Below, one piece after another: positions 1-64,000 of a stretch of 64,000 nt of DNA; positions within the stretch are counted from its first letter, which is position 1, and each line of letters starts with the position of its first letter. A program made the translations under genes and the position numbers. This stretch comes from an uncultured Chloroflexia bacterium (lineage in GTDB: Bacteria > Chloroflexota > Limnocylindria > Limnocylindrales > CSP1-4). Location of the stretch: positions 67,009 to 131,008 of the forward strand of contig CAWFPC010000008.1 of the NCBI GenBank assembly GCA_963817745.1, read 5' to 3'. The notes beneath the pieces are model-generated. The model was not told the DNA's origin. It did not search any database and saw only the letters and a program-made list of their open reading frames with translations.

Positions 1-294
1 CGAAGCAGACGCCCAACCAGCTGTCCGGCGGCGAGCAGCAGCGGACCGCGATCGCGCGGGCCCTGGTCCACGAGCCTCGGCTGATCATCGCGGACGAGCC
101 GACGGGCAACCTCGACCCGCTCATCAGCTGGGAGATCCTGCAGCTCCTCCTGCGGATCAACGAGCTCGGGGTCACGGTCCTGATGGCCACCCACAACGCC
201 GAGGTCGTGACCGCGCTGCGCAAGCGCGTCGTCGCGCTCGAAGAGGGCCGCATCATCCGTGACGAGGTCGGTGGCGCGTACCACCGCGAGGACT
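1..294 (+). CDS. ftsE: Cell-division ABC ATPase FtsE, 3' portion (5' end lies outside the window)
   Basis: Translation contains the ABC signature LSGGEQQR and the D-loop [11 protein letters not shown]. It stops at TGA 292-294, and ftsX starts 7 nt later. Confidence 0.85.
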
Positions 295-300
295 GACCGC

Positions 301-1192
301 GTGCTCACGTTCATCGTCTTCAGCGTGAAGCGAGCCTGGCAGGGCTTCTGGCGCAACTCGCTCATGAGCCTCGCGGCGACGGCCACGATGGTCCTCATGC
401 TCCTGCTCCTCGCGGGGTTCTGGATCATCCAGACCGGGTTGCTCGCGGGCCTGGAGTTCACCGAGCAGAAGGTCGAAGTCGTCGCCTATCTCGAGCCGAA
501 CGCGACCGAGGGCCAGGTCGCGGCCCTGGCCGAGGAGGTGTCCGCTCGACCCGACGTCGCGTCGGTCACGATCATCTCCCGCGAGGAGGCGCTCGAGCTG
601 TTCCGCGAGCGGATGGTCGCCCAGGGCCGGGAGGACCTCACCCAGTACCTCGACACCAACCCCCTCTACGCGAGCATCGAGGTCAAGCTGACCGACCCGT
701 CGGCCGTCGGCGCCGTGAGCGAGGCGCTCCAGCCCGACCAGCATCCGATCGTCCGCAACGTCATCAACATCGAGGATCTCGTCGATCGCGTGCTGACGAT
801 CACGAACATCCTGCGGACCGCGGGCACGGTGCTGCTCATCGTCGTCGGCATCATCTGCCTGTTCATCATCGTGAACACGATCCGGCTGGCCGTCGTCGCG
901 CGCGCCGAGGAGATCGAGATCATGCGCCTCGTCGGCGCCTCGGACGCGTTCATCCGCTGGCCGTTCGTGTTCGAAGGCGCGTTCGTCGGGTTCCTCGGCG
1001 CCGCCATCACGCTCGGCGTGCTGGCCGCGGCCGCCGAGCCGCTCGGGCGGCTTCATGATCGAGTTCTTCCGGATCCTGCCGCTCGAGATCGGCTCGCTGA
1101 CCCGCGATCTCGTCGCGCTCGTGATGGGGGCGGGCGTCGGTCTCGGGATCATCGGCTCGTGGCTGTCGGTGCGGACCTACCTCATCCGCTGA
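301..1192 (+). CDS. ftsX: Cell-division permease FtsX, read across a single-base indel near 1048
   Basis: N-terminus ([17 protein letters not shown]), 4 TM segments and the large periplasmic loop are FtsX-like. The C-terminal TM part ([12 protein letters not shown]...YLIR*) continues in the +1 frame after a GGG run. Confidence 0.8.
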
Positions 1193-1299
1193 CCGAGCCT
1201 CGGATCCAGGCGATTTACGCCCGGGGGCAATCGAACGAACTCGGTGTAGGCTTGTCGACCACGCGGACGCACCGCTGCTGAGGGGCCTTCACCGAGTCC

Positions 1300-2644
1300 A
1301 TGCAACCGCTCGATCCCGACCCGCGGTCGACCCTCGAGGTCCCGATCGCCCCCGTCGCGCCCGCCGGCCCCGACGCGCCATCCAGCCGCCGCTTCCCGAT
1401 CCTCCCGGTCGCGATCGCCGTCGTCGCGCTCCTGGCCGGCGGCGCGCTGTTCATGTCGGGCTACTCGATGGGCAGCCAGACCTCGTCGGAGCCCGGCACG
1501 CCGCAGACCGAGGAAGAGGCGTTCCGCCCGTTCTGGGACACCTACCACACGATCACCGAGCGGTATGCGGGCGGCGAGGTCGACCGCGACGAGCTCGTGC
1601 AGGGCGCGATCCGCGGCATGATCGAGGCCCTCGAAGACCCGTATTCCTCGTACCTGACCTCGCAGGAGTACCGCGAGAGCCTGCAGAGCATCAGCGGCGA
1701 GTTCGAGGGGATCGGCGCCGAGATCGCGACCGAGGCTCCCGACGGCACGCAGGGCTGCGCCACCCTGAGCGCGGCTTGTCATCTCGTCATCGTCGCCGCG
1801 CTCGAGGGCTCGCCGGCCCAGGACGCCGGCCTGCGCTCGGGCGATCTCGTGCTCGCCACCGACGGCGTCCCGCTCGACGGGCTCACCATGGACGAGGCGC
1901 GTGACCGCATCCGCGGGCCGAAGGGCAGCGTCGTCACGCTCACGGTGCAACGCGACGACGCCGACCCGTTCCCGCTCGAGATCACGCGTGACGTCATCGA
2001 GCAGGAGGAGGTCATCAGCCGCGACTACGACGACGGCGCCGTCGGGTACATCCGGCTGAACGGGTTCTCCGATCGTGGCGCGACCGAGCTCGAGGCGGCC
2101 GTCAGGGCCCACCTGGACGCCGATCGGACGCGGCTCATCCTCGACCTGCGCGGCAACCCGGGCGGGTACGTCACCGCGGCCCGCCAGGTGGCGAGCCAGT
2201 TCATCGGGTCGGGGGTGCTGTTCTACGAGCAGGACGCCGCCGGGACGCAGGTACCCACGGAGGCGCTCGCCGGTGGTGCCGCCACGAACCCGTCGATCAC
2301 CGTGGTCTGCCTCATCGACGGCGGGAGCGCGTCGGCGAGCGAGATCGTCGCGGGTGCGCTGCAGGACAGCGGCCGCGCCACGATCGTGGGCGCAGACCTC
2401 GTTCGGGAAGGGCACCGTCCAGCAGTGGCAGGAGCTCACGGGCGAGGGTGGCGCGTTCCGCCTCACGATCGCCCGCTGGCTGACGCCCGACAAGCGCTGG
2501 ATCCACGACGTCGGCATCGAGCCCGACGTCGCCGTCACGATCCCCGACGACCTTCTCGAGGGTGCCGACCCGATCCTCGATCGTGCCCTGGAGGTCCTGG
2601 GCGAGGCGGCGATCCGGACCGGCTCGCGCCTCCTGGCGGCCTGA
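1300..2644 (+). CDS. ctpA: C-terminal processing (tail-specific) peptidase, S41 family, with PDZ domain; frameshift near 2395
   Basis: N-terminal TM anchor, PDZ region (GIGAEI...LEGSPAQDAGLRSGDLVLATDGVPL) and S41 catalytic region (GNPGGY...DGGSASASEIVAGALQD). The C-terminus (TSFGKGTVQQ...) continues in another frame. Confidence 0.75.
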
Positions 2645-2819
2645 CCCGCTGCGCGGCGCGAGTGCGCACCGGTCACTCTTGCGCTCGCACGCGGCATCGG
2701 GTACGGTTTCTGGGAACGAAAGGAGGTGATGTGCAGTGATCGACAGTACGCGTCAGCTGCACCACCTCGCAGGAGATGGCCGTCTAGTCGGACACCCTGT
2801 GGGTGGGTAAGCAACTCGA

Positions 2820-2844
2820 GCGCCGGTCCGCATAGGACCGGCGT
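2820..2844 (+). terminator. GC-rich hairpin (9-bp perfect stem CGCCGGTCC/GGACCGGCG, 5-6 nt loop) between ctpA and smpB
   Basis: Inverted repeat seen directly in the sequence. The T-tract (TTCGTG) is weak, so a terminator or an attenuator is only a possibility. Confidence 0.3.
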
Positions 2845-2905
2845 TCGTGCGCTCGGCGACATCGCCCGGGCCCTATCCTTCGCCACGACCCACAGGAGCC
2901 ATCCC

Positions 2906-3370
2906 ATGCGCGACAATTCGACCGTCGCCCTCAATCGAAAAGCCCGCCACGAGTTCACGATCGACGAGACGTTCGAGGCGGGGCTCGTGCTGACCGGCAC
3001 GGAGATCAAGTCGATCCGGGCCGGCAAGGCGAACATCGCCAATGCCTACGCCCGCATCGAGAAGGGCGAGGCCTGGCTGATCGGTGCCGACATCGCGCCG
3101 TTCGAGCAGGGGAACCGGTACAACCACGACCCGAAACGGACGCGCAAGCTGCTGCTCCATCGGCGCCAGATCGACGAGCTGCTCGGCCGGGCCAAGGCGA
3201 AGGGCCAGACGATCGTCCCGCTGCGTCTCTACATCACGCGCGGCAAGGCCAAGATCGAGCTGGGTCTCGCCCGCGGCAAGCAGCTCCACGACAAGCGCCG
3301 CGACATCGCCGACCGCGATGCCAAGCGCGACGTCGCCCGCCAGCTCGCGGACATCCAGCGCGGCCGCTAG
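2906..3370 (+). CDS. smpB: SsrA-binding protein SmpB
   Basis: MRDNSTVALNRKARHEFTIDETFEAGLVLTGTEIKSIRAG... is canonical SmpB. AGGAG RBS at 2895-2899. ssrA follows immediately downstream. Confidence 0.9.
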   Translation: MRDNSTVALNRKARHEFTIDETFEAGLVLTGTEIKSIRAGKANIANAYARIEKGEAWLIGADIAPFEQGNRYNHDPKRTRKLLLHRRQIDELLGRAKAKGQTIVPLRLYITRGKAKIELGLARGKQLHDKRRDIADRDAKRDVARQLADIQRGR

Positions 3371-3463
3371 CCCGCGGACCTGTACCGCGTCGGAGGGTCG
3401 AGTGACCGGCCTCCGGCCCGCCTCGTGCTATCCTCTTGATACCGAACTGGTGTTCGGTCCTGT

Positions 3464-3839
3464 GGGGATGCGTGGTTTCGACAGGGCCTGGATACCGGGG
3501 AACGCGAGCCGAGGATGCTGCTCAGGCCTCGTTAATCAGGCAGCAAAACGAAGTACCTGGCAACCGCCAGTCGACTCTCGCCCTCGCTGCTTAGGCAGTA
3601 AGGTGAGCGTGGAAGCTACCTCCGCCTCGTGGGTAGTGGAAGCGTCACTCAGCGAGGCTGCGATCCGGACCAGCGTCACGTAATCCGGAGCCAAGCCCGA
3701 TCTAGGGACACGTGACTGGACCGTCCGGCAGAGTGCCGATGCCCGTCCGGGCGGTCGACGACAAACCATCGGACACGCTCGTAGTGGGCTCCGGCGAAGG
3801 GTTCTGGACGGGGAGTTCGACTCTCCCCCATCTCCACCA
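3464..3839 (+). ncRNA. ssrA: Transfer-messenger RNA (tmRNA, SsrA)
   Basis: 5' end GGGGATGCGTGGTTTCGACAGGG pairs with 3' end ...GGACGGGGAGTTCGACTCTCCCCCATCTCCACCA (tRNA-like acceptor/T-arm with CCA). Internal tag ORF ends ...ACT CTC GCC CTC GCT GCT TAG (…TLALAA*) at 3574-3594. Gene sits directly downstream of smpB. Confidence 0.9.
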
Positions 3840-4068
3840 TGACACATCGCGGCTTGGCCGTCACAGGAGCTCGGCCGCCGATTGCGGCCGCGAGCGGCGA
3901 CCCATCGGAGCGTCGCGGGCGGAGGTGCGGCGGACGCTGTTCTGGGCGGACGGCGACCAGCCTGATTGACCCCTCGCTGCCCCGGTCGATACTGGGCGGA
4001 TGCGACGCCACGGACCAACGGCGATCAGGCTCCTCCCTCAGCGAACGACATCGCCATGGCCGCGGCAC

Positions 4069-5427
4069 GTGACCAGCCGGTGCCTTGCCGTCGCGCTCGC
4101 GGTGCTGCTGGGGCCGGGCGTCGTCGGTGTCCCGGTCGCCCGCGCGGCGGACCCCGTCCTGGTAGGTGCCGGCGACATCGCCACATGCTCGACGTCCGCC
4201 GATGCGGCGACCGCGACGCTGCTCGACGGGATCGCCGGCACTGTCTTCACGTTGGGCGACAACGCCTATCCGAACGGCGCCGGCGTGGAGTTCCGTGACT
4301 GTTACGGGCCGACCTGGGGCCGCCACCGCGACCGCACCCGGCCGGCCGCAGGCAACCACGACTACAACACGCCTGGGGCAACTGGGTATTTCGGGTACTT
4401 CGGGGCGCGCGCCGGGCACCCTACGAAGGGCTGGTACAGCTACGACGTCGGCGCCTGGCACGTCGTAGTCCTGAATTCGAACTGCGCGGCGATCGGCGGT
4501 TGCGGCACCGGCTCGCCCCAGGTGTCGTGGCTCAGGGCCGACCTCGCTGCGCACGCAAAGGCCAATGTCCTCGCTTATTGGCACCATCCGCGATATAGCT
4601 CCGGCGCCCATGGACCGGACCTGTCGGTCCAGGCGTTCTGGGATGTCCTGTATGCGGCCGGCGCCGACGTGGTGCTCAACGGGCACGATCACGATTACGA
4701 GCGGTTCGCGCCGCAGGACCCATGGGGGCGCCTCGATGAGACCCATGGCATCCGACAGTTCGTTGTCGGCACGGGTGGCGTCGCTCTGCGAGCGCTCCGA
4801 TCCAGCGAGCCCAACAGCCAGGTGTTCGCCGTGGCCCATGGCGTGCTCAAACTGACCCTCGGGGCCAGCCACTACGCATGGGACTTCGATCCGATCGCCG
4901 GCGTCACCTTCGAGGACAGTGGCACCGGTTCGACCCACGGCGCGCCGCCGCCGCGCACCCGGGCCTCATTCCTCGCATCCTCGGACGCGACGGTCGATCA
5001 AGCCAGGCCATCGACCAGGTTCGGGGCGTCACCCAGTCTCGTGGTCGATGGTGACACGGGGAACGGCCTTGATCGTCATGCCTACCTGCGGTTTCGAGTC
5101 ACCACCGTGACCGGGAAGGTCGATCGCGCTGTGATCCGCCTCTGGGTGACCAACACAACCCGGGACGGCCCGCGTGTCCGACCCACGACGACCGCCTGGT
5201 CTGGCAGGACCATCACGTGGCGAACGAGACCCGGCCCAACCGGCACCGCGGTTGACGACGTCGGCGCCCTGGTGGCTGGCACGTGGGCGGAGTTCGACGT
5301 CACGTCCGTCGTCGATGGCGACGGTGCGTACGGCTTTGTCCTGCGGCCAACGTCGGGCGACGCACTGGTGGTGTCGTCGCTCCAAGGCGCTCGCGCACCG
5401 CGGTTGCTGGTCGAGACGATCCCATAG
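4069..5427 (+). CDS. Secreted calcineurin-like metallophosphoesterase with a C-terminal beta-sandwich (DNRLRE-like) domain
   Basis: Signal peptide (LAVALAVLLGPGVVGVPVARAADP). Metallophosphatase motifs GDNAY, GNHDY, GHDHDYER and WHHPRYSS. The GTG start at 4069 is inferred. Confidence 0.7.
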   Translation: MTSRCLAVALAVLLGPGVVGVPVARAADPVLVGAGDIATCSTSADAATATLLDGIAGTVFTLGDNAYPNGAGVEFRDCYGPTWGRHRDRTRPAAGNHDYNTPGATGYFGYFGARAGHPTKGWYSYDVGAWHVVVLNSNCAAIGGCGTGSPQVSWLRADLAAHAKANVLAYWHHPRYSSGAHGPDLSVQAFWDVLYAAGADVVLNGHDHDYERFAPQDPWGRLDETHGIRQFVVGTGGVALRALRSSEPNSQVFAVAHGVLKLTLGASHYAWDFDPIAGVTFEDSGTGSTHGAPPPRTRASFLASSDATVDQARPSTRFGASPSLVVDGDTGNGLDRHAYLRFRVTTVTGKVDRAVIRLWVTNTTRDGPRVRPTTTAWSGRTITWRTRPGPTGTAVDDVGALVAGTWAEFDVTSVVDGDGAYGFVLRPTSGDALVVSSLQGARAPRLLVETIP

Positions 5428-5464
5428 CGGGCGCCGTGCCGCGGCTCCGCTCGCGACGGATCGG

Positions 5465-7325
5465 TCAGTCGGCGGCGCGTCCGACCAGGGTGACGCCCGT
5501 GATGCGCTGGTAATTGGAGTAGTACTGATCCTTGTGGATCACGTTGCCCTTGCGATCGCGGACCGTGCGCGTCACCCAGACCTGCTTGCCGTCGACCGGG
5601 TACTCGATGCGCTTCGACTGGCCCGGCCGCAGCGACGACGTGCGCTGGATCGTGTCGGTCGCGTGGCGGACGTTCTTCACGATCGGCCGGCTGAACGAGA
5701 CCTTCCGGCCGGTCGGCACGCTGTAGATCTCGAACCTGACGTAGCCCGCGCTGCCGTCCCGGATCTGGTAGCCGCGGATGAGGACCGGGTAGTTGGTGTC
5801 GTTGGTGAACGACATCGTCTGCTTGGACGCCTGAGCCGCTGATGAAGACCGTCGCGTCGAGGCCGAGCGGATAGCGGTCGATGTAGTAGTAGTGGTTGCG
5901 CCGGGCGCCCATCTCGTAGCCCGCCCGCAGCGCCGCGTTGAACAGCGTCGTGGAGCACGAGCAGATCCCGCCGGCGAGCGCGCCCTGCGGTTCGGTGCGC
6001 CCGTTGATGATCGCGCCGCCCTGGCGGTAGCCACGCGCGCGGGTGACCGGCCCGACCGCGTCCCAGAAGTCGAAGGTGGCGCGCGGCGCGACGACGTAGC
6101 CGTCGATCAGCCGGGCGGGGATCCAGATGTTCGCACCGAACCCGTTCTTCTCGGTGATCGGGAAGTACGTCGTCCAGCTCGAGATCTTGCGCATCTTCGG
6201 CCGGGCGGCCTTGGCCTCGGCCGTCGTCAGGACGGGGTTGGTGACCTTGAGCGAGGGCTCGACGGTGGCGGTCGCGGCGCCGGCCGCGCGCGACGCGAGC
6301 ATCGTCTCGATCTTGCTGACGGTCGCGTCCTGGTCGAGCTTGTAGCCGGCCTTGCTCGGCGTGACGCCGGTGATCTTGCCGCCGTTCGTCTTGAACGAGG
6401 CGTTGACCGCGGGCTTGTCGATCTTCTTGGCGAGCTTCTTGACCGTGGCCGCCAGCTCGGTCGTGTCGATGGACGGGACGAGCCCGCCGTCCGCGGTCGC
6501 GGTGAACTTCACCCAGGTCCGCAGCTTCGTCGCGCTGATGTAGGGCTTGTCGCCCTTCACGCCGTCGATGTCGAGGTACAGGCGCGCGGCGATGCGCTCG
6601 GCCTGTGACTGGGCGAGGTGCGCCTCGATCGTGGTGACGGCCGGCAGCACGGCACTCACCGGGACCGGGACCTCGATGCGCGCCGGGGCGTCGAGGTCGC
6701 CGATGGCGGCGAGCGTCGTGGAGATCGGTACGGTCGCGTCGGCCTCACGGCCGGCGGCACCTGGCACGAGCTGGAAGGCGCCTTCCTCGGGCCGCACGAC
6801 AGCCGCGTTCTTCGGCCGCTTGGCGAGCGATGCCGCGTAGTCGGAGATCTGTGCCGCGAGCGCGTCCGGGTCGTAGGTCACGCGGGGCTCGATGGTCGCG
6901 CCGCGAAGCGCGGTCCGCGCATCGGCGATCACGCGCTCGACCGGGTTGCCATCGCGACCGATGGCCATGGCATCGGCCACCATCGCATCGACGTCCACGC
7001 GTCGGCCGAACGACTCGAACGGGATCGAGTGCTCGCCCTCGGGCCCGATCAGCACGACCTCGCCCTCCGAGAGCGAGGCGTATTCGGCCCGAAGCCGATC
7101 GGCCGCCGTCGTCGGGTCGAGTCCGGACAGGTCGACCGCGCCGGCGCTGACGCCCGGCAGGACCCGTCCGAGGTACTGCTGGTCGTAGGCGTACATCGCG
7201 CCGACACCCACGGCCAGGGCCAGCATCAGCCCGATCAGGAACGCCACCGCGAACCGAAGCCGCGACGACGGGCGCCGCAGCGGTTCGACACCGATGGCGA
7301 TGGTCTCGGGCGTGGTCGTGGTCAT
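5465..7325 (-). CDS. VanW-family protein, membrane-anchored, with N-terminal repeat domains; frameshift near 5830
   Basis: YFPITEKNGFGANIWIPARLIDGYVVAP...GGICSCSTTLFNAALRAGYEMGARRNHYYYIDRYPLGLDATVF is the VanW core. The C-terminal part (SFTNDTNYPVLIRGYQIRDGSAGYVRFEIYS...) continues in another frame. Confidence 0.7.
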
Positions 7326-7440
7326 GGGAGCGACATCCTATCAGCCGACGACGTGGGACTCGTGCGGGAATGGGTCATCACAAGACGACAGGCGCGTTGC
7401 ATCCGTGACGATGTCCCCGACGTCCGTGTTCCCCGCTGGG

Positions 7441-8436
7441 TCAGCCGGCCCGCGGGACCAGCACGACGCGACGGTTCGGCTCCTCGCCGATGGACTGCGT
7501 GGCGACACCCGGGTGATCGCGCAGCGTGAGGTGGATCCAGCGTCGTTCCAGGGCCGGCATCGGCTCGAGCTGGAGCATCTTGCCGGTCTCCACGACGCGG
7601 GCCGCGGCGCGATCGGCAAGCTCACGGAGCTGGCGCTCGCGACGGCCCCGATAGTCCTCGACGTCGACGAGGACCCGGGTCCACGCCCCCATCTCCTTCG
7701 ACAGCATCAGGTTGACGAGATGCTGCAGGGCGGACAGGCGCTCGCCCTTGCGCCCGATGAGCGCACCGAGCGCCTCGCGGTCGTCGCCCTGGGCGACGAC
7801 GTTCAGGCGGCTCGTCTCGCCGGCAGCCACTTCGACGCCCGCCTCGAACCCGAGGTGGCCGATGAGGGTCTCCAGGATGCGCTGGCCGGCGGCAAGGGCC
7901 TCGGGCGAGGCTTCGGCCGCTTCGAGGTCCGCGCGCTCGGCGGCCAGTGAGCCCCGGGCGGCCGCGACTTCGGCGGCCTCCGATGCGGACAGGTCCTGCG
8001 GCGCGGCGCGGCGCGGGCCACGATCGTCACGCCGGGGTGGCCGGTCGTCGCGGCGCGGGGGGCGGTCGTCGCGGCGCGGCGGGCGATCCTCACGGGGTCG
8101 ATCGTCGCGCGGGCGGTCGGCCTGACGAGGCGGCCGGTCGTCGCGGGGTCGGTCGTCCCGGCGCGGCGGGCGGTCATCCGGCTCGCGATCGCGAGCCGGC
8201 GGGGGCGGCGGGAGCGGCGTCGATGCCGCGGCGTCGCGCTTCGGCGCGGCGCCACCCAGGGCGGCGCGCGGCGCGGCGACGATGCGCGCCGGCTCGGCGC
8301 CCATCCCCAGCACGCCACGGCTGCCGGGCGTCAGGATCTCGAAATCGAGGTCGTTGAGCTCCGCCCCGAACTCCTCGCGCGCAAGGCGCAGGGCCTCCTC
8401 GACGGTCTTGCCGGTGAATTCCTTGTAGGCACTCAT
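7441..8436 (-). CDS. jag: Jag/KhpB-family RNA-binding protein (Jag_N, KH and R3H domains) with a long Asp/Arg/Pro-rich linker
   Basis: N-terminus MSAYKEFTGKTVEEALRLAREEFG. C-terminus has KH/R3H (RLNVVAQGDDREALGALIGRKGERLSALQHLVNLML...RRWIHLTLRD). Position directly downstream of yidC is canonical. Confidence 0.8.
   Translation of the reverse strand: MSAYKEFTGKTVEEALRLAREEFGAELNDLDFEILTPGSRGVLGMGAEPARIVAAPRAALGGAAPKRDAAASTPLPPPPPARDREPDDRPPRRDDRPRDDRPPRQADRPRDDRPREDRPPRRDDRPPRRDDRPPRRDDRGPRRAAPQDLSASEAAEVAAARGSLAAERADLEAAEASPEALAAGQRILETLIGHLGFEAGVEVAAGETSRLNVVAQGDDREALGALIGRKGERLSALQHLVNLMLSKEMGAWTRVLVDVEDYRGRRERQLRELADRAAARVVETGKMLQLEPMPALERRWIHLTLRDHPGVATQSIGEEPNRRVVLVPRAG
8004..8184. repeat. 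Coding tandem imperfect repeat (~21-nt units encoding RDDRPPR x about 8) inside jag
   Basis: Repeated GTCGTCGCGGCGCGG-type units are visible in the DNA. The protein reads DRPPRRDDRPRDDRPPRQADRPRDDRPREDRPPRRDDRPPRRDDRPPRRDDRGPRR. Confidence 0.5.
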
Positions 8437-8438
8437 GT

Positions 8439-9608
8439 TCAGCGTCGTCTCCCTCGCCGGCCCTGACGGCCCCGCTCGCGGGGGCGGATCGTCTTGTCAG
8501 CCGTCGTCTTCTTCTCGGCGTCGGTCAGGATGGCCGCACGCTTGCCGGGCTCTGGTGGGGGTGGCATGGCCACCGGGAACTTCGGGATGTGATCGACGGC
8601 GAAGGCGGGCGTCCACCCGAACAGGGGGAACATCGCCCCCCAGCCGACGATCAGGTACTGCTGGATGATCGAGAAGATCGTCGCCGTGATCCAGTAGATG
8701 AACAGGCCAGCCGGCAGGAAGCCGCCGTACACGACCGAGATGAGTGGCAGGAACAGCATCGTCTGGCGCTGGATGCGGGCGTTCGGGTCGTCGTTCTCGG
8801 GATCGGCGGCGGGCAGCATCATCCGCGACTGGACGAGCTGGAGCAGCGCCGAGATGATGGCCAGCACGCTGACCCCGATCCCCACGATCGAGAACAGCGT
8901 CTGCGGGATGGCGATGTCGCCCAGGATCGGCACTTCCGAATTGATGCAGGGGCCGAGCGCCGCATCCGGCATGCCGGTGGCCGGGTTGATGTTCGTGCAC
9001 TGGATGTCGACGACCTGGACGCCGAACACGGTGAGCATCGCGGTCGGGTCGACGTTCGTCAGGCCGTTCTGGATGACCGAATACATGATGAACAGGAGCG
9101 GCAGCTGGAGGAGGAGCGGGAGGCAGCCCGCCAGCGCATTGACGCCGCGCTCCTTCATGAGCTCCTGCTGCGCCATCCGGACTTTCATCGAGTCGCCCTT
9201 GTAGCGCTTCCCGATCTCGCGCAGCTCCGGCTGGAGGAGCTGCATCCGTCGCTGCGACACCAGCTGCTTGCGGTAGAGGGGGATGAGCACCGCGCGGACG
9301 ATGAGGGTCAGCACGACGATGGCCCAGGCGATCGCGCCGGCCAGTCCGAGGTTCGCGAGGAACTGGTAGACCGCGATCAGGATGATGAACATCACCTGGA
9401 AGATCGGCGTGAACAACCAGGCGAGCAGGCTGATGGGGTCGGCCCCGGGCTTGGCCGGCTCGAGGGGCGGTGCCGGAGACGGGGTGATGGGCAGACCGTC
9501 GGAGCCGGTGGGGGTGGTCCCCGGGATGCACGCGGCGACCACGAACGCGACGAGGAGCAGGAACAGCACCGGGGCGAGCCGGCGCAGCGTCTGGCGGAGC
9601 GCGATCAC
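8439..9608 (-). CDS. yidC: Membrane protein insertase YidC/Oxa1
   Basis: Conserved YidC core (LLPLLLQLPLLFIMYSVI..., ...MLFLPLISVVYGGFLPAGLFIYWITATIFSIIQQYLI) and a basic C-terminal tail. Confidence 0.9.
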   Translation of the reverse strand: MIALRQTLRRLAPVLFLLLVAFVVAACIPGTTPTGSDGLPITPSPAPPLEPAKPGADPISLLAWLFTPIFQVMFIILIAVYQFLANLGLAGAIAWAIVVLTLIVRAVLIPLYRKQLVSQRRMQLLQPELREIGKRYKGDSMKVRMAQQELMKERGVNALAGCLPLLLQLPLLFIMYSVIQNGLTNVDPTAMLTVFGVQVVDIQCTNINPATGMPDAALGPCINSEVPILGDIAIPQTLFSIVGIGVSVLAIISALLQLVQSRMMLPAADPENDDPNARIQRQTMLFLPLISVVYGGFLPAGLFIYWITATIFSIIQQYLIVGWGAMFPLFGWTPAFAVDHIPKFPVAMPPPPEPGKRAAILTDAEKKTTADKTIRPRERGRQGRRGRRR

Positions 9609-9623
9609 GAGCGGCGAGCCGCG

Positions 9624-9830
9624 TCAGCGAACGGGGTCATACCCACCCGGGTTCCAGGGGTGACAGCGAGCGATGCGCTTCGCGCCCATCCAGCTCCCTT
9701 TCAGTAGTCCGTACTTCTCGATCGCCTGTTCCGTGTAGCGCGAGCACGTCGGCTCGAAGCGGCACGACGCCGGCAACCAGGCGAACACGATGCGATAGAG
9801 CTTGATGAGCCCGATCCCGATCCGTTTCAT
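9624..9830 (-). CDS. yidD: Membrane protein insertion efficiency factor YidD
   Basis: 68 aa, [41 protein letters not shown]... is canonical YidD. Confidence 0.9.
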
Positions 9831-10159
9831 CGACTGGACCCTCCGAGCACGCCGCCCCGGACGAGCGTCCGGTGCAACGCTCCGACCAGCGCGTCGTGGT
9901 CGGCCTCGACGATCGCGGGCCGGGCGATGATGAGGACGTCCCAGCCGGGCTGGAACGAGGGCGCCATCACCCTGAGCGCCTCGCGGAGACGTCGACGGAC
10001 CCGATTCCTTTCGACTGCTCCGCCGAGGCGGCGGCCGGTCGAAAGGCCGAAACGGGTCGTCTCGAGGTCGGTCCGCACGAACCGGACGGTGAACAGGGGG
10101 TTGGACTTGGTCGTCCCTCTACCCTGGATCGCCGCGAAGTCCTGCGGGCGGGAGAGCAT
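9827..10159 (-). CDS. rnpA: RNase P protein component
   Basis: [31 protein letters not shown]...[11 protein letters not shown] is the RnpA signature. Its stop overlaps the yidD start. Confidence 0.85.
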
Positions 10160-10194
10160 CGCGAGTCGCGGCGTGGGTATGCCGCGCCCGGTCG

Positions 10195-10329
10195 TCAGGC
10201 CGTCAGCCGCTTCCGACCGCGAGCCCGCCGGGTAGCCAGGATGCGGCGACCCGCTGTCGTCTTCATGCGGGCGCGGAAGCCGTGTTCCTTGGCGCGATGG
10301 CGCTTCTTGGGCTGGTAGGTCTGCTTCAT
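10195..10329 (-). CDS. rpmH: 50S ribosomal protein L34
   Basis: Translation [44 protein letters not shown]. Absent from the supplied ORF track, but found in the sequence upstream of rnpA. Confidence 0.9.
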
Positions 10330-10842
10330 CGGGACTGGGGATCCTCTCCATCCGGCCTCGGGGACGGTCGCATCCGTCTTCCCCTAAAGGCACGCAAACG
10401 CGCCGGCACCCCACGGGGCGCATGGCGCGTCGTCGTCCGGCGGATGATATGCCCGGCCCCGAAGGGGTGTCAAACGCCACGGACCGGCGCGCGAGACCCG
10501 TCGGCGCTCGTGCGCGCGCGAGTGCGTGCTCGGCGAACGGCGTCGTCCGCCGGATCCGGGTCCTGGGAACCCATCGACCTGGGCGCTCGGGGGTCCGGGT
10601 CGCGACGTTCGGCGCTCGGGAGCTGGCGAGTTCGGATACCCCATGGGAGTATCGGAGAATCGCCTTGCGACGGCCCGAGCGGCGGTGCTATCCTCTCCGG
10701 GCCCTCGGCGCCGGGACGCCACGGGAGACCCGGTCACCTCGCGTTCGAGGGTCCCGGGACCGCAACGCCCGGATCGCCGGCATGGGTACCTCGAGACACT
10801 CGCGGACCCAGGTTCCCCGACCACGGACGTGGTCAGTCGCTA

Positions 10843-10852
10843 CCTATCCACG
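10843..10852 (+). promoter_or_regulatory. Putative DnaA box (CTATCCACG) in the dnaA promoter region
   Basis: 8/9 match to TTATCCACA, 30 bp upstream of the dnaA start. DnaA autoregulation is established knowledge. Confidence 0.3.
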
Positions 10853-10882
10853 ACCACCGTAGTTCAGGGTCCCATCGATCGA

Positions 10883-12277
10883 ATGGATGCCAAACAGGTC
10901 TGGCGAGCGGCTCTCGGTGAACTCCAGGTATCGCTGTCCCCGGCCAATTACGAGACCTGGCTGCGCGACACGCGACTGGTGGACGTGGAGGAGCATCGGT
11001 TCCGGATCGCCGTCCCCAACGGCTTCGCGAAGGACTGGCTCGAGACCCGCTATCGCTCGCTGATCAGCCAGACCCTCGCCAGGATCGTCGGCTACAGCGT
11101 CCAGGTCGAGTTCGTCGTCGCGGCCCCGGCGGGCGCCGGCGAGACACCGAGCGACGGCGCCGCCACCGTCGGGAGCCAGGCGCCGACCGCAGCCGCGCAA
11201 CCGAGCCAGCACGTCCGCGTGGAGCCGACCCGGGTCGGTGGTGAGGGTGGCGCGACAAACCTCAATCCGCGCTACACGTTCGCCAACTTCATCGTCGGTT
11301 CGGCCAACCGCCTGGCCCACGCGGCCAGCCTGTCCGTCGCCGAACGCCCGGGCCATGCCTACAACCCGCTGTTCCTGTACGGCGGGGTCGGCCTCGGCAA
11401 GACCCACCTGATGCACGCGATCGGCAACCAGGTGATGGCCCGCTTCCCGCGCAAGCGCGTCGTCTACGCGACGTCCGAGAAGTTCACCAACGAGTTCATC
11501 ACGAGCATCCAGCAGGGCAAGATCGACGAGTTCCGGTCCCGCTATCGGCGGATCGACCTCCTCCTCATCGATGACATCCAGTTCATCGCCGACAAGGAGC
11601 GGACGCAGGAAGAGTTCTTCCATACGTTCAATGCCATCCACGAGGACGGCAAGCAGATCGTGCTCTCGTCCGACCGTCCGCCCAAGGCGATCCTGACCCT
11701 CGAGGAGCGGCTGCGCAGTCGGTTCGAGTGGGGACTGATCGCCGACCTGACGGCACCTGATCTGGAGACGCGCATCGCGATCCTTCGGGCGAAAGCCGAG
11801 GAAGGCGCGGTCCCCATCACGTCGGACGTCATCGAGTTCATCGCGCGCAAGGTCGTGAGCAACATCCGCGAGCTCGAGGGCGCGCTCAACCGGATCGTCG
11901 CCTACGCCAGCATGGGCGCGATGCCCATCTCGATCGAGCTGGCCCAGGCCGTCCTCTCGAACGTCCTGTACAACCCCAAGAAGCGCCAGGTCACGCCCGA
12001 GCGGATCGCCCGCGCCGTGTCCGACTACTACAGCGTGCCGATGGACGCCCTGCAGGGCCAGAAGCGCGACAAGGCGATCGTGATGCCGCGCCAGATCGCC
12101 ATGTTCCTGATGCGCGAGGAGACCGACGTCTCGCTGTTGCGCATCGGCGCCGAGCTCGGCCATCGCGACCATTCGACGGTCCTGCACGCCTGCGACAAGA
12201 TCACCCGCGAGATCGCCGTCAATGACGAGCTGCGCCGGGAGATCGCCGCGGTCCGCGAGCTCATCTACGCCGACTGA
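10883..12277 (+). CDS. dnaA: Chromosomal replication initiator DnaA
   Basis: Full four-domain DnaA: N-terminus MDAKQVWRAALGELQ, AAA+ Walker A (GGVGLGKTHL), Walker B (LLIDDIQF), sensor motifs and the C-terminal DNA-binding domain (...RDHSTVLHACDKI...). The ATG at 10883 was chosen over the longer upstream ORF. Confidence 0.95.
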   Translation: MDAKQVWRAALGELQVSLSPANYETWLRDTRLVDVEEHRFRIAVPNGFAKDWLETRYRSLISQTLARIVGYSVQVEFVVAAPAGAGETPSDGAATVGSQAPTAAAQPSQHVRVEPTRVGGEGGATNLNPRYTFANFIVGSANRLAHAASLSVAERPGHAYNPLFLYGGVGLGKTHLMHAIGNQVMARFPRKRVVYATSEKFTNEFITSIQQGKIDEFRSRYRRIDLLLIDDIQFIADKERTQEEFFHTFNAIHEDGKQIVLSSDRPPKAILTLEERLRSRFEWGLIADLTAPDLETRIAILRAKAEEGAVPITSDVIEFIARKVVSNIRELEGALNRIVAYASMGAMPISIELAQAVLSNVLYNPKKRQVTPERIARAVSDYYSVPMDALQGQKRDKAIVMPRQIAMFLMREETDVSLLRIGAELGHRDHSTVLHACDKITREIAVNDELRREIAAVRELIYAD

Positions 12278-12734
12278 GCGCCGGCCCGCCACGGTCGGTC
12301 CGGGCACCCGTGCGACCCCGGGATTGTCGATAACCCCTGTCTGGCGGTGGACAACCGTCTCCCACTGTGGACATCTCGGCCGCGGCGCGTGGGCGAGCGG
12401 CCGGGTCGAGGTGGACGATCAGGGCCGATCCGGCGGTCGCCCGCGCCGGCGGGGTCCGCTGTCCACCGTGGGTCCCCGGGCGTGCCCCCGGATGGCGGCG
12501 TCCCGTCCACGGGGCACCCGTCATGGTCCACCGTCGATCGCCGCACGACCACGCACGACCATCCACGCGGTCCACACCATGATGACGGTGATGACGGAGT
12601 GAGAAGATAGAGAGAAGATACCCACGACCCGGTGGAGGCCCGGCCCGTGTCGCTTCGAACCCGCGACCAGCCCGTCTCGACCCCCGGTCGACCCCGCGAT
12701 CCCATCCGCAATCATTGTCTGGAGTGAACCCGAC
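12278..12734. other. Chromosomal replication origin (oriC) in the dnaA-dnaN intergenic region
   Basis: At least 7 DnaA-box-like 9-mers (GTGGACAAC, TGTGGACAT, GTGGACGAT, TGTCCACCG, GTCCACGGG, GTCCACCGT, GTCCACACC) lie in 12320-12580. Downstream is the lowest-GC stretch of the window (GAGTGAGAAGATAGAGAGAAGATACCC, ~12598-12626), a candidate DNA-unwinding element. Confidence 0.7.
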
Positions 12735-13853
12735 GTGAGACTCTCGGTCATGCAGGAGAACCTGGCGCGCGGCCTGTCCGTCGTCAGCCGCGCCGTGTCC
12801 AACCGGAGCACCCTGCCGGTCCTGGCGAACGTCCTGCTCAAGACCGAGGATGCCGGTCTCAAGCTCACCGCGACCAATCTCGAGATCGGGATCACCTACT
12901 GGGTCCCGGGCAAGATCGACGAGGATGGGGCGACCACGGTCCCGGCCAAGCTCCTGACCGACCTGGTCAACTCGCTCCCGGCCGGCGACAAGGTCGAGCT
13001 CGAGGTGACGGCTGGCGACACGCTGCACGTCAAGGCCGGCCGGTTCCAGACACACATCAAGGGCATCGACGCCGAAGAGTTCCCGGCGATCCAGACGGCG
13101 GGCGACCGGCCCACCACGCGGATCGCGCAGAACGTCCTCCGACGCGCCCTCGCCGAGACGGCCTTCGCGGCTGCCAGCGACGAGGCGCGACCCATCCTCA
13201 CCGGGGTCCTGGCCCGATTCGAGGGCGACCAGCTCACACTCGCCGCCGCCGACAACTACCGGATCGCGGTCAAGACCCTGCCGATCCTGGATCCCGTGCC
13301 CGAGACGAGCGTCGTCATCCCGGCCCGGGCGCTGACCGAGCTCGGTCGGGTGCTCGCCGACGTCGACGACCCGGTCGAGGTGGTCCTCGCCGCCGGTCGC
13401 AACCAGGTGCTGTTCCACCTCGACGGGATCGATCTCGTGAGCCGTCTCATCGACGGCCAGTTCCCGAACTACCAGCAGGTCATGCCGCAGGCCCATGCGA
13501 CACGCGCGGTGCTCGATCGCGAGGAGTTGCTGCGCGCCGTCCGCCCGGCGGCGCTCATCGCCCATGAATCGGCCAACATCGTGAAGCTCCAGATCGGCGG
13601 GGACGGCGAGAACGGGATCACGGTGAGTGCGAACGCGGAGGTCGGCGACCATGTCGGCCAGGTCGAGGCGGCGGTCGAAGGCGACGGAACGACGATCGCG
13701 TTCAACGCGCGCTACCTCGCCGACGTGCTGACCAACGTGACGGCCGACCAGTTCGCCCTGGAGCTCAACGGGCCGCTCTCACCCGGCGTCTTCAAGCCGA
13801 TCGGCGATGACCACTATGTGCACGTCGTCATGCCGGTCCGGACGACCTCGTAG
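12735..13853 (+). CDS. dnaN: DNA polymerase III beta sliding clamp
   Basis: Three-domain clamp, 372 aa, MQENLARGLSVVSRAVS...LPVLANVLL... The start may be the ATG 15 nt inside the GTG-initiated ORF. Confidence 0.95.
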   Translation: MRLSVMQENLARGLSVVSRAVSNRSTLPVLANVLLKTEDAGLKLTATNLEIGITYWVPGKIDEDGATTVPAKLLTDLVNSLPAGDKVELEVTAGDTLHVKAGRFQTHIKGIDAEEFPAIQTAGDRPTTRIAQNVLRRALAETAFAAASDEARPILTGVLARFEGDQLTLAAADNYRIAVKTLPILDPVPETSVVIPARALTELGRVLADVDDPVEVVLAAGRNQVLFHLDGIDLVSRLIDGQFPNYQQVMPQAHATRAVLDREELLRAVRPAALIAHESANIVKLQIGGDGENGITVSANAEVGDHVGQVEAAVEGDGTTIAFNARYLADVLTNVTADQFALELNGPLSPGVFKPIGDDHYVHVVMPVRTTS

Positions 13854-13945
13854 ATCGTCGGATCCTCGGGCCGATGGGGTCGCGGAGCTCCCCCTCGGAC
13901 CTCGGAGCGCGAGCGGCAGCTCACTGTTGAGGGTGCCGGTACCAC

Positions 13946-15083
13946 GTGCTTGATTCGATCTCGGCGCACGGACCTGCGCGGCTACGTGACGCTGGAGGCG
14001 ACGTTCGCGCCCGGGCCGCACCTCGTGTGGGGACCGAACGCCGCGGGCAAGACGAGCCTGCTCGAGGCGATCGCCCTGCTCGGCTGGGGGCGCTCGCACC
14101 GGACGTCGGCCGACGGGGAGCTGATCCGCTGGGGCCAGCCCGTCGGGCGGGTCGAGGGCCACGTCGGTGGCGAGGTGCTGGAGGTCGCGATCACGCGCTC
14201 CGGGGCCGACGGCAGCGGCGGGCGCAAACGGATCCGGATGAACGGCGTCGGCCGGCGCTCGAGCGTGCTGGGACGGACGCTGCGGGTCGTGCTGTTCGCG
14301 CCCGAGGAGATGCTGCTCGTCATCGGCTCGCCGTCGCTGCGGCGGACCGCGATCGACAGCCTGGCGGCCGCGCGTTCGCCGGCCTACGCAGACGATCTCG
14401 CCACGTACGGGCGGACGCTCCAGCAGCGCAACAGCCTGCTGCGCGCCATCCGCGAGGAGACGGCGACCCGCGACCAGCTCCGGTTCTGGGACGGCTCGTT
14501 CCTCGAGACCGGCGGACGGATCGTCGAGGCCCGGCTCGCCCTGCTCGACGCGATCGCCGAGCCGCTCGCCGCGGCGCATCGCGAGATCGCCCCGGACGAG
14601 GCCGCCGACGGTCTCACGCTCCGCTACGTGACCAACGCCCCGACGCTGGCCGGCGAGACGCCGCGTGAGGCCCTGGCGCGTCGGCTCGTCGAGACGGCCG
14701 ACAAGGAGGTCTGGAACGGGGCCACGCTCGTCGGGCCGCATCGTGACGACATCGCGTTCGAGCTCGGTGGTCGCGAGCTCGCCGGGTTCGCGTCGCGCGG
14801 CCAGCAACGGACGGCGATCCTCGCCTTCAAGCTCGCCGAGCTCGACCTGCTCACCGCCCTCGACGGCCGCGCCCCGTTGCTCCTGCTCGACGACGTCTTC
14901 AGCGAGCTCGACCCGGACCGGCGGGCCCACCTCGTGCGACGGATCGCGGCGCTGCCACAGGCGTTCGTCACGACGACCACCCTCGACGACCTCGACCCGG
15001 GCCTGCGGGCCATCGCGACGACCTGGGAGGTCCGTGCCGAGCCCGATGGCGCGACCCTCACCCGCGGACCGGGACCCGCATGA
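13946..15083 (+). CDS. recF: DNA replication and repair protein RecF; probable single-base indel in the first ~10 codons
   Basis: Walker A (GPNAAGKTSLLEAI), SMC-like signature and D-loop (LLLLDDVFSELD). The N-terminus reads VLDSIS... in one frame and ...TDLRGYVTLEATF in the next, consistent with an M-x-L-x-L-TDFR-type RecF start. Confidence 0.85.
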
Positions 15084-15100
15084 CCAGCCGGCGCCGCCCG

Positions 15101-15400
15101 ATGACGCGTGTCGGCGACCTCATCCCCGATGCCGCCCGCGCAGCTGGGCCTGGAGGACGAGCTGCGGCTGGCCCGCGCGATCGCGACGTTCGAGCGGCTC
15201 GTCGGGGAGCGCGTGCCCGCCGCGGCAGGGTCGTGCCGCGTCATCCGGCTCGAGGGGTTCGCGATCGATGTCGAGGCCGATGCGCCGATCGTCGCCCAGG
15301 AGCTGCGCCTGCGGGCGCCCGAGCTCCTGACGGCCTTCGCGAGCGCGCCGGGGGGCATCGGCGTGCGCGGAACTGCGTGTCCACGTCCGCCGCGCAGGTC
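15101..15400 (+). CDS. DUF721-family protein (RecF-associated, Zn-ribbon/RNA-binding-like); frameshifted, ends approximate
   Basis: MTRVGDLIPDAARA... followed in the adjacent frame by LGLEDELRLARAIATFERLVGERVP...RLEGFAIDVEADAPIVAQELRLRAPELL, typical of DUF721 downstream of recF. Confidence 0.45.
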
Positions 15401-15501
15401 CCCGCGTATAATCCCCGACACCTGCCAGCCATCTCGGGGCGAGTGTCCGCCGATCCGGCTTGGATCGTCCCGTCGCCCGTCCATATCTACGAGACGCCCG
15501 C

Positions 15502-17769
15502 ATGGCCGCCCGACTCCAGTTGAAGCTCGGTCTCGTCGCCGAGCATGACCGCCTCCCCGACTCGCCCGACACGCTCGTCGTCGTCGAGCCGAGCGTGGGT
15601 TCGGTCGCGCGCTCCAAGGGGCACCTCTACCTGCTCGTGACCTCGCGGGTGAGCTCGCGCCACGCGCTCGAGGCGACGCGCCTCGCCGCCGAGACCATCC
15701 GCAACGAGTACTACTACGACGAGTCCGCCGGGATCCGGGTCTGCCTCCAGAAGGCGATCGCCACGGCCAACAAGCGACTGATCCACCAGGCCGACCGGCT
15801 CGGACTGCGCTCGCCCGAGGGCAACGGCCCGATCGGCGTCGGCGTCGCGGTCGTCCGCGGCAACGAGATGTACGTCGCCACGGTCGGCCCTGCCGAGGCG
15901 TACCTGATCCGCCAGGCGCGCCTCTCGACACTGCCGGACCCGCATCGCGAACGCGGCCTGCCGTCGAGCGGCCTGGAACCCGACGTCTGGCGTGGCGAGA
16001 TCTCGGTCGGCGACTCGCTCGTGCTCGTCTCGCCCGAACATGGTCGCGCGGCTCGGGGCGGACGAGCTCAAGGACGCGATGCTCACGCTCCACCCGCAGT
16101 CCGCGATGGAGCACCTCCACCAGCGGTTCGTGGCGGCCGACGGCTCCGGGTCGCGACGGCGCGATCGCGTTCGAGGCGACCGAGGTCGCGCCGACCACGC
16201 GGGCACGGACCCTCGTCCCGGTCCGCCCGTCAGAGCCGCTTGCCGGTGCGCCGGACCGCTCGCCGATCCCGCTGGCCGACAACGTGCAGGCAGGCGCCGC
16301 CGCGCATGACCGCCGCCGCCGGCAACGCCCGGGAGGCCGCCGGCGGGGCGCTGGAACGGGTCGTGGGCCGCGTCCAGGAGCTGATGCCCCGGCGCAAGCC
16401 GGCCTACCGCCGGGTGACGCCGCTGGCGTCCCGGCGCGAGACGCAGCGCCGGGCGGCGGTCGCCGCACTCGCGCTCATCACCGTGGTCGGCGGGCTGGGT
16501 CTCGCGGTCTACGCCTTCGGCGGTACCGACCAGGAGGGCGCGATCGGGTCGGTCAACGCCGGCCAGGCCGCGCTCGACAAGGCGCGCGCCAACCTGGCCG
16601 AGGTGTCGGGCCCCGGGATCGACCTCATCGAGGACGACCCGAACGAAGCCAGGAACCTGCTGACCGAGGCATACGAGGAGCTCGAGAAGGCCGAGACCGC
16701 CAAGGTCAGTGCGCGGGTCGTCGATCCGTTGCGGGCCAAGGTCATCGACGGGCTGGACCAGCTGGCCGGCGTGGTGCCCATCACCTCCGCCGAGCTGTTC
16801 GCCTTCACCCCGGAGGAGGGCGCCGAGCCGTTCGACCTGCACGCCCTGGTCCGCGGGCCTGACGGCGCCCCATACGTCATCGATGGCACGACCAAGACCG
16901 TCTACCGGGTGGACCTCAAGCGCAAGAAGGCGACGGCCGTGTTGCGCGCGGGCCGCGAGGTCGGCGACACGAAGGTCGCGGAGCCGCGCTTCCTCGCCGT
17001 CGGCGGACGCGACCTGCTCATCCTCGATGCGAAGAACGTGTTGTGGCGCTGGCGCCCGTCCAACGACGCGGGCAAGGGCACGCTCGGCAAGGTCAGCGTC
17101 AACGGATCGCGCGGCTGGGGCGACGACATCGCCGCCATCGGGACGTTCCTGCGAGACGTCGATCGCGGGCTCTACAACCTCTACGTCGTCGACCCCTCGG
17201 AGCAGCAGATCCGGGCGTACTCCCCGGCCGCGGATGGCGGCGGCTTCCCGGCCGCGGCGACCGGCTGGCTGGCCACCGCCCGTGCCGTCGACCAGATGAA
17301 GTCGCTCTACATCGATGGCGACATCTTCATCGCCGAGGGCGGTCTCCTCGAGCGGTTCACCCGCGGCAAGAACGACGGCTGGGACGCCGGGCTGCCCGAC
17401 GACGTCCTCCTGCGCCCGGCGCCGGTGTTCAGCCTGCTGACGGGCTGGGGCGGGCAGCGCGAGGGCATCGTGTACGGCTACGACAAGCCGAACGAACGGG
17501 TCGTCGCCGTCGACAAGGCCAACGCCGAGTACGTCGCCCAGTATCGCCTCGACAGCCCGGCCTCCGAGGACGGCCCGAGCTGGGACGACCTGCGCGGGAT
17601 GTACGTCGTCCCCGGCGTCGACGAGGCGCCCCCGACCGTCTTCTGGGTGTCGCCGACGGGGCTGCACGAGGCGACGCTCGGGTCGCTCGAGACACCCGAC
17701 GCGAGCGGCGCCCCATCGGGCGACCCGGACGCGAGCGCGGAAGCCTCGGCCGAGCCGACGACGCCGTAG
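15502..17769 (+). CDS. PstP-like Ser/Thr phosphatase: cytoplasmic PP2C domain, one TM helix, large extracytoplasmic domain; at least 2 frame changes (~16030, ~16290)
   Basis: PP2C-like region GHLYLLVTSRV...GVGVAVVRGNEMYVATVGPAEAYLIR with its end (LVLVSP..MVARLGADELKDAMLTLHPQ) in the adjacent frame. Then a TM helix (AAVAALALITVVGGLGLAVYAF) and a ~430-aa extracellular domain. Confidence 0.6.
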   Translation: MAARLQLKLGLVAEHDRLPDSPDTLVVVEPSVGSVARSKGHLYLLVTSRVSSRHALEATRLAAETIRNEYYYDESAGIRVCLQKAIATANKRLIHQADRLGLRSPEGNGPIGVGVAVVRGNEMYVATVGPAEAYLIRQARLSTLPDPHRERGLPSSGLEPDVWRGEISVGDSLVLVSPEHGRAARGGRAQGRDAHAPPAVRDGAPPPAVRGGRRLRVATARSRSRRPRSRRPRGHGPSSRSARQSRLPVRRTARRSRWPTTCRQAPPRMTAAAGNAREAAGGALERVVGRVQELMPRRKPAYRRVTPLASRRETQRRAAVAALALITVVGGLGLAVYAFGGTDQEGAIGSVNAGQAALDKARANLAEVSGPGIDLIEDDPNEARNLLTEAYEELEKAETAKVSARVVDPLRAKVIDGLDQLAGVVPITSAELFAFTPEEGAEPFDLHALVRGPDGAPYVIDGTTKTVYRVDLKRKKATAVLRAGREVGDTKVAEPRFLAVGGRDLLILDAKNVLWRWRPSNDAGKGTLGKVSVNGSRGWGDDIAAIGTFLRDVDRGLYNLYVVDPSEQQIRAYSPAADGGGFPAAATGWLATARAVDQMKSLYIDGDIFIAEGGLLERFTRGKNDGWDAGLPDDVLLRPAPVFSLLTGWGGQREGIVYGYDKPNERVVAVDKANAEYVAQYRLDSPASEDGPSWDDLRGMYVVPGVDEAPPTVFWVSPTGLHEATLGSLETPDASGAPSGDPDASAEASAEPTTP

Positions 17770-17783
17770 CCTGGCGGGGCGCC

Positions 17784-18527
17784 ATGATCCCGCTGCGCGA
17801 CGCCAACCCGACGCGGCGCCAGCCGTTCGTGACGATCGGGCTCATCCTGACCAGCTTCGTGGTCTTCGCGTGGGAGCTCGGGCTGCTGGCGAGCGGCGGA
17901 TCCGCGGCCCTTGACGCCTTCATCACGACCTACGGCGTCGTGCCCGCGGAGCTGACGGCCGCGTGGGCCGCCGGGGACGTGGCGTCGTTCGAGACGGTGA
18001 CCCTGATCACGAGCCAGTTCCTGCATGGCGGCTGGCTGCACGTCCTGGGCAACCTGCTGTTCCTGTGGATCTTCGCCAACAACATCGAGGACCGACTGGG
18101 GCGGGTCGCGTTCCTCGGCTTCTACCTCGCGGGCGGCGTGGTGGCCGGGCTGGCCCAGGTGTGGATCGATCCGACATCGACCGTCCCCACGATCGGGGCA
18201 TCGGGCGCGATCGCCGCCACCCTCGGCGCGTACCTCGTCCTGTTCCCGCGAGCCCGCATCACCTCGCTCGTGTTCCTCGGGTTCTTCTACCAGCTCATCG
18301 ACGTGCCGGCCGTCATCGTCCTCGCCTTCTGGTTCGTGCTCCAGCTCATCGACGGGATCGCCACGATCGGGGCGACCGAGATGGGCGGCGGGATCGCCTT
18401 CTTCGCCCATATCGGCGGGTTCGTGTTCGGGGCGGTGGTCGCCGGCATCATCCGCTGGTGGTCCGGCCGGTCGCGGGGCGGGCGGATGACCGCGGGCGAG
18501 CCGGCCGAGCCGGCGGCCGTGGGATAA
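17784..18527 (+). CDS. Rhomboid-family intramembrane serine protease
   Basis: Six TM helices, GASGAI motif (catalytic Ser) and a FAHIGGF-type catalytic His motif. Confidence 0.85.
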   Translation: MIPLRDANPTRRQPFVTIGLILTSFVVFAWELGLLASGGSAALDAFITTYGVVPAELTAAWAAGDVASFETVTLITSQFLHGGWLHVLGNLLFLWIFANNIEDRLGRVAFLGFYLAGGVVAGLAQVWIDPTSTVPTIGASGAIAATLGAYLVLFPRARITSLVFLGFFYQLIDVPAVIVLAFWFVLQLIDGIATIGATEMGGGIAFFAHIGGFVFGAVVAGIIRWWSGRSRGGRMTAGEPAEPAAVG

Positions 18528-18534
18528 TCACGCC

Positions 18535-19089
18535 ATGGACGACGGACTGATCGAGATGGTCGTCGAGAGCGTTCGGGTCCACATGCTCTCCAGCCGCCAC
18601 GTCGTCATCCTCAAGGAGACCGGTCGCGAGCGGTATCTGCCGATCTGGATCGGGCAATGGGAGGCGAGCTCGATCGCGATGCGCCTCCAGGGACTGACGC
18701 CCGAGCGCCCCCTCACCCACGACCTGTTCGCGAGTGCGCTCGAGGCGCTCGACGCCCGGGTCGCCCGGGTCGTGATCTCCGAGCTCGCCGACGAGACGTT
18801 CCACGCGCGGCTGTTCGTCGAGCGTGACGGCCACACCGGGGAGGTCGACGCGCGCCCGTCCGATGCGCTCGCGCTGGCGGTTCGGGTCGGGGCGCCCATC
18901 TTCGCCTCGGAAGCCGTGCTCGAGCAGGCGGGCCTGGGCGCTGACGGCGGCCTTGGCGAGGACGGCGAGGAGACCGGTGGCTATCTCGAGACCACGGGCG
19001 AGCAGATCGTCGACGAGCGACTCGATGTCTTCCGCGAGTTCGTGAACTCGCTCGACGTGGATCCGGACGCCGACAGCCGGACGGGCTAG
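18535..19089 (+). CDS. Bifunctional nuclease family protein (BFN / DUF151)
   Basis: MVVESVRVHMLSSRHVVILKETGRERYLPIWIGQWEASSIAMRLQG...RPLTHDL...DARPSDALALAVRVGAPIF is the DUF151 signature. Confidence 0.75.
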   Translation: MDDGLIEMVVESVRVHMLSSRHVVILKETGRERYLPIWIGQWEASSIAMRLQGLTPERPLTHDLFASALEALDARVARVVISELADETFHARLFVERDGHTGEVDARPSDALALAVRVGAPIFASEAVLEQAGLGADGGLGEDGEETGGYLETTGEQIVDERLDVFREFVNSLDVDPDADSRTG

Positions 19090-19870
19090 CCCTCGAGCGT
19101 CTCGCCGAGGATCGGCCCGCCGCGCCGCAGCGCCCGGCCGCGGTTCACCCACATCCGCAGCCGAAGCCACCAGAAGTCGCGCACCGCGCGCAGGATCACG
19201 GTCGGTTTCGCACCCGTCGGCGATCCGGCGGTCCGCGGGTAATGCGGGACTCCGACCTCGACCACCGAGGCGCCGGCCGCCCGCAGCTTGATGAGCAGCT
19301 CGGCGGAGAAGAACGCGCCGCCCGATTCGACGTGCAAGGCCCTCGAGCGCCTCGCGCCGGAAGAGCTTGCACGCGCAGTCGACGTCCGTGACGCGGAGGC
19401 CGAAGAAGATGCGGTTCGCCAGCCGGTAGGCGCGGGCGTAGATCGTCCGGATGAGCGGGTCGGCGCGCTTGATCCGGAAGCCGGCGACGACGTCGGGCCG
19501 GTCTGTCGGCGGCGAGACGCGCCGTCAGCCGGCCGAGGTCCGCGACCTTGAACTGGCGATCCCCATCCGTGAACGCGACGAGGTCGAAGCGTGCGGCCCC
19601 GAACCCCGAGCGCAGGGCCGCGCCGTACCCGAGGTTGGTCGGATGATGGACCGCTCGCACGATGCCCGGATGCCGTGCGGTCAGCTCGTCCGCGATGGCC
19701 TGGGTCCGGTCGCGCGACCCGTCGTTGACCGCGATGATCTCGAACGTGTCGGCGAGCGCCGGCAGCGCCGCGAGCGCCTCCTCCACCAGCCCTTCGAGGT
19801 TGGCCTCCTCGTTGTGCGCCGGAAAGAAATACGACAGGCGCGGGACCCGGGCAGTCGTCGGCTCGGTCAC
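19086..19870 (-). CDS. GT2-family polyprenol-phosphate mannose synthase-like glycosyltransferase (Ppm1/Dpm1-like); 2 frame changes
   Basis: N-terminal GT-A fold LSYFFPAHNEEANLEGLV...IIAVNDGSRDRT...DLVAFTDGDRQF. C-terminus (...GGAFFSAELLIKLRAAGASVVEVGVPHYPRTAGSPTGAK...) is in a second frame. Confidence 0.7.
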
Positions 19871-21471
19871 GCGCCCGCCTCACGCGGGCCGACGACGCGC
19901 GTCAGGCCGGAGGCGTCCTGGCCGTCGAGGAAATCGAGGACGTAGCGCTCATCGAGGAGGCGCAGCTCCGCCGGGTCGAGGCGGATCACGTACACGGGAC
20001 GCACGGGCAGGTTGGCGTCGATCACGTCGGTGAGCTCTCCAAGGTGTTCGTCGAGGCGGGTGCGATCGTCGACGATGGCCACGTCCGGCCGTCGACCCTC
20101 GACATGCTGTGCGTACCATAGCGGCGTCGAGTAACTCCACCACGACAGGACCATCGCGTCGGGCGCCATCTCGAGCAGGGCGTTGTCGACCCAGCGCGCC
20201 GCCGTGTCGTCCCGCGACCGGTCCACGCGGGCGTGGCGGGCCTCCAGCGCCAGGGCGGTCGGAGCGAGCAGGATCACCGCGAGGGCCACGGCGAGCAGCA
20301 CCTGCGCGGCGTCGGGGCCACCGCTGCGCACCCTCGCGGGCCACCCGCGCTTCCTCGTCGCTGGTGGGGTCGGCCCCGAGCGCCGCGCCGACCGCGTCGA
20401 TCGCGAGCGCGCCGAGGATCGCCAGCCAGGTCCAGCCGATGAAGACCGGCACGAGGTAGTAGCGCTCGATATCGGCGTTGGTGTAGGACGCCGCGAAGAA
20501 GCAGGTGATCAGGGCGGCCGAGCCGGTCAGCAGGGCGTAGCGGGGCCGGCGGAGGATCGCCGCCACGAGGCCGAGCGGGACGAGCGCGGCGAGCGGTCCG
20601 AACGCCACGACAGCGCGGTTCGCGAGGTCGGCGAGCTTGCCGCTGAGGTCGCCGAACGGATCCACGAGACTGCCGCGGAACTGCTCGGCGAGGACGATGT
20701 ACCAGAACCCGTCCCAGGTCTGCGGCGTGCCGTACACGAGCGGTGCTCGGAACGGTCCGGCGCGCAGGGGCAGCTCCAGGAAGACGAGCACCACGGTGAT
20801 CGCCAGGGCGCCGGCGCAGGTGGCCACGAATCGCGGGCGACGCACGATCCCGGGCTCCACGGCCACGACGTACAGCGCGACCGGGAGTGCGAGGAGGAGC
20901 GTCAACGAGTGATTGCCGACGGCCAGCCCGAACACGACCGCCGCAGCGACAGGAATCGTTCGGCGCGGCGCGTGCCGGCAGTGTCGGTCGTGTCGCCCAT
21001 GCCCGCCGGGCCGGTCCCGCCGGTCGCGCGAGCGTCCTCCCAGGCCACGAGCAGGCGCACCAGGACGACGACGAGCAGCAGGTGGAGCGCGTGTGCCTCC
21101 GCATGCGTGCCGATGGACCACACGACCTCGGTGAAGGCCAACCCGAGCCCCGCCACCACGCCGAGCACCGTGGACCGCGTCAGGGCCCGGACGAGATCGA
21201 CCGTGATCCCGGCGGCCGCCGCGACGCACAGCGCCGCCAGGAGGTTCATCCGGAGCGCCGGCTCGCCGAAGGGCGACAGGACGATCGATGCGAGCCACGC
21301 CAGCAGCACATACGTCGGATACCCGGTGGGATGGGCGGTCCCCATGAGCGGGCCGACCACCTGCAGCTCGCCGGTGTCCCAGAACCCAACGCCCGGCATC
21401 AGCGCGACGCGCACGCCGATGAAGGCGACGATCGCGACCGCGACCGCCGGGATCGATCGTCGCGGATTCAC
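19867..21471 (-). CDS. DUF2723 (TMEM260-like) polytopic membrane protein, putative GT-C mannosyltransferase; frameshifted
   Basis: WDTGELQVVGPLMGTAHPTGYPTYVLLAWL motif plus multiple TM helices, spread over three overlapping frames (ORFs 20902-21516, 19949-21298, 19867-20331). Confidence 0.6.
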
Positions 21472-21475
21472 GACC

Positions 21476-22925
21476 TCACCACCCGAGCAGCACGCCCCAC
21501 GCCACGCCCCATGCATTGACGGCCACGGAGATGATCACGAGGCCGATGCCGAGCGGCATGGCCCAGCGGCGGCCACCCGCGACCAGGGCCTCGAACCCGA
21601 TGGCCACGAGGAGCAGGGCGAACGGCACGGCGTCGTTGCTGAACCGATAGCCGAACTGGACCCAGCCCTGGCTGAAGTGCATCAGGTTGACGATGACCAC
21701 GGCCAGGACCGCGAGCACCGCGCCGCTGACGAGCCGGCTCTGGCCGTAGCGACGGAGCGCCGGGATCAGCAGCAGGAACGCGGGGCTCGTCAGGAGCACG
21801 CTCGTGCCGATGTCGCGTGGCACGGCGAGCGGACAGTCGATATCGAATAGGCCACGTGCGGCGCCAGGTTCGGTGCACACCGGGTCGTCGTGGACCCCCA
21901 GTGAGTCGGGCAACGCCGTCGGGAACACGTCGGGCAGGGCGAGGAACATGATCGCAGCGTTCTGGGGCAGGTAGCGCGGATCCTCGACGGACCACGACGG
22001 CTCGTAGCCGAGGGCCGTGTAGGCGCGTGACTCGAGCTGGTAGAGGTAGTCGTAGGCCGGATGCAACGGATGCCCGGCCGTCACGAGGTTGTAGCCGAGC
22101 AGCAGCGCGACCGGGATGACCGCCCCGAGCCCGGCGGACCAGCTCCGCCGCCACCACGTCCCACCCGCGCCCACGAGCATGAAGAATGGAGCGGCGAAGA
22201 CCACGGTCAGTCGTGCGGTGCACGCGAGTCCGAACAGCAGGCCGATCAGGAACTGGCGCCGATCGATCGCCAGGCGGGATCGCCACGGCGTGGGGGCGGC
22301 GAGCGCGTCGGCGTCGACAGGGTCATGCGGCGCGTCGGTGCCTGCATCGACCTCGTCGTACGGCGGCTCGTCATCGGCTGCCGCAGGGTCCGCACGGATC
22401 GCGAGACCGACGGCGAGCATCGTCAGGCCGACGGCAACGATGTGCGCCTGGTACCACGTCGTGGCGAGCTGGGCGGTGTACCAGAAGACCGTCCCGAAGG
22501 CGAAGAAGATCGTCGTCGCGAGCCGCACCGGCGCTCGGACCGGGAGCCGACCGAGCATCCACCAGCAGATCGCGACGTCCGCCGCGGCAAGGATCGTGAA
22601 CAGCGTCTGATCGTCGGTGGCGAGACCCCAGATCGCCACGAACGGGACGAGCAGCAGCGCCGGGAGGGGCGGGAAGGGGAGCAGGCCGCGCGACACGCCA
22701 TCGGGTCGATACGACAGGCAGGACGTCCTGGAAGAAGGCGTTGCCGAACGAACCCGCCGTCCCGGCGACCGGGTAGCGGATCGCCGCGTGGCCCTCGAGG
22801 AATGCCGCGGCCTGCCACACGAAATGGTCGTAGTAGCGGTCGGTCCGGGTCGCGAGGTAGATCGAGCCGGCCGCCACGGCCAACAGCACGCCGGCGAGGA
22901 TGACCAGCCGGCGCTCCGTCCGGGC
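21476..22925 (-). CDS. GT-C-fold membrane glycosyltransferase (PMT_2 / ArnT-like); frameshift near 22680
   Basis: About 12 TM helices. N-terminus MDARTERRLVILAGVLLAVAAGSIYLATRTDRYYDHFVWQAAAFLEGHAAIRYP lies in one frame and the body (...LLPFPPLPALLLVPFVAIWGL...) in another. Confidence 0.55.
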
Positions 22926-22997
22926 ATCGAGCCACCCGTCCGCCGCGGGGTCCGCCGGGCGACCCTGTGCTACGCTCCGATCCACCTTCCCACGCTC

Positions 22998-24488
22998 ATG
23001 CAGGAGCCGCTTATCCCGGTGACTGGCCCCGTACCCGGTGGGTCCGAGCGAGGCACGGGCGCGCCGTCGCGGTCGACCGGGACGCAGGGAGCCGTTGGCG
23101 CGATCCTGATCATCCTCGCGCTCGGGCTCGCCCTCCGCCTCATCATCGCATACCTGCTCCCAGGCTCCGGGTTCGAGGTCGACCTCCAGGCGTTCCGCTT
23201 CTGGGCGCACAACCTCGCCACGGAAGGCCTGCACGGCTTCTACGAGCGCGATTTCTTCCACGACTACACGCCCGGCTACCTGTACGTCCTGTGGCTGGTC
23301 GGCCTGGCCGCGCAGGCGATGGAGAGCGGGGTCGGCGATCTGATCAAGATCCCGCCGATCCTCGCCGACCTCGCGATCGGGTGGCTCGTCTGGTCGATGG
23401 TCCGCGAGCTGGGTGGGCGCGATCGCCTCGCCCTCGCTGCCGGCGCGGTCGCGGTCTTCAATCCGATCTCGTGGTTCGACAGCGTCGTGTGGGGGCAGGT
23501 CGATGCCTTCGGGGTCGTCTTCGTCCTGCTCGCGTTGCGAGAGCTCTGGCGTGACCGCCCGGAACGCGCGGCGATCTTCACGGTCATCGCCGCGATCATC
23601 AAACCGCAGCTCGGCATCCTGGTCCTGCTCGTCGCGGTCGTCACGATCCGGCGGGCTCTGTGGCCGACCGGCGGCGGTGGACGGCAGGTCAGCGCGCAGC
23701 CGTGGCGGATCGTGACGACCGGTCTCGCAGGCTTCCTCACGGCGGTCGTCGTGTGCCTGCCGTTCGGGCTGTCGGTCATCGAGTTCACCGCGGAGGCGCC
23801 CTTCGTGCGCTCCGGCCTCGTCGAGCAGATCGCCGTGGCGGGTGGCGGCTACCCGTACGTGACCGTGAACGCGTACAACCCCTGGGCGTTGATCCCCTCC
23901 GAGACCGGCGAGACGCTGGCCAACGCCGGCGCCTGGGTGTGCGATGCGGCCGGGATGCCGGCTGCCACCTGCGGCGCCGGCGTCGCGGTGTTCGGCGCCA
24001 TCCCGGCGGTCGTCCTGGGCGCCGTCCTGCTGGTCCTCGCGATGGGGCTGATCCTGTGGATCGCGGCACGCCACCCCGACCGGCTGACGCTGCTGGTCGC
24101 CCTCGCGCTGCTCGCCCTCGCCTTCTTCGTCGTCCCGACGCGCGTCCACGAGCGCTACGGCTTCCCGTTCTTCGCCATGGGGGCGATCCTCTTCGCCGTG
24201 TCCGGTCGCTGGCGGATCGCGTACGTCGTCCTGTCGATCGCGACGTTCGCGAACATGTACGTCGTCCTGACCACGCTCTACCCCGACAACCCATCGGTCG
24301 AGGATTGGCTCGGGATCGGCGGTCTCCTCCGCTCCGAGCTCGGCGTGACGACGGTCGCCCTGGTCCACGGTGCCGTCTTCATCTGGGGCGCTGGCGCAGC
24401 TCCGCGATCGGGGCCCGGCAACGGCTGGCCGACGAGCTCGTCGCTGCCAGCGGCCCGATCCGGCGCGATGGCCGGCGGGCCGCGCTGA
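22998..24488 (+). CDS. GT-C-fold membrane glycosyltransferase (DUF2029/GT87-like mannosyltransferase); C-terminus uncertain
   Basis: MQEPLIPVTG..., polytopic, with RLIIAYLLPGSGFEVDLQAFRFWAHNLATEGLHGFYERDFFHDYTPGYLYVLWLVGL. Transcribed divergently from the three minus-strand glycosyltransferases. Confidence 0.55.
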   Translation: MQEPLIPVTGPVPGGSERGTGAPSRSTGTQGAVGAILIILALGLALRLIIAYLLPGSGFEVDLQAFRFWAHNLATEGLHGFYERDFFHDYTPGYLYVLWLVGLAAQAMESGVGDLIKIPPILADLAIGWLVWSMVRELGGRDRLALAAGAVAVFNPISWFDSVVWGQVDAFGVVFVLLALRELWRDRPERAAIFTVIAAIIKPQLGILVLLVAVVTIRRALWPTGGGGRQVSAQPWRIVTTGLAGFLTAVVVCLPFGLSVIEFTAEAPFVRSGLVEQIAVAGGGYPYVTVNAYNPWALIPSETGETLANAGAWVCDAAGMPAATCGAGVAVFGAIPAVVLGAVLLVLAMGLILWIAARHPDRLTLLVALALLALAFFVVPTRVHERYGFPFFAMGAILFAVSGRWRIAYVVLSIATFANMYVVLTTLYPDNPSVEDWLGIGGLLRSELGVTTVALVHGAVFIWGAGAAPRSGPGNGWPTSSSLPAARSGAMAGGPR

Positions 24489-24744
24489 TCGACGCCGCGG
24501 GATCCGGGTCGCCGCCGGCCGAGGATCGGACGTGACCGGCATCGTCACCGCTGCCCGAGCCGTCCCCGCCGTCGCCCGCCGTGGTCGGCGATCGCGAGCG
24601 GGGCTGCCGGGGCTGGGTCGAGCATGCGCCGTGTCGGCTCCGCTGGCGCTGGTGCCCGCGCCCGCCGGATCTGCCGGATCCGCCGCGGCCGTGTCCGGCG
24701 CGTCGGCCGCGACGATCGCCGCCGCGCCGGCGCCGATCGTCCGG

Positions 24745-27700
24745 ATGCCCAGCTGGGCGCCGACCACGACCTTCGCCGACCTCGGATTCGTCGGCTGGTT
24801 CCGCGCTCGCTTCCGCGATCAACCGATCCGGCCCGACCGCAGCCGGCTGCTCGTCGGCGAGCGTGGCGGCCGCTTCGACCGCCTCGACGTGTGGATCCTC
24901 ATCGTCCTCCTGCTGGCCACGTTCGGCCTTCGCCTGTTCCGGCTGGCGGAGCCCTACCAGATGCACTTCGACGAGGTCTATCACGCACGGACCGCGACCG
25001 AGTTCCTGCAGTCGTGGCGCTACGGCATCGACAAGGAGATCTACGAATGGACGCATCCGCACCTGGCCAAGTACGCGATGGCGGGCGGGCTCGTCCTCTG
25101 GGGCGCGGACCATGTCGATGGCGAGAGCGAGCTCGGCGTGCCGGCACGCGCGGCCATCATCGAGCCACGCCGCGACGATCCCGAGGCGCCCGGCGACCGC
25201 GCCGGTGAGCGTCTCCATATCGCGACCGGCGACGAGATCCGGACCTTCGACCTGCGCACCCGCGAGCACGTCGGCACCATCGCGGCGGTCGGCTCGTCGG
25301 CGCTCGCCTACGACCAGGAGGCGCTCCAGCTCGTCGTCGGCTTCGATGACGGACGCATCGGCACCAGCGGCGTCGAGGGACTGTTCGCGGATGCGGCGTC
25401 GGGTGCCGTCCTCGACGACATCGCCGACCTTGCGGTCGTGGACCACCCGGTCCGGCACCTGCTGGTGGCCGACGGCGGGGCCACGATCATCGCCGCCTCG
25501 GACGACCAGCTGACGGCCGTCGACAGCGAGACCGGCGAGGTCCTGTTCACCGAAGGCGATGGCCGGGATCGCCGACCTGTCGGCGGGAGGCACCGGGGCG
25601 ACCATCGTGGCCGATCCGGCGGCCGTCGAGGATCCGGCGGCGGTCGCGGCACGCCTCGCCGAGATCACCGAAGGCGACGCCGCCGACCTCGAGGCGCGCC
25701 TGACGGAGGGCACCGGCGCGCAGGTCGTGCTCGGCATCCCGGGTGACAAGCTGACCCGCACCGAGCTCGACACCGCGCTGGAGGCCGGCGAGCTCGACGG
25801 GCGTCGACATCGTCGATCTCCCGCGGGTCGCCGTCGCGATGGCGGACGGCGTCACGTTCATCGATCCGACGACGGGCGGGGTCATGACCAGCATCGCGAT
25901 GGCCGGCGGCGCGCACGGGATGGCGATGATCCTGGACATCGGCGATCCGAAGCTGTACGTGACCGCCGGCGACACCGTCGAGCCGCGGTACGAGGTCGTC
26001 GCCGTCGGTGGCGACTCGGCCGTGGACGGACCCCGACACCTGCGGGCGAACACGTTGCCCGGTCTCGGCAGCCGCGTCGCGTACGACGACGCGAGCCAGC
26101 AGGTCCACATCCTGGGCCACGTGCCGGACGGCGGGGCCGACAGCCCGTGGACGGTGTATGTCATCGAGCCGCACGCGGAGGACGCGGTCTACGCGGATGC
26201 GGCCCTGCCGGTCGAGATGGAGCCGACGGCCTGGGCCATGGACGTGGAGGCGCGCTACGCCAGCGACGACCGCCAGCAGCTGCTCGTGTTCGGCGCGGAC
26301 GGCGCCAACGTGAGCATCGACGTCGGCTCGCACGCGTTCGCCTGGCGTCTGCCGGGCGTCATCGCGGGCGTGCTCATGGCCGCCTGCCTGTACCTCCTCG
26401 CCCGGATCCTGTTCCGGCGGCGGCTCGTCGCGGGGATCGTCGCCGCGCTCGTGCTGCTCGACGGGATGCTCTTCGTCCAGTCGCGGATCGGGATGAACGA
26501 CGTCTACGTCGGGCTGTTCATCATGGCCGCGTACACGGTCTTCGCCGCGGTCTGGACGGGCTGGTGGCGCGGCCGGTCCGCGTTCTGGGTGGCGATGCCG
26601 GTGATCGGCGTGCTGCTCGGTCTCGCGCTCGCATCGAAGTGGGTCGCGGCCTATGCCATCGGGGCGCTGGTGCTGTTGCTGCTCGCCCGCAGCGCCCTCG
26701 GTCGGGCGGTCGCGATCCTGGGGCTCATCGGCATCACGAGCGTCCTCGGCTACATGGCGATCAGCGTCCCGGAGGGGGAGGGGATCGGCAACCTGACGTT
26801 CCTGATCATCATGGTCGGGCTGACGCTGGTGGCGACGGTGGTCAACGTCCTCCATCCGGTCGCCTGGTCCGATGACGAGATGCGCTTCGCGCTGCTCGCA
26901 CCGGCGGCGCTCGGGTGTCCTCGTGTTCTTCGGGGCGCTCGGGACCGGTCAGCTCGATCGCGAGATCGTGCTCGGCCCGGTCACGGTGACCCCGCTGCTC
27001 GTCGGCCATCGCCCTGTCGGCGGGCTCGCTCGTCGTCTACGCGATCTTCTGGGCGAGCGGCCGGGTGGGGTTCGGGCCACTCGCGCCGCCGCCCGGCTCC
27101 GGACGACCCGATCCGCCTGCTGGAGCCGCCCGAGCCCTGCCCCGACGGCTGGCTGCGGCCGGGCTGGCTCGCCGGGCTGCCCGTGGTCTGGGCCGCCGCG
27201 TGCCTCCTGGTCGTCCCGATCGTGGTCTACGTCGTCTCGTACATCCCGTGGGCGCTGCATCGAGAACCACCAGCTCTGGGAGGGCTGGCCGGCCGGTCAC
27301 GACGGGCAGACGCTCCTGGCCCTGACGCAGCAGATGTACGGCTACCACAACGGGTTGTCCAGCGCGCACGCGGCGTCGTCGCCGTGGTGGGCGTGGCCGT
27401 TCGATCTGAAGCCCGTCTGGTTCTACCAGGACAGCTTCGCCGGGAACACGAGTGCCGCGATCTACGATGCCGGCAGCCTCGTGATCTGGTGGTTCGGGGT
27501 CGCGGCGATCGCCTTCGCCTCGATCATGGCGTACCGCCGCAAGAGCCTCGCCCTGGCGCTCATCACGGTCGGCTTCGCCGCCCAGTGGATCCCGTGGGCC
27601 CGGATCGATCGCGCCGCGTTCCAGTACCACTACTACACCGCCCTGCCGTTCCTGATCCTGGCCCTCGCCTACCTCGTCGCCGAGCTGTGGCACGGCGCGT

Positions 27701-28520
27701 CGCGCCGGACGTGGGCGATGGCCAGGATCGCGGCGGCCGTCGCGATCATCGCCCCGGCGGCGATGTGGCTGTTCTCACGGCCGCTGTGCGCGTTCGTGGA
27801 GGTCACATCGGTCAACCCGGGTTCGCAGGCGTGTCCGGCCGTGATCCCCGAGGCGGTCATCACCGTCCGCACGATCGGGCTGCTCGTCGTCGTGTTGATC
27901 GGGGCGATCGCGCTGATCCGGGCCGTGCTCGCGCTGCAGCGGCCCCCCGATCCCGATGCGCTCGACGCGGGCGGCGTGACCGCGGGTGGGCTGCGCTCGC
28001 TCGTCATCTCGGCGATCGGTGTGGCGATCGGGTTCGCCGCGGTCGCGCTGCTCCCGGACACCGCGGTCCTGACGTTGACCAGCATCCCGGTCGAGCCGAT
28101 CGCGCTCATCGTCGGCCTGCCGCTGGCGCTACCTCGCGCTGCAGGTGTTCGCCTCGCGCGACGCCCGCCGATTCGTCACGGGCTACATGGTGGCCGTGGT
28201 GGGCTGGTTCGTCGATCGTGTACCCGAACATCTCGGCGCTGCCGCTGCCGTCGGCCGTCGTGAACGCGTACCAGGGCCTGCTGCCGACCTACCTGTACGC
28301 GTTCCAGTTCCCGGTGAGCACGGCCAGCCGGGCGGTGCCCGACCCGCTGCTCAGCCCCACGCTGCTGATCCTCGCCGCGGGGATCACGGTGACCTGTCTC
28401 GTGCTCGCCTACTCCGCGTGGGTCTGGCGGCTGGCACTCGCGGAGTCGAAGGCACCGACCGGCTCCGAGGCGGGCGAGGCGGACACGCCCGACGGTCTCG
28501 CGCGCAGCGGCGGCGCCTGA
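24745..28520 (+). CDS. Giant (~1250 aa) PMT-family (GT39) protein O-mannosyltransferase with a ~430-aa beta-propeller-like insertion in loop 1 and a C-terminal 4TMC-like region; at least 4 frame changes
   Basis: TM1 and loop-1 motifs HFDEVYHARTATEF / THPHLAKY. Then repeated ~40-aa blade-like units (…LVVGFDDGRIGTSGV…LLVADGGATIIAASDDQLTAVDSETGEVLF…YVTAGDTVEPRYEVVAVGG…). Then the PMT core (LLDGMLFVQSRIGMNDVYVGLFIMAAY) and the 4TMC-type segment (SSPWWAWPFDLKPVWFYQD). Frames switch near 25560, 25840, 27240 and 28150. Confidence 0.6.
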
Positions 28521-28529
28521 GGGATCGTC

Positions 28530-29673
28530 GGCCGCGAAACCGCTCGGCAGCGTGCCGTTGGCCGCCAGGCGACGGATGACGAAGCCGTAGTACTCCTCGA
28601 CCTTGGCGGTGACGCGCGGCCAGCTGAACTCCTCCGCGCGCGCCTGGCCCGCGGCGCCCATCTGCTCGCGGAGCGCCGGGTCGCGCAGCAACCGATCGAT
28701 CGCGATCGCCAGCGGCCGCGGCTCGCGCGGCGGCACGAGCATGCCCTCGCGGTCACGACGCACGACGCCCTTGTAGCCGTGGATGTCCGACGCGACGATC
28801 GGGGTCCCGGCGGCCATCGCCTCGAGCAGCACGATCCCGAACGACTCGCCGCCGGTCGCCGGGGAGGCGTACACGTCGGCCGTCCGGAAGAGCTGGGCCT
28901 TCTCGGCGTCCGACACGCGTCCCAGGAACTCGACCTCCTGCAGCCCGCGGGTCGCGACGTAGCGCCGCGCCTCGCGCTCCTGCGGCCCGGAGCCCACGAC
29001 GAGGAGCCGCGACCCGGAGCCGGTCTTGCGCAGGATCCGGTGCGCCTTGAGCAGCGTCAGCAGGCCCTTGCGCGGCTCGTGCCGCCCGACGAACAGGACG
29101 TTGGGCGTGCCGTCCTGCCAGCGGGCGATCGGGACCGCGTTCGCGTAGCGCGCGATATCGACGCCGTTGGGGATGACCTTGTAGTCGCCGGGGAAGAACC
29201 GATCGATGAAATGCCGCGCCGCGGCGCTCACCGCGATGCGGCCGTGGAGCCGGCCCGGCGTACCCGCGCAGGGCCCGGCTGCCGAACTCGTACGACGGCG
29301 AGAAGCCCGCGAACGCGTGGAACGTGGCGATGTTGACGCTGGTCGATTCGCGCAGCAGGAACAGCGACAGGAACGGGATGAACGGCTCGTGGAAGTGCAG
29401 GACGTCGAACCGTTCGCGCTCCAGCATGTCGCCGATCTGGCCGAGGTAGCGCGGCGAGAACGTCAGCGTCCCGACGGACGCGTTGATCGGCACGGAGAAC
29501 CCGACGCCGAGCCGGATGATGTCGCCCTCGGACGAGCGCTGCGGTCCGTGGCTGGCGGTGATGATCCGGACGTCGTGGCCGCGCAGGCGCAGGTTCTCGT
29601 ACAGGTAGCGGACGTGCTGCGCGACCCCGCCGTTCTCGGGGTAGATGTACGGGCAGACGAGACCGATCTTCAT
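28530..29673 (-). CDS. GT4-family glycosyltransferase, PimA-like mannosyltransferase; frameshift near 29230, 3' end approximate
   Basis: N-terminal half MKIGLVCPYIYPENGGVAQHVRYLYENLRLRGHDVRIITASHG. C-terminal half has GRHEPRKGLLTLLKA...ASPATGGESFGIVLLEAMAAGTPIVASDIHGYKGVV, the GT4 EX7E region. As read, the ORF would run antisense into the PMT gene, so the true stop is probably near 28530. Confidence 0.7.
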
Positions 29674-30508
29674 GCGTCGTCCAGCCGGTCGGTGCGCCGC
29701 GGCCGGCCCCGCGGGCTCGTAGCGCGGCGGTCGCACGCGCCCACCCGGGTAGCCGTGGTCGCGCCCGGTGCCGTCCCGCCGCAGCCGGCCGCCGACCTCG
29801 TCGCGTGCATCCAGCGCGCGTTTGCGCAGCTGCCGCCCGAACACCCCGACCTGGCCGGCCGTGCCGTGGAACGAGCCACCGTGCGTCGTCGCGCCCGTCT
29901 CGATCGCCCGCCGAAGGTCGGCCGCCGTCCGGCCGTCGAAGGTCGTCCAGCCCGCTGCCGATCGCGTCGAGGGCGTGGGCGTCGCTGTTCCCGACCCGCG
30001 CCAGGCCATGCTGCTCGGCGAAGCGCACGACGCGCGCGTGCCATGGGCGCCCGAGCGCGGTCGGGTTGAACGCCTCGATCGCGTCGGGGTGGACGTCGGG
30101 ATCCGGGTCGTCGAGCAGGCGGCGGATGACCCAGCCCTGGGCGCACAACGGGAACGGGACGAGCGGATGCGCCGGGATCGCGAGCCCGCCGGCCGCATGC
30201 ACCGCGGCGATCGTCGAACGCAGCGAGCGGTACGGCCGGATCGGACGATCGAGGTAGAGCGCCAGCAGGTGCCCGCCCAGGGTCGTCACCTCCTCGCCGA
30301 CGACGACCTCCACGCCGAGCCCGCGATCGGCCGCGATCGCCTGCGCGGCGAGGGCCGCATCGATCCGTTCGTGGTCGGTGATGGCGATGACGTCGAGGTC
30401 GCCGCGGGCCGCGACGTGGTCCAGGATCGCGACGACGTCGGCGGTCCCGTCGGACGCGACGGTGTGGATGTGGAGATCGGCCCGGCCCGGGCGGTCGGGG
30501 TCGCTCAT
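29670..30508 (-). CDS. PHP-domain metal-dependent phosphoesterase (TrpH/YciV-like)
   Basis: MSDPDRPGRADLHIHTVASDGT...IAITDHE...GNSDAHALDAIGSG. After a late frame change the +2 frame ends ...RLDDA* with TGA overlapping the pimA-like ATG (ATGA). Confidence 0.7.
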
Positions 30509-31483
30509 GCGACGCGGGCCTCCGGCGCCGCTGCCGGCGCCTCCGCCTCGGCCGCCTCGAGATCGGGCCAGATCGGGAAGAAGACCGCCCACCACTGCTC
30601 GGGCGCGTCCTCGACGATGCGCTCGAACGCACGGGCGATCGCCTCGGTCGTCGCGGTGACCCGTTCGCGGCGCTTGCCGTCGAGCGGGATGGCGATGGGC
30701 TCCAGCCGACCGCGATAGCGACCCCGACCGGCTCGCCGCACGCCGACGACGTACGCCCTGCACGTCGGCCTCGACCGCGAGCATGGCGGGCCCAAGGGGG
30801 AGCGCGGCCGGGGCGCCGAACAGCGTGGTCAGCGTCCCGCCGCCGGTGAGGTCGCGATCGCCGACCAGGCCCACGCTGCTGCCCGCCCGCAGCGCCGCCA
30901 GCAGCTCGCGGCGCGCCGCGCGGAGACCCACGATGCGGACGCCCGCGGCCCCGCGGGTCCGCACGAACCAGTCCTGCAGCCCCTGGTCGTCGATCAATTC
31001 CATCGGCGCGACCGCGCCCCCGACGCGACTCGCGAGCAGCAGCGCGGGCAGCTCGATCGCCCCGAAATGGAGGCCGACGAAGATGACCGGGCCGCCGCTG
31101 AAGGCCGCGTCGACGACGTCCGGCGTCTCGACGAGCATGAGGCGGTCGATGTCGCCTGGTCCCAGCGCCGGGGTGCGGGCGACCTCGAGGTAGTACAGCG
31201 CCGCGTGGCGGAATGCCCGTTTGACGAGTCGCTCCAGGGCTCGTGGGTCCGTCGCCGCGGCGCGGGCCGCCGCCGACCCACGCTCTCGCGCGGCGAGGTC
31301 GACCGCGACCCGGCGCAGGTTCCGGCGCGCCTGTGCCGCGCGATCGGGTGCGAACCGGTACCAGGCGTCGCCGGCGAGCTCCGCCGCACGGATGAGCGGC
31401 GCCTCGGGCAGGTGGCAGACGAGCCACGACCCGCCGATCAGCAGGCGACCGCGCAGCCACGAGCCCACGCCGCGCCGGGTCAT
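30505..31483 (-). CDS. LPLAT-family acyltransferase, PatA/HtrB-like (copy 2)
   Basis: MTRRGVGSWLRGRLLIGGSWL...VIFVGLHFGAIELPALLLA (HX4D-type motif)...PIAIPLDGKRRERVTATTEAIARAFERIVEDAPEQWWAVFFPIW. Frameshift near 30795. Confidence 0.65.
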
Positions 31484-31486
31484 GGC

Positions 31487-32514
31487 GGGCCGGGGTCCGG
31501 CGTGCCGGCCTGCATCAGGAGGCGCGCGGCGCTCGAGATCGGCCGCCTCCTCGGCGGTCGCCGGCCAGATCGGCTTGAAGCTGTACCACTGCTCCGGCGC
31601 GGCCGCGATGCTCAGCGCCAGCGCGTCGGCCATCGCCTGGCTCGCGCGCTGGAGCTCGGCCGGATCGGCCGACGTGAGGTCGATCGGTCCGGCCCAGGTG
31701 ACGCTGAACGTGCCGTCGGCGAGCCGGCGCGTCGTGACCGGGAGGATCCGCGCGCCGGTCTTGGCCGCGAGCGTGGCCGGTCCGGCGGGCAGCGTGGTCC
31801 AGGCACCGAACAGGCGGACCGGGATGCCGTCCGCGCGATAGCCCCAGTCCACGAGCAGCGCGAGCATCTCGCCGCGGCGCAGGACGTCGTAGATGCGGCG
31901 CAGGTTGCGCCAGGCGATGACGCGGACGCCCCAGGATTCGCGCTCCGCGCGCAGGTGCGCGAACAGCTCGGGGAACGACGAGTCGTCGGCGATGACGCTG
32001 ATCGGCATGCCATGGCGGGCGATGGCGGCGGCCACGGCATCGTTGTTGCCGACGTGACCCACCGAGAAGATGAGCCCGCCGCCGGCAGGGTTCCCCGTCC
32101 ACAGGCGCCGGATGTCGTCGGCGTCGATATCGGGCACCAGGGCGGCCCGCGTGTCGGGCGGAGCGCCGGCAGTCGCATGAGCTCGACGAGGTAGCGGCCG
32201 TAGCCGTAGTAGGCGCGCAGGGCGACGGCGCGCACACGTCGATCGCCCTGGGGAAGGCCCAGCACGTGGCCGAAGTTGCGATCCGACCAGTGGCGCTTGG
32301 TCCCCCAGGCGAGATAGGACGCCTGCGACAGCCGGCCGATCACGGCCGCCGCGAAGTCGGCCGGCAGCGTCTGCAGGAGCCAGGCAGTCGCCTTGTAGGC
32401 GACGACGGCGACGCGCTCGACGATGCGCGGACGCTGGCCGCCGCGGCGATGGGGTGCCTCGAGGGGCCGTTCGGGCGCCCTCGGGGCCACGCGCGGTTCG
32501 TTGCCGACGGTCAC
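31487..32514 (-). CDS. LPLAT-family acyltransferase, PatA/HtrB-like (copy 1, tandem paralogue); frameshift near 32140, 3' end approximate
   Basis: N-terminus [10 protein letters not shown]...[13 protein letters not shown]...[16 protein letters not shown]-terminal half ...[31 protein letters not shown]...[41 protein letters not shown]...[12 protein letters not shown]. Confidence 0.6.
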
Positions 32515-33753
32515 GACGCCGCGGCGGTCTCGACCTTGGCGCGAGCGCCCGCGAGCCTGCGGAGCTTGCGCTTCTCCGGCTTCTCGGTGCCCACCAGCGT
32601 CTCGGAGTCATCGCCGCGGATGAACGCTTCCACCCGGTTGAACGCGATGTCGTCGTGGATCTGGTGCGGCGGGCTCTTCATGAAGTACGCCGAGGGCGCC
32701 ACGAGCGTGCCGCTCAGGCCGCGATCCAGCCCGAGCTTGAGGCAGCGGATGGCGTCCGTGATGACGCCCGCGCTGTTGGGGCTGTCCCAGACCTCGAGCT
32801 TGAGCTCCGCGTTGAGCGGCACGTCCCCGAAGGTCGTGCCCTCCATCCGGATGTAGCACCACTTGCGATCGAGCAGCCACGGCACGTGGTCGCTGGGGCC
32901 GACGTGGACGTCGTCGGGGTCGAGCTCGTAATCGAGCATCGAGGTGACCGCGTTGGTCTTGGAGATCTTCTTGGACTCGAGTCGCTCGCGTTCGAGCATG
33001 TTGAGGAAGTCGGTGTTGCCGCCGAAGTTGAGCTGGTACGTCCGGTCGAGGCGGACGCCGCGATCCATGAACAGGCGGGTCAGCACGCGGTGGCTGATCG
33101 TCGCGCCGACCTGGCTCTTGATGTCGTCGCCGATGACCGGCAGGCCGGCCGAGGCGAACCGCCGCTGCCAGTACGGCTCGCGACCGATGAACACCGGGAT
33201 CGCGTTGACGAAGCCCGACACCCGCGGCCAGCGCCTGCTCCGCGTACCACTTGGTCGCCTCCTCGCTGCCGACCGGCAGGTAGGAGACCATGACGTCGAC
33301 CTCGCGCTCCTTGAGGATGCCGACGATGTCGGCCGTCTCGCCCGGCGCCTTCTCGATGATCTGGCTGAGGTACTTGCCGAGACCGTCGTGGACCATGCCG
33401 CGCTCCACGGTCACCCCGGTCCGCTTGACCTTGTGGAAGGTGTACGTGTTGTTCGGCTTCGTGTAGATCGCCTCGGCGAGGTCCTTGCCGACCTTGTTCT
33501 TGTCGATGTCGAAGGCGGCGACGAAGTCGATGTCGCGGACGTGGTAGCCGCCGAGGTTGACGTGCATCAGCCCGGGGACGAAGTCGTCGTCCGCGGCATC
33601 CTCGTAGTAGTAGCGCCCCTGGACGAGGCTGCTCGCGCAGTTGCCGACGCCGACGATCGCGACGCGGATCTTGCCGTCGCCGCGTCGGGCGGAGCCCGCC
33701 CAGGTGTTCGACGGCGTCGCGCCGTTCTTGCCGTTGCTGCCGTTCTTGCTCAC
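32511..33753 (-). CDS. ino1: myo-Inositol-1-phosphate synthase
   Basis: [27 protein letters not shown]... is the hallmark Ino1 NAD-binding N-terminus. The C-terminal half (...[28 protein letters not shown]...) is in a second frame (shift near 33220). GTG start overlaps the pgsA stop (GTGA). Confidence 0.85.
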
Positions 33754-34472
33754 GTGTTCGGTTCTCCGCTGCTCGCCGGCGAGCCGGCATCTGGGGTCGT
33801 GGACTGTCGTTTGGCCTGGGCACGGACGTGGACGATCCGCTGGATGACGGTGATGGTGGCGCCGAGGGTGATGATCCCGAGGGCGATGAACAGGGCGAGC
33901 AGGCCGGGCGCGATGGCCCCGCCGCCGGCTCCCTCGCCGCCCGTGGTCGGCGTCGTGCCGAGCAGCCCCGCGAGGAGGAGCCCAAGGCTCAGGATGACCA
34001 GGCGGATCTCGCGCGGCATGATCCCGACGGCCGCCATGCCGGTGCCCTCGGTGAACCCGAGTCCCTCCGACTTGGCCCGCGCGTAGCTGACCATGACGGC
34101 CGACCCGAGGGCGGCGGCCGCCAGGAGCGGGCCGTCGGCCACGCCCACGGCCTGGAGCCCGGCGACGATGCCGATGTAGACGATGACCTCGCCGGCCCGA
34201 TCGAAGACCGAGTCCATGAACGCGCCGAGCTTGCTGACCTGGCCGGTCGCCCGGGCGAGCGTCCCGTCGAACATGTCGAAGACGCCGCCGACGAAGACGA
34301 CGATCCCGCCGATCAGCCATTGCTGCATCCCGAGCAGGATCGCGCCGACCACGGTGATGCCGAAGCCGATCAGGGTCAGCCCGTCCGGCGTCAGCCCGGC
34401 CCGGCCCATCGCGAGGGCGATCGGCTCGAAGATGGCCTTGACGCGTGAGCGGGACTCGTTGGAGATGGTCAC
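33750..34472 (-). CDS. pgsA: CDP-alcohol phosphatidyltransferase, phosphatidylinositol(-phosphate) synthase-like
   Basis: CDP-OH-P transferase motif [28 protein letters not shown] plus 5-6 TM helices. GTG start at 34472 with preceding sequence [17 protein letters not shown]. Confidence 0.8.
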
Positions 34473-34475
34473 GAG

Positions 34476-34778
34476 GCCGACCCGAGCTCGGCGAGGCCGA
34501 GGATGGCGCGCTCGCGCTCGGCGACCTCGCCGAACGCCTCGGGGCGGAGCGTGCAGATGGTCTCGCGTCCCGACGCGGCGGGTGGCGACCAGGCCGGCCA
34601 CGCGGAGCCGCTTGAGGTGATGGCTCACGAGCGGCTGCGACAGGCCGACGTGGCGGATGAGCTCGGCCACGCTGGCCTCACCCTCGGCCAGGCGGCGGAC
34701 GATGCGCAGGCGGTTCACGTCGGCGAGCGCCTTGTGGAAGGCGCGCAGGTCGCGGAGGTCGTCCGGCTGGAGGACCAT
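34476..34778 (-). CDS. ArsR/SmtB-family transcriptional regulator; 3' end unresolved (frameshift)
   Basis: [68 protein letters not shown] is the ArsR winged-HTH. Confidence 0.55.
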
Positions 34779-34845
34779 CGACGCGAGCGTCGAACGGATG
34801 CGGGCGGGCGTCGGCACGAGGGAGGGGACTCCTGGGGATGTCGTA

Positions 34846-34877
34846 TCAACGGCGGTTGATATCAACGAATGTTGATG
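34846..34877. promoter_or_regulatory. Two abutting perfect palindromes ATCAACggcgGTTGAT | ATCAACgaatGTTGAT, ~70-100 bp upstream of arsR; candidate ArsR/SmtB operator
   Basis: Seen directly in the sequence. ArsR-family repressors bind 12-2-12-type inverted repeats overlapping their own promoters (established knowledge). A role as the DyP transcription terminator cannot be excluded. Confidence 0.5.
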
Positions 34878-34911
34878 CTACGGCGCTCGAACCGCCGATG
34901 TCAAGGCCGGC

Positions 34912-36553
34912 TCAGGCGTCCCCGAGCGTGTCGCGCAGCGCGCTGATGGAGGGGCTGAAGAAGTAGCCGCCACCGGTCGGGATCACGAAGTCCTCCGTCG
35001 TCGTGATCGTGCCGACCGCGAGATCCCGCCCGAACAGGACGCACCTGCGCTGCCGGCCCTGGCCCGGATGGCCGTTCTGGCCGACGAGCATGTCGAACCC
35101 GCTCGGGCCACGAGGATTGATCGGGTCGTTCATCCAGTTCGTGGTCAGGAACTCGAACTGGTCGGCGATCGAGGTCTGGTACGACACGAACAGCAGTCCC
35201 CGGTCACCTGCCACCGGATCGGATCCGATCGGGATCGAGCGGCGGACCGAAGGGCAGTCCACGGCGGAGGATCCGGCGATCCAGCGCCGCCCGGGCACCG
35301 CCGAAGTCGTTCGACGACTCGCGTGGATTCACGTTCCGGATGTGCGCGGCGAGCGGGCACACGAGGCCGACCGGGTCGGGCTTCGCGTTCGACCACCGCC
35401 CGTTCGTCGTCGTGCCGTCGGTCAGCTCGAGCGTGCCGGACTCCGTCGCGTAGCCGAAGATGTTGTTCGCCTCCCGGTCGACGCCGAGATCCGGGTCGTC
35501 GCCGTCCGGGGCGCGACCGAGCGGGGCGCCACTCTTCCAGCGGCCGACCAGGGCGGCGGCCAGGCGGTCGCTCGTCCAGTCCTCGAAGCCGGGCTCGCGA
35601 CCGAGGTCGACCGCCGCGTCGTCGACGAAGCGCCAGAACGCGGCGACATCCTGGCGCAGCCGCCGGTAGACCACGTACGACCCGTTCCGGCTCCACGTCG
35701 GTCCCGCCTCCTTCACGGGACCCGGCACCAGCGGATCGGCGGACACGCCCGGATAGCCGAACACGAACTCGCCGGGCCAGATCAGCAACTGGCCGGGGAG
35801 GTCGTACAGCCAGGCGTCCGGGAGCTGGTGCGGGGCGATGACCCGGTGACCCAGGAAGTCGTCCGGCGCATCCGACAGCCGACCGCGCACACCGGGCTGG
35901 GAGATCCCGTCCTGGAAGCCGAAGTGCTCGGCGCCGATGTCGTCGAACTTGGCGCCGCGCTGTTCGTGGAGGACCGTCAGGCCGCCGGCGACGGCATCGG
36001 CACGCAGCGCATCGACCCCTTGCGCGACGTGGTCGGCCTGGTCGCCGGCCACGATGCACAGGACGTCGGCCTCGCGTTCCGGTCCGCCGACGACCCAGTT
36101 GGACCGGTGGCCTTCCGCATGCGGGATCGGTCGGGTCGCCGAGGAGCGACGACCGAGCGGCCAGGCCCGAGCCGGAACGCCTGATCCTCGAACTGGTCCA
36201 GGTCGGCGGCGAGCCGCGTGCGGCCGTCGGCCAGTCGCTGCAGGCCGGCGTAGCTGATGGCGATGTTCAGCCAGACGTCGTCGACGGCAGCCGGTACCGC
36301 GCCGACGCGCGCACCCTTCGGGCGGAGGGTCCGGGCCGCACGGACGAGCCGGCGAGAGGCCATGACCCCCTCCAGGGTCGTGACCTGGGGTGCGATCGCG
36401 CCGAGCCAGCGCCGCGCGCGATCCACGTCCTCGATCGCGAGGGCGACCAGGACCATGTTCGGCTTCATGAAGCCCGGGAGCGCGTTGCCCTGGATGTCGT
36501 GGACGTCCAGGACGGGTTCGAGCGGCGCGGTCCTGGTCGTGTCGGCCGTCATG
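34912..36553 (-). CDS. DyP-type haem peroxidase; 2 frame changes (~36100, ~35250)
   Basis: EHFGFQDGISQPGVRG (DyP GXXDG region), C-terminal LLFVSYQTSIADQFEFLTTNW...GTITTTEDFVIPTGGGYFFSPSISALRD, and N-terminus MTADTTRTAPLEPVLDVHDIQGNALPGF. Confidence 0.75.
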
Positions 36554-36639
36554 ACGCACGCGTCCAGCGGCGCGCTGGCGGAACGCTGCGCGGGAGCTCC
36601 GGCCGCGCGACCACGCGCGCCGAGGTGATGGCCTCGGGG

Positions 36640-37864
36640 TAATCGAAGATCGGGATCGATCCGGACGGACACGCCTCGCCGGCGAGGACCGAGAACACGA
36701 CCGACGGGTTCGCCGCGTCGGCGCACGCGCGATACGGCAGACCCGGCCGGTCGATTCCGGAAGCCGGCGCCCACCGCCGCGAGGCCCACGATCTTGATCG
36801 TCATGTGCTCGGCGAGCTGGCCGCCCGTCCGGATGGGCTCGCCACCGATGCGCAGGTCGCTGACCGTCAGCCCCTCGCCGGCCGGCACCTCGAACACGGC
36901 ACGGGCGACGAAGCCGGGCGTGCCGCGCACGATCCGGAACCAGTCGGGATCGATCGGCTCGTCGTTGGGCAGCGTCCAGCCGGTCATGTCGAGGTGGTCC
37001 ATGTACAGCCCGACCGGGTCCTGCAGCGTGACGGCGTATCCGAGCGCCGCGAGGTGGTTCACGCTCGCGCCGATCGTCGGATCGCTGCAGCGATCGTTCC
37101 CGCCGTAGCCGGCGCCGACGATCAGGGCGTCAGGATCGCCCGTCAGCCGCCGCTCCCGGGCGCGCAGGACCGTCGCATCGGCCCCGAGCGTGATCTCGGC
37201 CCGCAGCGTGTTGCTGGGATGCGTGAGGTGCATGATCCCGTCGACCGTGTTCCAGCGGTTGTAGGGGTCGTAGCGGCCGTCCCTGCGCAGGTCCGCCAGC
37301 TGCACGGACGGGTCGACATGCTCGCGATAGAGCTCGAGCAGGACCTGCGGGTCGCCCGGGAACGACGACGACGGCTGGTCCGGCGTCTCCGCCGGCAGGT
37401 CATCGCCGTGCAGGGCCTGCCAGTACTCCGGCGGCTCCGAGGTGAACGTGACGCGGACGATGCGCCCGGCGGCATCCCGCTCCACCCGCCACTCGCAGTA
37501 CTCGTCCTGGGGCCGGTAGAACGCCCGCGGCGACGCATCGGCGTGCACGGGCGGCGCGGAACCCTGACCCGCCACGCCCGCCCATCGACGCAGCGGCACC
37601 GGATCGTCGGCCGTGGCCAGCGCGGCGGCGCGTCCCACGCGTCGGCGAAGCGTGCCCGGGAACGCGTTCCAGGTGATCTCCTGCTCGATCGCGGGTCCGG
37701 CGGGCGTGCTCGTCGAGCTGGTCGTAGTACTGGCAGGGCTGGCCGTCGAGAGCGTCGGCCTGGCGTCCGATCGCCTCCGCGAACCAGCGCGAGACGGCAT
37801 CGCTCCACGTGCTCACGCTGCCCGGGGATCGCGTCGAAGTCGGTGAGATGCGCGGGCGGGTCAT
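36640..37864 (-). CDS. Conserved hypothetical protein immediately upstream of the DyP peroxidase; both ends uncertain
   Basis: ~400-aa ORF with protein-like composition (…YCEWRVERDAAGRIVRVTFTSEPPEYWQALH…DPYNRWNTVDGIMHLTHPSNTLRAEITLGAD…YGGNDRCSDPTIGASVNHLAALGYAVTLQDPVGLYMDHLDMTGW…). No family recognised. It shares a frame with DyP with no stop between them, which implies an indel. Confidence 0.35.
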
Positions 37865-37870
37865 GCATGT

Positions 37871-39630
37871 GTGTTCGCTCCCCCAGCTGATGACCTGCCC
37901 CGAGTCTACTGGCCTTCGGTCGGGTTATGGCCGACACTCGGGGCATGGCTCCCCGGTACGCGCTCGTGCTTGCTCGGCGTCTTCGGCACGGGGGTGTTCC
38001 TCGCCGGTCTCGAGCTCATGATCACGGCCGTCGCGCTGCCCTCGATCCTGGCCGACCTCGTCGTCGCCGATGGGTCCTCGGCCTGGGTCGAGCTGCGCCG
38101 GGCGAGCTGGATCATCAACGGCTACCTGCTCGTGTACATCGTGGTCATGCCGCTGGCCGGCGGCCTCGCGGACCTGTGGGGCGCCCGCCGCCTGTTCCTC
38201 GGTGCGCTGACGGTGTTCGTGGTCGGGTCCGCGCTGGCGGGCGCCGCCCAGGACCTCGACCAGCTCATCGCGGCGCGGCTGGTCCAGGCGGTCGGTGGCG
38301 GCGTCCTCGTGCCGGTCGGGACGGCGGCCGCTGCCCACCTGTACGACGGCCCGGCGCGGGCACGGGCGCTCGGGGTCATCGGCGCGCTCACGTTCCTCGG
38401 GATGGCCGCGGGACCGTTCCTGGGTGCCGCGATCCTGTCGACGGTCCAACCCGACGACGCGCTGGCCGCCGCCGGCCTCGCGGGCACGCGCGATCGCCGA
38501 CGTGTTGGCACCCGCCTGGCGCTGGATCTTCTACGTCAACGTGCCGATCGGCATCTGTGCGCTGGTGCTGGCCTGGGCCGCCTCGACCGGATGGGAGACG
38601 CCGCGTCGGCAGGGCCGGCTGGACGTGCTCGGTGCGGGGCTGTTCGGGCTCGCCCTCGCGGCCGGGCTCATCGCGCTGACGCTCGTCGGCAGCGCCGCGC
38701 CGGTCGTGGTCGATGCGCGCCGAACAGGCGGCCGGTGGCGGCCCCCTCGCCGGGCTCGATCCCACCGCCGTTTCGATCGCCCTGGGGGTCGTTGCGGTCG
38801 TCGCCACGATCCTGGCGATCTTGCGCGCCCTGCGCATCCCCGACCCGTTCCTCGACGTGCGCCTCTTCCGGCGTCTCGCGATCAGCAGCGCGGCGGTCGT
38901 GTCCCTGCTCACGGGGTACGCGTTCGCGACCGCGATCATCGGCGGGGCGGTCTTCGTCGATCGCGTGCTCTACGGCGGTCCGGACGACCAGCGGCTGGCG
39001 CTCGGCGCGCTGGCCGGCGCGACGGCGGTCGGGGCACTCGTCTCGGGCTTCCTCGTCCGCCTCGCGAGCTACCGGGTCGTGACCCTCATCGGCCTCGCCC
39101 TCAGCGTGGGCGGGCTCATCGCGATGTCGGCCTGGACGCCGAGCGTCGACATCGCCACCGTCGCGCTCGGTCTGGCGGTCTTCGGCCTGGGGTTCGGGTT
39201 GACGGTGACGCCACGGTCCACCGCGGCCGTGGAGGCGGCAGGCCGGACGGCGTTCGGGGCAGCCTCGTCGATCGTGACGGTCGCCCGGATGCTGGGCATG
39301 GCCGTCGGGCTCGCGATCCTGACGGCCTACGGCTCGACCACGATCGATCGGCTCTCGGCGCAGATCTACGCCACCCCGGACGCCTACCTCGCGATCATCC
39401 CCGAATCGCTGCGCGACCGTCCGTTGCGCGACCCGCTCGTCGTCGAGGCGCTCGAGTCCTGGGCGTCCCGTGAGGCGGCATCGATCATGGTCGGGCTGTT
39501 CGTCGTGGCGGCCGTCGTGACGGTCGCGGCCGCGCCCGCGGCGATCGCCCTCGGCGGCGGGTCGCGACGGGCCAGGACGGCGCGTATGCTGGCGCCCGAT
39601 GGCGACCCAGAACCCGGCCTCATCCTCTGA
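37871..39630 (+). CDS. MFS transporter (DHA2-like, ~14 TM); 2 frame changes (~38490, ~38720)
   Basis: LGVFGTGVFLAGLELMITAVALPSILADL..., conserved MFS motif region (LADLWGARRLFLGAL), and TM helices continuing across three frames. Confidence 0.7.
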
Positions 39631-40639
39631 CCGATCAGCCGAACGCGCGGTCGCGCGTCGGCGGTACGCCGCGGGTCACCGGGATCCCGGACCGCTGCGG
39701 GTCGTGGCGGTCGTCGGTGGGACGACCCAGGAATGGGAGGGCACGTCGGCGCTGGCCCATCTCCCCGAGTTGCTGCGGCAGCCGGACGCGCAGGTGTGGG
39801 TCGACCTCACCGCGCCGGCCGATGCGCAGGTGGAGCAGATCGGCTCCATCCTGTCGCTCCATCCGCTCGTCGTCGAGGACATCCTCGAGGGCAACCAGCG
39901 CGCCAAGATCGAGACGACGGACGGCGTCATCCACATCGTGCTGTTCCGCCTCGAGTACGGCGACCGCGTGGTCGCCACCGAGATCGACATCGTCCTGGGT
40001 CTCGGGTATCTGCTCACGGCCCACGAGGCGGGCTGGGACCCGCGGACGTCCCATCACCTGCGTGGCGACCCGGGCAAGATGCTCGCGCACGGGCCGGACC
40101 ACCTGCTGTGGGCCATCGCCGACGACATCGTCGACGAGTACTTCCCCTTCGCGGATCGCCTCGGTGACGCGATCGACGCGGTCCAGGACGAGGTCGTGCG
40201 GACGACGTCGCCCGACGCGCTCGAGCGCCTGTTCGCGCTGAAGCGCGAGCTCATCGAGGTGCGTCGATCGGCCGGGCCGGTCCGCGAGGTGTTCAGCCAG
40301 CTGACGAACCGCGACCTGTCGCTCATCGACGACGAGGAGGTCGTCTACTTCCGCGACGTGTACGACCACGTGATCCGCCTGACCGACGAGCTCGACAACT
40401 ACCGCGAGCTCGCGGCCGCCACGCTCGACGTCTACCTGACGCAGGTCAACAACAACCTGTCGGTGATCATGAAGCGGCTGACCGGGGTGACGGTCATCCT
40501 CGCCGGCATCGGCGCCGTGGGCGGCATCTTCGGGATGAGCGAGGCCAGCAACGCCGGCGGGTTCTGGGTCGTGGCCGCGATCACGATCGGGCTGTCGCGC
40601 GGCCGCGGCGGTGTGGCTGCGCAGGATCGGCTGGATCTA
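39599..40639 (+). CDS. corA: Magnesium/cobalt transporter CorA; frameshift near 40595 restores the C-terminus ...AAAVWLRRIGWI*
   Basis: Cytoplasmic funnel domain followed by 2 C-terminal TM helices with a GMSE variant of the GMN motif region (GIFGMSEA). Confidence 0.8.
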
Positions 40640-40680
40640 GCCGAGCGTCCGTGGTGCCCGCCGGTCGGGCCCGGCGAGCG

Positions 40681-41364
40681 TCAGCAGCGGACCGGTTTCG
40701 CCTTCGGGTTCGCGTCCTTGTGATCGGCCGTCTCGACCGAGATCGGCATCGCGATCACCTGCGTCTTGCCGGGCGTGCCGGCCGGACCCTCCGAGGTCTG
40801 GAGCCAGAGCTGCTCGGTCTCCGCGGCCTGGGCGTCGTGCAGGGTGCGCTGATCGCGGCGGACCTCGGTGATCTCGTACAGGAAGCGCAGGTCGTCGCTC
40901 GTCCAGACCTCGACCACCATGCCGAGCTGCTTCTTGCCGCTCGTCCTGAGCAACGGCTCGAACATCTTCGGGCGGGCGTGGGCGTACAGGTAGGTCGCGC
41001 GACCCTGGCCCGGCTGCCCGAGCTCCTTGATGTACATCGCCACGTTGCAGAACGGGTAGTCGTTCGTGCCCTTGATGACCGCAAGGTCGATGTCGAGCGC
41101 CGCGATGCGGACCCGCGTCGCCGTGCGATCGGGATCGCCGCTGGGGCTCGCCGACGGCGCGATCGACGACAGGGGCGGCAACGTGATGAGCGGCGACGGC
41201 GTCGGCGCGGCCGTGGCCACCGCGGTCGGCTCGTCCGACGGCGCGGGTTCGGCCGCGACCGGTGTCGTGTACGACAGGAGACCGGCCGCCAGCAACGTCA
41301 CCCCGAGCGCCGCGAGCAGCGCGGGCAGGAGGCGTGTCCGGATCCGCTCGGTGAGGTCGGCCAT
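40681..41364 (-). CDS. Sortase-like membrane-anchored protein with Cys-to-Ser substitution in the TLxTC position (possible pseudo-sortase)
   Basis: Order of elements mirrors class E/F sortases: N-terminal TM, RIAALDIDLAVIKG (beta strand 1), PGQG...LYAHAR (His region), MVVEVWTSDDLRFLYEITEV, then LWLQTSEGP where LxTC is expected. Low-identity recognition only. Confidence 0.35.
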   Translation of the reverse strand: MADLTERIRTRLLPALLAALGVTLLAAGLLSYTTPVAAEPAPSDEPTAVATAAPTPSPLITLPPLSSIAPSASPSGDPDRTATRVRIAALDIDLAVIKGTNDYPFCNVAMYIKELGQPGQGRATYLYAHARPKMFEPLLRTSGKKQLGMVVEVWTSDDLRFLYEITEVRRDQRTLHDAQAAETEQLWLQTSEGPAGTPGKTQVIAMPISVETADHKDANPKAKPVRC

Positions 41365-41434
41365 GGGCGGCGAATCCTAGCAGCGGTCCCCCGTAGACGC
41401 CGTGGGCCGCTGGTACTGGTACCCTCCGCCCGAT

Positions 41435-42111
41435 ATGTGGCCCCGACTCGCGATCGTCGCCGGTCTGGTCGCCGGTATCGCGGCCGCAGTGCTGGTCCTT
41501 GGGGGGATCCTCGCCTTCGCGCCCGAGCCGTCGCCGTCGGCGACGCCTGTCCCGCAACCGTCGCTCGCGACACCCGAGCCGTCGGCCGTGGCCACCACGA
41601 GCCCCGACGCCCGGGAGCCTCGGCGTCGCCGGCCGGCGCGTCCGGGTCACCCGACGCCAGTGCGGCGGGCCTGTTCCACATCGGCGAGACGGCCCCGGCG
41701 CTCGTCGTGCCGCAGGTCGGGGGCGGCACCATCGACCTCACGAACCTGCGCGGCAAGCCGGTCTGGGTCAACTTCATGGGCACCTACTGCCCGCCGTGCC
41801 AGGACGAGTTCCCGTTGATGAACGGGTTCGCGGCACGGTACGCGGACGACGGCCTCGTGGTCCTCGCGATCGACGTCAAGGAGGAGGAAGGGCTGGTCGC
41901 CGCCTTCGCCGAGAGCCTCGACGCGATCTTCCCGCTGGGCCTCGACACGGACGGCTCGGCCGCCGAGCGATGGGATGCCGTCGTCCTGCCGGTCCACTTC
42001 TGGATCGATGGGGACGGGGTGATCCGCGATGGGGCACTGGGCGGGATCGGCCCCGACGTCATGGCCCGCGGCCTCCAGGCGATCATGCCGGACGTCACCG
42101 TCACGCCGTGA
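41435..42111 (+). CDS. TlpA/ResA-like membrane-anchored thiol:disulfide oxidoreductase (thioredoxin fold, CPPC); frameshift near 41620
   Basis: N-terminal TM (MWPRLAIVAGLVAGIAAAVLVLGG) and a Pro/Ser linker. The thioredoxin domain ...LRGKPVWVNFMGTYCPPCQDEFPLM... is in the adjacent frame. Confidence 0.7.
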
Positions 42112-43058
42112 CCGGGGCGGCACCCGAGGTCTCGCCGGGGCCGGAGGTGGCGGCCGCGATCGCGGCACTCGTCGCGGCACGACCGCCGCTCCTCGTCGTG
42201 GCGGATTTCGACGGGACGCTCGCGACCGGATCGCGCGATCCGGCCGCGGCGACGATCGAACCGCTGGCCCAGCGCGCGTTGCGCGCGCTCGTCCGCCGGT
42301 CCGTCGCGCAGCCGGGCCGGCTCCATCTCGCGATCCTCACCGGACGGACGGTCGCCGACGTCGTCGCGCGGGTCCGGGTCGGTGGCCTCGAGTATCTCGG
42401 CGATCACGGGCTGCAGGGTGCGGTCGCGCCCCGTGGCGTCAGGCCGGGCCGCCTGACGGGGAGCCCGCAGCCGGGCTTCGAGGGCTACCGCGATCCCGCG
42501 GAGCTGCTCGCGACCGGGGTGGCCGCCACGCTCGGCGATCCGCCATGGCTGTTCGTCGAGCGCAAGGGACCGTCCGTCGCCTTCCACGTCCGCCAGGCCG
42601 ACGACGTCCCGGTGGCCCGTGCCGCGGTCCTCGATGCGATCGTCGCCGTGGAGCAGGCGTACGGCCTCGCGGACCACGGCCTGCTCCCGTATCGCGGCCG
42701 CTCGGTCGTGGACCTGCGGCCGGAGCACGCCGGCGGCAAGCGCGAGGCGATGGAGCGACTCATCGAGCGGCACGATCCGGGTGGGGTCGTCGTCCTGGGC
42801 GACGAGCTGAGCGACGTCGATGCGTTCGAGGCGGTCGTCGCCGCCGGGTCCGGCATTGGCGCCGGGTCGGCCGCCGTTGCGACCGGCGGCGGCGTCCGTC
42901 GCGGGCCGCCCGTCGCGGTGACGGTCGCGGTCCATGCCCATGGAGGACGCCCGGCCCCGGCGGAGCTGCTCGAGCTGGCGAGTGTCCGGCTGGCCTCGCC
43001 GCACGAGGTCGGACGGTTCCTGTCGGCGTTGGGTCGGGAGCTGGCGCGCGCCGGTTGA
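42108..43058 (+). CDS. HAD-IIB hydrolase, trehalose-6-phosphate phosphatase-like
   Basis: Motif I LLVVADFDGTLA, a cap-domain region, and motif IV GDELSDVDAF. GTG start overlaps the upstream stop. Confidence 0.55.
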   Translation: MTGAAPEVSPGPEVAAAIAALVAARPPLLVVADFDGTLATGSRDPAAATIEPLAQRALRALVRRSVAQPGRLHLAILTGRTVADVVARVRVGGLEYLGDHGLQGAVAPRGVRPGRLTGSPQPGFEGYRDPAELLATGVAATLGDPPWLFVERKGPSVAFHVRQADDVPVARAAVLDAIVAVEQAYGLADHGLLPYRGRSVVDLRPEHAGGKREAMERLIERHDPGGVVVLGDELSDVDAFEAVVAAGSGIGAGSAAVATGGGVRRGPPVAVTVAVHAHGGRPAPAELLELASVRLASPHEVGRFLSALGRELARAG

Positions 43059-43092
43059 GGCCGTCGGGGCAGGTGCGCCTGGCGTCGGGAGC

Positions 43093-44616
43093 CTAGTGCG
43101 CCGCGCCGCCGCTCCGCGGCCGCGCGCGCCGTCCGCCTAGCCCGGCGGGATCGTCGCGATCGCCTGCGCGGCCTGCGTCGACCATGTCGAGGAGCGTCGT
43201 CGGGAACAGGCCGAACAGGATCGTGAGCGTGGTCGCGGCCGCGAGTCCGCCCCACAGCAGCGCCCCGTGGCGCAGCGCGGGCGCATCCGATGCGGGTTCG
43301 CGCATGAACATGTACACCACGACGCGCAGGTAGTAGAACGCGGCGGCCGCGGCGTTGAGGACCAGCAGGACGGCGAGCCAGGTCATCGCGCCACCGGCTT
43401 CCACCGCGGAGACGATCACCTCGTACTTCGCGAAGAACCCGGCGGTCGGCGGGATGCCGATCAGGGACAGCAGGAACAGGGTCATGAGCGCGGTCAGCAG
43501 CGGCTCGCGCCGCGCCAGCCCGGCGAACGTCTCGAGCGACGACGTCACCCCGGCCCGCTTCTGGAGCGCCGCGATGACCGCGAAGGCGCCGAGGTTCATG
43601 AACGCGTACGCCGCGGCATAGAAGAGGAGCGCGGTCAGGCCCTCGATCTGGCCGGCGGCGTAGGCCGCGAGCCCGACCAGCATGTACCCGGTGTGGGCGA
43701 TCGAGCTGTACGCGAGCATCCGCTTGACGTTGTCCTGCGTCAGCGCCACGAGGTTGCCGAGCGTCATCGTCAGGGCCGCGAGCACGATCACGATCGGCAG
43801 CCAGAACTCGGCCAGCGGGCCGAGGGCCTCGACGAACAGCCGCAGGATGAGCGCGAACGCCCCGACCTTCGGACCGACCGACAGGTAGCCCGTGATCGGG
43901 GTCGGGGAGCCCTGGTACGCGTCAGGCGTCCAGTAGTGGAACGGCACCGCGGCGATCTTGAACGCCACGCCGGTCGTCAGGAACGCCAGCCCCATCGCGA
44001 GGCCGGCGGACAGCGGCTCGTTGCCGGCCACGATGTCGGCCAGCACGCTGGCCACGCCGTCGACCCGGGTCGTGCCGGTCAGCCCCCACACGAAGGCGAG
44101 CCCGAACAGGAAGATCGCCGAGCTGAACGAGCCGAGGAGGAAGTACTTGATCGCGCCCTCGGTCGAGTAGGAATCGGTCTTGTGGTAGCCCGCGAGCAGG
44201 TAGCCCGGCAGGACCATGAGCTCGAGTCCGAGGAACAGCAGCAGGAGATCCGTGGAGCCGGCGATGAGCATCGCGCCACTCATCGCGAACACGAGGATGG
44301 CGGCGAACTCGGCGATCGGCAGGTTGCGTGGCAGGAGGTAGTCCGGCGCGAAGAGGATCGTCAGCACGATGATCGAGATGAACAGCACGTCGAGGAACGT
44401 CGTGAGCGCGTCGACCGTGTACGCACCGTCGAACGCCGTGGCCTCCGTCGCGCCGACGGCGATCGTCAGGAGGGCCGTGATGCCCAGTCCGAACAGCGCG
44501 GTCGCGATCGCGGCCGACGATCGACCGGGCCAGGCGATGTCGACGATCACGATCGCCGCGGCCGTGAGGATGGCCGCGATCAGCGGCGAGAGCGTGACGA
44601 TGTCCTGGAAGCTCAA
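43093..44616 (-). CDS. nuoN: NADH-quinone oxidoreductase subunit N
   Basis: 14-TM antiporter-like subunit with ...FHYWTPDAYQGSPTPITGYLSVGPKVGAFALILR...MLAYSSIAHTGYML. Last gene of the operon. Confidence 0.85.
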   Translation of the reverse strand: MSFQDIVTLSPLIAAILTAAAIVIVDIAWPGRSSAAIATALFGLGITALLTIAVGATEATAFDGAYTVDALTTFLDVLFISIIVLTILFAPDYLLPRNLPIAEFAAILVFAMSGAMLIAGSTDLLLLFLGLELMVLPGYLLAGYHKTDSYSTEGAIKYFLLGSFSSAIFLFGLAFVWGLTGTTRVDGVASVLADIVAGNEPLSAGLAMGLAFLTTGVAFKIAAVPFHYWTPDAYQGSPTPITGYLSVGPKVGAFALILRLFVEALGPLAEFWLPIVIVLAALTMTLGNLVALTQDNVKRMLAYSSIAHTGYMLVGLAAYAAGQIEGLTALLFYAAAYAFMNLGAFAVIAALQKRAGVTSSLETFAGLARREPLLTALMTLFLLSLIGIPPTAGFFAKYEVIVSAVEAGGAMTWLAVLLVLNAAAAAFYYLRVVVYMFMREPASDAPALRHGALLWGGLAAATTLTILFGLFPTTLLDMVDAGRAGDRDDPAGLGGRRARPRSGGAAH

Positions 44617-46275
44617 TGGGCCGCCGCGCCTTCCGTGGCCCCGGTCTCGGTCGGTCGGCCCTGGGCCAGGACCCAGCCGATCCGTCCGAGGATCCCGACG
44701 ACGAGCAGGCCCAGGATGACCAGCACCATGGTCGGGTCGAGCGCGATCGCCGCGCCGGAGCCCGCGGCCTCGAGCGTCGTCGTCGACGTGCCCGGCAAAC
44801 AGGTCGAGCAGGAGGCCCGGGCTGGATCCCGAACACCACGACGAGCGTGGCCAGCGGCACGAGGGTGAGGACCTCGGTCGGCGTCATGTCCGTCAGGTGG
44901 TCACCGAGGCTGGCCAGGAAGTCGGACACCTCGCCGAACACGATCCGGCCGTACATGTACAGCAGGTAGCCGGCCGCCAGCACCATCACGACGGTCGCGA
45001 TGGCGGCCGCCAGCCGGACTCACCTCGAACGTGCCGACGAGGGTCAGGAACTCCCCGACGAAGCCCGACAGCCCGGGCAGGCCGGCCGACGCGAACACGA
45101 AGAACCCGAACACCGCGGCATACACCGGCATGCGCGCCGAGAGGCCGCCCATCTTCGCGATCGTCCGGTCGTGGGTCCGTTCGTAGATGACGCCGACGAG
45201 CAGGAACAGGGCGCCGGTGATGAGGCCGTGGTTGATCATCTGCAGGATCGCGCCCTGGATGCCCTGCTCGGTGAAGACGAACAGGCCGAGCGTCACGAAG
45301 CCCATGTGGCTGACCGACGAGTAGGCGACCAGCCGCTTGAGGTCGGGCTGGACGAGGGCGACGATCGCGCCGTAGATGATCGCGATGAGCGAGAGCACGA
45401 TGATCGCCGGTGCGAACGTCTGCGCGGCGTCGGGGAAGAGCGGGATCGCGAACCGGATGAAGCCGTACGCCCCGAGCTTGAGCATGATCGCGGCCAGGAT
45501 CACCGAGCCCGCGGTCGGCGCCTCGGTGTGGGCGTCGGGCAGCCAGGTGTGGAACGGGAACATCGGCACCTTGATCGCGAAGGCGAGGAAGAAGGCCAGG
45601 AACGCCCCGAGCTGGAGCGCCGGTGCGAAGCCGCCGGTCGGGCTCATCGCGAACTCGCGCAGGACCTCGAAGTCGAACGCGCCGGTCCAGTCGCCACCCT
45701 GCGTCGTCGAGAAGGCGTACGCCGTCGCCAGGATCGCCACGAGCATGAGCAGCGAGCCGACGAGCGTGTACAGGACGAACTTGATCGTCGCGTAGATGCG
45801 GTTCGCGCCACCCCAGATCCCGATGATCAGGTACATCGGGACGAGGACGATCTCCCAGAAGATGTAGAACAGGAACATGTCCAGCGCGAGGAAGACGCCG
45901 ATCATGCCGACCTCGAGGACCAGGAACGCGATCATGTATTCCTTGATCCGGGTCGTGATCGGCTTGAAGCTCGCCAGGATGCTGATCCAGGAGAGCGTCG
46001 TGGTGAGCACCAGCAGGGCCGCGGACAGCCCGTCGAGCCCGAGCTTGAACTGGATGCCGAAGACCGGGATCCAGTCGTACGTCTCCTCGAACTGGAACCC
46101 GGGCGACGTCGGCAGGATAGCCCAGCAGGATCCACAGCGAGACGACCCAGGTCGCGAGCGCGAAGCCGAGCGCCACCGGTCGGGCGTACGACGCCGGCAG
46201 CACGGCCACGGCGATCGCGCCCAGCAGCGGCAGGAACGTGACGAGCGTGAGGATCGGCAGGCTGCTGATGTCCAT
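44613..46275 (-). CDS. nuoM: NADH-quinone oxidoreductase subunit M; 2 frame changes (~45995, ~44800)
   Basis: MDISSLPILTLVTFLPLLGA... then ...FHTWLPDAHTEAPTAGSVILAAIMLKLGAYGFIRF...LVAYSSVSHMGFVTLG. Confidence 0.8.
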
Positions 46276-46277
46276 CG

Positions 46278-48276
<1,999 letters not shown>

Positions 48277-48280
<4 letters not shown>

Positions 48281-48588
48281 TGGCGCATCGCGTCGTATTC
48301 GTCGACGAGCGGCGTCTTCTTGTTGCGGTAGATCGCGATGACGATGGCGAGGCCGACGGTGGCCTCGGCGGCCGCGACGGCCATGACCATCAGCGCGATC
48401 ACCGAGCCCTGCGCACCGAGGGCCGGGATGAAGGCCCCGAACGCGACGATGGAGAGGTTGACCCCGTTGAGCATCAGCTCGATCGACATGAGCATGCTGA
48501 TCGCGTTGCGCCGCGCCAGGAAGCCGAACGTCCCGATCGCGAAGAGGATCCCCGACAGGACCAGGTATGCGTCGAGGCTGTCGCTCAC
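48277..48588 (-). CDS. nuoK: NADH-quinone oxidoreductase subunit K
   Basis: 103 aa, 3 [39 protein letters not shown] is canonical NuoK. Confidence 0.9.
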
Positions 48589-49175
48589 GACGGGCCGCCC
48601 GGCTCGCGCTTGGCGAGGAAGACGGCCCCGATGACCGCCGCCAGCAGCAGCACGCTCACGATCTCGAACGCGAGCACGAAGTCGGTGAACAGCACCTGCG
48701 ACATGGCGTCGGTCGCCAGCCGGATGCGCTTGTCGACCTCGCCCCAGTCGGTCGCCGAGATCGCGAGCGCGATGAGGACCGCGATCACGACCGCCGCGAT
48801 CGCCGCGGGACCCGCCTGCGTCTGGAAGACGAGCCGCGCCGGCGCGTCCTTCGTCTGGGTGAGCATGATCGCGAAGAGGACGAGGACGCTGATGGCGCCG
48901 ATATAGACGATGACCTGCGCCGCACCGATGAGCGGGGCGCCCATCAGCACGTAGATCCCGGCGAGCGCCCCGAAGCAGACGATCATCGCGAGACCGCAGC
49001 GGATGATGTCGCGCATCGTCACGACGAGGAAGCCGGCGCCGATCATCACCGCGGCGAGGATCCAGAACAGCGCGTCCTCCCAGTCCTGGCCGAGGAACAC
49101 GAGCATGAGCACGGCGACGCCAAGGACGGTGCCCAGGACCACCAGCGCGACGAGGATGGCGAGGAGCGTGCGCAT
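48585..49175 (-). CDS. nuoJ: NADH-quinone oxidoreductase subunit J
   Basis: [24 protein letters not shown]...; 5 TM. ATG at 49175 was chosen within a longer upstream ORF. Confidence 0.85.
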
Positions 49176-49185
49176 CGGGCGGGCG

Positions 49186-51829
49186 CTACTCGTGCCCGCC
49201 GGGGCCGAGGGCGGCGACCGCCCCGTGGCCATCACCATGCCCGTGATCGTGGCCATGGCCGTTGCCACCGTTTCCGGCCGGGGTGCCCGCGACCGCGGCC
49301 GGGAGCACCGGGAGGAATCTGGTCGTGTCGATGACGCGGCCCTCGGCCGCGGCCCGGCTCGCCCAGTCGCGCTCGCGCCGGATGTAGGTGACCTCGGTCT
49401 CGCGATCGATCGACGCGAGCGCCATGAGATCGATGGTCGGCTCCGCCCGACCGGTATGGGCGAGCTCGATGTCGCCGCCGTCGCGCAGCGCGTCGTACGG
49501 GCAGGCATCGACGCAGATGCCGCACAGGATGCAGCGGCTCTCGTCGACCTCGTACTTCTCGAGGACGCGCGGCTTGGGCATGAGCGCGCCCGTCGGGCAC
49601 GTCTCGGCGCAGCGGCCGCACGACACGCACGGGGTGTCGTTCAGGCTCATGTCGAGCGGCGTGGTCACGAGCGTGTCGAAGCCGATCCGCATGAAGTCGT
49701 AGCACGCCGCGCCGACGACCTCGGAGCAGACCTGGGCGCACCGGCCGCAGTCGATGCAGCGTGACGGCTCGCGCAGGATGAACGCGTGGGAGTCGTCGCG
49801 GATGTAGTCGTGGTTGACGCCCGTGAAGCGGTTCTCGGTGACGCTCCGATAGCCCGCGCCCTGGTGGTGCGCCGGTTCGAGGGTCTGGAGCGTCGTGCCG
49901 TACTCGATGCCCAGCCGTCGCAGGTCGCAGAAGCCGATCGCCTCGCAGGTGCACTGCAGGCAGCGGGTCGACTCCGCGATGGCGGCCTCGCGGGTGTACG
50001 GCAGCTCGTACTCGATATAGCTGCTGTTGCGGAGGTCGGCCTCCAGCGCGGTCATCCGGTAGCGCGGTTCCTTGACCTCGCTCGTGAACGGCACGATCGA
50101 CAGGAACTCCGGCTGCGGCTCGGCCAGCGTCTGGCGCGTCCGGATCGCCGACAGGTCCAGGCCCTTGAGGAAGGCATCCACCGCGTACGCGGAACGCCGT
50201 CCCTCGGCGACGGCCTGGACCACGGTCGCCGCGCCGATGCGCACGTCACCCGTGCCGAAGACCCCCGGTCGTCCGGTCTCGAAGGTGACGGCGTCCGCCT
50301 TCAGGCGCCACTGCTTGGTCTTCTCTGGCCCCTCGTTGCCGGGCTGCTCCAGCCAGTCGAGCTCGGGGCCCTGGCCGATGGCCAGCAGCACCCGGTCGCA
50401 GGGGATCGTGAACTCGGTCCCGGGCGCGGGCTCCGGCCGTCGGCGTCCGGACGCGTCCGGCGCACCGAGCGCCATCCGGATGAACTCCACGCCGGTCACG
50501 TTCCCGTCGTCGTCGACCATGACCCGCGTCGGGCCGGCCTGGAAGATGGCGGTCACGCCCTCCTCGATGGCCTCGTGGACCTCGTCGGCGGCCGGCATGT
50601 CCTTCATGTCGCGGCGGTAGACGAGCGTGACCTCCTTCGCGCCCTGGCGGACCGAGGTGCGCGAGCAGTCCATCGACGTGAACCCGCCACCGATGACGAC
50701 GACCCGCTTGCCGACGTGATCGGGATACGGCAGCCCGAGCGTGGCCGTCCGCAGGTACTCGAGGCCGTCGAGCACCTCGGCGGCGTCCTCGTTGGGGATG
50801 CCGAGCTTGTTCGTGTCGTAGCAGCCGATGGCGACGACGACGGCATCGAAGCCCTGGTTCGGTCAGGTCGTCGAGCGAGAAATCGCGCCCGAGTCCCGCG
50901 TTGCAGACCATCTTCCCGCCGAGACGGGTGACCAATTCGTACTCCGCCTCGAGCACCTCGACCTTCGGCAGGCGGTACTGCGGGATCCCGTAGCGGAGCA
51001 TGCCGCCGGGCGCCGGGTCGCGCTCGAAGACCGTCACGTCGTGGCCGGCGATCAGGAGGTAGTAGGCGGCGCTCATGCCGGCCGGCCCTGACCCGATGAC
51101 CGCGGCCCGACGGCCCGACTTCACCTGCTGCTCGAACGGGACCGGCGGGTCCACGCCGTCGTCCAGCATGGACTTGAGGACCTGGTCGCCCGCGTAGCGA
51201 TGGGTGTCGCGGATGGCGATCGCCTCGTCGACCTCGTCGCGCCGGCAATGCTCCTCGCACGGTGCCGGGCAGACCCGGCCGAGGACGCTGGGGAACGGGA
51301 TCGTCCGCTTGAAGATCCGTGCCGACTCGCGGAAGTCGCCCTCGGCGTTGGCCTTGAGGAAGCCCGGGATGTCGATGTGGCTCGGGCACTTGTTCTGGCA
51401 CGGCGGCAGGCAGTAGGCGTTGTGGTCGCTGAAGATCAGCTCCAGGTTGGTCCGGCGCAGCCGGCGGACCTCCTCGGTCTGCGTCTGCACCTTCATCTCG
51501 GGCTCGCAGGTGCGCGAGCACGAGATCGGCGGATGCTCCTCGCCCTCGACCTCGACGACGCACATGCGGCACGCCCCGAACCCGGGCAGCTTCGGCTCGT
51601 AGCACAGGGTCGGGATCTCGATGCCGTTGTCGCGGCAGACCTCGAGGATCGTCTGGCCCTCGTAGCCCTCGACGACGCGGCCGTCGACCTCGATACGGAT
51701 CCGCGGGGTGGACTGCGGCCGCTGCGGCGACTGGGTGTCGAGCAGCCGCTCCGCCAGCGAATCGGCGTTCGTTCGGGCCGTCGTCGTCGGAAGGGGGCGG
51801 CCGTCGGGGCGGGCGATGGTGTCGGTCAT
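49186..51829 (-). CDS. Multi-cluster flavoprotein replacing canonical NuoG: NuoG-N-terminus-like [2Fe-2S] + His-ligated [4Fe-4S], a GltD-like FAD/NAD(P)H oxidoreductase core, a C-terminal 2x[4Fe-4S] ferredoxin domain and a His-rich tail; one frameshift near 50822
   Basis: IRIEVDGRVVEGYEGQTILEVCRDNGIEIPTLCYEPKLPGFGACRMCVVEVEG (N1b-like). SDHNAYCLPPCQNKC (H-x3-C-x2-C-x5-C, N5-like). GltD dinucleotide folds RRAAVIGSGPAGMSAAYYLL and KRVVVIGGGFTSMDCSRT. Then CIDCGRCAQVC..., CVSCGRCAETCP and CILCGICVDACP, ending PAGNGGNGHGHDHGHGDGHGA. ATG overlaps the nuoF stop (ATGA). Confidence 0.6.
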
Positions 51830-53122
51830 CAGGAGGCCTCGGTCGCGGCCGGCACGGGTGGGCGGGCAGGGTCCAACTCGGATGCGAAGTATCGCATCCC
51901 GCTGGTCAGCGGAAGGGTGGCCAGGCGCTCGTGGTCGCACAGGGCGGACGCCACGATGTCGGCGGCGAGATCGATGGCCAGGGCGTCGTCGGTGGGGCGG
52001 GTCAGGCCGCGCTCGCGGCGATCGACGATCTCGGCGAGGCGCTTCGTGCCGATCCGGCACGGGATGGTCTTGCCGCACGCCTCGGTGGAGCAGAAGCGGG
52101 TCAGCACCCCGATGAGCTCCACGAGATCGGTCCGGTCGTCGACGACGACGAGGGAACCCGAGCCCGAGATGCGCGCCCGCGGCGCGCAGGGTCGCGAAGT
52201 CATAGGGCGTGTCGAGCGCATCCGGGGGCAGCAGCCCGCCCGACGGGCCGCCGACGAGCACCGCCTTGAGCGTTCGCCTGGCCGGCAGCGCCCCGCCGAG
52301 GCCGACGATGTCGCGCAGCGGCGTCCCGAGCGGGACCTCGGCGATGCCCTGGCCGCTCGGCGTGCGAACCTGGACGAGCACGGTGCCCGGGCTGTCGCTC
52401 GTGCCGATCGCCCGGAAGGCGTCGGGGCCGTGGCGCACGATCCAGGGGACGGCGGCCAGCGTCTGGACGTTGTTGACGACCGTCGGCATGCCGAACAGCC
52501 CGCGTTCCGCCGGATGGGGTGGCCGCTGCTCGGGCTGTCCACGCTTGCCCTCGAGGGCCTTGAGCAGGACGGTCTCCTCGCCGAGCATGTACGCGCCCTG
52601 CACGGGCCGCACCGTGATGTGCAGGTCGTGCCCCGACGCGAGGACGTTGCTGCCCAGGAAGCCGGCATCGGTCGCGGCGCCGATGGCCGCGGCGACGCTC
52701 GCGATGACCTCGCTGTCCTCGGCGCGGACGGCGATGAACGCCTCGGTCGCGCCCACGGCGTACGCCGCGATCGCGAGGCCCTCGACGACGGCGAACGGGT
52801 CGCGGACGAGCAGCGTGCGATCGGTATGCGAGGCGGGATCCGCCCCGTACCCGTTGGCCACCACGTAGCGACGGGGCGCCTCCGTCCGGACCGCGGTCCG
52901 CCACTTCTCGCCGGTCGGGTAGCCGGCACCGCCTCGCCCGCGCAACCCTGACGCGGCGATCGTGGCGATCACCGCGGTCCCGCCGAGATCGCGCAGGGCC
53001 ATCCGGAGCGCGTCGAAGGCGCCGTCCGCCACCGCGGCATCGAGGTCCGTGGGATCGGTGGCGCGCGCCCGCGCGAGGAGGATCGTCGGCCAGTCGGCCG
53101 GCGTCGTGAGGAGTTCGGTCAT
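51829..53122 (-). CDS. nuoF: NADH-quinone oxidoreductase subunit F (51-kDa FMN/NADH-binding subunit); frameshift near 52135
   Basis: GLRGRGGAGYPTGEKW (FMN/NADH site), GYGADPASH..., LAIAAYAVGATEAFIAVRAED, and a C-terminal SLBB/4Fe-4S region (...RFCSTEACGKTIPCRIGTKRL...SALCDHERLA). Confidence 0.85.
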
Positions 53123-53841
53123 GGCGTTACGCCCTGGCCGGAGCGCCGGAGCGCCCGCCCCCATCCGACGTCTTGCCGCGCCCGCCGCGCCGGCCACCGC
53201 CGAGCGCGCTGTCGAGGGCCGCGAGATAGCTCGACTTCGGGCGGACGTTGGTCGCTCACCGCGGTCGCCTGCTCGACCGATGCCGGTGGCTCGAAGCGCA
53301 GGTGCGCGTAGTAGCTCGCCGTCCCGTAGATCATCGCGTACCAGGCGCCGGTGGCGTGGCTGATGCGCTTGAGCGCCGCCACCGGGAGGTAGCCGTAGGC
53401 CGTCTGCGTCGCCTCGAGGATCTCGAGCATGCGGGCCGGATCGTGGTCGTACTCCTCGAGGATCGTGTCCACGACGGCGAGGTCGACCGGCGCGAACGGC
53501 ACGTACGCCGGATCGGGCACGGGCCGGCCGGAGCGACGCAGCGCGGATTCCTCGCGGCGCTCGCCGTACGTCTCCGACGCGCCCCAGTGGACGTGGTAGC
53601 GCCCGCGGGTGTCGATGCCGCCCATGTCGATGCATTCGATCGGACACGCCTGGGCGCACTGGAAGCAGGTCTCGCACTTGAGCGTGCCCCACTCGTCGTA
53701 GAGCAGCTGCAGCCGGCCGCGGAACTTGTGCGGGACGTCGACCCGCACCTCGGGGTACATGACGGTGACCTTGGGCTCGAAGAAGCGGCGCAGGGTCAGG
53801 GCCATGCCCTTCGCGATGCCCAGGCCCGGGATGAGCGTCAT
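53119..53841 (-). CDS. Chimeric ORF: NuoI N-terminal half (one [4Fe-4S] motif only) fused in frame to a NuoE-like N-terminal helical domain that lacks the thioredoxin-like [2Fe-2S] domain
   Basis: MTLIPGLGIAKGMALTLRRFFEPKVTVMYPEVRVDVPHKFRGRLQL...LKCETCFQCAQACPIECIDMGGIDTRGRYHVHW is NuoI up to just before cluster 2. Then ...VDLAVVDTILEEYDHDPARMLEILEATQTAYGYLPVAALKRISHATGAWYAMIYGTASYYAHLRFEPP is the NuoE N-domain. No Cys occurs in any frame between 53123 and 53300. ATG overlaps the nuoH stop. Confidence 0.5.
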   Translation of the reverse strand: MTLIPGLGIAKGMALTLRRFFEPKVTVMYPEVRVDVPHKFRGRLQLLYDEWGTLKCETCFQCAQACPIECIDMGGIDTRGRYHVHWGASETYGERREESALRRSGRPVPDPAYVPFAPVDLAVVDTILEEYDHDPARMLEILEATQTAYGYLPVAALKRISHATGAWYAMIYGTASYYAHLRFEPPASVEQATAVSDQRPPEVELSRGPRQRARRWPARRARQDVGWGRALRRSGQGVTP

Positions 53842-55187
53842 GGCCGCAGCGTCTTGAAGACGACGATGGCCGTCGCGGTGACGAACAGGTTCAGCAGCGA
53901 CGCCGGCAGCAGCCACTTCCAGGCGAAGTCCATGAGCTGGTCGATGCGCACGCGGGGCAGCGTCCCGCGCATCCACACGAACGTGAACACGAAGACGTAC
54001 GTCTTGCCCATGAACCAGAGGATACCGGCGACCCAGTCGAGGCCGATGTACGCCCACGCACCGATCAACGTCACGATGAACAGGTTGGCGAGGACGAACC
54101 CGGCGATGAGCGCCTGCCAGCCCTTGACGCGTGAGCTCGCGAGCCACACGGGCGCCGCGAAGAGCAACGTCAGGACGACCGGCACGATCCCGATGAACAG
54201 CAGCAGGCCGATCCCGGCGGATCCGGGGTCGATGTTCAGCTCGATCGGCCACGGCCACGGGAACGGCGCGTTCCAGCCACCGAAGAACAGCGTGACCATC
54301 AGCGCCGACATGATGAAGACGTTCACGTACTCGGCGAAGAAGAAGAAGCCGAAGCGCATCCCCGAGTACTCGGTCGCGAAGCCGGCCACGATCTCGGAGT
54401 CGGCCTCGGTCAGGTCGAACGGCGTGCGGTTGGCCTCCGCGGTCGCGGCGATGAAGAAGATCAGGACACCCAGCGGCTGCTGGAAGACGTACCACTCGGT
54501 GAACCAGCCGGACTGGTTCAGGACGATCTGGTTGAGGCTCATCGTGCCGGCCAGCAGGATCAGTCCCACGACCGACAGCGTCAGCGGGATCTCGTAGCTC
54601 ACGACCTGCGCCGCGGCCCGCAGGCCACCGAGCAGCGAGTACTTGTTGTAGCTCGCCCAGCCGCCCATCAGCAGCCCGACGACCCCGAGCCCGCCGATCG
54701 CGAAGAAGTACAGCAGCCCGAGGTTGAAGTCCTGGCCGTAAAGGCCCGGGGCGAAGGGGATGACGAGGAGCGTCATCACGCTGGCGAGGTAGACCACCAC
54801 CGGCGCCCAGGTGAAGACGATGGGATCGGCCCCGGTCGGGGTGAAGTCCTCCTTCATGAGGACCTTGAGCCCGTGCACGACCGACAGGAGCGAGCCGAAC
54901 GGTCCGACCCGGTCAGGGCCGATCCGCAGGTTCATGAGGGCGATGCCCTTCATCTCCATGTAGATGATCAGGAACGCCGTCGGGATGGTCATCAGCAGGA
55001 TGACGGTGACCGCCACGACGAAGCGGACGATCGGCAGGTTGTCCTCGAGGATGGCGAGGATCGGCCCGCCGAGGATGGCGATCGCCGCGACGAGCCCGAT
55101 CGTCATCGCGATCAGCAGCGGGACGATCGTGAACACGACCTTCCCCGGGAGGGTCAGCCGCCCCCAGCCCTTGGCGATGACCGTCAT
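53838..55187 (-). CDS. nuoH: NADH-quinone oxidoreductase subunit H (with a ~75-aa N-terminal extension carrying 2 extra predicted TM helices)
   Basis: EMKGIALMNLRIGPDRVGPFGSLLSVVHGLKVLMKEDFTP... (canonical NuoH entry), ...AEANRTPFDLTEADSEIVAGFATEYSGMRFGFFF. Confidence 0.9.
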   Translation of the reverse strand: MTVIAKGWGRLTLPGKVVFTIVPLLIAMTIGLVAAIAILGGPILAILEDNLPIVRFVVAVTVILLMTIPTAFLIIYMEMKGIALMNLRIGPDRVGPFGSLLSVVHGLKVLMKEDFTPTGADPIVFTWAPVVVYLASVMTLLVIPFAPGLYGQDFNLGLLYFFAIGGLGVVGLLMGGWASYNKYSLLGGLRAAAQVVSYEIPLTLSVVGLILLAGTMSLNQIVLNQSGWFTEWYVFQQPLGVLIFFIAATAEANRTPFDLTEADSEIVAGFATEYSGMRFGFFFFAEYVNVFIMSALMVTLFFGGWNAPFPWPWPIELNIDPGSAGIGLLLFIGIVPVVLTLLFAAPVWLASSRVKGWQALIAGFVLANLFIVTLIGAWAYIGLDWVAGILWFMGKTYVFVFTFVWMRGTLPRVRIDQLMDFAWKWLLPASLLNLFVTATAIVVFKTLRP

Positions 55188-55319
55188 GTCGATGCCCCAA
55201 GCCGGTGCTCGGACGAGTCAGGCGAAGGCGGCGGGGAGCACGAGAGCGAGCGCACTCCAATGTGCGTGAGCGAGCGCGCGGACCCGTCAACGCACGCATC
55301 GGCCGTCCCAGTGCCGGCG

Positions 55320-56550
55320 TCACTTGTCGACGCCGCCCATGATCGGATCCAGCGAGGCCATCACGGCCATGGTGTCGGCGATGAGGTGACCTGGCGTCAT
55401 CACGCCGACGGCCTGGAGGTGGATGAACGAGGGATCGTGGATGCGCATGCGGAACGGCTGGTCGGTCCCGTCGCTCATGACGTACGCCGCGTACTGCCCG
55501 CGCGGTCCTTCGATGCCGGCGTAGGCGCGTCCCGGACGCGGGCGGAGCAGCCGCGGTAGCTTGGCCGTGACCGGCCCGTCGGGCATCTCGTGGAGGCACT
55601 GGTCGATGATCCGCAGGCTCTGCTTGATCTCGTCCATCCGCAGCAGGTAGCGCGCGAGGCAGTCGCCCTCGGTCCGCGTCGGGATGTCGAAGTCGAGCTC
55701 GGGGTAGGCGCTGTACGGATGCGCCCGCCGCACGTCGAAGGGCACGCCCGGTCGCCCGCAGGTTCGGGCCGGTCATCACCATCCGCAGCGCCGTCGCCGA
55801 TCGATCTTGCCGAGGTCGCGCATCCGGCGGACGAAGATCTCGTTCTCGTTGAGCAGCGCGTTCCCGGCCTCGATCTGCTCGGTCGCGTGGCTCATCCAGT
55901 CGCCGAGACGGCTCAGGAACTCGTGGTTGAGGTCGCCGTTCACCCCGCCGATGCGGAAGTAGTTGAAGAGCATCCGCTGGCCGGTGAGCGACGCGAGCAT
56001 GTCGACGATCTCGTCACGCTCGATGAACGACCACAGGATCGGGGTCAACCCGCCAAGGTCGAGCGCCATCCAGCCGAGGAACAGGGAATGGCTGGCGATC
56101 CGGTTGAGCTCGGCCGAGAGCACGCGGATGTACTCGGCCCGGCGCGGGACCTCGACGTCCAGGAGCTTCTCGAAGGCCATGACGCCGGGCCATTCGCAGA
56201 ACAGCGAGCTGACGTACTCGAGCGGGTCGAGGTAGCAGATCGCCTGGTGGTAGTCCGCGTTCTCGCACAGCTTCTCGACCCCGCGATGGAGGTAGCCGAG
56301 CACCGGGTCGAGGTCGACGACCTTCTCGCCGTCGAGCTTGAGCACGACGCGGAGCACGCCGTGCGTCGACGGGTGCTGCGGGCCCATGTTGATGAGCATC
56401 TCGCCGTCGCGCAGCGTGTAGAACTCGGCCTCGCGCTCGGTCCGCGGCGGGTACGGCGGGACGGGCTCGAACACGCCGAGCTCGCGGTCGAGCGTGACGC
56501 GCGGGTCGTCGGCGGAGGCGTGGCCGGGTCGCGGGGTCGTGGCGGTCATC
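55320..56550 (-). CDS. nuoD: NADH-quinone oxidoreductase subunit D (49-kDa); short segment near 55745-55780 in a third frame
   Basis: LINMGPQHPSTHGVLRVVLKLDGEKVV...YLHRGVEKLCE...TGPNLRATG...C-terminal ...RIHDPSFIHLQAVGVMTPGHLIADTMAVMASLDPIMGGVDK*. Confidence 0.85.
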
Positions 56551-56580
56551 TCGGGTCCTTGGCGGTCGCTGGGGCGGGGG

Positions 56581-57128
56581 TCAGCTGCCGGACCGGCGGA
56601 CCGGGGCGGCCACCGGTGCATCGTGCGGGGTATGGGTCCGTTCCATCGGCCGAACGCCGCCACCCGGCGAGCGGGCCGCGTCGTCCGCGAGATAGAAGTC
56701 CTTGCGCAGCGGGAAGCTCGTGTAGTCGGGCGGCATGTAGATCCGGCGCAGGTCGCGATTGCCCTCGAACGTGATCCCGAACATGTCGTACGCCTCGCGC
56801 TCCATCCACTCGGCGCCCTTCCACAGGAAGGTCACCGACGGGACGCGCGGATCGTCGCGCGGCATGCCGTCGGCGATCACCCGCAGCCAGTCGCTCGTGG
56901 AGTCGCTCCACAGGTGGTAGACGACCTGCATCACGCTGCCGGTGTCGACCCCGGCGAGATCCGCCAGGAACTCGAACCGCAGGTCGGGCTCGTCGTGCAG
57001 CGCGGACATCACGCGGACGACGTCGCCCGGCGCGATGCGCATCTCCGTCTCGTCGTGGCGCTGACGGATGGGTCCGGTCAGCTCGGCGGCGAAGCGCGCC
57101 TCGAGACGCGCCTTGAAGGCGACATCCA
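56581..57128 (-). CDS. nuoC: NADH-quinone oxidoreductase subunit C (30-kDa)
   Basis: ...VMQVVYHLWSDSTSDWLRVIADGMPRDDPRVPSVTFLWKGAEWMEREAYDMFGITFEGNRDLRRIYMPPDY. GTG start 3 nt after the nuoB stop. Confidence 0.85.
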
Positions 57129-57131
57129 CGC

Positions 57132-57773
57132 CTAGACGTCCTCCGGCACGTTCGGTCCGATCGCACGCTCCGGCCAATGACCGCGGCGGTCCTTGACGAG
57201 CTGCTGGAGCTTCATCATCCCGTAGATCAGGCCCTCGGGCCGCGGCGGACAGCCCGGCACGTAGACATCGACGGGCATGACGCGATCGATCCCCTCGACC
57301 GTCGCGTAGCTCCGCTTGTAGCGGCCGCCCGAACAGGTGCAGTCGCCCATGGCGACGCACCACTTCGGCTCGGGCATCTGCTCCCAGAGCCGGACGAGGG
57401 GGCCGGCCATCTTCGTCGTCAGCGTGCCGGCGACGATGAGCACGTCGGCCTGCCGCGGACTGGCGCGGAACGGGAACATGCCCCAGCGATCCATGTCGTT
57501 CTTGGATGTCGCCGTCGACATCATCTCGATCGCGCAGCACGCGAGCCCCGACAGCAACGGCCACAGGCTGTTCATCCGGATGAGGTCGAGGACGTAGTCC
57601 GCCTTGGTGGGGATGACCTCGAGGACGCCGCTCCAGCGGCCGTCGTCGCGCCGCCCGAGGCCGCTCGCCTCGTATTCGCGCAGGTGGGTGATGTCGCTCT
57701 CGCGGCCGCCGTCGTAGGCGGCGGGATCGGCCGCCTGCCAGAGCGTGTTCGGGACGACGATCGGCGCGAGCAC
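57132..57773 (-). CDS. nuoB: NADH-quinone oxidoreductase subunit B (20-kDa, N2 cluster)
   Basis: [18 protein letters not shown] and PGCPPRPE, the canonical N2-cluster ligand motifs. Confidence 0.9.
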
Positions 57774-57845
57774 GTCGCGCGAGGACGTCGTCGCGACCGC
57801 GCTGTCCGGAAGCCTTCGTACCCTTGCCGCTCCGTGTCTTCGGGG

Positions 57846-58208
57846 TCATCGCCACGACAGGGCTCCCTTCCGCCAGGCGTAGGCCAGGCCGAGCAGCAGG
57901 ATCACGACGAAGATCAGCATGCTGATCAGGCCACCAAGCAGCAGGTCCTGGAAGGCGATCGCCCAGAGGTAGATGAACACCACCTCGATGTCGAACGCCA
58001 CGAACAACAGGGCGTAGATGTAGAACGACAGGCCGAACCGGCCGTGGGTGTCGCCGTAGGTGTCGATGCCCGATTCGTAGGGCAGGCCCTTGTGGACGTC
58101 GCCTCGGTTGCGGTGGGAAACGAGCCACGCGGCGCCGATCGTCAGGAAGACGAAGCTGACGCCCGCGAAGGCGAAGCCCACGACGTACCAGATGCCAGTC
58201 AATCGAAC
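57846..58208 (-). CDS. nuoA: NADH-quinone oxidoreductase subunit A (alternative longer start at 58277)
   Basis: 3 TM; GLPYESGIDTYGDTHGRFGLSFYIYALLFVAFDIEVVFIYLWA is canonical NuoA. Confidence 0.8.
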   Translation of the reverse strand, partial: VRLTGIWYVVGFAFAGVSFVFLTIGAAWLVSHRNRGDVHKGLPYESGIDTYGDTHGRFGLSFYIYALLFVAFDIEVVFIYLWAIAFQDLLLGGLISMLIFVVILLLGLAYAWRKGALSWR

Positions 58209-58600
58209 TCCCTTGCGGGGGCTCGCCACCGGCGCCGAGGCCGGACCCGAGACCCCCTGGGCGGGCGTGGGGCGCACCGCACGTCGGTCGCCCGTGCCCA
58301 GTCCATTCTAGCAGCGGGCACGCTCGCGCCGGGGCGACGGCGAGGGTGGGCGATCGGGGGTTTCGGAGCCGGGACGACGCTCGGTGTCGGGCGCGTCACG
58401 GGAGTGGGATCCGCGCGCGTGGCCAGGGGCGCGCGGCGACATCTGGGTCCCGGCGATGGAGGAGGTCGGGGAACGAAGCGCGCCGAGCGCGCGTGCAGGT
58501 TCGCGCTCCGTTCCCCGGCGGTGGGCCGTGCGACGGCCATGGCAAGCGTGGCGGAGCGGGCCTCCGGGCTGCAATAGGGCATTCGCCCTATATCGCCTAC

Positions 58601-59868
58601 TGATCCGGTGGGAGATCGGCGCTCCCCCGGCGGCGGTTCGGCATGCGGAACGCGAACAAGCCGAGCGGCGGGTAGTCGGCCGATCCCGGCCAGTCGCGCC
58701 CGAACGCCATCACCCGGAACCGGCCCATCGCCCCGGGATCCAGGAGCCGCATGAGCGATGCGCGCAGCGAGGCGTAGGCCTCGAACGTCGTCGCCGGGAT
58801 CGCGCTGGATGCGTCGCAGCCGATCCTCGATCCCGAGGCCGATGAGTGCCTCGGCCTGCGTCGTGATGCCGACCGTCGTGAGGTCCGCCGCCCGGGCGGC
58901 CCGTTCCACGGCCGTCACGTCGACGTGGGCGGTCAGGTCCTGGCGGCCGACGTGCCGGTACGGATCGTCGTGGACCTGGTGACGGACGTACGCCCGGAGC
59001 GTGCCGTCCCGACGCCGGATCGGGTCGTACAGCTCCACGGCGGGTGCCCCGTAGTCGATGCACAGGAGCAGCCCGCGTCGGAGGGTCGCCGCCGCCCCTG
59101 CGATCCAGCCGTCGAGCGCCAGGCAGACCTCGGCCGTCTGGCCGTCGACGAGCTCGATCCGCTCGGCGGCGAGCCGGACCGCGAGATCCGGCGTCGACGT
59201 GGCGGTCTCGACCTCGGCGAAACTGTCGCCGTCCAGCCCGACCGAGACCTCGACCAGCGCGTCGCCCCGTCGACGGACGCGATGCACGGGGAGGGCGTCG
59301 AGGACCTCGTTCGCGAGGACGATGCCCTCGATCGTCGGTCGGGACGTGGCATCGCCGCGGACCGGACGTGCGGCCGTCGTCGTGCGCGGCGATCCGCGAG
59401 GCGTGGCCGGCGTCCTCGAGCGCGTCCCGGAACTGGAGCAGCCGCCGCGGGTCGACCTCCACCGGCTCCCAGCGAACCGCCGTCGGCCAGCCCGGAACGG
59501 TCGGCGACGAGCCCGTCGAGCACGGCCGTCGCGAGGGCGCCGGTCCCGGCGCCGTGCTCGCGGATGACGAACGGGTCGGGCCGCCCCAGCCGCTCCCAGA
59601 CCTCGGTGAACCCGCTCGCCAGCGTGTAGCCGAAGATCGGGTGGAGCTCGGGCGCGGTCAGGAAGTCGCCGTCGCGGCCGGGCCGCGCCGCCTCGGCCCG
59701 GTAGTACCCGCCATCCGGGTCGTACAGCGCGAGCTCCATGAACCGGGCGAACGTGATCGGCCCGTCTCGCCGGATCTCGTCGCGGATCCGCTCGGCGAGC
59801 GCCTCGTCCTGTCCGACGTCGGCACGGTCGGTCGGCGGCTCGCGGCGGAGCTCGATGCGTGGATCCAT
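58601..59868 (-). CDS. MidA-family (DUF185) SAM-dependent methyltransferase, homologue of the mitochondrial complex I assembly factor NDUFAF7; frameshift near 59470, 3' end inferred
   Basis: N-terminus ...IRRDGPITFARFMELALYDPDGGYYR...GDFLTAPELHPIFGYTLA...VIREHGAGTGALA. C-terminal half LANEVLDALPVHRV...LLCIDYGAPAVELYDP...GTLRAYVRHQVHDDPYRHVGRQDLTAHVDVTAVERAA. Confidence 0.65.
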
Positions 59869-59880
59869 CGCCTGCGGATG

Positions 59881-60909
59881 CTAGCCGGGTCGCGCGGGCG
59901 CGGCGTGCGCGCCACCTCGGGCCTGCCGCCGAGGGCGAGGCGGAGCCCGGGACCCACGAGCGTGTGCCCACCAGCAGCACCGGGATCGGTGCGGTGGCGG
60001 CCGCGGCCGTGAGCTCGCGCAGCCATGGGTCGACGATGCGTTCGTGGAGCAACAGGTCGGACGCGAAGCGATCCTCCGACGAGGGCCAGCCGGACTCGTC
60101 GGCGCCGAGGCGGTGGGCAAGGAGCACGCGCGTGTCGAGCACGGCCGCCTCGCCGAGTCGCGCGAGGTGCGCGCCCAGCGACGAGGGGCCGTCGCGCTCG
60201 AGGAGCAGCCCGAGACTCGACGCCGGGTGCCGCTGACCGGGTCGCGGGGCCGCTGCGGAGGCCGCGCTCCTCGACGAGCGCCCGTGTCCGCGATGCGGTC
60301 CCGCCTTCGAGCCAGCGCAGGGTGTCGCTCGAGAGACGACCGGCGACCAGCAGCTCCGCCCCGGGGTCCGCGGCGATCCGCCGGACGGCGGCCAACCGCT
60401 CGTCGACCCTGGACCGACGTCGCCCGGCAGCGAGCCGGCCCAGCGCGCCCCGAGGAGGACGAGATCCAGCGGCCCGTCGATATCGACCCCGAGCCGCCAC
60501 GATCGACGACGGTCGGCGACCGGCACGCCCGCGACATCGGCCAGCCAGCGCGGCAGCGCGTTGTCGGTGGCGAGGTCCGGCAGGTCGGCGAGGGTCGTGT
60601 GCGCCCGGGCGATGGCCACGACGTCGGCCGAGTAGCGGTTGTTGGCGAGGGCGCCCGGATCGCGGCGCCGGCGACGGCCACGAATGCCCGCCGGTCGGCC
60701 GCCGTCGCCAGCGGGATGGCCCCGGAGCCGAGGACGACCAGCCCGCCGTCCGGCGGAACGTCGCGAAGCAGCGCCCGCAGCCGAGCGCCGAACGGCCTGG
60801 CGTCGAGCGGATCCGAGACGATGCGGACCGATCCCGCGCCGGCGGCCAGGAACCCATCGCGATGGCGCGCCGCGAGGCGGGCCCGGGCATCCGAGACGCA
60901 CCGCGTCAA
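59881..60909 (-). CDS. Hypothetical protein, possibly CofC/MobA-like nucleotidyltransferase fold; spread across at least 2 frames
   Basis: Frame A: MTRCVSDARARLAARHRDGFLAAGAGSVRIVSD...GGLVVLGSGAIPLATAADRRAF. Frame B: ...ALANNRYSADVVAIARAHTTLADLPDL...RLGVDIDGPLDLVLLG...LGADESGWPSSEDRFASDLLLHERIVDPWL. Family assignment is weak. Confidence 0.3.
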   Translation of the reverse strand: MTRCVSDARARLAARHRDGFLAAGAGSVRIVSDPLDARPFGARLRALLRDVPPDGGLVVLGSGAIPLATAADRRAFVAVAGAAIRAPSPTTATRPTSWPSPGRTRPSPTCRTSPPTTRCRAGWPMSRACRSPTVVDRGGSGSISTGRWISSSSGRAGPARCRATSVQGRRAVGRRPADRRGPRGGAAGRRSSLERHPALARRRDRIADTGARRGARPPQRPRDPVSGTRRRVSGCSSSATAPRRWARTSRDSARRPCSTRACSLPTASAPTSPAGPRRRIASRPTCCSTNASSTHGCASSRPRPPPHRSRCCWWAHARGSRAPPRPRRQARGGAHAAPARPG

Positions 60910-61005
60910 CGGCCCCGCGCCGGGATCCGCGCTGGGGGTGCAGGATGACGACGGTCACATCGTTCGGTGGCACCGGGCGAGTCTAGAGGCAGGTCGGAGG
61001 GTGAC

Positions 61006-61635
61006 GTGGTCGAGCGCCGGGTCCGCGCCTACATCGGCCTCGGGGCCAACGTCGGCGATGCCGCGCGCACGCTGACCGATGCGGTCCATGCCCTGGCCGC
61101 GCTGCCGGGCTGCCGACTGCGCGGGGTGTCGGCGCTGTACGCCACCGCGCCGTGGGGCGTGGCTGATCAACCCGAGTTCCGCAACGCCGTCGTCGCACTC
61201 GACGTGCCGGCGGGACCGACGCCCGAAGCGGGAGCGCTTGCCCTGCTCGCCTCGCTCAAGGATCTCGAGCGAGGGGCCGGACGGCGCCAGCGGGCGCGTT
61301 GGGGCCCGCGCGAGCTCGATCTCGATGTCCTCGTGTTCGGGCGGCACCGGATCTCGGTCGAGCGAACGCCGGCGGCCGCGTCGCTCGATGCCGCCGTCGA
61401 TCCGGCGAAGGCCGCGCGCCGGCTCGAGGTCCCGCACCGCGACGCGCGGGAGCGCCTGTTCGTCCTCGCGCCCGCTGGCCGATCTTGCCCCGGTCTCGTG
61501 CCGCCGGGCTGGGGCGAGACCGTCGAGACCGCGCGTCGACGCGTCGCGGCCGCGGAACCGCCGGACGCCGTCCGGCGTGTCGGCGCCTGGGATGCCGCCG
61601 CGGGTCGCTGGCGGCCGGTCGCTCAGCCGAGGTAG
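61006..61635 (+). CDS. folK: 2-Amino-4-hydroxy-6-hydroxymethyldihydropteridine pyrophosphokinase (HPPK)
   Basis: AYIGLGANVGDAARTL...LYATAPWGVADQPEFRNAVVAL...GRRQRARWGPRELDLDVLVFG...LEVPHRDARERLFVLAPL is canonical FolK. Confidence 0.85.
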   Translation: MVERRVRAYIGLGANVGDAARTLTDAVHALAALPGCRLRGVSALYATAPWGVADQPEFRNAVVALDVPAGPTPEAGALALLASLKDLERGAGRRQRARWGPRELDLDVLVFGRHRISVERTPAAASLDAAVDPAKAARRLEVPHRDARERLFVLAPAGRSCPGLVPPGWGETVETARRRVAAAEPPDAVRRVGAWDAAAGRWRPVAQPR

Positions 61636-62315
61636 CGCGTCGGCAGCGTCGTCTCGTTGACCGTGCCGTCGGGCGCACGCTCGACCCGGTATCCGCGCGC
61701 GTCCGGCCGGGACGCGACCACCTCGGCGAGTCGATCGCCGTCGAACACGAGCGCGGCGCCGTCGTCGGCGGCGTACCCGTCGCCCAGCCGACCCTCGGCG
61801 ATGAGCCGGTGGTACGTGGGGCGGCGGGTCGGTTCGCCGTCGTAGTGCGGGCTGTGGCTGCCCGGCACCAGCCCGAGCCCGTCCTGGAGGGCGTCGAGCT
61901 CCAGCCCGAACGAATCGGTCGTGCCGCCCTCGAACCAGCACAACGACCCGGCCGACAACCCGGTCATCACGACCCCGGCCATCCACGCGACACGCAGCGC
62001 GGCATCGACGCCGTGGACCCGCCAGACCGCGAGCATGTCGGCCGTGTTCCCGCCACCCACGTACACGACGTCCTGGTCGAGCAGGAACGAGCCGATGTCG
62101 GGCACCGTCCGCTTGAACAGCGCGAGGTGGGTCGCCTCGGCCCTGCGCGCGAATGCCGCGTAGAAGCTCGCGACGTAGCTGTCGGAATCGCCACTGGCGG
62201 TGCCCAGGAAGCAGATCCGTGGCCGCTCCCGACCGCGGTTCGCCCGTGCCAGCGCGAGCACGTAGTCATCGAGTGACGGATCGTCGCCATCCATCGAGAA
62301 CCCGCCGCCGCCCAT
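61623..62315 (-). CDS. S51-family peptidase (peptidase E / cyanophycinase-like, class I glutamine amidotransferase-like fold)
   Basis: MGGGGFSMDGDDPSLDDYVLALA...ICFLGTASGDS...VYVGGGNTADMLAVWRVHGVDAALR...GLSAGSLCWFEGG (nucleophile Ser region). ATG at 62315 chosen inside the longer ORF. Confidence 0.6.
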   Translation of the reverse strand: MGGGGFSMDGDDPSLDDYVLALARANRGRERPRICFLGTASGDSDSYVASFYAAFARRAEATHLALFKRTVPDIGSFLLDQDVVYVGGGNTADMLAVWRVHGVDAALRVAWMAGVVMTGLSAGSLCWFEGGTTDSFGLELDALQDGLGLVPGSHSPHYDGEPTRRPTYHRLIAEGRLGDGYAADDGAALVFDGDRLAEVVASRPDARGYRVERAPDGTVNETTLPTRYLG

Positions 62316-62346
62316 GGCGACGATGCTCCGCCGTGGAGCGCCGAGA

Positions 62347-63321
62347 TCAGGGAGTGACGACGCGGAACCCGATGTGCTCGTCGGCATAGTTGGGCGGATC
62401 CTCGTAGTGGCGGTACGCGGCGCGGGCGACGAACGGGTTGCTGCCCCACCAGCCGCCCTTCTCGACCTTGTTGCGGCCGCCGTCGGGACCGGTCGGATCG
62501 ACCGCCGGACTGTCGGCGTAGTATCCCGCGTCCAGCCAGTCCGCCACCCATTCCATCGCGTTGCCGGCCATGTCGAGCGCCCCGACCCAGCTCGCCCCGT
62601 CCGGATAGCTGCCGACCGGTGTCGGGCCGGTGCTGTCGACGACGTTGGCGAGCGCCGGATCGAACGTCGCGCCCCACGGATAGGTCCGCGAGTCGGGTCC
62701 GCGCGCCGCGAACTCCCACTCGGCCTCGGTCGGGAGCCGGCCACCGCGCCACGTCGCGAACGCCTCGGCCTCCCACCACGACACGCAGCGACGCGGATGC
62801 TCGGGCAGGGTGCCCTCGCAGGTCGCCGGCAGCGTCGCGGCGTCACGGTGGCCCAGCCACTTCCAGCCGCCCTCCGACCAGAGGGCCTCCGTGGTGTAGC
62901 CCCCGGCATCGACGAAGGCCGCGAAGTCGGCGTTGGTCACTTCGTCGACGATCGAGCCAGAACCCCGTTCGAGAGCGTGACCTCGTGCTGTGGCTGCTCG
63001 CTCGGGAACTCGTCGACGACCCACGCCGGCGGCGTCTCGGCGGTGAGTGCCTCGATGGTCGCCGCGTCCGTGCCCATCAGGAACGTGCCGGCCGGGACCC
63101 AGACCTGCTCGGCACCGGTCGGATCCGTGCGGACATCGCCGAGCGCCCCGGGCGCGGTCGAGGTGCGGCGCTCGGGGCGACGGCCGCCGACGGCGAGGCC
63201 GCCTGGCTGGCGCCGCTCCGAGGCTGACGGTGCACCGGCTGGGCGCAACGCTGCCGACGGCCGGACCACTGCATGCGGCAAGGAAGAGGACGATCGGGAT
63301 GAGCGTCAGGCGGGCACGCAT
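62347..63321 (-). CDS. Formylglycine-generating-enzyme (FGE-sulfatase/SUMF1) family lipoprotein; 2 frame changes (~63250, ~62940)
   Basis: Lipoprotein signal MRARLTLIPIVLFLAACSG. Then VWVPAGTFLMGTD... (adjacent frame) and the C-terminal FGE core ...RLPTEAEWEFAARGPDSRTYPWG...GNAMEWVADW...HIGFRVV. Confidence 0.65.
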   Translation of the reverse strand: MRARLTLIPIVLFLAACSGPAVGSVAPSRCTVSLGAAPARRPRRRRPSPRAPHLDRARGARRCPHGSDRCRAGLGPGRHVPDGHGRGDHRGTHRRDAAGVGRRRVPERAATARGHALERGSGSIVDEVTNADFAAFVDAGGYTTEALWSEGGWKWLGHRDAATLPATCEGTLPEHPRRCVSWWEAEAFATWRGGRLPTEAEWEFAARGPDSRTYPWGATFDPALANVVDSTGPTPVGSYPDGASWVGALDMAGNAMEWVADWLDAGYYADSPAVDPTGPDGGRNKVEKGGWWGSNPFVARAAYRHYEDPPNYADEHIGFRVVTP

Positions 63322-63471
63322 CGGGGGCTCCTCCCTGGGGGTCGGTGGGCAGGCCGATCACACCGAGGCGACCACCCGGTGTCGCGGCGCAGACGCCGGG
63401 GAACGGGGCCGGGTTCCCGCGGGGGTTCCCCTCGGTCGCGCGGTCGGGGGCCGGCTCGCCGCCGTGAGCCC

Positions 63472-64000
63472 TCAGCCGAGCCGCAGGTTCGGCAGGACCT
63501 CCTTGCCGAAGACCTCGATCCACTCCGGCTGGTTCCGGCCGACGTGATGCAGGTGGATCTCGTCGAACCCCAGGTCGACGTAGTGCTGGATGTTCTCGAT
63601 GTGGCGGTCGAGGTCGCGAGCTGATGAGCATCCGGTTGACGAAGTTCTCCGGCCGGACGAGCTTCGCCATCGCGGCGAAGTCCTCGGGGTTGCGGATGTC
63701 CTGCTTGGGGAAGGCCATCCCGCCGTTCGGCCACTCCTTGATGGCGATGTCGGTGGCCTCCTCGTCCGTGTGCGCCCAGCTCATGTGCAGCTGCAGGATC
63801 TTCGGCATGTTCGTGGGGTCCTTGCCGGCCTCGCGCGCCCCGAGGTCGTTGTTCTCCCACAGCTCCTTGAGCTTCGCGTCGGCCGCCCGACCGTGATCAT
63901 CCCGTCGGCCAGCCGGCCGGTGCGCTTGGCGTTGAGCGGGCCGGCCGTCGCGACGTAGATCGGCACGGGTCGCTCGGGCAGGGTGTAGAGCTTGGCGCTC
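63472..64000 (-). CDS. fgd: F420-dependent glucose-6-phosphate dehydrogenase (LLM-class oxidoreductase), C-terminal ~175 aa; 5' end beyond the window; 2 frame changes
   Basis: ...YVATAGPLNAKRTGRLADGMITVG...MPKILQLHMSWAHTDEEATDIAIKEWPNGGMAFPKQDIRNPEDFAAMAKLVRPENF...EIHLHHVGRNQPEWIEVFGKEVLPNLRLG* is near-colinear with mycobacterial Fgd1. Confidence 0.85.

Follow-up and report, generated by a model that had tools for sequence, protein, structure and literature searches.

In mitochondria, NDUFAF7 (MidA) symmetrically dimethylates Arg85 of NDUFS2 during complex I assembly, and in animals it is essential for assembly of the complex. Relatives from the COG1565/DUF185 family have been solved by structural genomics and have no substrate assigned; these are 4F3N and 4G67, which we take to be structures of a Burkholderia protein, and 1ZKD, presumably the alphaproteobacterial protein of Rhodopseudomonas palustris. 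In Paracoccus denitrificans, Nqo4 is symmetrically dimethylated at Arg65 (Carroll et al. 2013, PMC3750175), and the same arginine is present but unmodified in E. coli and is a Thr in T. thermophilus (PMC3750175). The function of prokaryotic MidA has been described as “only inferred in silico,” which also holds for the enzyme responsible for Nqo4 Arg65 dimethylation, and preliminary evidence that the Wolbachia protein methylates DNA has been reported in one study (PMC12455994). An earlier reading of the DNA described here (the original prediction) had stated that a bacterial MidA-complex I link was undemonstrated. This is roughly right, with the qualification that the dimethylarginine itself has been shown in Paracoccus (PMC3750175) and the role of the enzyme proposed in silico (PMC12455994).

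A MidA-family gene upstream of nuoA

We analyzed a 64,000-nt stretch of DNA (the window) in which the original prediction had placed a MidA/NDUFAF7-type methyltransferase gene directly upstream of nuoA. Three-frame translation, tblastn, and PF02636 located a type 1 midA gene for a MidA/NDUFAF7-family class I SAM-dependent methyltransferase on the minus strand (58597..59868), with an ATG start at 59868 and a TAG stop at 58599-58597. Strand and place had been predicted correctly, but the lower end lies at 58597 rather than 58601, and midA is not one intact open reading frame in the sequence as given. Repair of the frameshifts yielded a product of ~422 aa. This repaired translation, and only this form, matched PF02636 (Methyltransf_28) end to end in a profile search (profile positions 2-248 of 249; 167.1 bits, E 6.5e-49; curated cut-off, 23.3 bits), and over 96-98% of its length it aligned with intact 400-410-aa homologues at ~70% identity. 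Class I SAM-methyltransferase motif I (E/D-x-G-x-G-x-G) and the family motifs NE(V/F)LDA-P and DYG are all present; in the form EHGAGTG (motif I), ANEVLDALPVH, and IDYGAP they were invariant across an alignment of 21 MidA sequences, and the same motifs align in 4F3N. To judge from profile match and motif content, midA is a new addition to the known MidA/NDUFAF7 family (PF02636, COG1565), as had been proposed, and its presence and position far exceed chance.

Among proteins of solved structure, a profile of the MidA clade retrieved 4F3N (202 bits, E 1e-58), 1ZKD (137 bits, E 7e-39), and Dictyostelium discoideum MidA 5ZTZ (90 bits, E 1e-24). The closest solved relatives, 4F3N and 1ZKD, aligned over nearly the whole of the window MidA and share the motifs EFGAGTG, NEVLDAxPV, and IDYG with it. 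The human and D. discoideum NDUFAF7/MidA proteins have the same PF02636 family over the full domain and the same SAM motif I, but their similarity is only distant, at 90 bits (5ZTZ) against 202 bits for the Burkholderia protein. The window MidA is bacterial and belongs to the Chloroflexota, whereas NDUFAF7 belongs to the alphaproteobacterial/mitochondrial lineage. Mitochondrial MidA is thus less close to the window MidA than the uncharacterized COG1565 protein of Burkholderia is, an observation that counts against the function proposed below.

On the same strand, nuoA (57846..58202, minus strand) was identified by tblastn against NuoA of the related locus L002 (92% identity over 118 aa), and PF00507 was found in the nuoA products of L001 and L002. 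Since nuoA starts at TTG 58202, preceded by the Shine-Dalgarno sequence GGGAG (58212-58208), the gap to midA upstream measures 394 nt, in agreement with the 330-400 bp estimated earlier. On the other side of midA, directly upstream, tblastn in three frames revealed hyp350 (59881..60973, minus strand), a frameshifted gene for an uncharacterized protein of ~350 aa; according to the gene calls, its counterpart in L002 shares 4 nt with the start of midA. Divergent from these genes lies folK (HPPK; 60967..61635, plus strand), recognized by ORF translation and tblastn (71% identity); PF01288 was found in folK of L001 and L002. Together, hyp350 and midA are a two-gene unit placed between folK and the nuo operon, and folK, whose position is kept in most loci of the clade, bounds the conserved block on the left.

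Searches of Pfam, NCBIfam, and the PDB with the hyp350 sequence returned no matches. An AF2 model (pLDDT 89.8) suggests that its N-terminal ~200 aa resemble CofC/FbiD/MobA-type nucleotidyltransferases at the fold level: the best Foldseek match was 2I5E (E 7e-5; TM 0.37 by query and 0.58 by target, N-terminal domain only), accompanied by 6BWG, 7P97, and MobA (1E5K), with E values of 7e-5 to 1e-2 and target-normalized TM scores of 0.5-0.6. Unlike these enzymes, hyp350 has ~150 additional C-terminal residues.

Linkage of MidA to NuoD-encoding clusters

The original prediction called for midA-nuoA adjacency to be sought in relatives, and it proved to be conserved. The gene order folK<>hyp350-midA-nuoA was found in ~25 loci of the class Limnocylindria (Chloroflexota), with MidA identity down to 45%, and continues as nuoABCDH in L001-L016, L019, L020, L022-24, L026, L029, L074, L132, and L189. 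The midA-nuoA spacer ranged from 170 to 425 nt across all type 1 loci. Adjacency was absent from L017, L018, L021, and L025, and this physical linkage to nuo has no counterpart in eukaryotes. Type 1 adjacency probably has a single origin within one class; inherited gene order could account for much of it.

The same class contains a second, divergent MidA clade (type 2), 37-38% identical to the first, whose genes lie at the 3' end of a nuoB-D-I-F-G' cluster (L048, L066, L203-206, L208, and L210) and in some loci overlap it. This linkage to a NuoD-encoding cluster adds support beyond what the original prediction contained.

One explanation for the neighborhood is descent: MidA would have another target (a protein arginine, a nucleic acid, or a substrate linked to hyp350 or folK), and its position beside nuo would be inherited and functionless. 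We consider this less likely than a role in complex I maturation. In keeping with it, MidA is tightly coupled to hyp350 and not to nuoA; in L025 and L021, MidA follows clpB and hyp350 stays beside nuoA or folK, so that the gene adjoining nuoA in L025 is hyp350. MidA lay next to nuo in 0 of the 50 proteobacterial loci examined, several of which show the order tsaD-folB-folK-(~1 kb)-MidA, and folK flanks the Limnocylindria block too. Between midA and nuoA lie 394 nt that contain a separate promoter-like motif, and the report on Wolbachia MidA raises DNA as a substrate. A single inherited arrangement nevertheless fails to explain why the deeply diverged type 2 clade is joined to another NuoD-encoding cluster in a different geometry. 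Moreover, the folK-hyp350-midA-nuo block is steadier than the genes farther upstream (FGE and peptidase S51), and the NuoD homologue is the sole experimentally established substrate of the MidA/NDUFAF7 family.

We then considered NuoD itself. The nuoD gene (55320..56549, minus strand), defined by translation and DNA alignment across a compensating -1/+1 indel pair, encodes the candidate substrate arginine R89 in the context LGYLH-R-GVEK (codon CGC, 56285-56283). The arginine, whose retention the original prediction had proposed to check, is present: it was identical in the LHRG motif of NuoD from 24 of 24 loci of the clade, and no NuoD or NuoD2 among those examined lacked it. By the published alignment and our own residue count, R89 is equivalent to bovine R85, Paracoccus R65, and the T. 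thermophilus Thr (PMC3750175). The residue conserved beside the window MidA thus matches both the NDUFAF7 substrate position and the modified position in Paracoccus Nqo4. Since E. coli also has the arginine, unmethylated, its presence in NuoD proves little.

Taken with homology to NDUFAF7, the conserved linkage to NuoD-encoding clusters leads us to infer that MidA would use SAM to dimethylate R89 of the LH-R-G motif. This residue would lie adjacent to Fe-S cluster N2 and, by analogy with mitochondria and Paracoccus, might be modified during assembly of the peripheral arm. The conserved midA-nuo linkage is compatible with such a role in complex I maturation, and it adds new support, from genomic context, for a connection between MidA and complex I in bacteria. 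On balance, we lean towards a joint explanation in which MidA is likely intact and methylates the NuoD arginine and nuo is transcribed separately.

The midA-nuoA intergenic region

Intergenic alignment, RNAalifold, and a covariance model defined a conserved structured element of ~145 nt (58456..58599, minus strand) that begins at the midA stop codon. It is composed of a piece TAGGGC..GCCCTATTGC with a -35-like TTGCAG (58574-58569), an 18-nt spacer followed by a -10-like CACGCT (58550-58545), hairpin 2 (58538-58524), and a long hairpin 3 (58518-58467) whose apical GAACCUGCACGCGCGCUCGG is invariant, all on the minus strand. RNAalifold detected 13 compensatory pairs, 94.8% of pair counts were paired, 0 of 500 shuffles attained the observed values, and the minimum free energy was -46.9 kcal/mol (z -3.6). 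With the covariance model, each locus yielded a single copy on the sense strand, scoring 70-132 bits, whereas antisense scores stayed at <25 bits. A hairpin 1 (TAGGGC/GCCCTA) was also considered as a conserved stem and rejected, as relatives keep its sequence and not its pairing. An Rfam search of 58100-58700 identified no family, the two matches returned (E 8.5-9.9) falling far under gathering scores. When metagenome contigs were scanned with the 16-nt core of the element, a pattern too short and GC-rich for a specific scan, 117 of 120 matches arose by chance, without nuo or MidA, and the true matches were L132, L189, and L200 only. The element accompanies nuoA in two loci (L001 and L027), and in L189 its orientation is inverted. 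Judged by its pairing and distribution, it is a separate, autonomous structured-RNA unit.

Between this element and nuoA lies an extended -10 promoter-like motif, TGCTAGAAT (58305..58313, minus strand), which we took as the nuo operon promoter on the basis of intergenic conservation; it would place the transcription start near 58298 and give a 5' UTR of ~96 nt. TAGAAT was the most conserved hexamer in an intergenic alignment of 24 sequences, and the extended form TGnTAGAAT was conserved at ~100 nt from nuoA on its upstream side; L020, L024, and L025 have one-base variants of it (the hexamer reading TAGGAT in L020 and TACGAT in L024). TAGAAT was also retained where other genes precede nuoA, namely, a CBS gene in L001 and hyp350 in L025. 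Because a generic two-hexamer promoter/terminator scan of 57800-61100 gave no sites, the assignment is made from conservation only. The nuo genes nonetheless appear to be transcribed from their own extended -10 promoter.

These findings bear on the suggestion in the original prediction that midA and nuo are co-regulated, which in the form of co-transcription was not supported: a conserved TGnTAGAAT and an autonomous RNA element sit between the genes. The prediction had named a strong terminator and an independent promoter between midA and nuoA as evidence to the contrary; such a promoter appears to be there, but a canonical intrinsic terminator was not found in the signal scan of the same region. 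A reading in which the nuo unit begins with midA, or has it in second place, and read-through joins it to nuoA in one transcript strikes us as improbable. Such an arrangement would suit the shared strand, the conserved adjacency, the lack of a canonical terminator in that scan, and type 2 MidA, which does look co-transcribed with nuo-like genes. However, the spacer is 170 nt or longer in every type 1 locus, the extended -10 is kept upstream of nuoA even behind the CBS gene or hyp350, and the RNA element either stays with nuoA (L001, L027) or is inverted (L189). Nor does the gap resemble the short or overlapping, promoter-free junctions expected within an operon, as it spans 394 nt with a promoter-like motif inside. 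Co-transcription of midA with nuoA is thus unlikely, and the midA-nuo link is one of genomic co-localization, perhaps with shared regional regulation, rather than operon membership.

Integrity of midA and implications of the linkage

Three-frame translation located three frame changes of 1 nt each in midA (~59518-59495, ~59385-59350, and ~58812-58796); correspondingly, intact MidA of L002 aligned with the window by tblastn as four HSPs in three frames, and the six-frame ORF list contained no uninterrupted midA coding sequence. Alignment with homologues showed that the invariant MidA residues are all retained on either side of every shift, and two of the junctions (gacGGcgg and gatcccGGcg) are compatible with a short run of G or C having gained one surplus base. 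Other genes in the window are similarly affected. In nuoD, one nucleotide has been lost and one gained (GG->GGG) at sites 52 nt apart, which creates in-frame stops at 55778-55773, within DNA that is otherwise conserved with relatives, and tblastn showed hyp350, nuoF, and a nuoG-like gene to be frameshifted as well. MidA carried one to three frameshifts in each of four relatives from MFD/“contig_”-named MAGs, which from their names we took to be long-read assemblies, and none in loci bearing short-read-style assembly names. Programmed frameshifting was considered, since several of these MAGs shift near the same residues, and was rejected, as all other loci encode MidA in a single frame.

Because similar indels occur in nuoD, nuoF, the nuoG-like gene, and hyp350, and in the MFD/“contig_” relatives, the three midA frameshifts are most likely assembly consensus errors, and on this interpretation, upon which an intact gene depends, midA is probably uninterrupted in the organism itself. 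That they are instead genuine and that midA and its neighbors are decaying is very improbable: midA, hyp350, nuoD, nuoF, and the nuoG-like gene all lack an intact ORF in the sequence as given, but some of the affected genes encode core complex I subunits whose aligned segments are 81-94% identical to those of relatives, MidA shows no further sign of decay and keeps its invariant residues around each shift, the nuoD indel pair sits in conserved DNA with its insertion in a G run, and like shifts recur in independent MFD/“contig_” MAGs, with a shared hot spot at about MidA residues 107-146, and are absent from other loci.

Limnocylindria are abundant in soil and fresh water and belong to a phylum distant from the ancestor of mitochondria, yet the linkage of MidA to NuoD is conserved in them. 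Two divergent MidA clades linked to NuoD clusters constitute independent genomic evidence of an old, bacterial MidA-NuoD relationship, and the window MidA and NuoD R89 offer a concrete candidate enzyme-substrate pair. The RNA element, undescribed and supported by covariation near the nuo promoter, may be of interest for studies of respiration regulation. A more speculative reading, which we hold to be less likely than not, is that MidA would methylate a NuoD arginine as a step of complex I maturation outside the Proteobacteria, within a dedicated module for complex I biogenesis and regulation that would also contain the nucleotidyltransferase-like hyp350 and a small structured RNA. If this is true, the RNA of the module would be a previously undescribed, self-contained element just upstream of the nuo promoter, and MidA genes would have been brought to NuoD-encoding clusters of Limnocylindria twice, in different arrangements. 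Methylation of this kind would also oppose the view that MidA-type NuoD methylation is of proteobacterial origin.

midA and its reading frames in the window

Translation in three frames placed midA, the MidA/NDUFAF7-type methyltransferase gene, on the minus strand from an ATG at 59868 to a TAG at 58599-58597. Place and strand agree with the original prediction, but the gene is not an open reading frame in the window sequence, whose G+C content is about 70%. The first-frame product starts MDPRIELRREPPTD...EHGAGTGALA and gives way to unrelated sequence from about 59500; homology resumes in the second frame with VRWEPVEVDPRRL..., continues in the third with IEGIVLANEVLDALPVHRV...IDYGAP... and returns for the C terminus to the first (ATTFEAYASLRASLMRLLDPGAMGRFRVMAFGRDWP..., up to the TAG). 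A tblastn search with an intact relative split the gene into four collinear segments that use three frames and meet at 59518-59495, 59385-59350, and 58812-58796. The repaired protein matched the whole PF02636 (Methyltransf_28) model (E = 6.5e-49), confirming the family assignment, and aligned over its full length with over 100 intact proteins of 400 to 410 aa (65 to 72% identity) from Chloroflexota/Candidatus Limnocylindrales metagenome-assembled genomes (MAGs). The window's MidA belongs to a known family and is unremarkable within it. Among solved structures, its nearest relative is 4F3N, an uncharacterized COG1565 protein (E = 1e-58), followed by 1ZKD (E = 7e-39) and Dictyostelium MidA (5ZTZ; E = 1e-24).

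Other genes of the window are likewise frameshifted, including hyp350 (59900-60970), which encodes an uncharacterized protein directly upstream of midA, nuoD (55773-55778), nuoF (around 52160), and a nuoG-like gene (around 50855); the aligned parts of these four are still 81 to 94% identical to relatives. Genes for FGE-like (62350-63320) and luciferase-like (63475-63996) proteins are also affected, and the indel rate in conserved genes was about 1 per 1.5 kb over the 15 kb compared. The nuoD DNA lacks one base and gains an extra G in a G run 52 nt further on; the stretch in between matches the DNA of relatives, and the −1/+1 pair creates two in-frame stops at 55773-55778. By our reading of the alignment with homologues, two of the three midA shifts can each be explained by one base too many in a short G/C stretch. 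Among related loci, MidA was frameshifted in four (L019, L026, L027, and L074), all from MAGs with “MFD...contig_” names, which we take from those names to be long-read assemblies, and was in one frame in every locus with a short-read-style assembly name. Because other genes are shifted yet conserved, and because shifts among relatives were confined to these MAGs, the indels in the window are very probably assembly errors, and midA is most likely functional in the organism. Shifts around MidA residues 107 to 146 recur in these loci, and the window's shift at about 59495-59518 falls in the same stretch. As several independent MAGs of this kind share the site with the window and other loci do not, it is more suggestive of a systematic hot spot for consensus errors than of biology. 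With so many single-base indels, ORF-based annotation of the window will be fragmented.

Two arrangements of midA and nuo genes

nuoA starts at a TTG at 58202 on the minus strand, preceded by the Shine-Dalgarno sequence GGGAG, and lies 394 nt downstream of midA, a gap of the predicted size. We scanned one genome per GTDB species, which yielded 80 loci that were scored by tblastn. MidA was directly upstream of nuoA in 22 Chloroflexota/Limnocylindria loci, with gaps of 170 to 425 nt and MidA identities to the window down to 45%. A CBS-domain gene (L001) or about 2.4 kb (L027) was inserted between the two, and the L013 contig stops short of nuoA. MidA was not adjacent to nuoA in L017, L018 (Thermomicrobium), L021, and L025; in the last two it follows clpB, and in L025 the gene directly upstream of nuoA is hyp350. 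No nuo gene was found near MidA in any of 50 proteobacterial loci (MidA identity, 33 to 42%). Given its presence in Limnocylindria and absence from those 50 loci, nuoA adjacency is a conserved feature of one clade and probably arose there a single time.

Several proteobacterial loci have a tsaD-folB-folK-(about 1 kb)-MidA arrangement (gamma- and betaproteobacterial L030, L043, L058, L061, L068, L076, and L081), and folK, on the opposite strand, also flanks hyp350-midA in Limnocylindria. The folK-MidA neighborhood may predate the nuo linkage, or it may be a coincidence.

Two long contigs with intact homologues share the order FGE-sulfatase, folK (opposite strand), hyp350, MidA, nuoA-B-C-D-H, a 2Fe-2S thioredoxin-like subunit, nuoF, and a Fer2/GltD/Fer4 fusion; one of them is L001, with its CBS-domain gene. 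The tightest genomic partner of midA is hyp350, not nuoA. This conserved family of about 350 aa (window 59881-60973, minus strand; L002:8952-10004) shares a 4-nt overlap with midA in L002, measures 350 to 387 aa without Pfam domains in the two long contigs, and gave no Pfam, NCBIfam, or PDB sequence match. A confident AlphaFold (AF2) model (pLDDT, 89.8) predicts a nucleotidyltransferase-like N-terminal domain and an extra C-terminal domain; the N-terminal 200 or so residues resemble CofC/FbiD/MobA-type nucleotidyltransferases at fold level only (best match, 2I5E; E = 7e-5). The modeled fold speaks neither for nor against a role in complex I.

The electron-input side of the nuo operon is unusual. 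A protein of about 225 aa after nuoH (window 53236-53841, minus strand; L002:15990-16667) joins a NuoI-like 4Fe-4S N terminus to a NuoE-like 2Fe-2S thioredoxin-like domain; nuoF follows, and an approximately 880-aa Fer2_4/GltD-like Pyr_redox_2/Fer4 fusion (window 49189-51829, minus strand; L002:17962-20610) replaces nuoG. No separate nuoE-F-G block lies between nuoD and nuoH.

A second, divergent clade of Limnocylindria MidA (type 2), 37 to 38% identical to the window's type (type 1), was found in L048 and L066 downstream of NuoB- and NuoD-like genes. ORF and Pfam analysis gave the order nuoB-like, nuoD-like, ferredoxin (NuoI-like), nuoF-like, the same Fer2/GltD/Fer4 fusion as above, MidA, and detected no membrane-subunit genes in the cluster, and neither nuoA, nuoC, nor nuoH. 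The cluster with its 3′-terminal MidA (365 to 372 aa) spans L048:1642-9173 and L066:1504-9179 and is also present in L203-L206 and L208-L211. Type-2 MidA was abundant in homologue searches, and after five further look-ups the same cluster lay upstream of it in seven contigs, in some of which one small gene (tyrosine-phosphatase-like or encoding a 231-aa protein) or a gap of 0.1 to 1.4 kb intervenes; L207 has a different arrangement. In L048 and L066, MidA begins 13 nt before the preceding gene ends, and type-2 midA looks co-transcribed with its nuo-like cluster. The two MidA types are at least as distant from each other as each is from proteobacterial MidA, and the NuoD proteins of the two clusters are 41 to 44% identical. 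Inherited gene order alone does not readily account for two linkage geometries that involve two deep MidA clades and two different NuoD genes. Of the new arguments that MidA and NuoD are functionally connected, this is the strongest.

The spacer between midA and nuoA

Simple consensus scans of the region detected neither an intrinsic terminator nor a two-hexamer sigma-70 promoter. An alignment of 24 intergenic regions revealed a conserved TAGAAT hexamer about 100 nt before nuoA, mostly with TG one base upstream, followed by a conserved Shine-Dalgarno sequence. One-base departures occur in L020 (TAGGAT) and L024 (TACGAT), and the motif is kept where the gene before nuoA is the CBS gene (L001) or hyp350 (L025). 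From this conservation, we take the extended −10 motif as the putative nuo promoter. The proposed co-regulation of midA and nuoA by co-transcription was not borne out, given this promoter-like motif and a separate element in the spacer; type-1 midA and nuoA seem to be transcribed as separate units.

That element, so far undescribed and about 145 nt long (58599-58456, minus strand), separates the midA stop from the nuo promoter motif. It carries TA.GGC....CCCTATTGC and, after a spacer of about 18 nt, CA...T, in which the A and the T are invariant; these blocks resemble a −35 TTGC and a −10 that keeps the two key bases (TTGC-N18-CAnnnT). Downstream of them, a short hairpin is followed by a 16-bp hairpin with an invariant apical GAACCUGCACGCGCGCUCGG. 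RNAalifold identified 13 pairs with compensatory changes in the long hairpin; 94.8% of cells pair in the MAFFT alignment, versus 32 to 56% with partners slid, and none of 500 shuffles reached the observed covariation. G-U pairs outnumber A-C pairs about 4:1, which indicates the midA/nuo sense strand. A covariance model found the element once, and only once, in each of 23 loci (L001-L015, L019, L026, L027, L029, L074, L132, L189, and L200) and in the window (sense, 70 to 132 bits; antisense, <25 bits), with no further significant copy in the 64-kb window. No Rfam family matched.

Where other genes intervene (L001 and L027), the element still accompanies nuoA. In the metagenome contig L189 (3780-3954), the whole element, promoter-like part included, is inverted between midA and TGCTAGAAT, whose own orientation is unchanged; this suggests an autonomous unit, albeit from one contig and a possible misassembly. 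We favor a self-contained unit, perhaps a small RNA gene that carries its own promoter, over a terminator for midA or a leader that nuo requires.

The NuoD arginine as a candidate substrate

By residue count, we placed bovine Arg85 in LLH-R-GTEK, in agreement with LH-T-GFEK of Thermus thermophilus. The candidate residue in the window's NuoD is R89 in LGYLH-R-GVEK (codon 56285-56283, minus strand). The arginine, whose retention had been proposed as a check, was present here and in 24 of 24 clade loci, type 2 included. As with bovine Arg85, the equivalent arginine is symmetrically dimethylated in human, Pichia, and Paracoccus denitrificans (Nqo4 Arg65), while T. thermophilus has a threonine there (Carroll et al. 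2013, PMC3750175). Retention is weak evidence, since Escherichia coli keeps the arginine (NuoCD Arg249) unmodified (PMC3750175).

Prokaryotic MidA function has been described as “only inferred in silico,” and Wolbachia MidA expressed in E. coli gave preliminary DNA methylation (PMC12455994); a review, arguing from bioinformatics and structure, credits alphaproteobacterial homologues with NDUFS2 methylation (PMC9006661). Within an incomplete literature coverage, we found no paper noting MidA-nuo linkage in Chloroflexota. Synteny in two arrangements and the conserved arginine lend real, if indirect, support to the suggested functional tie of bacterial MidA to complex I; the idea of co-transcription found none at this locus. 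On balance, we lean slightly toward MidA methylating the NuoD arginine. The MidA-NuoD result fits the mitochondrial expectation, carries it to a distant phylum, and gives a testable enzyme-substrate pair.
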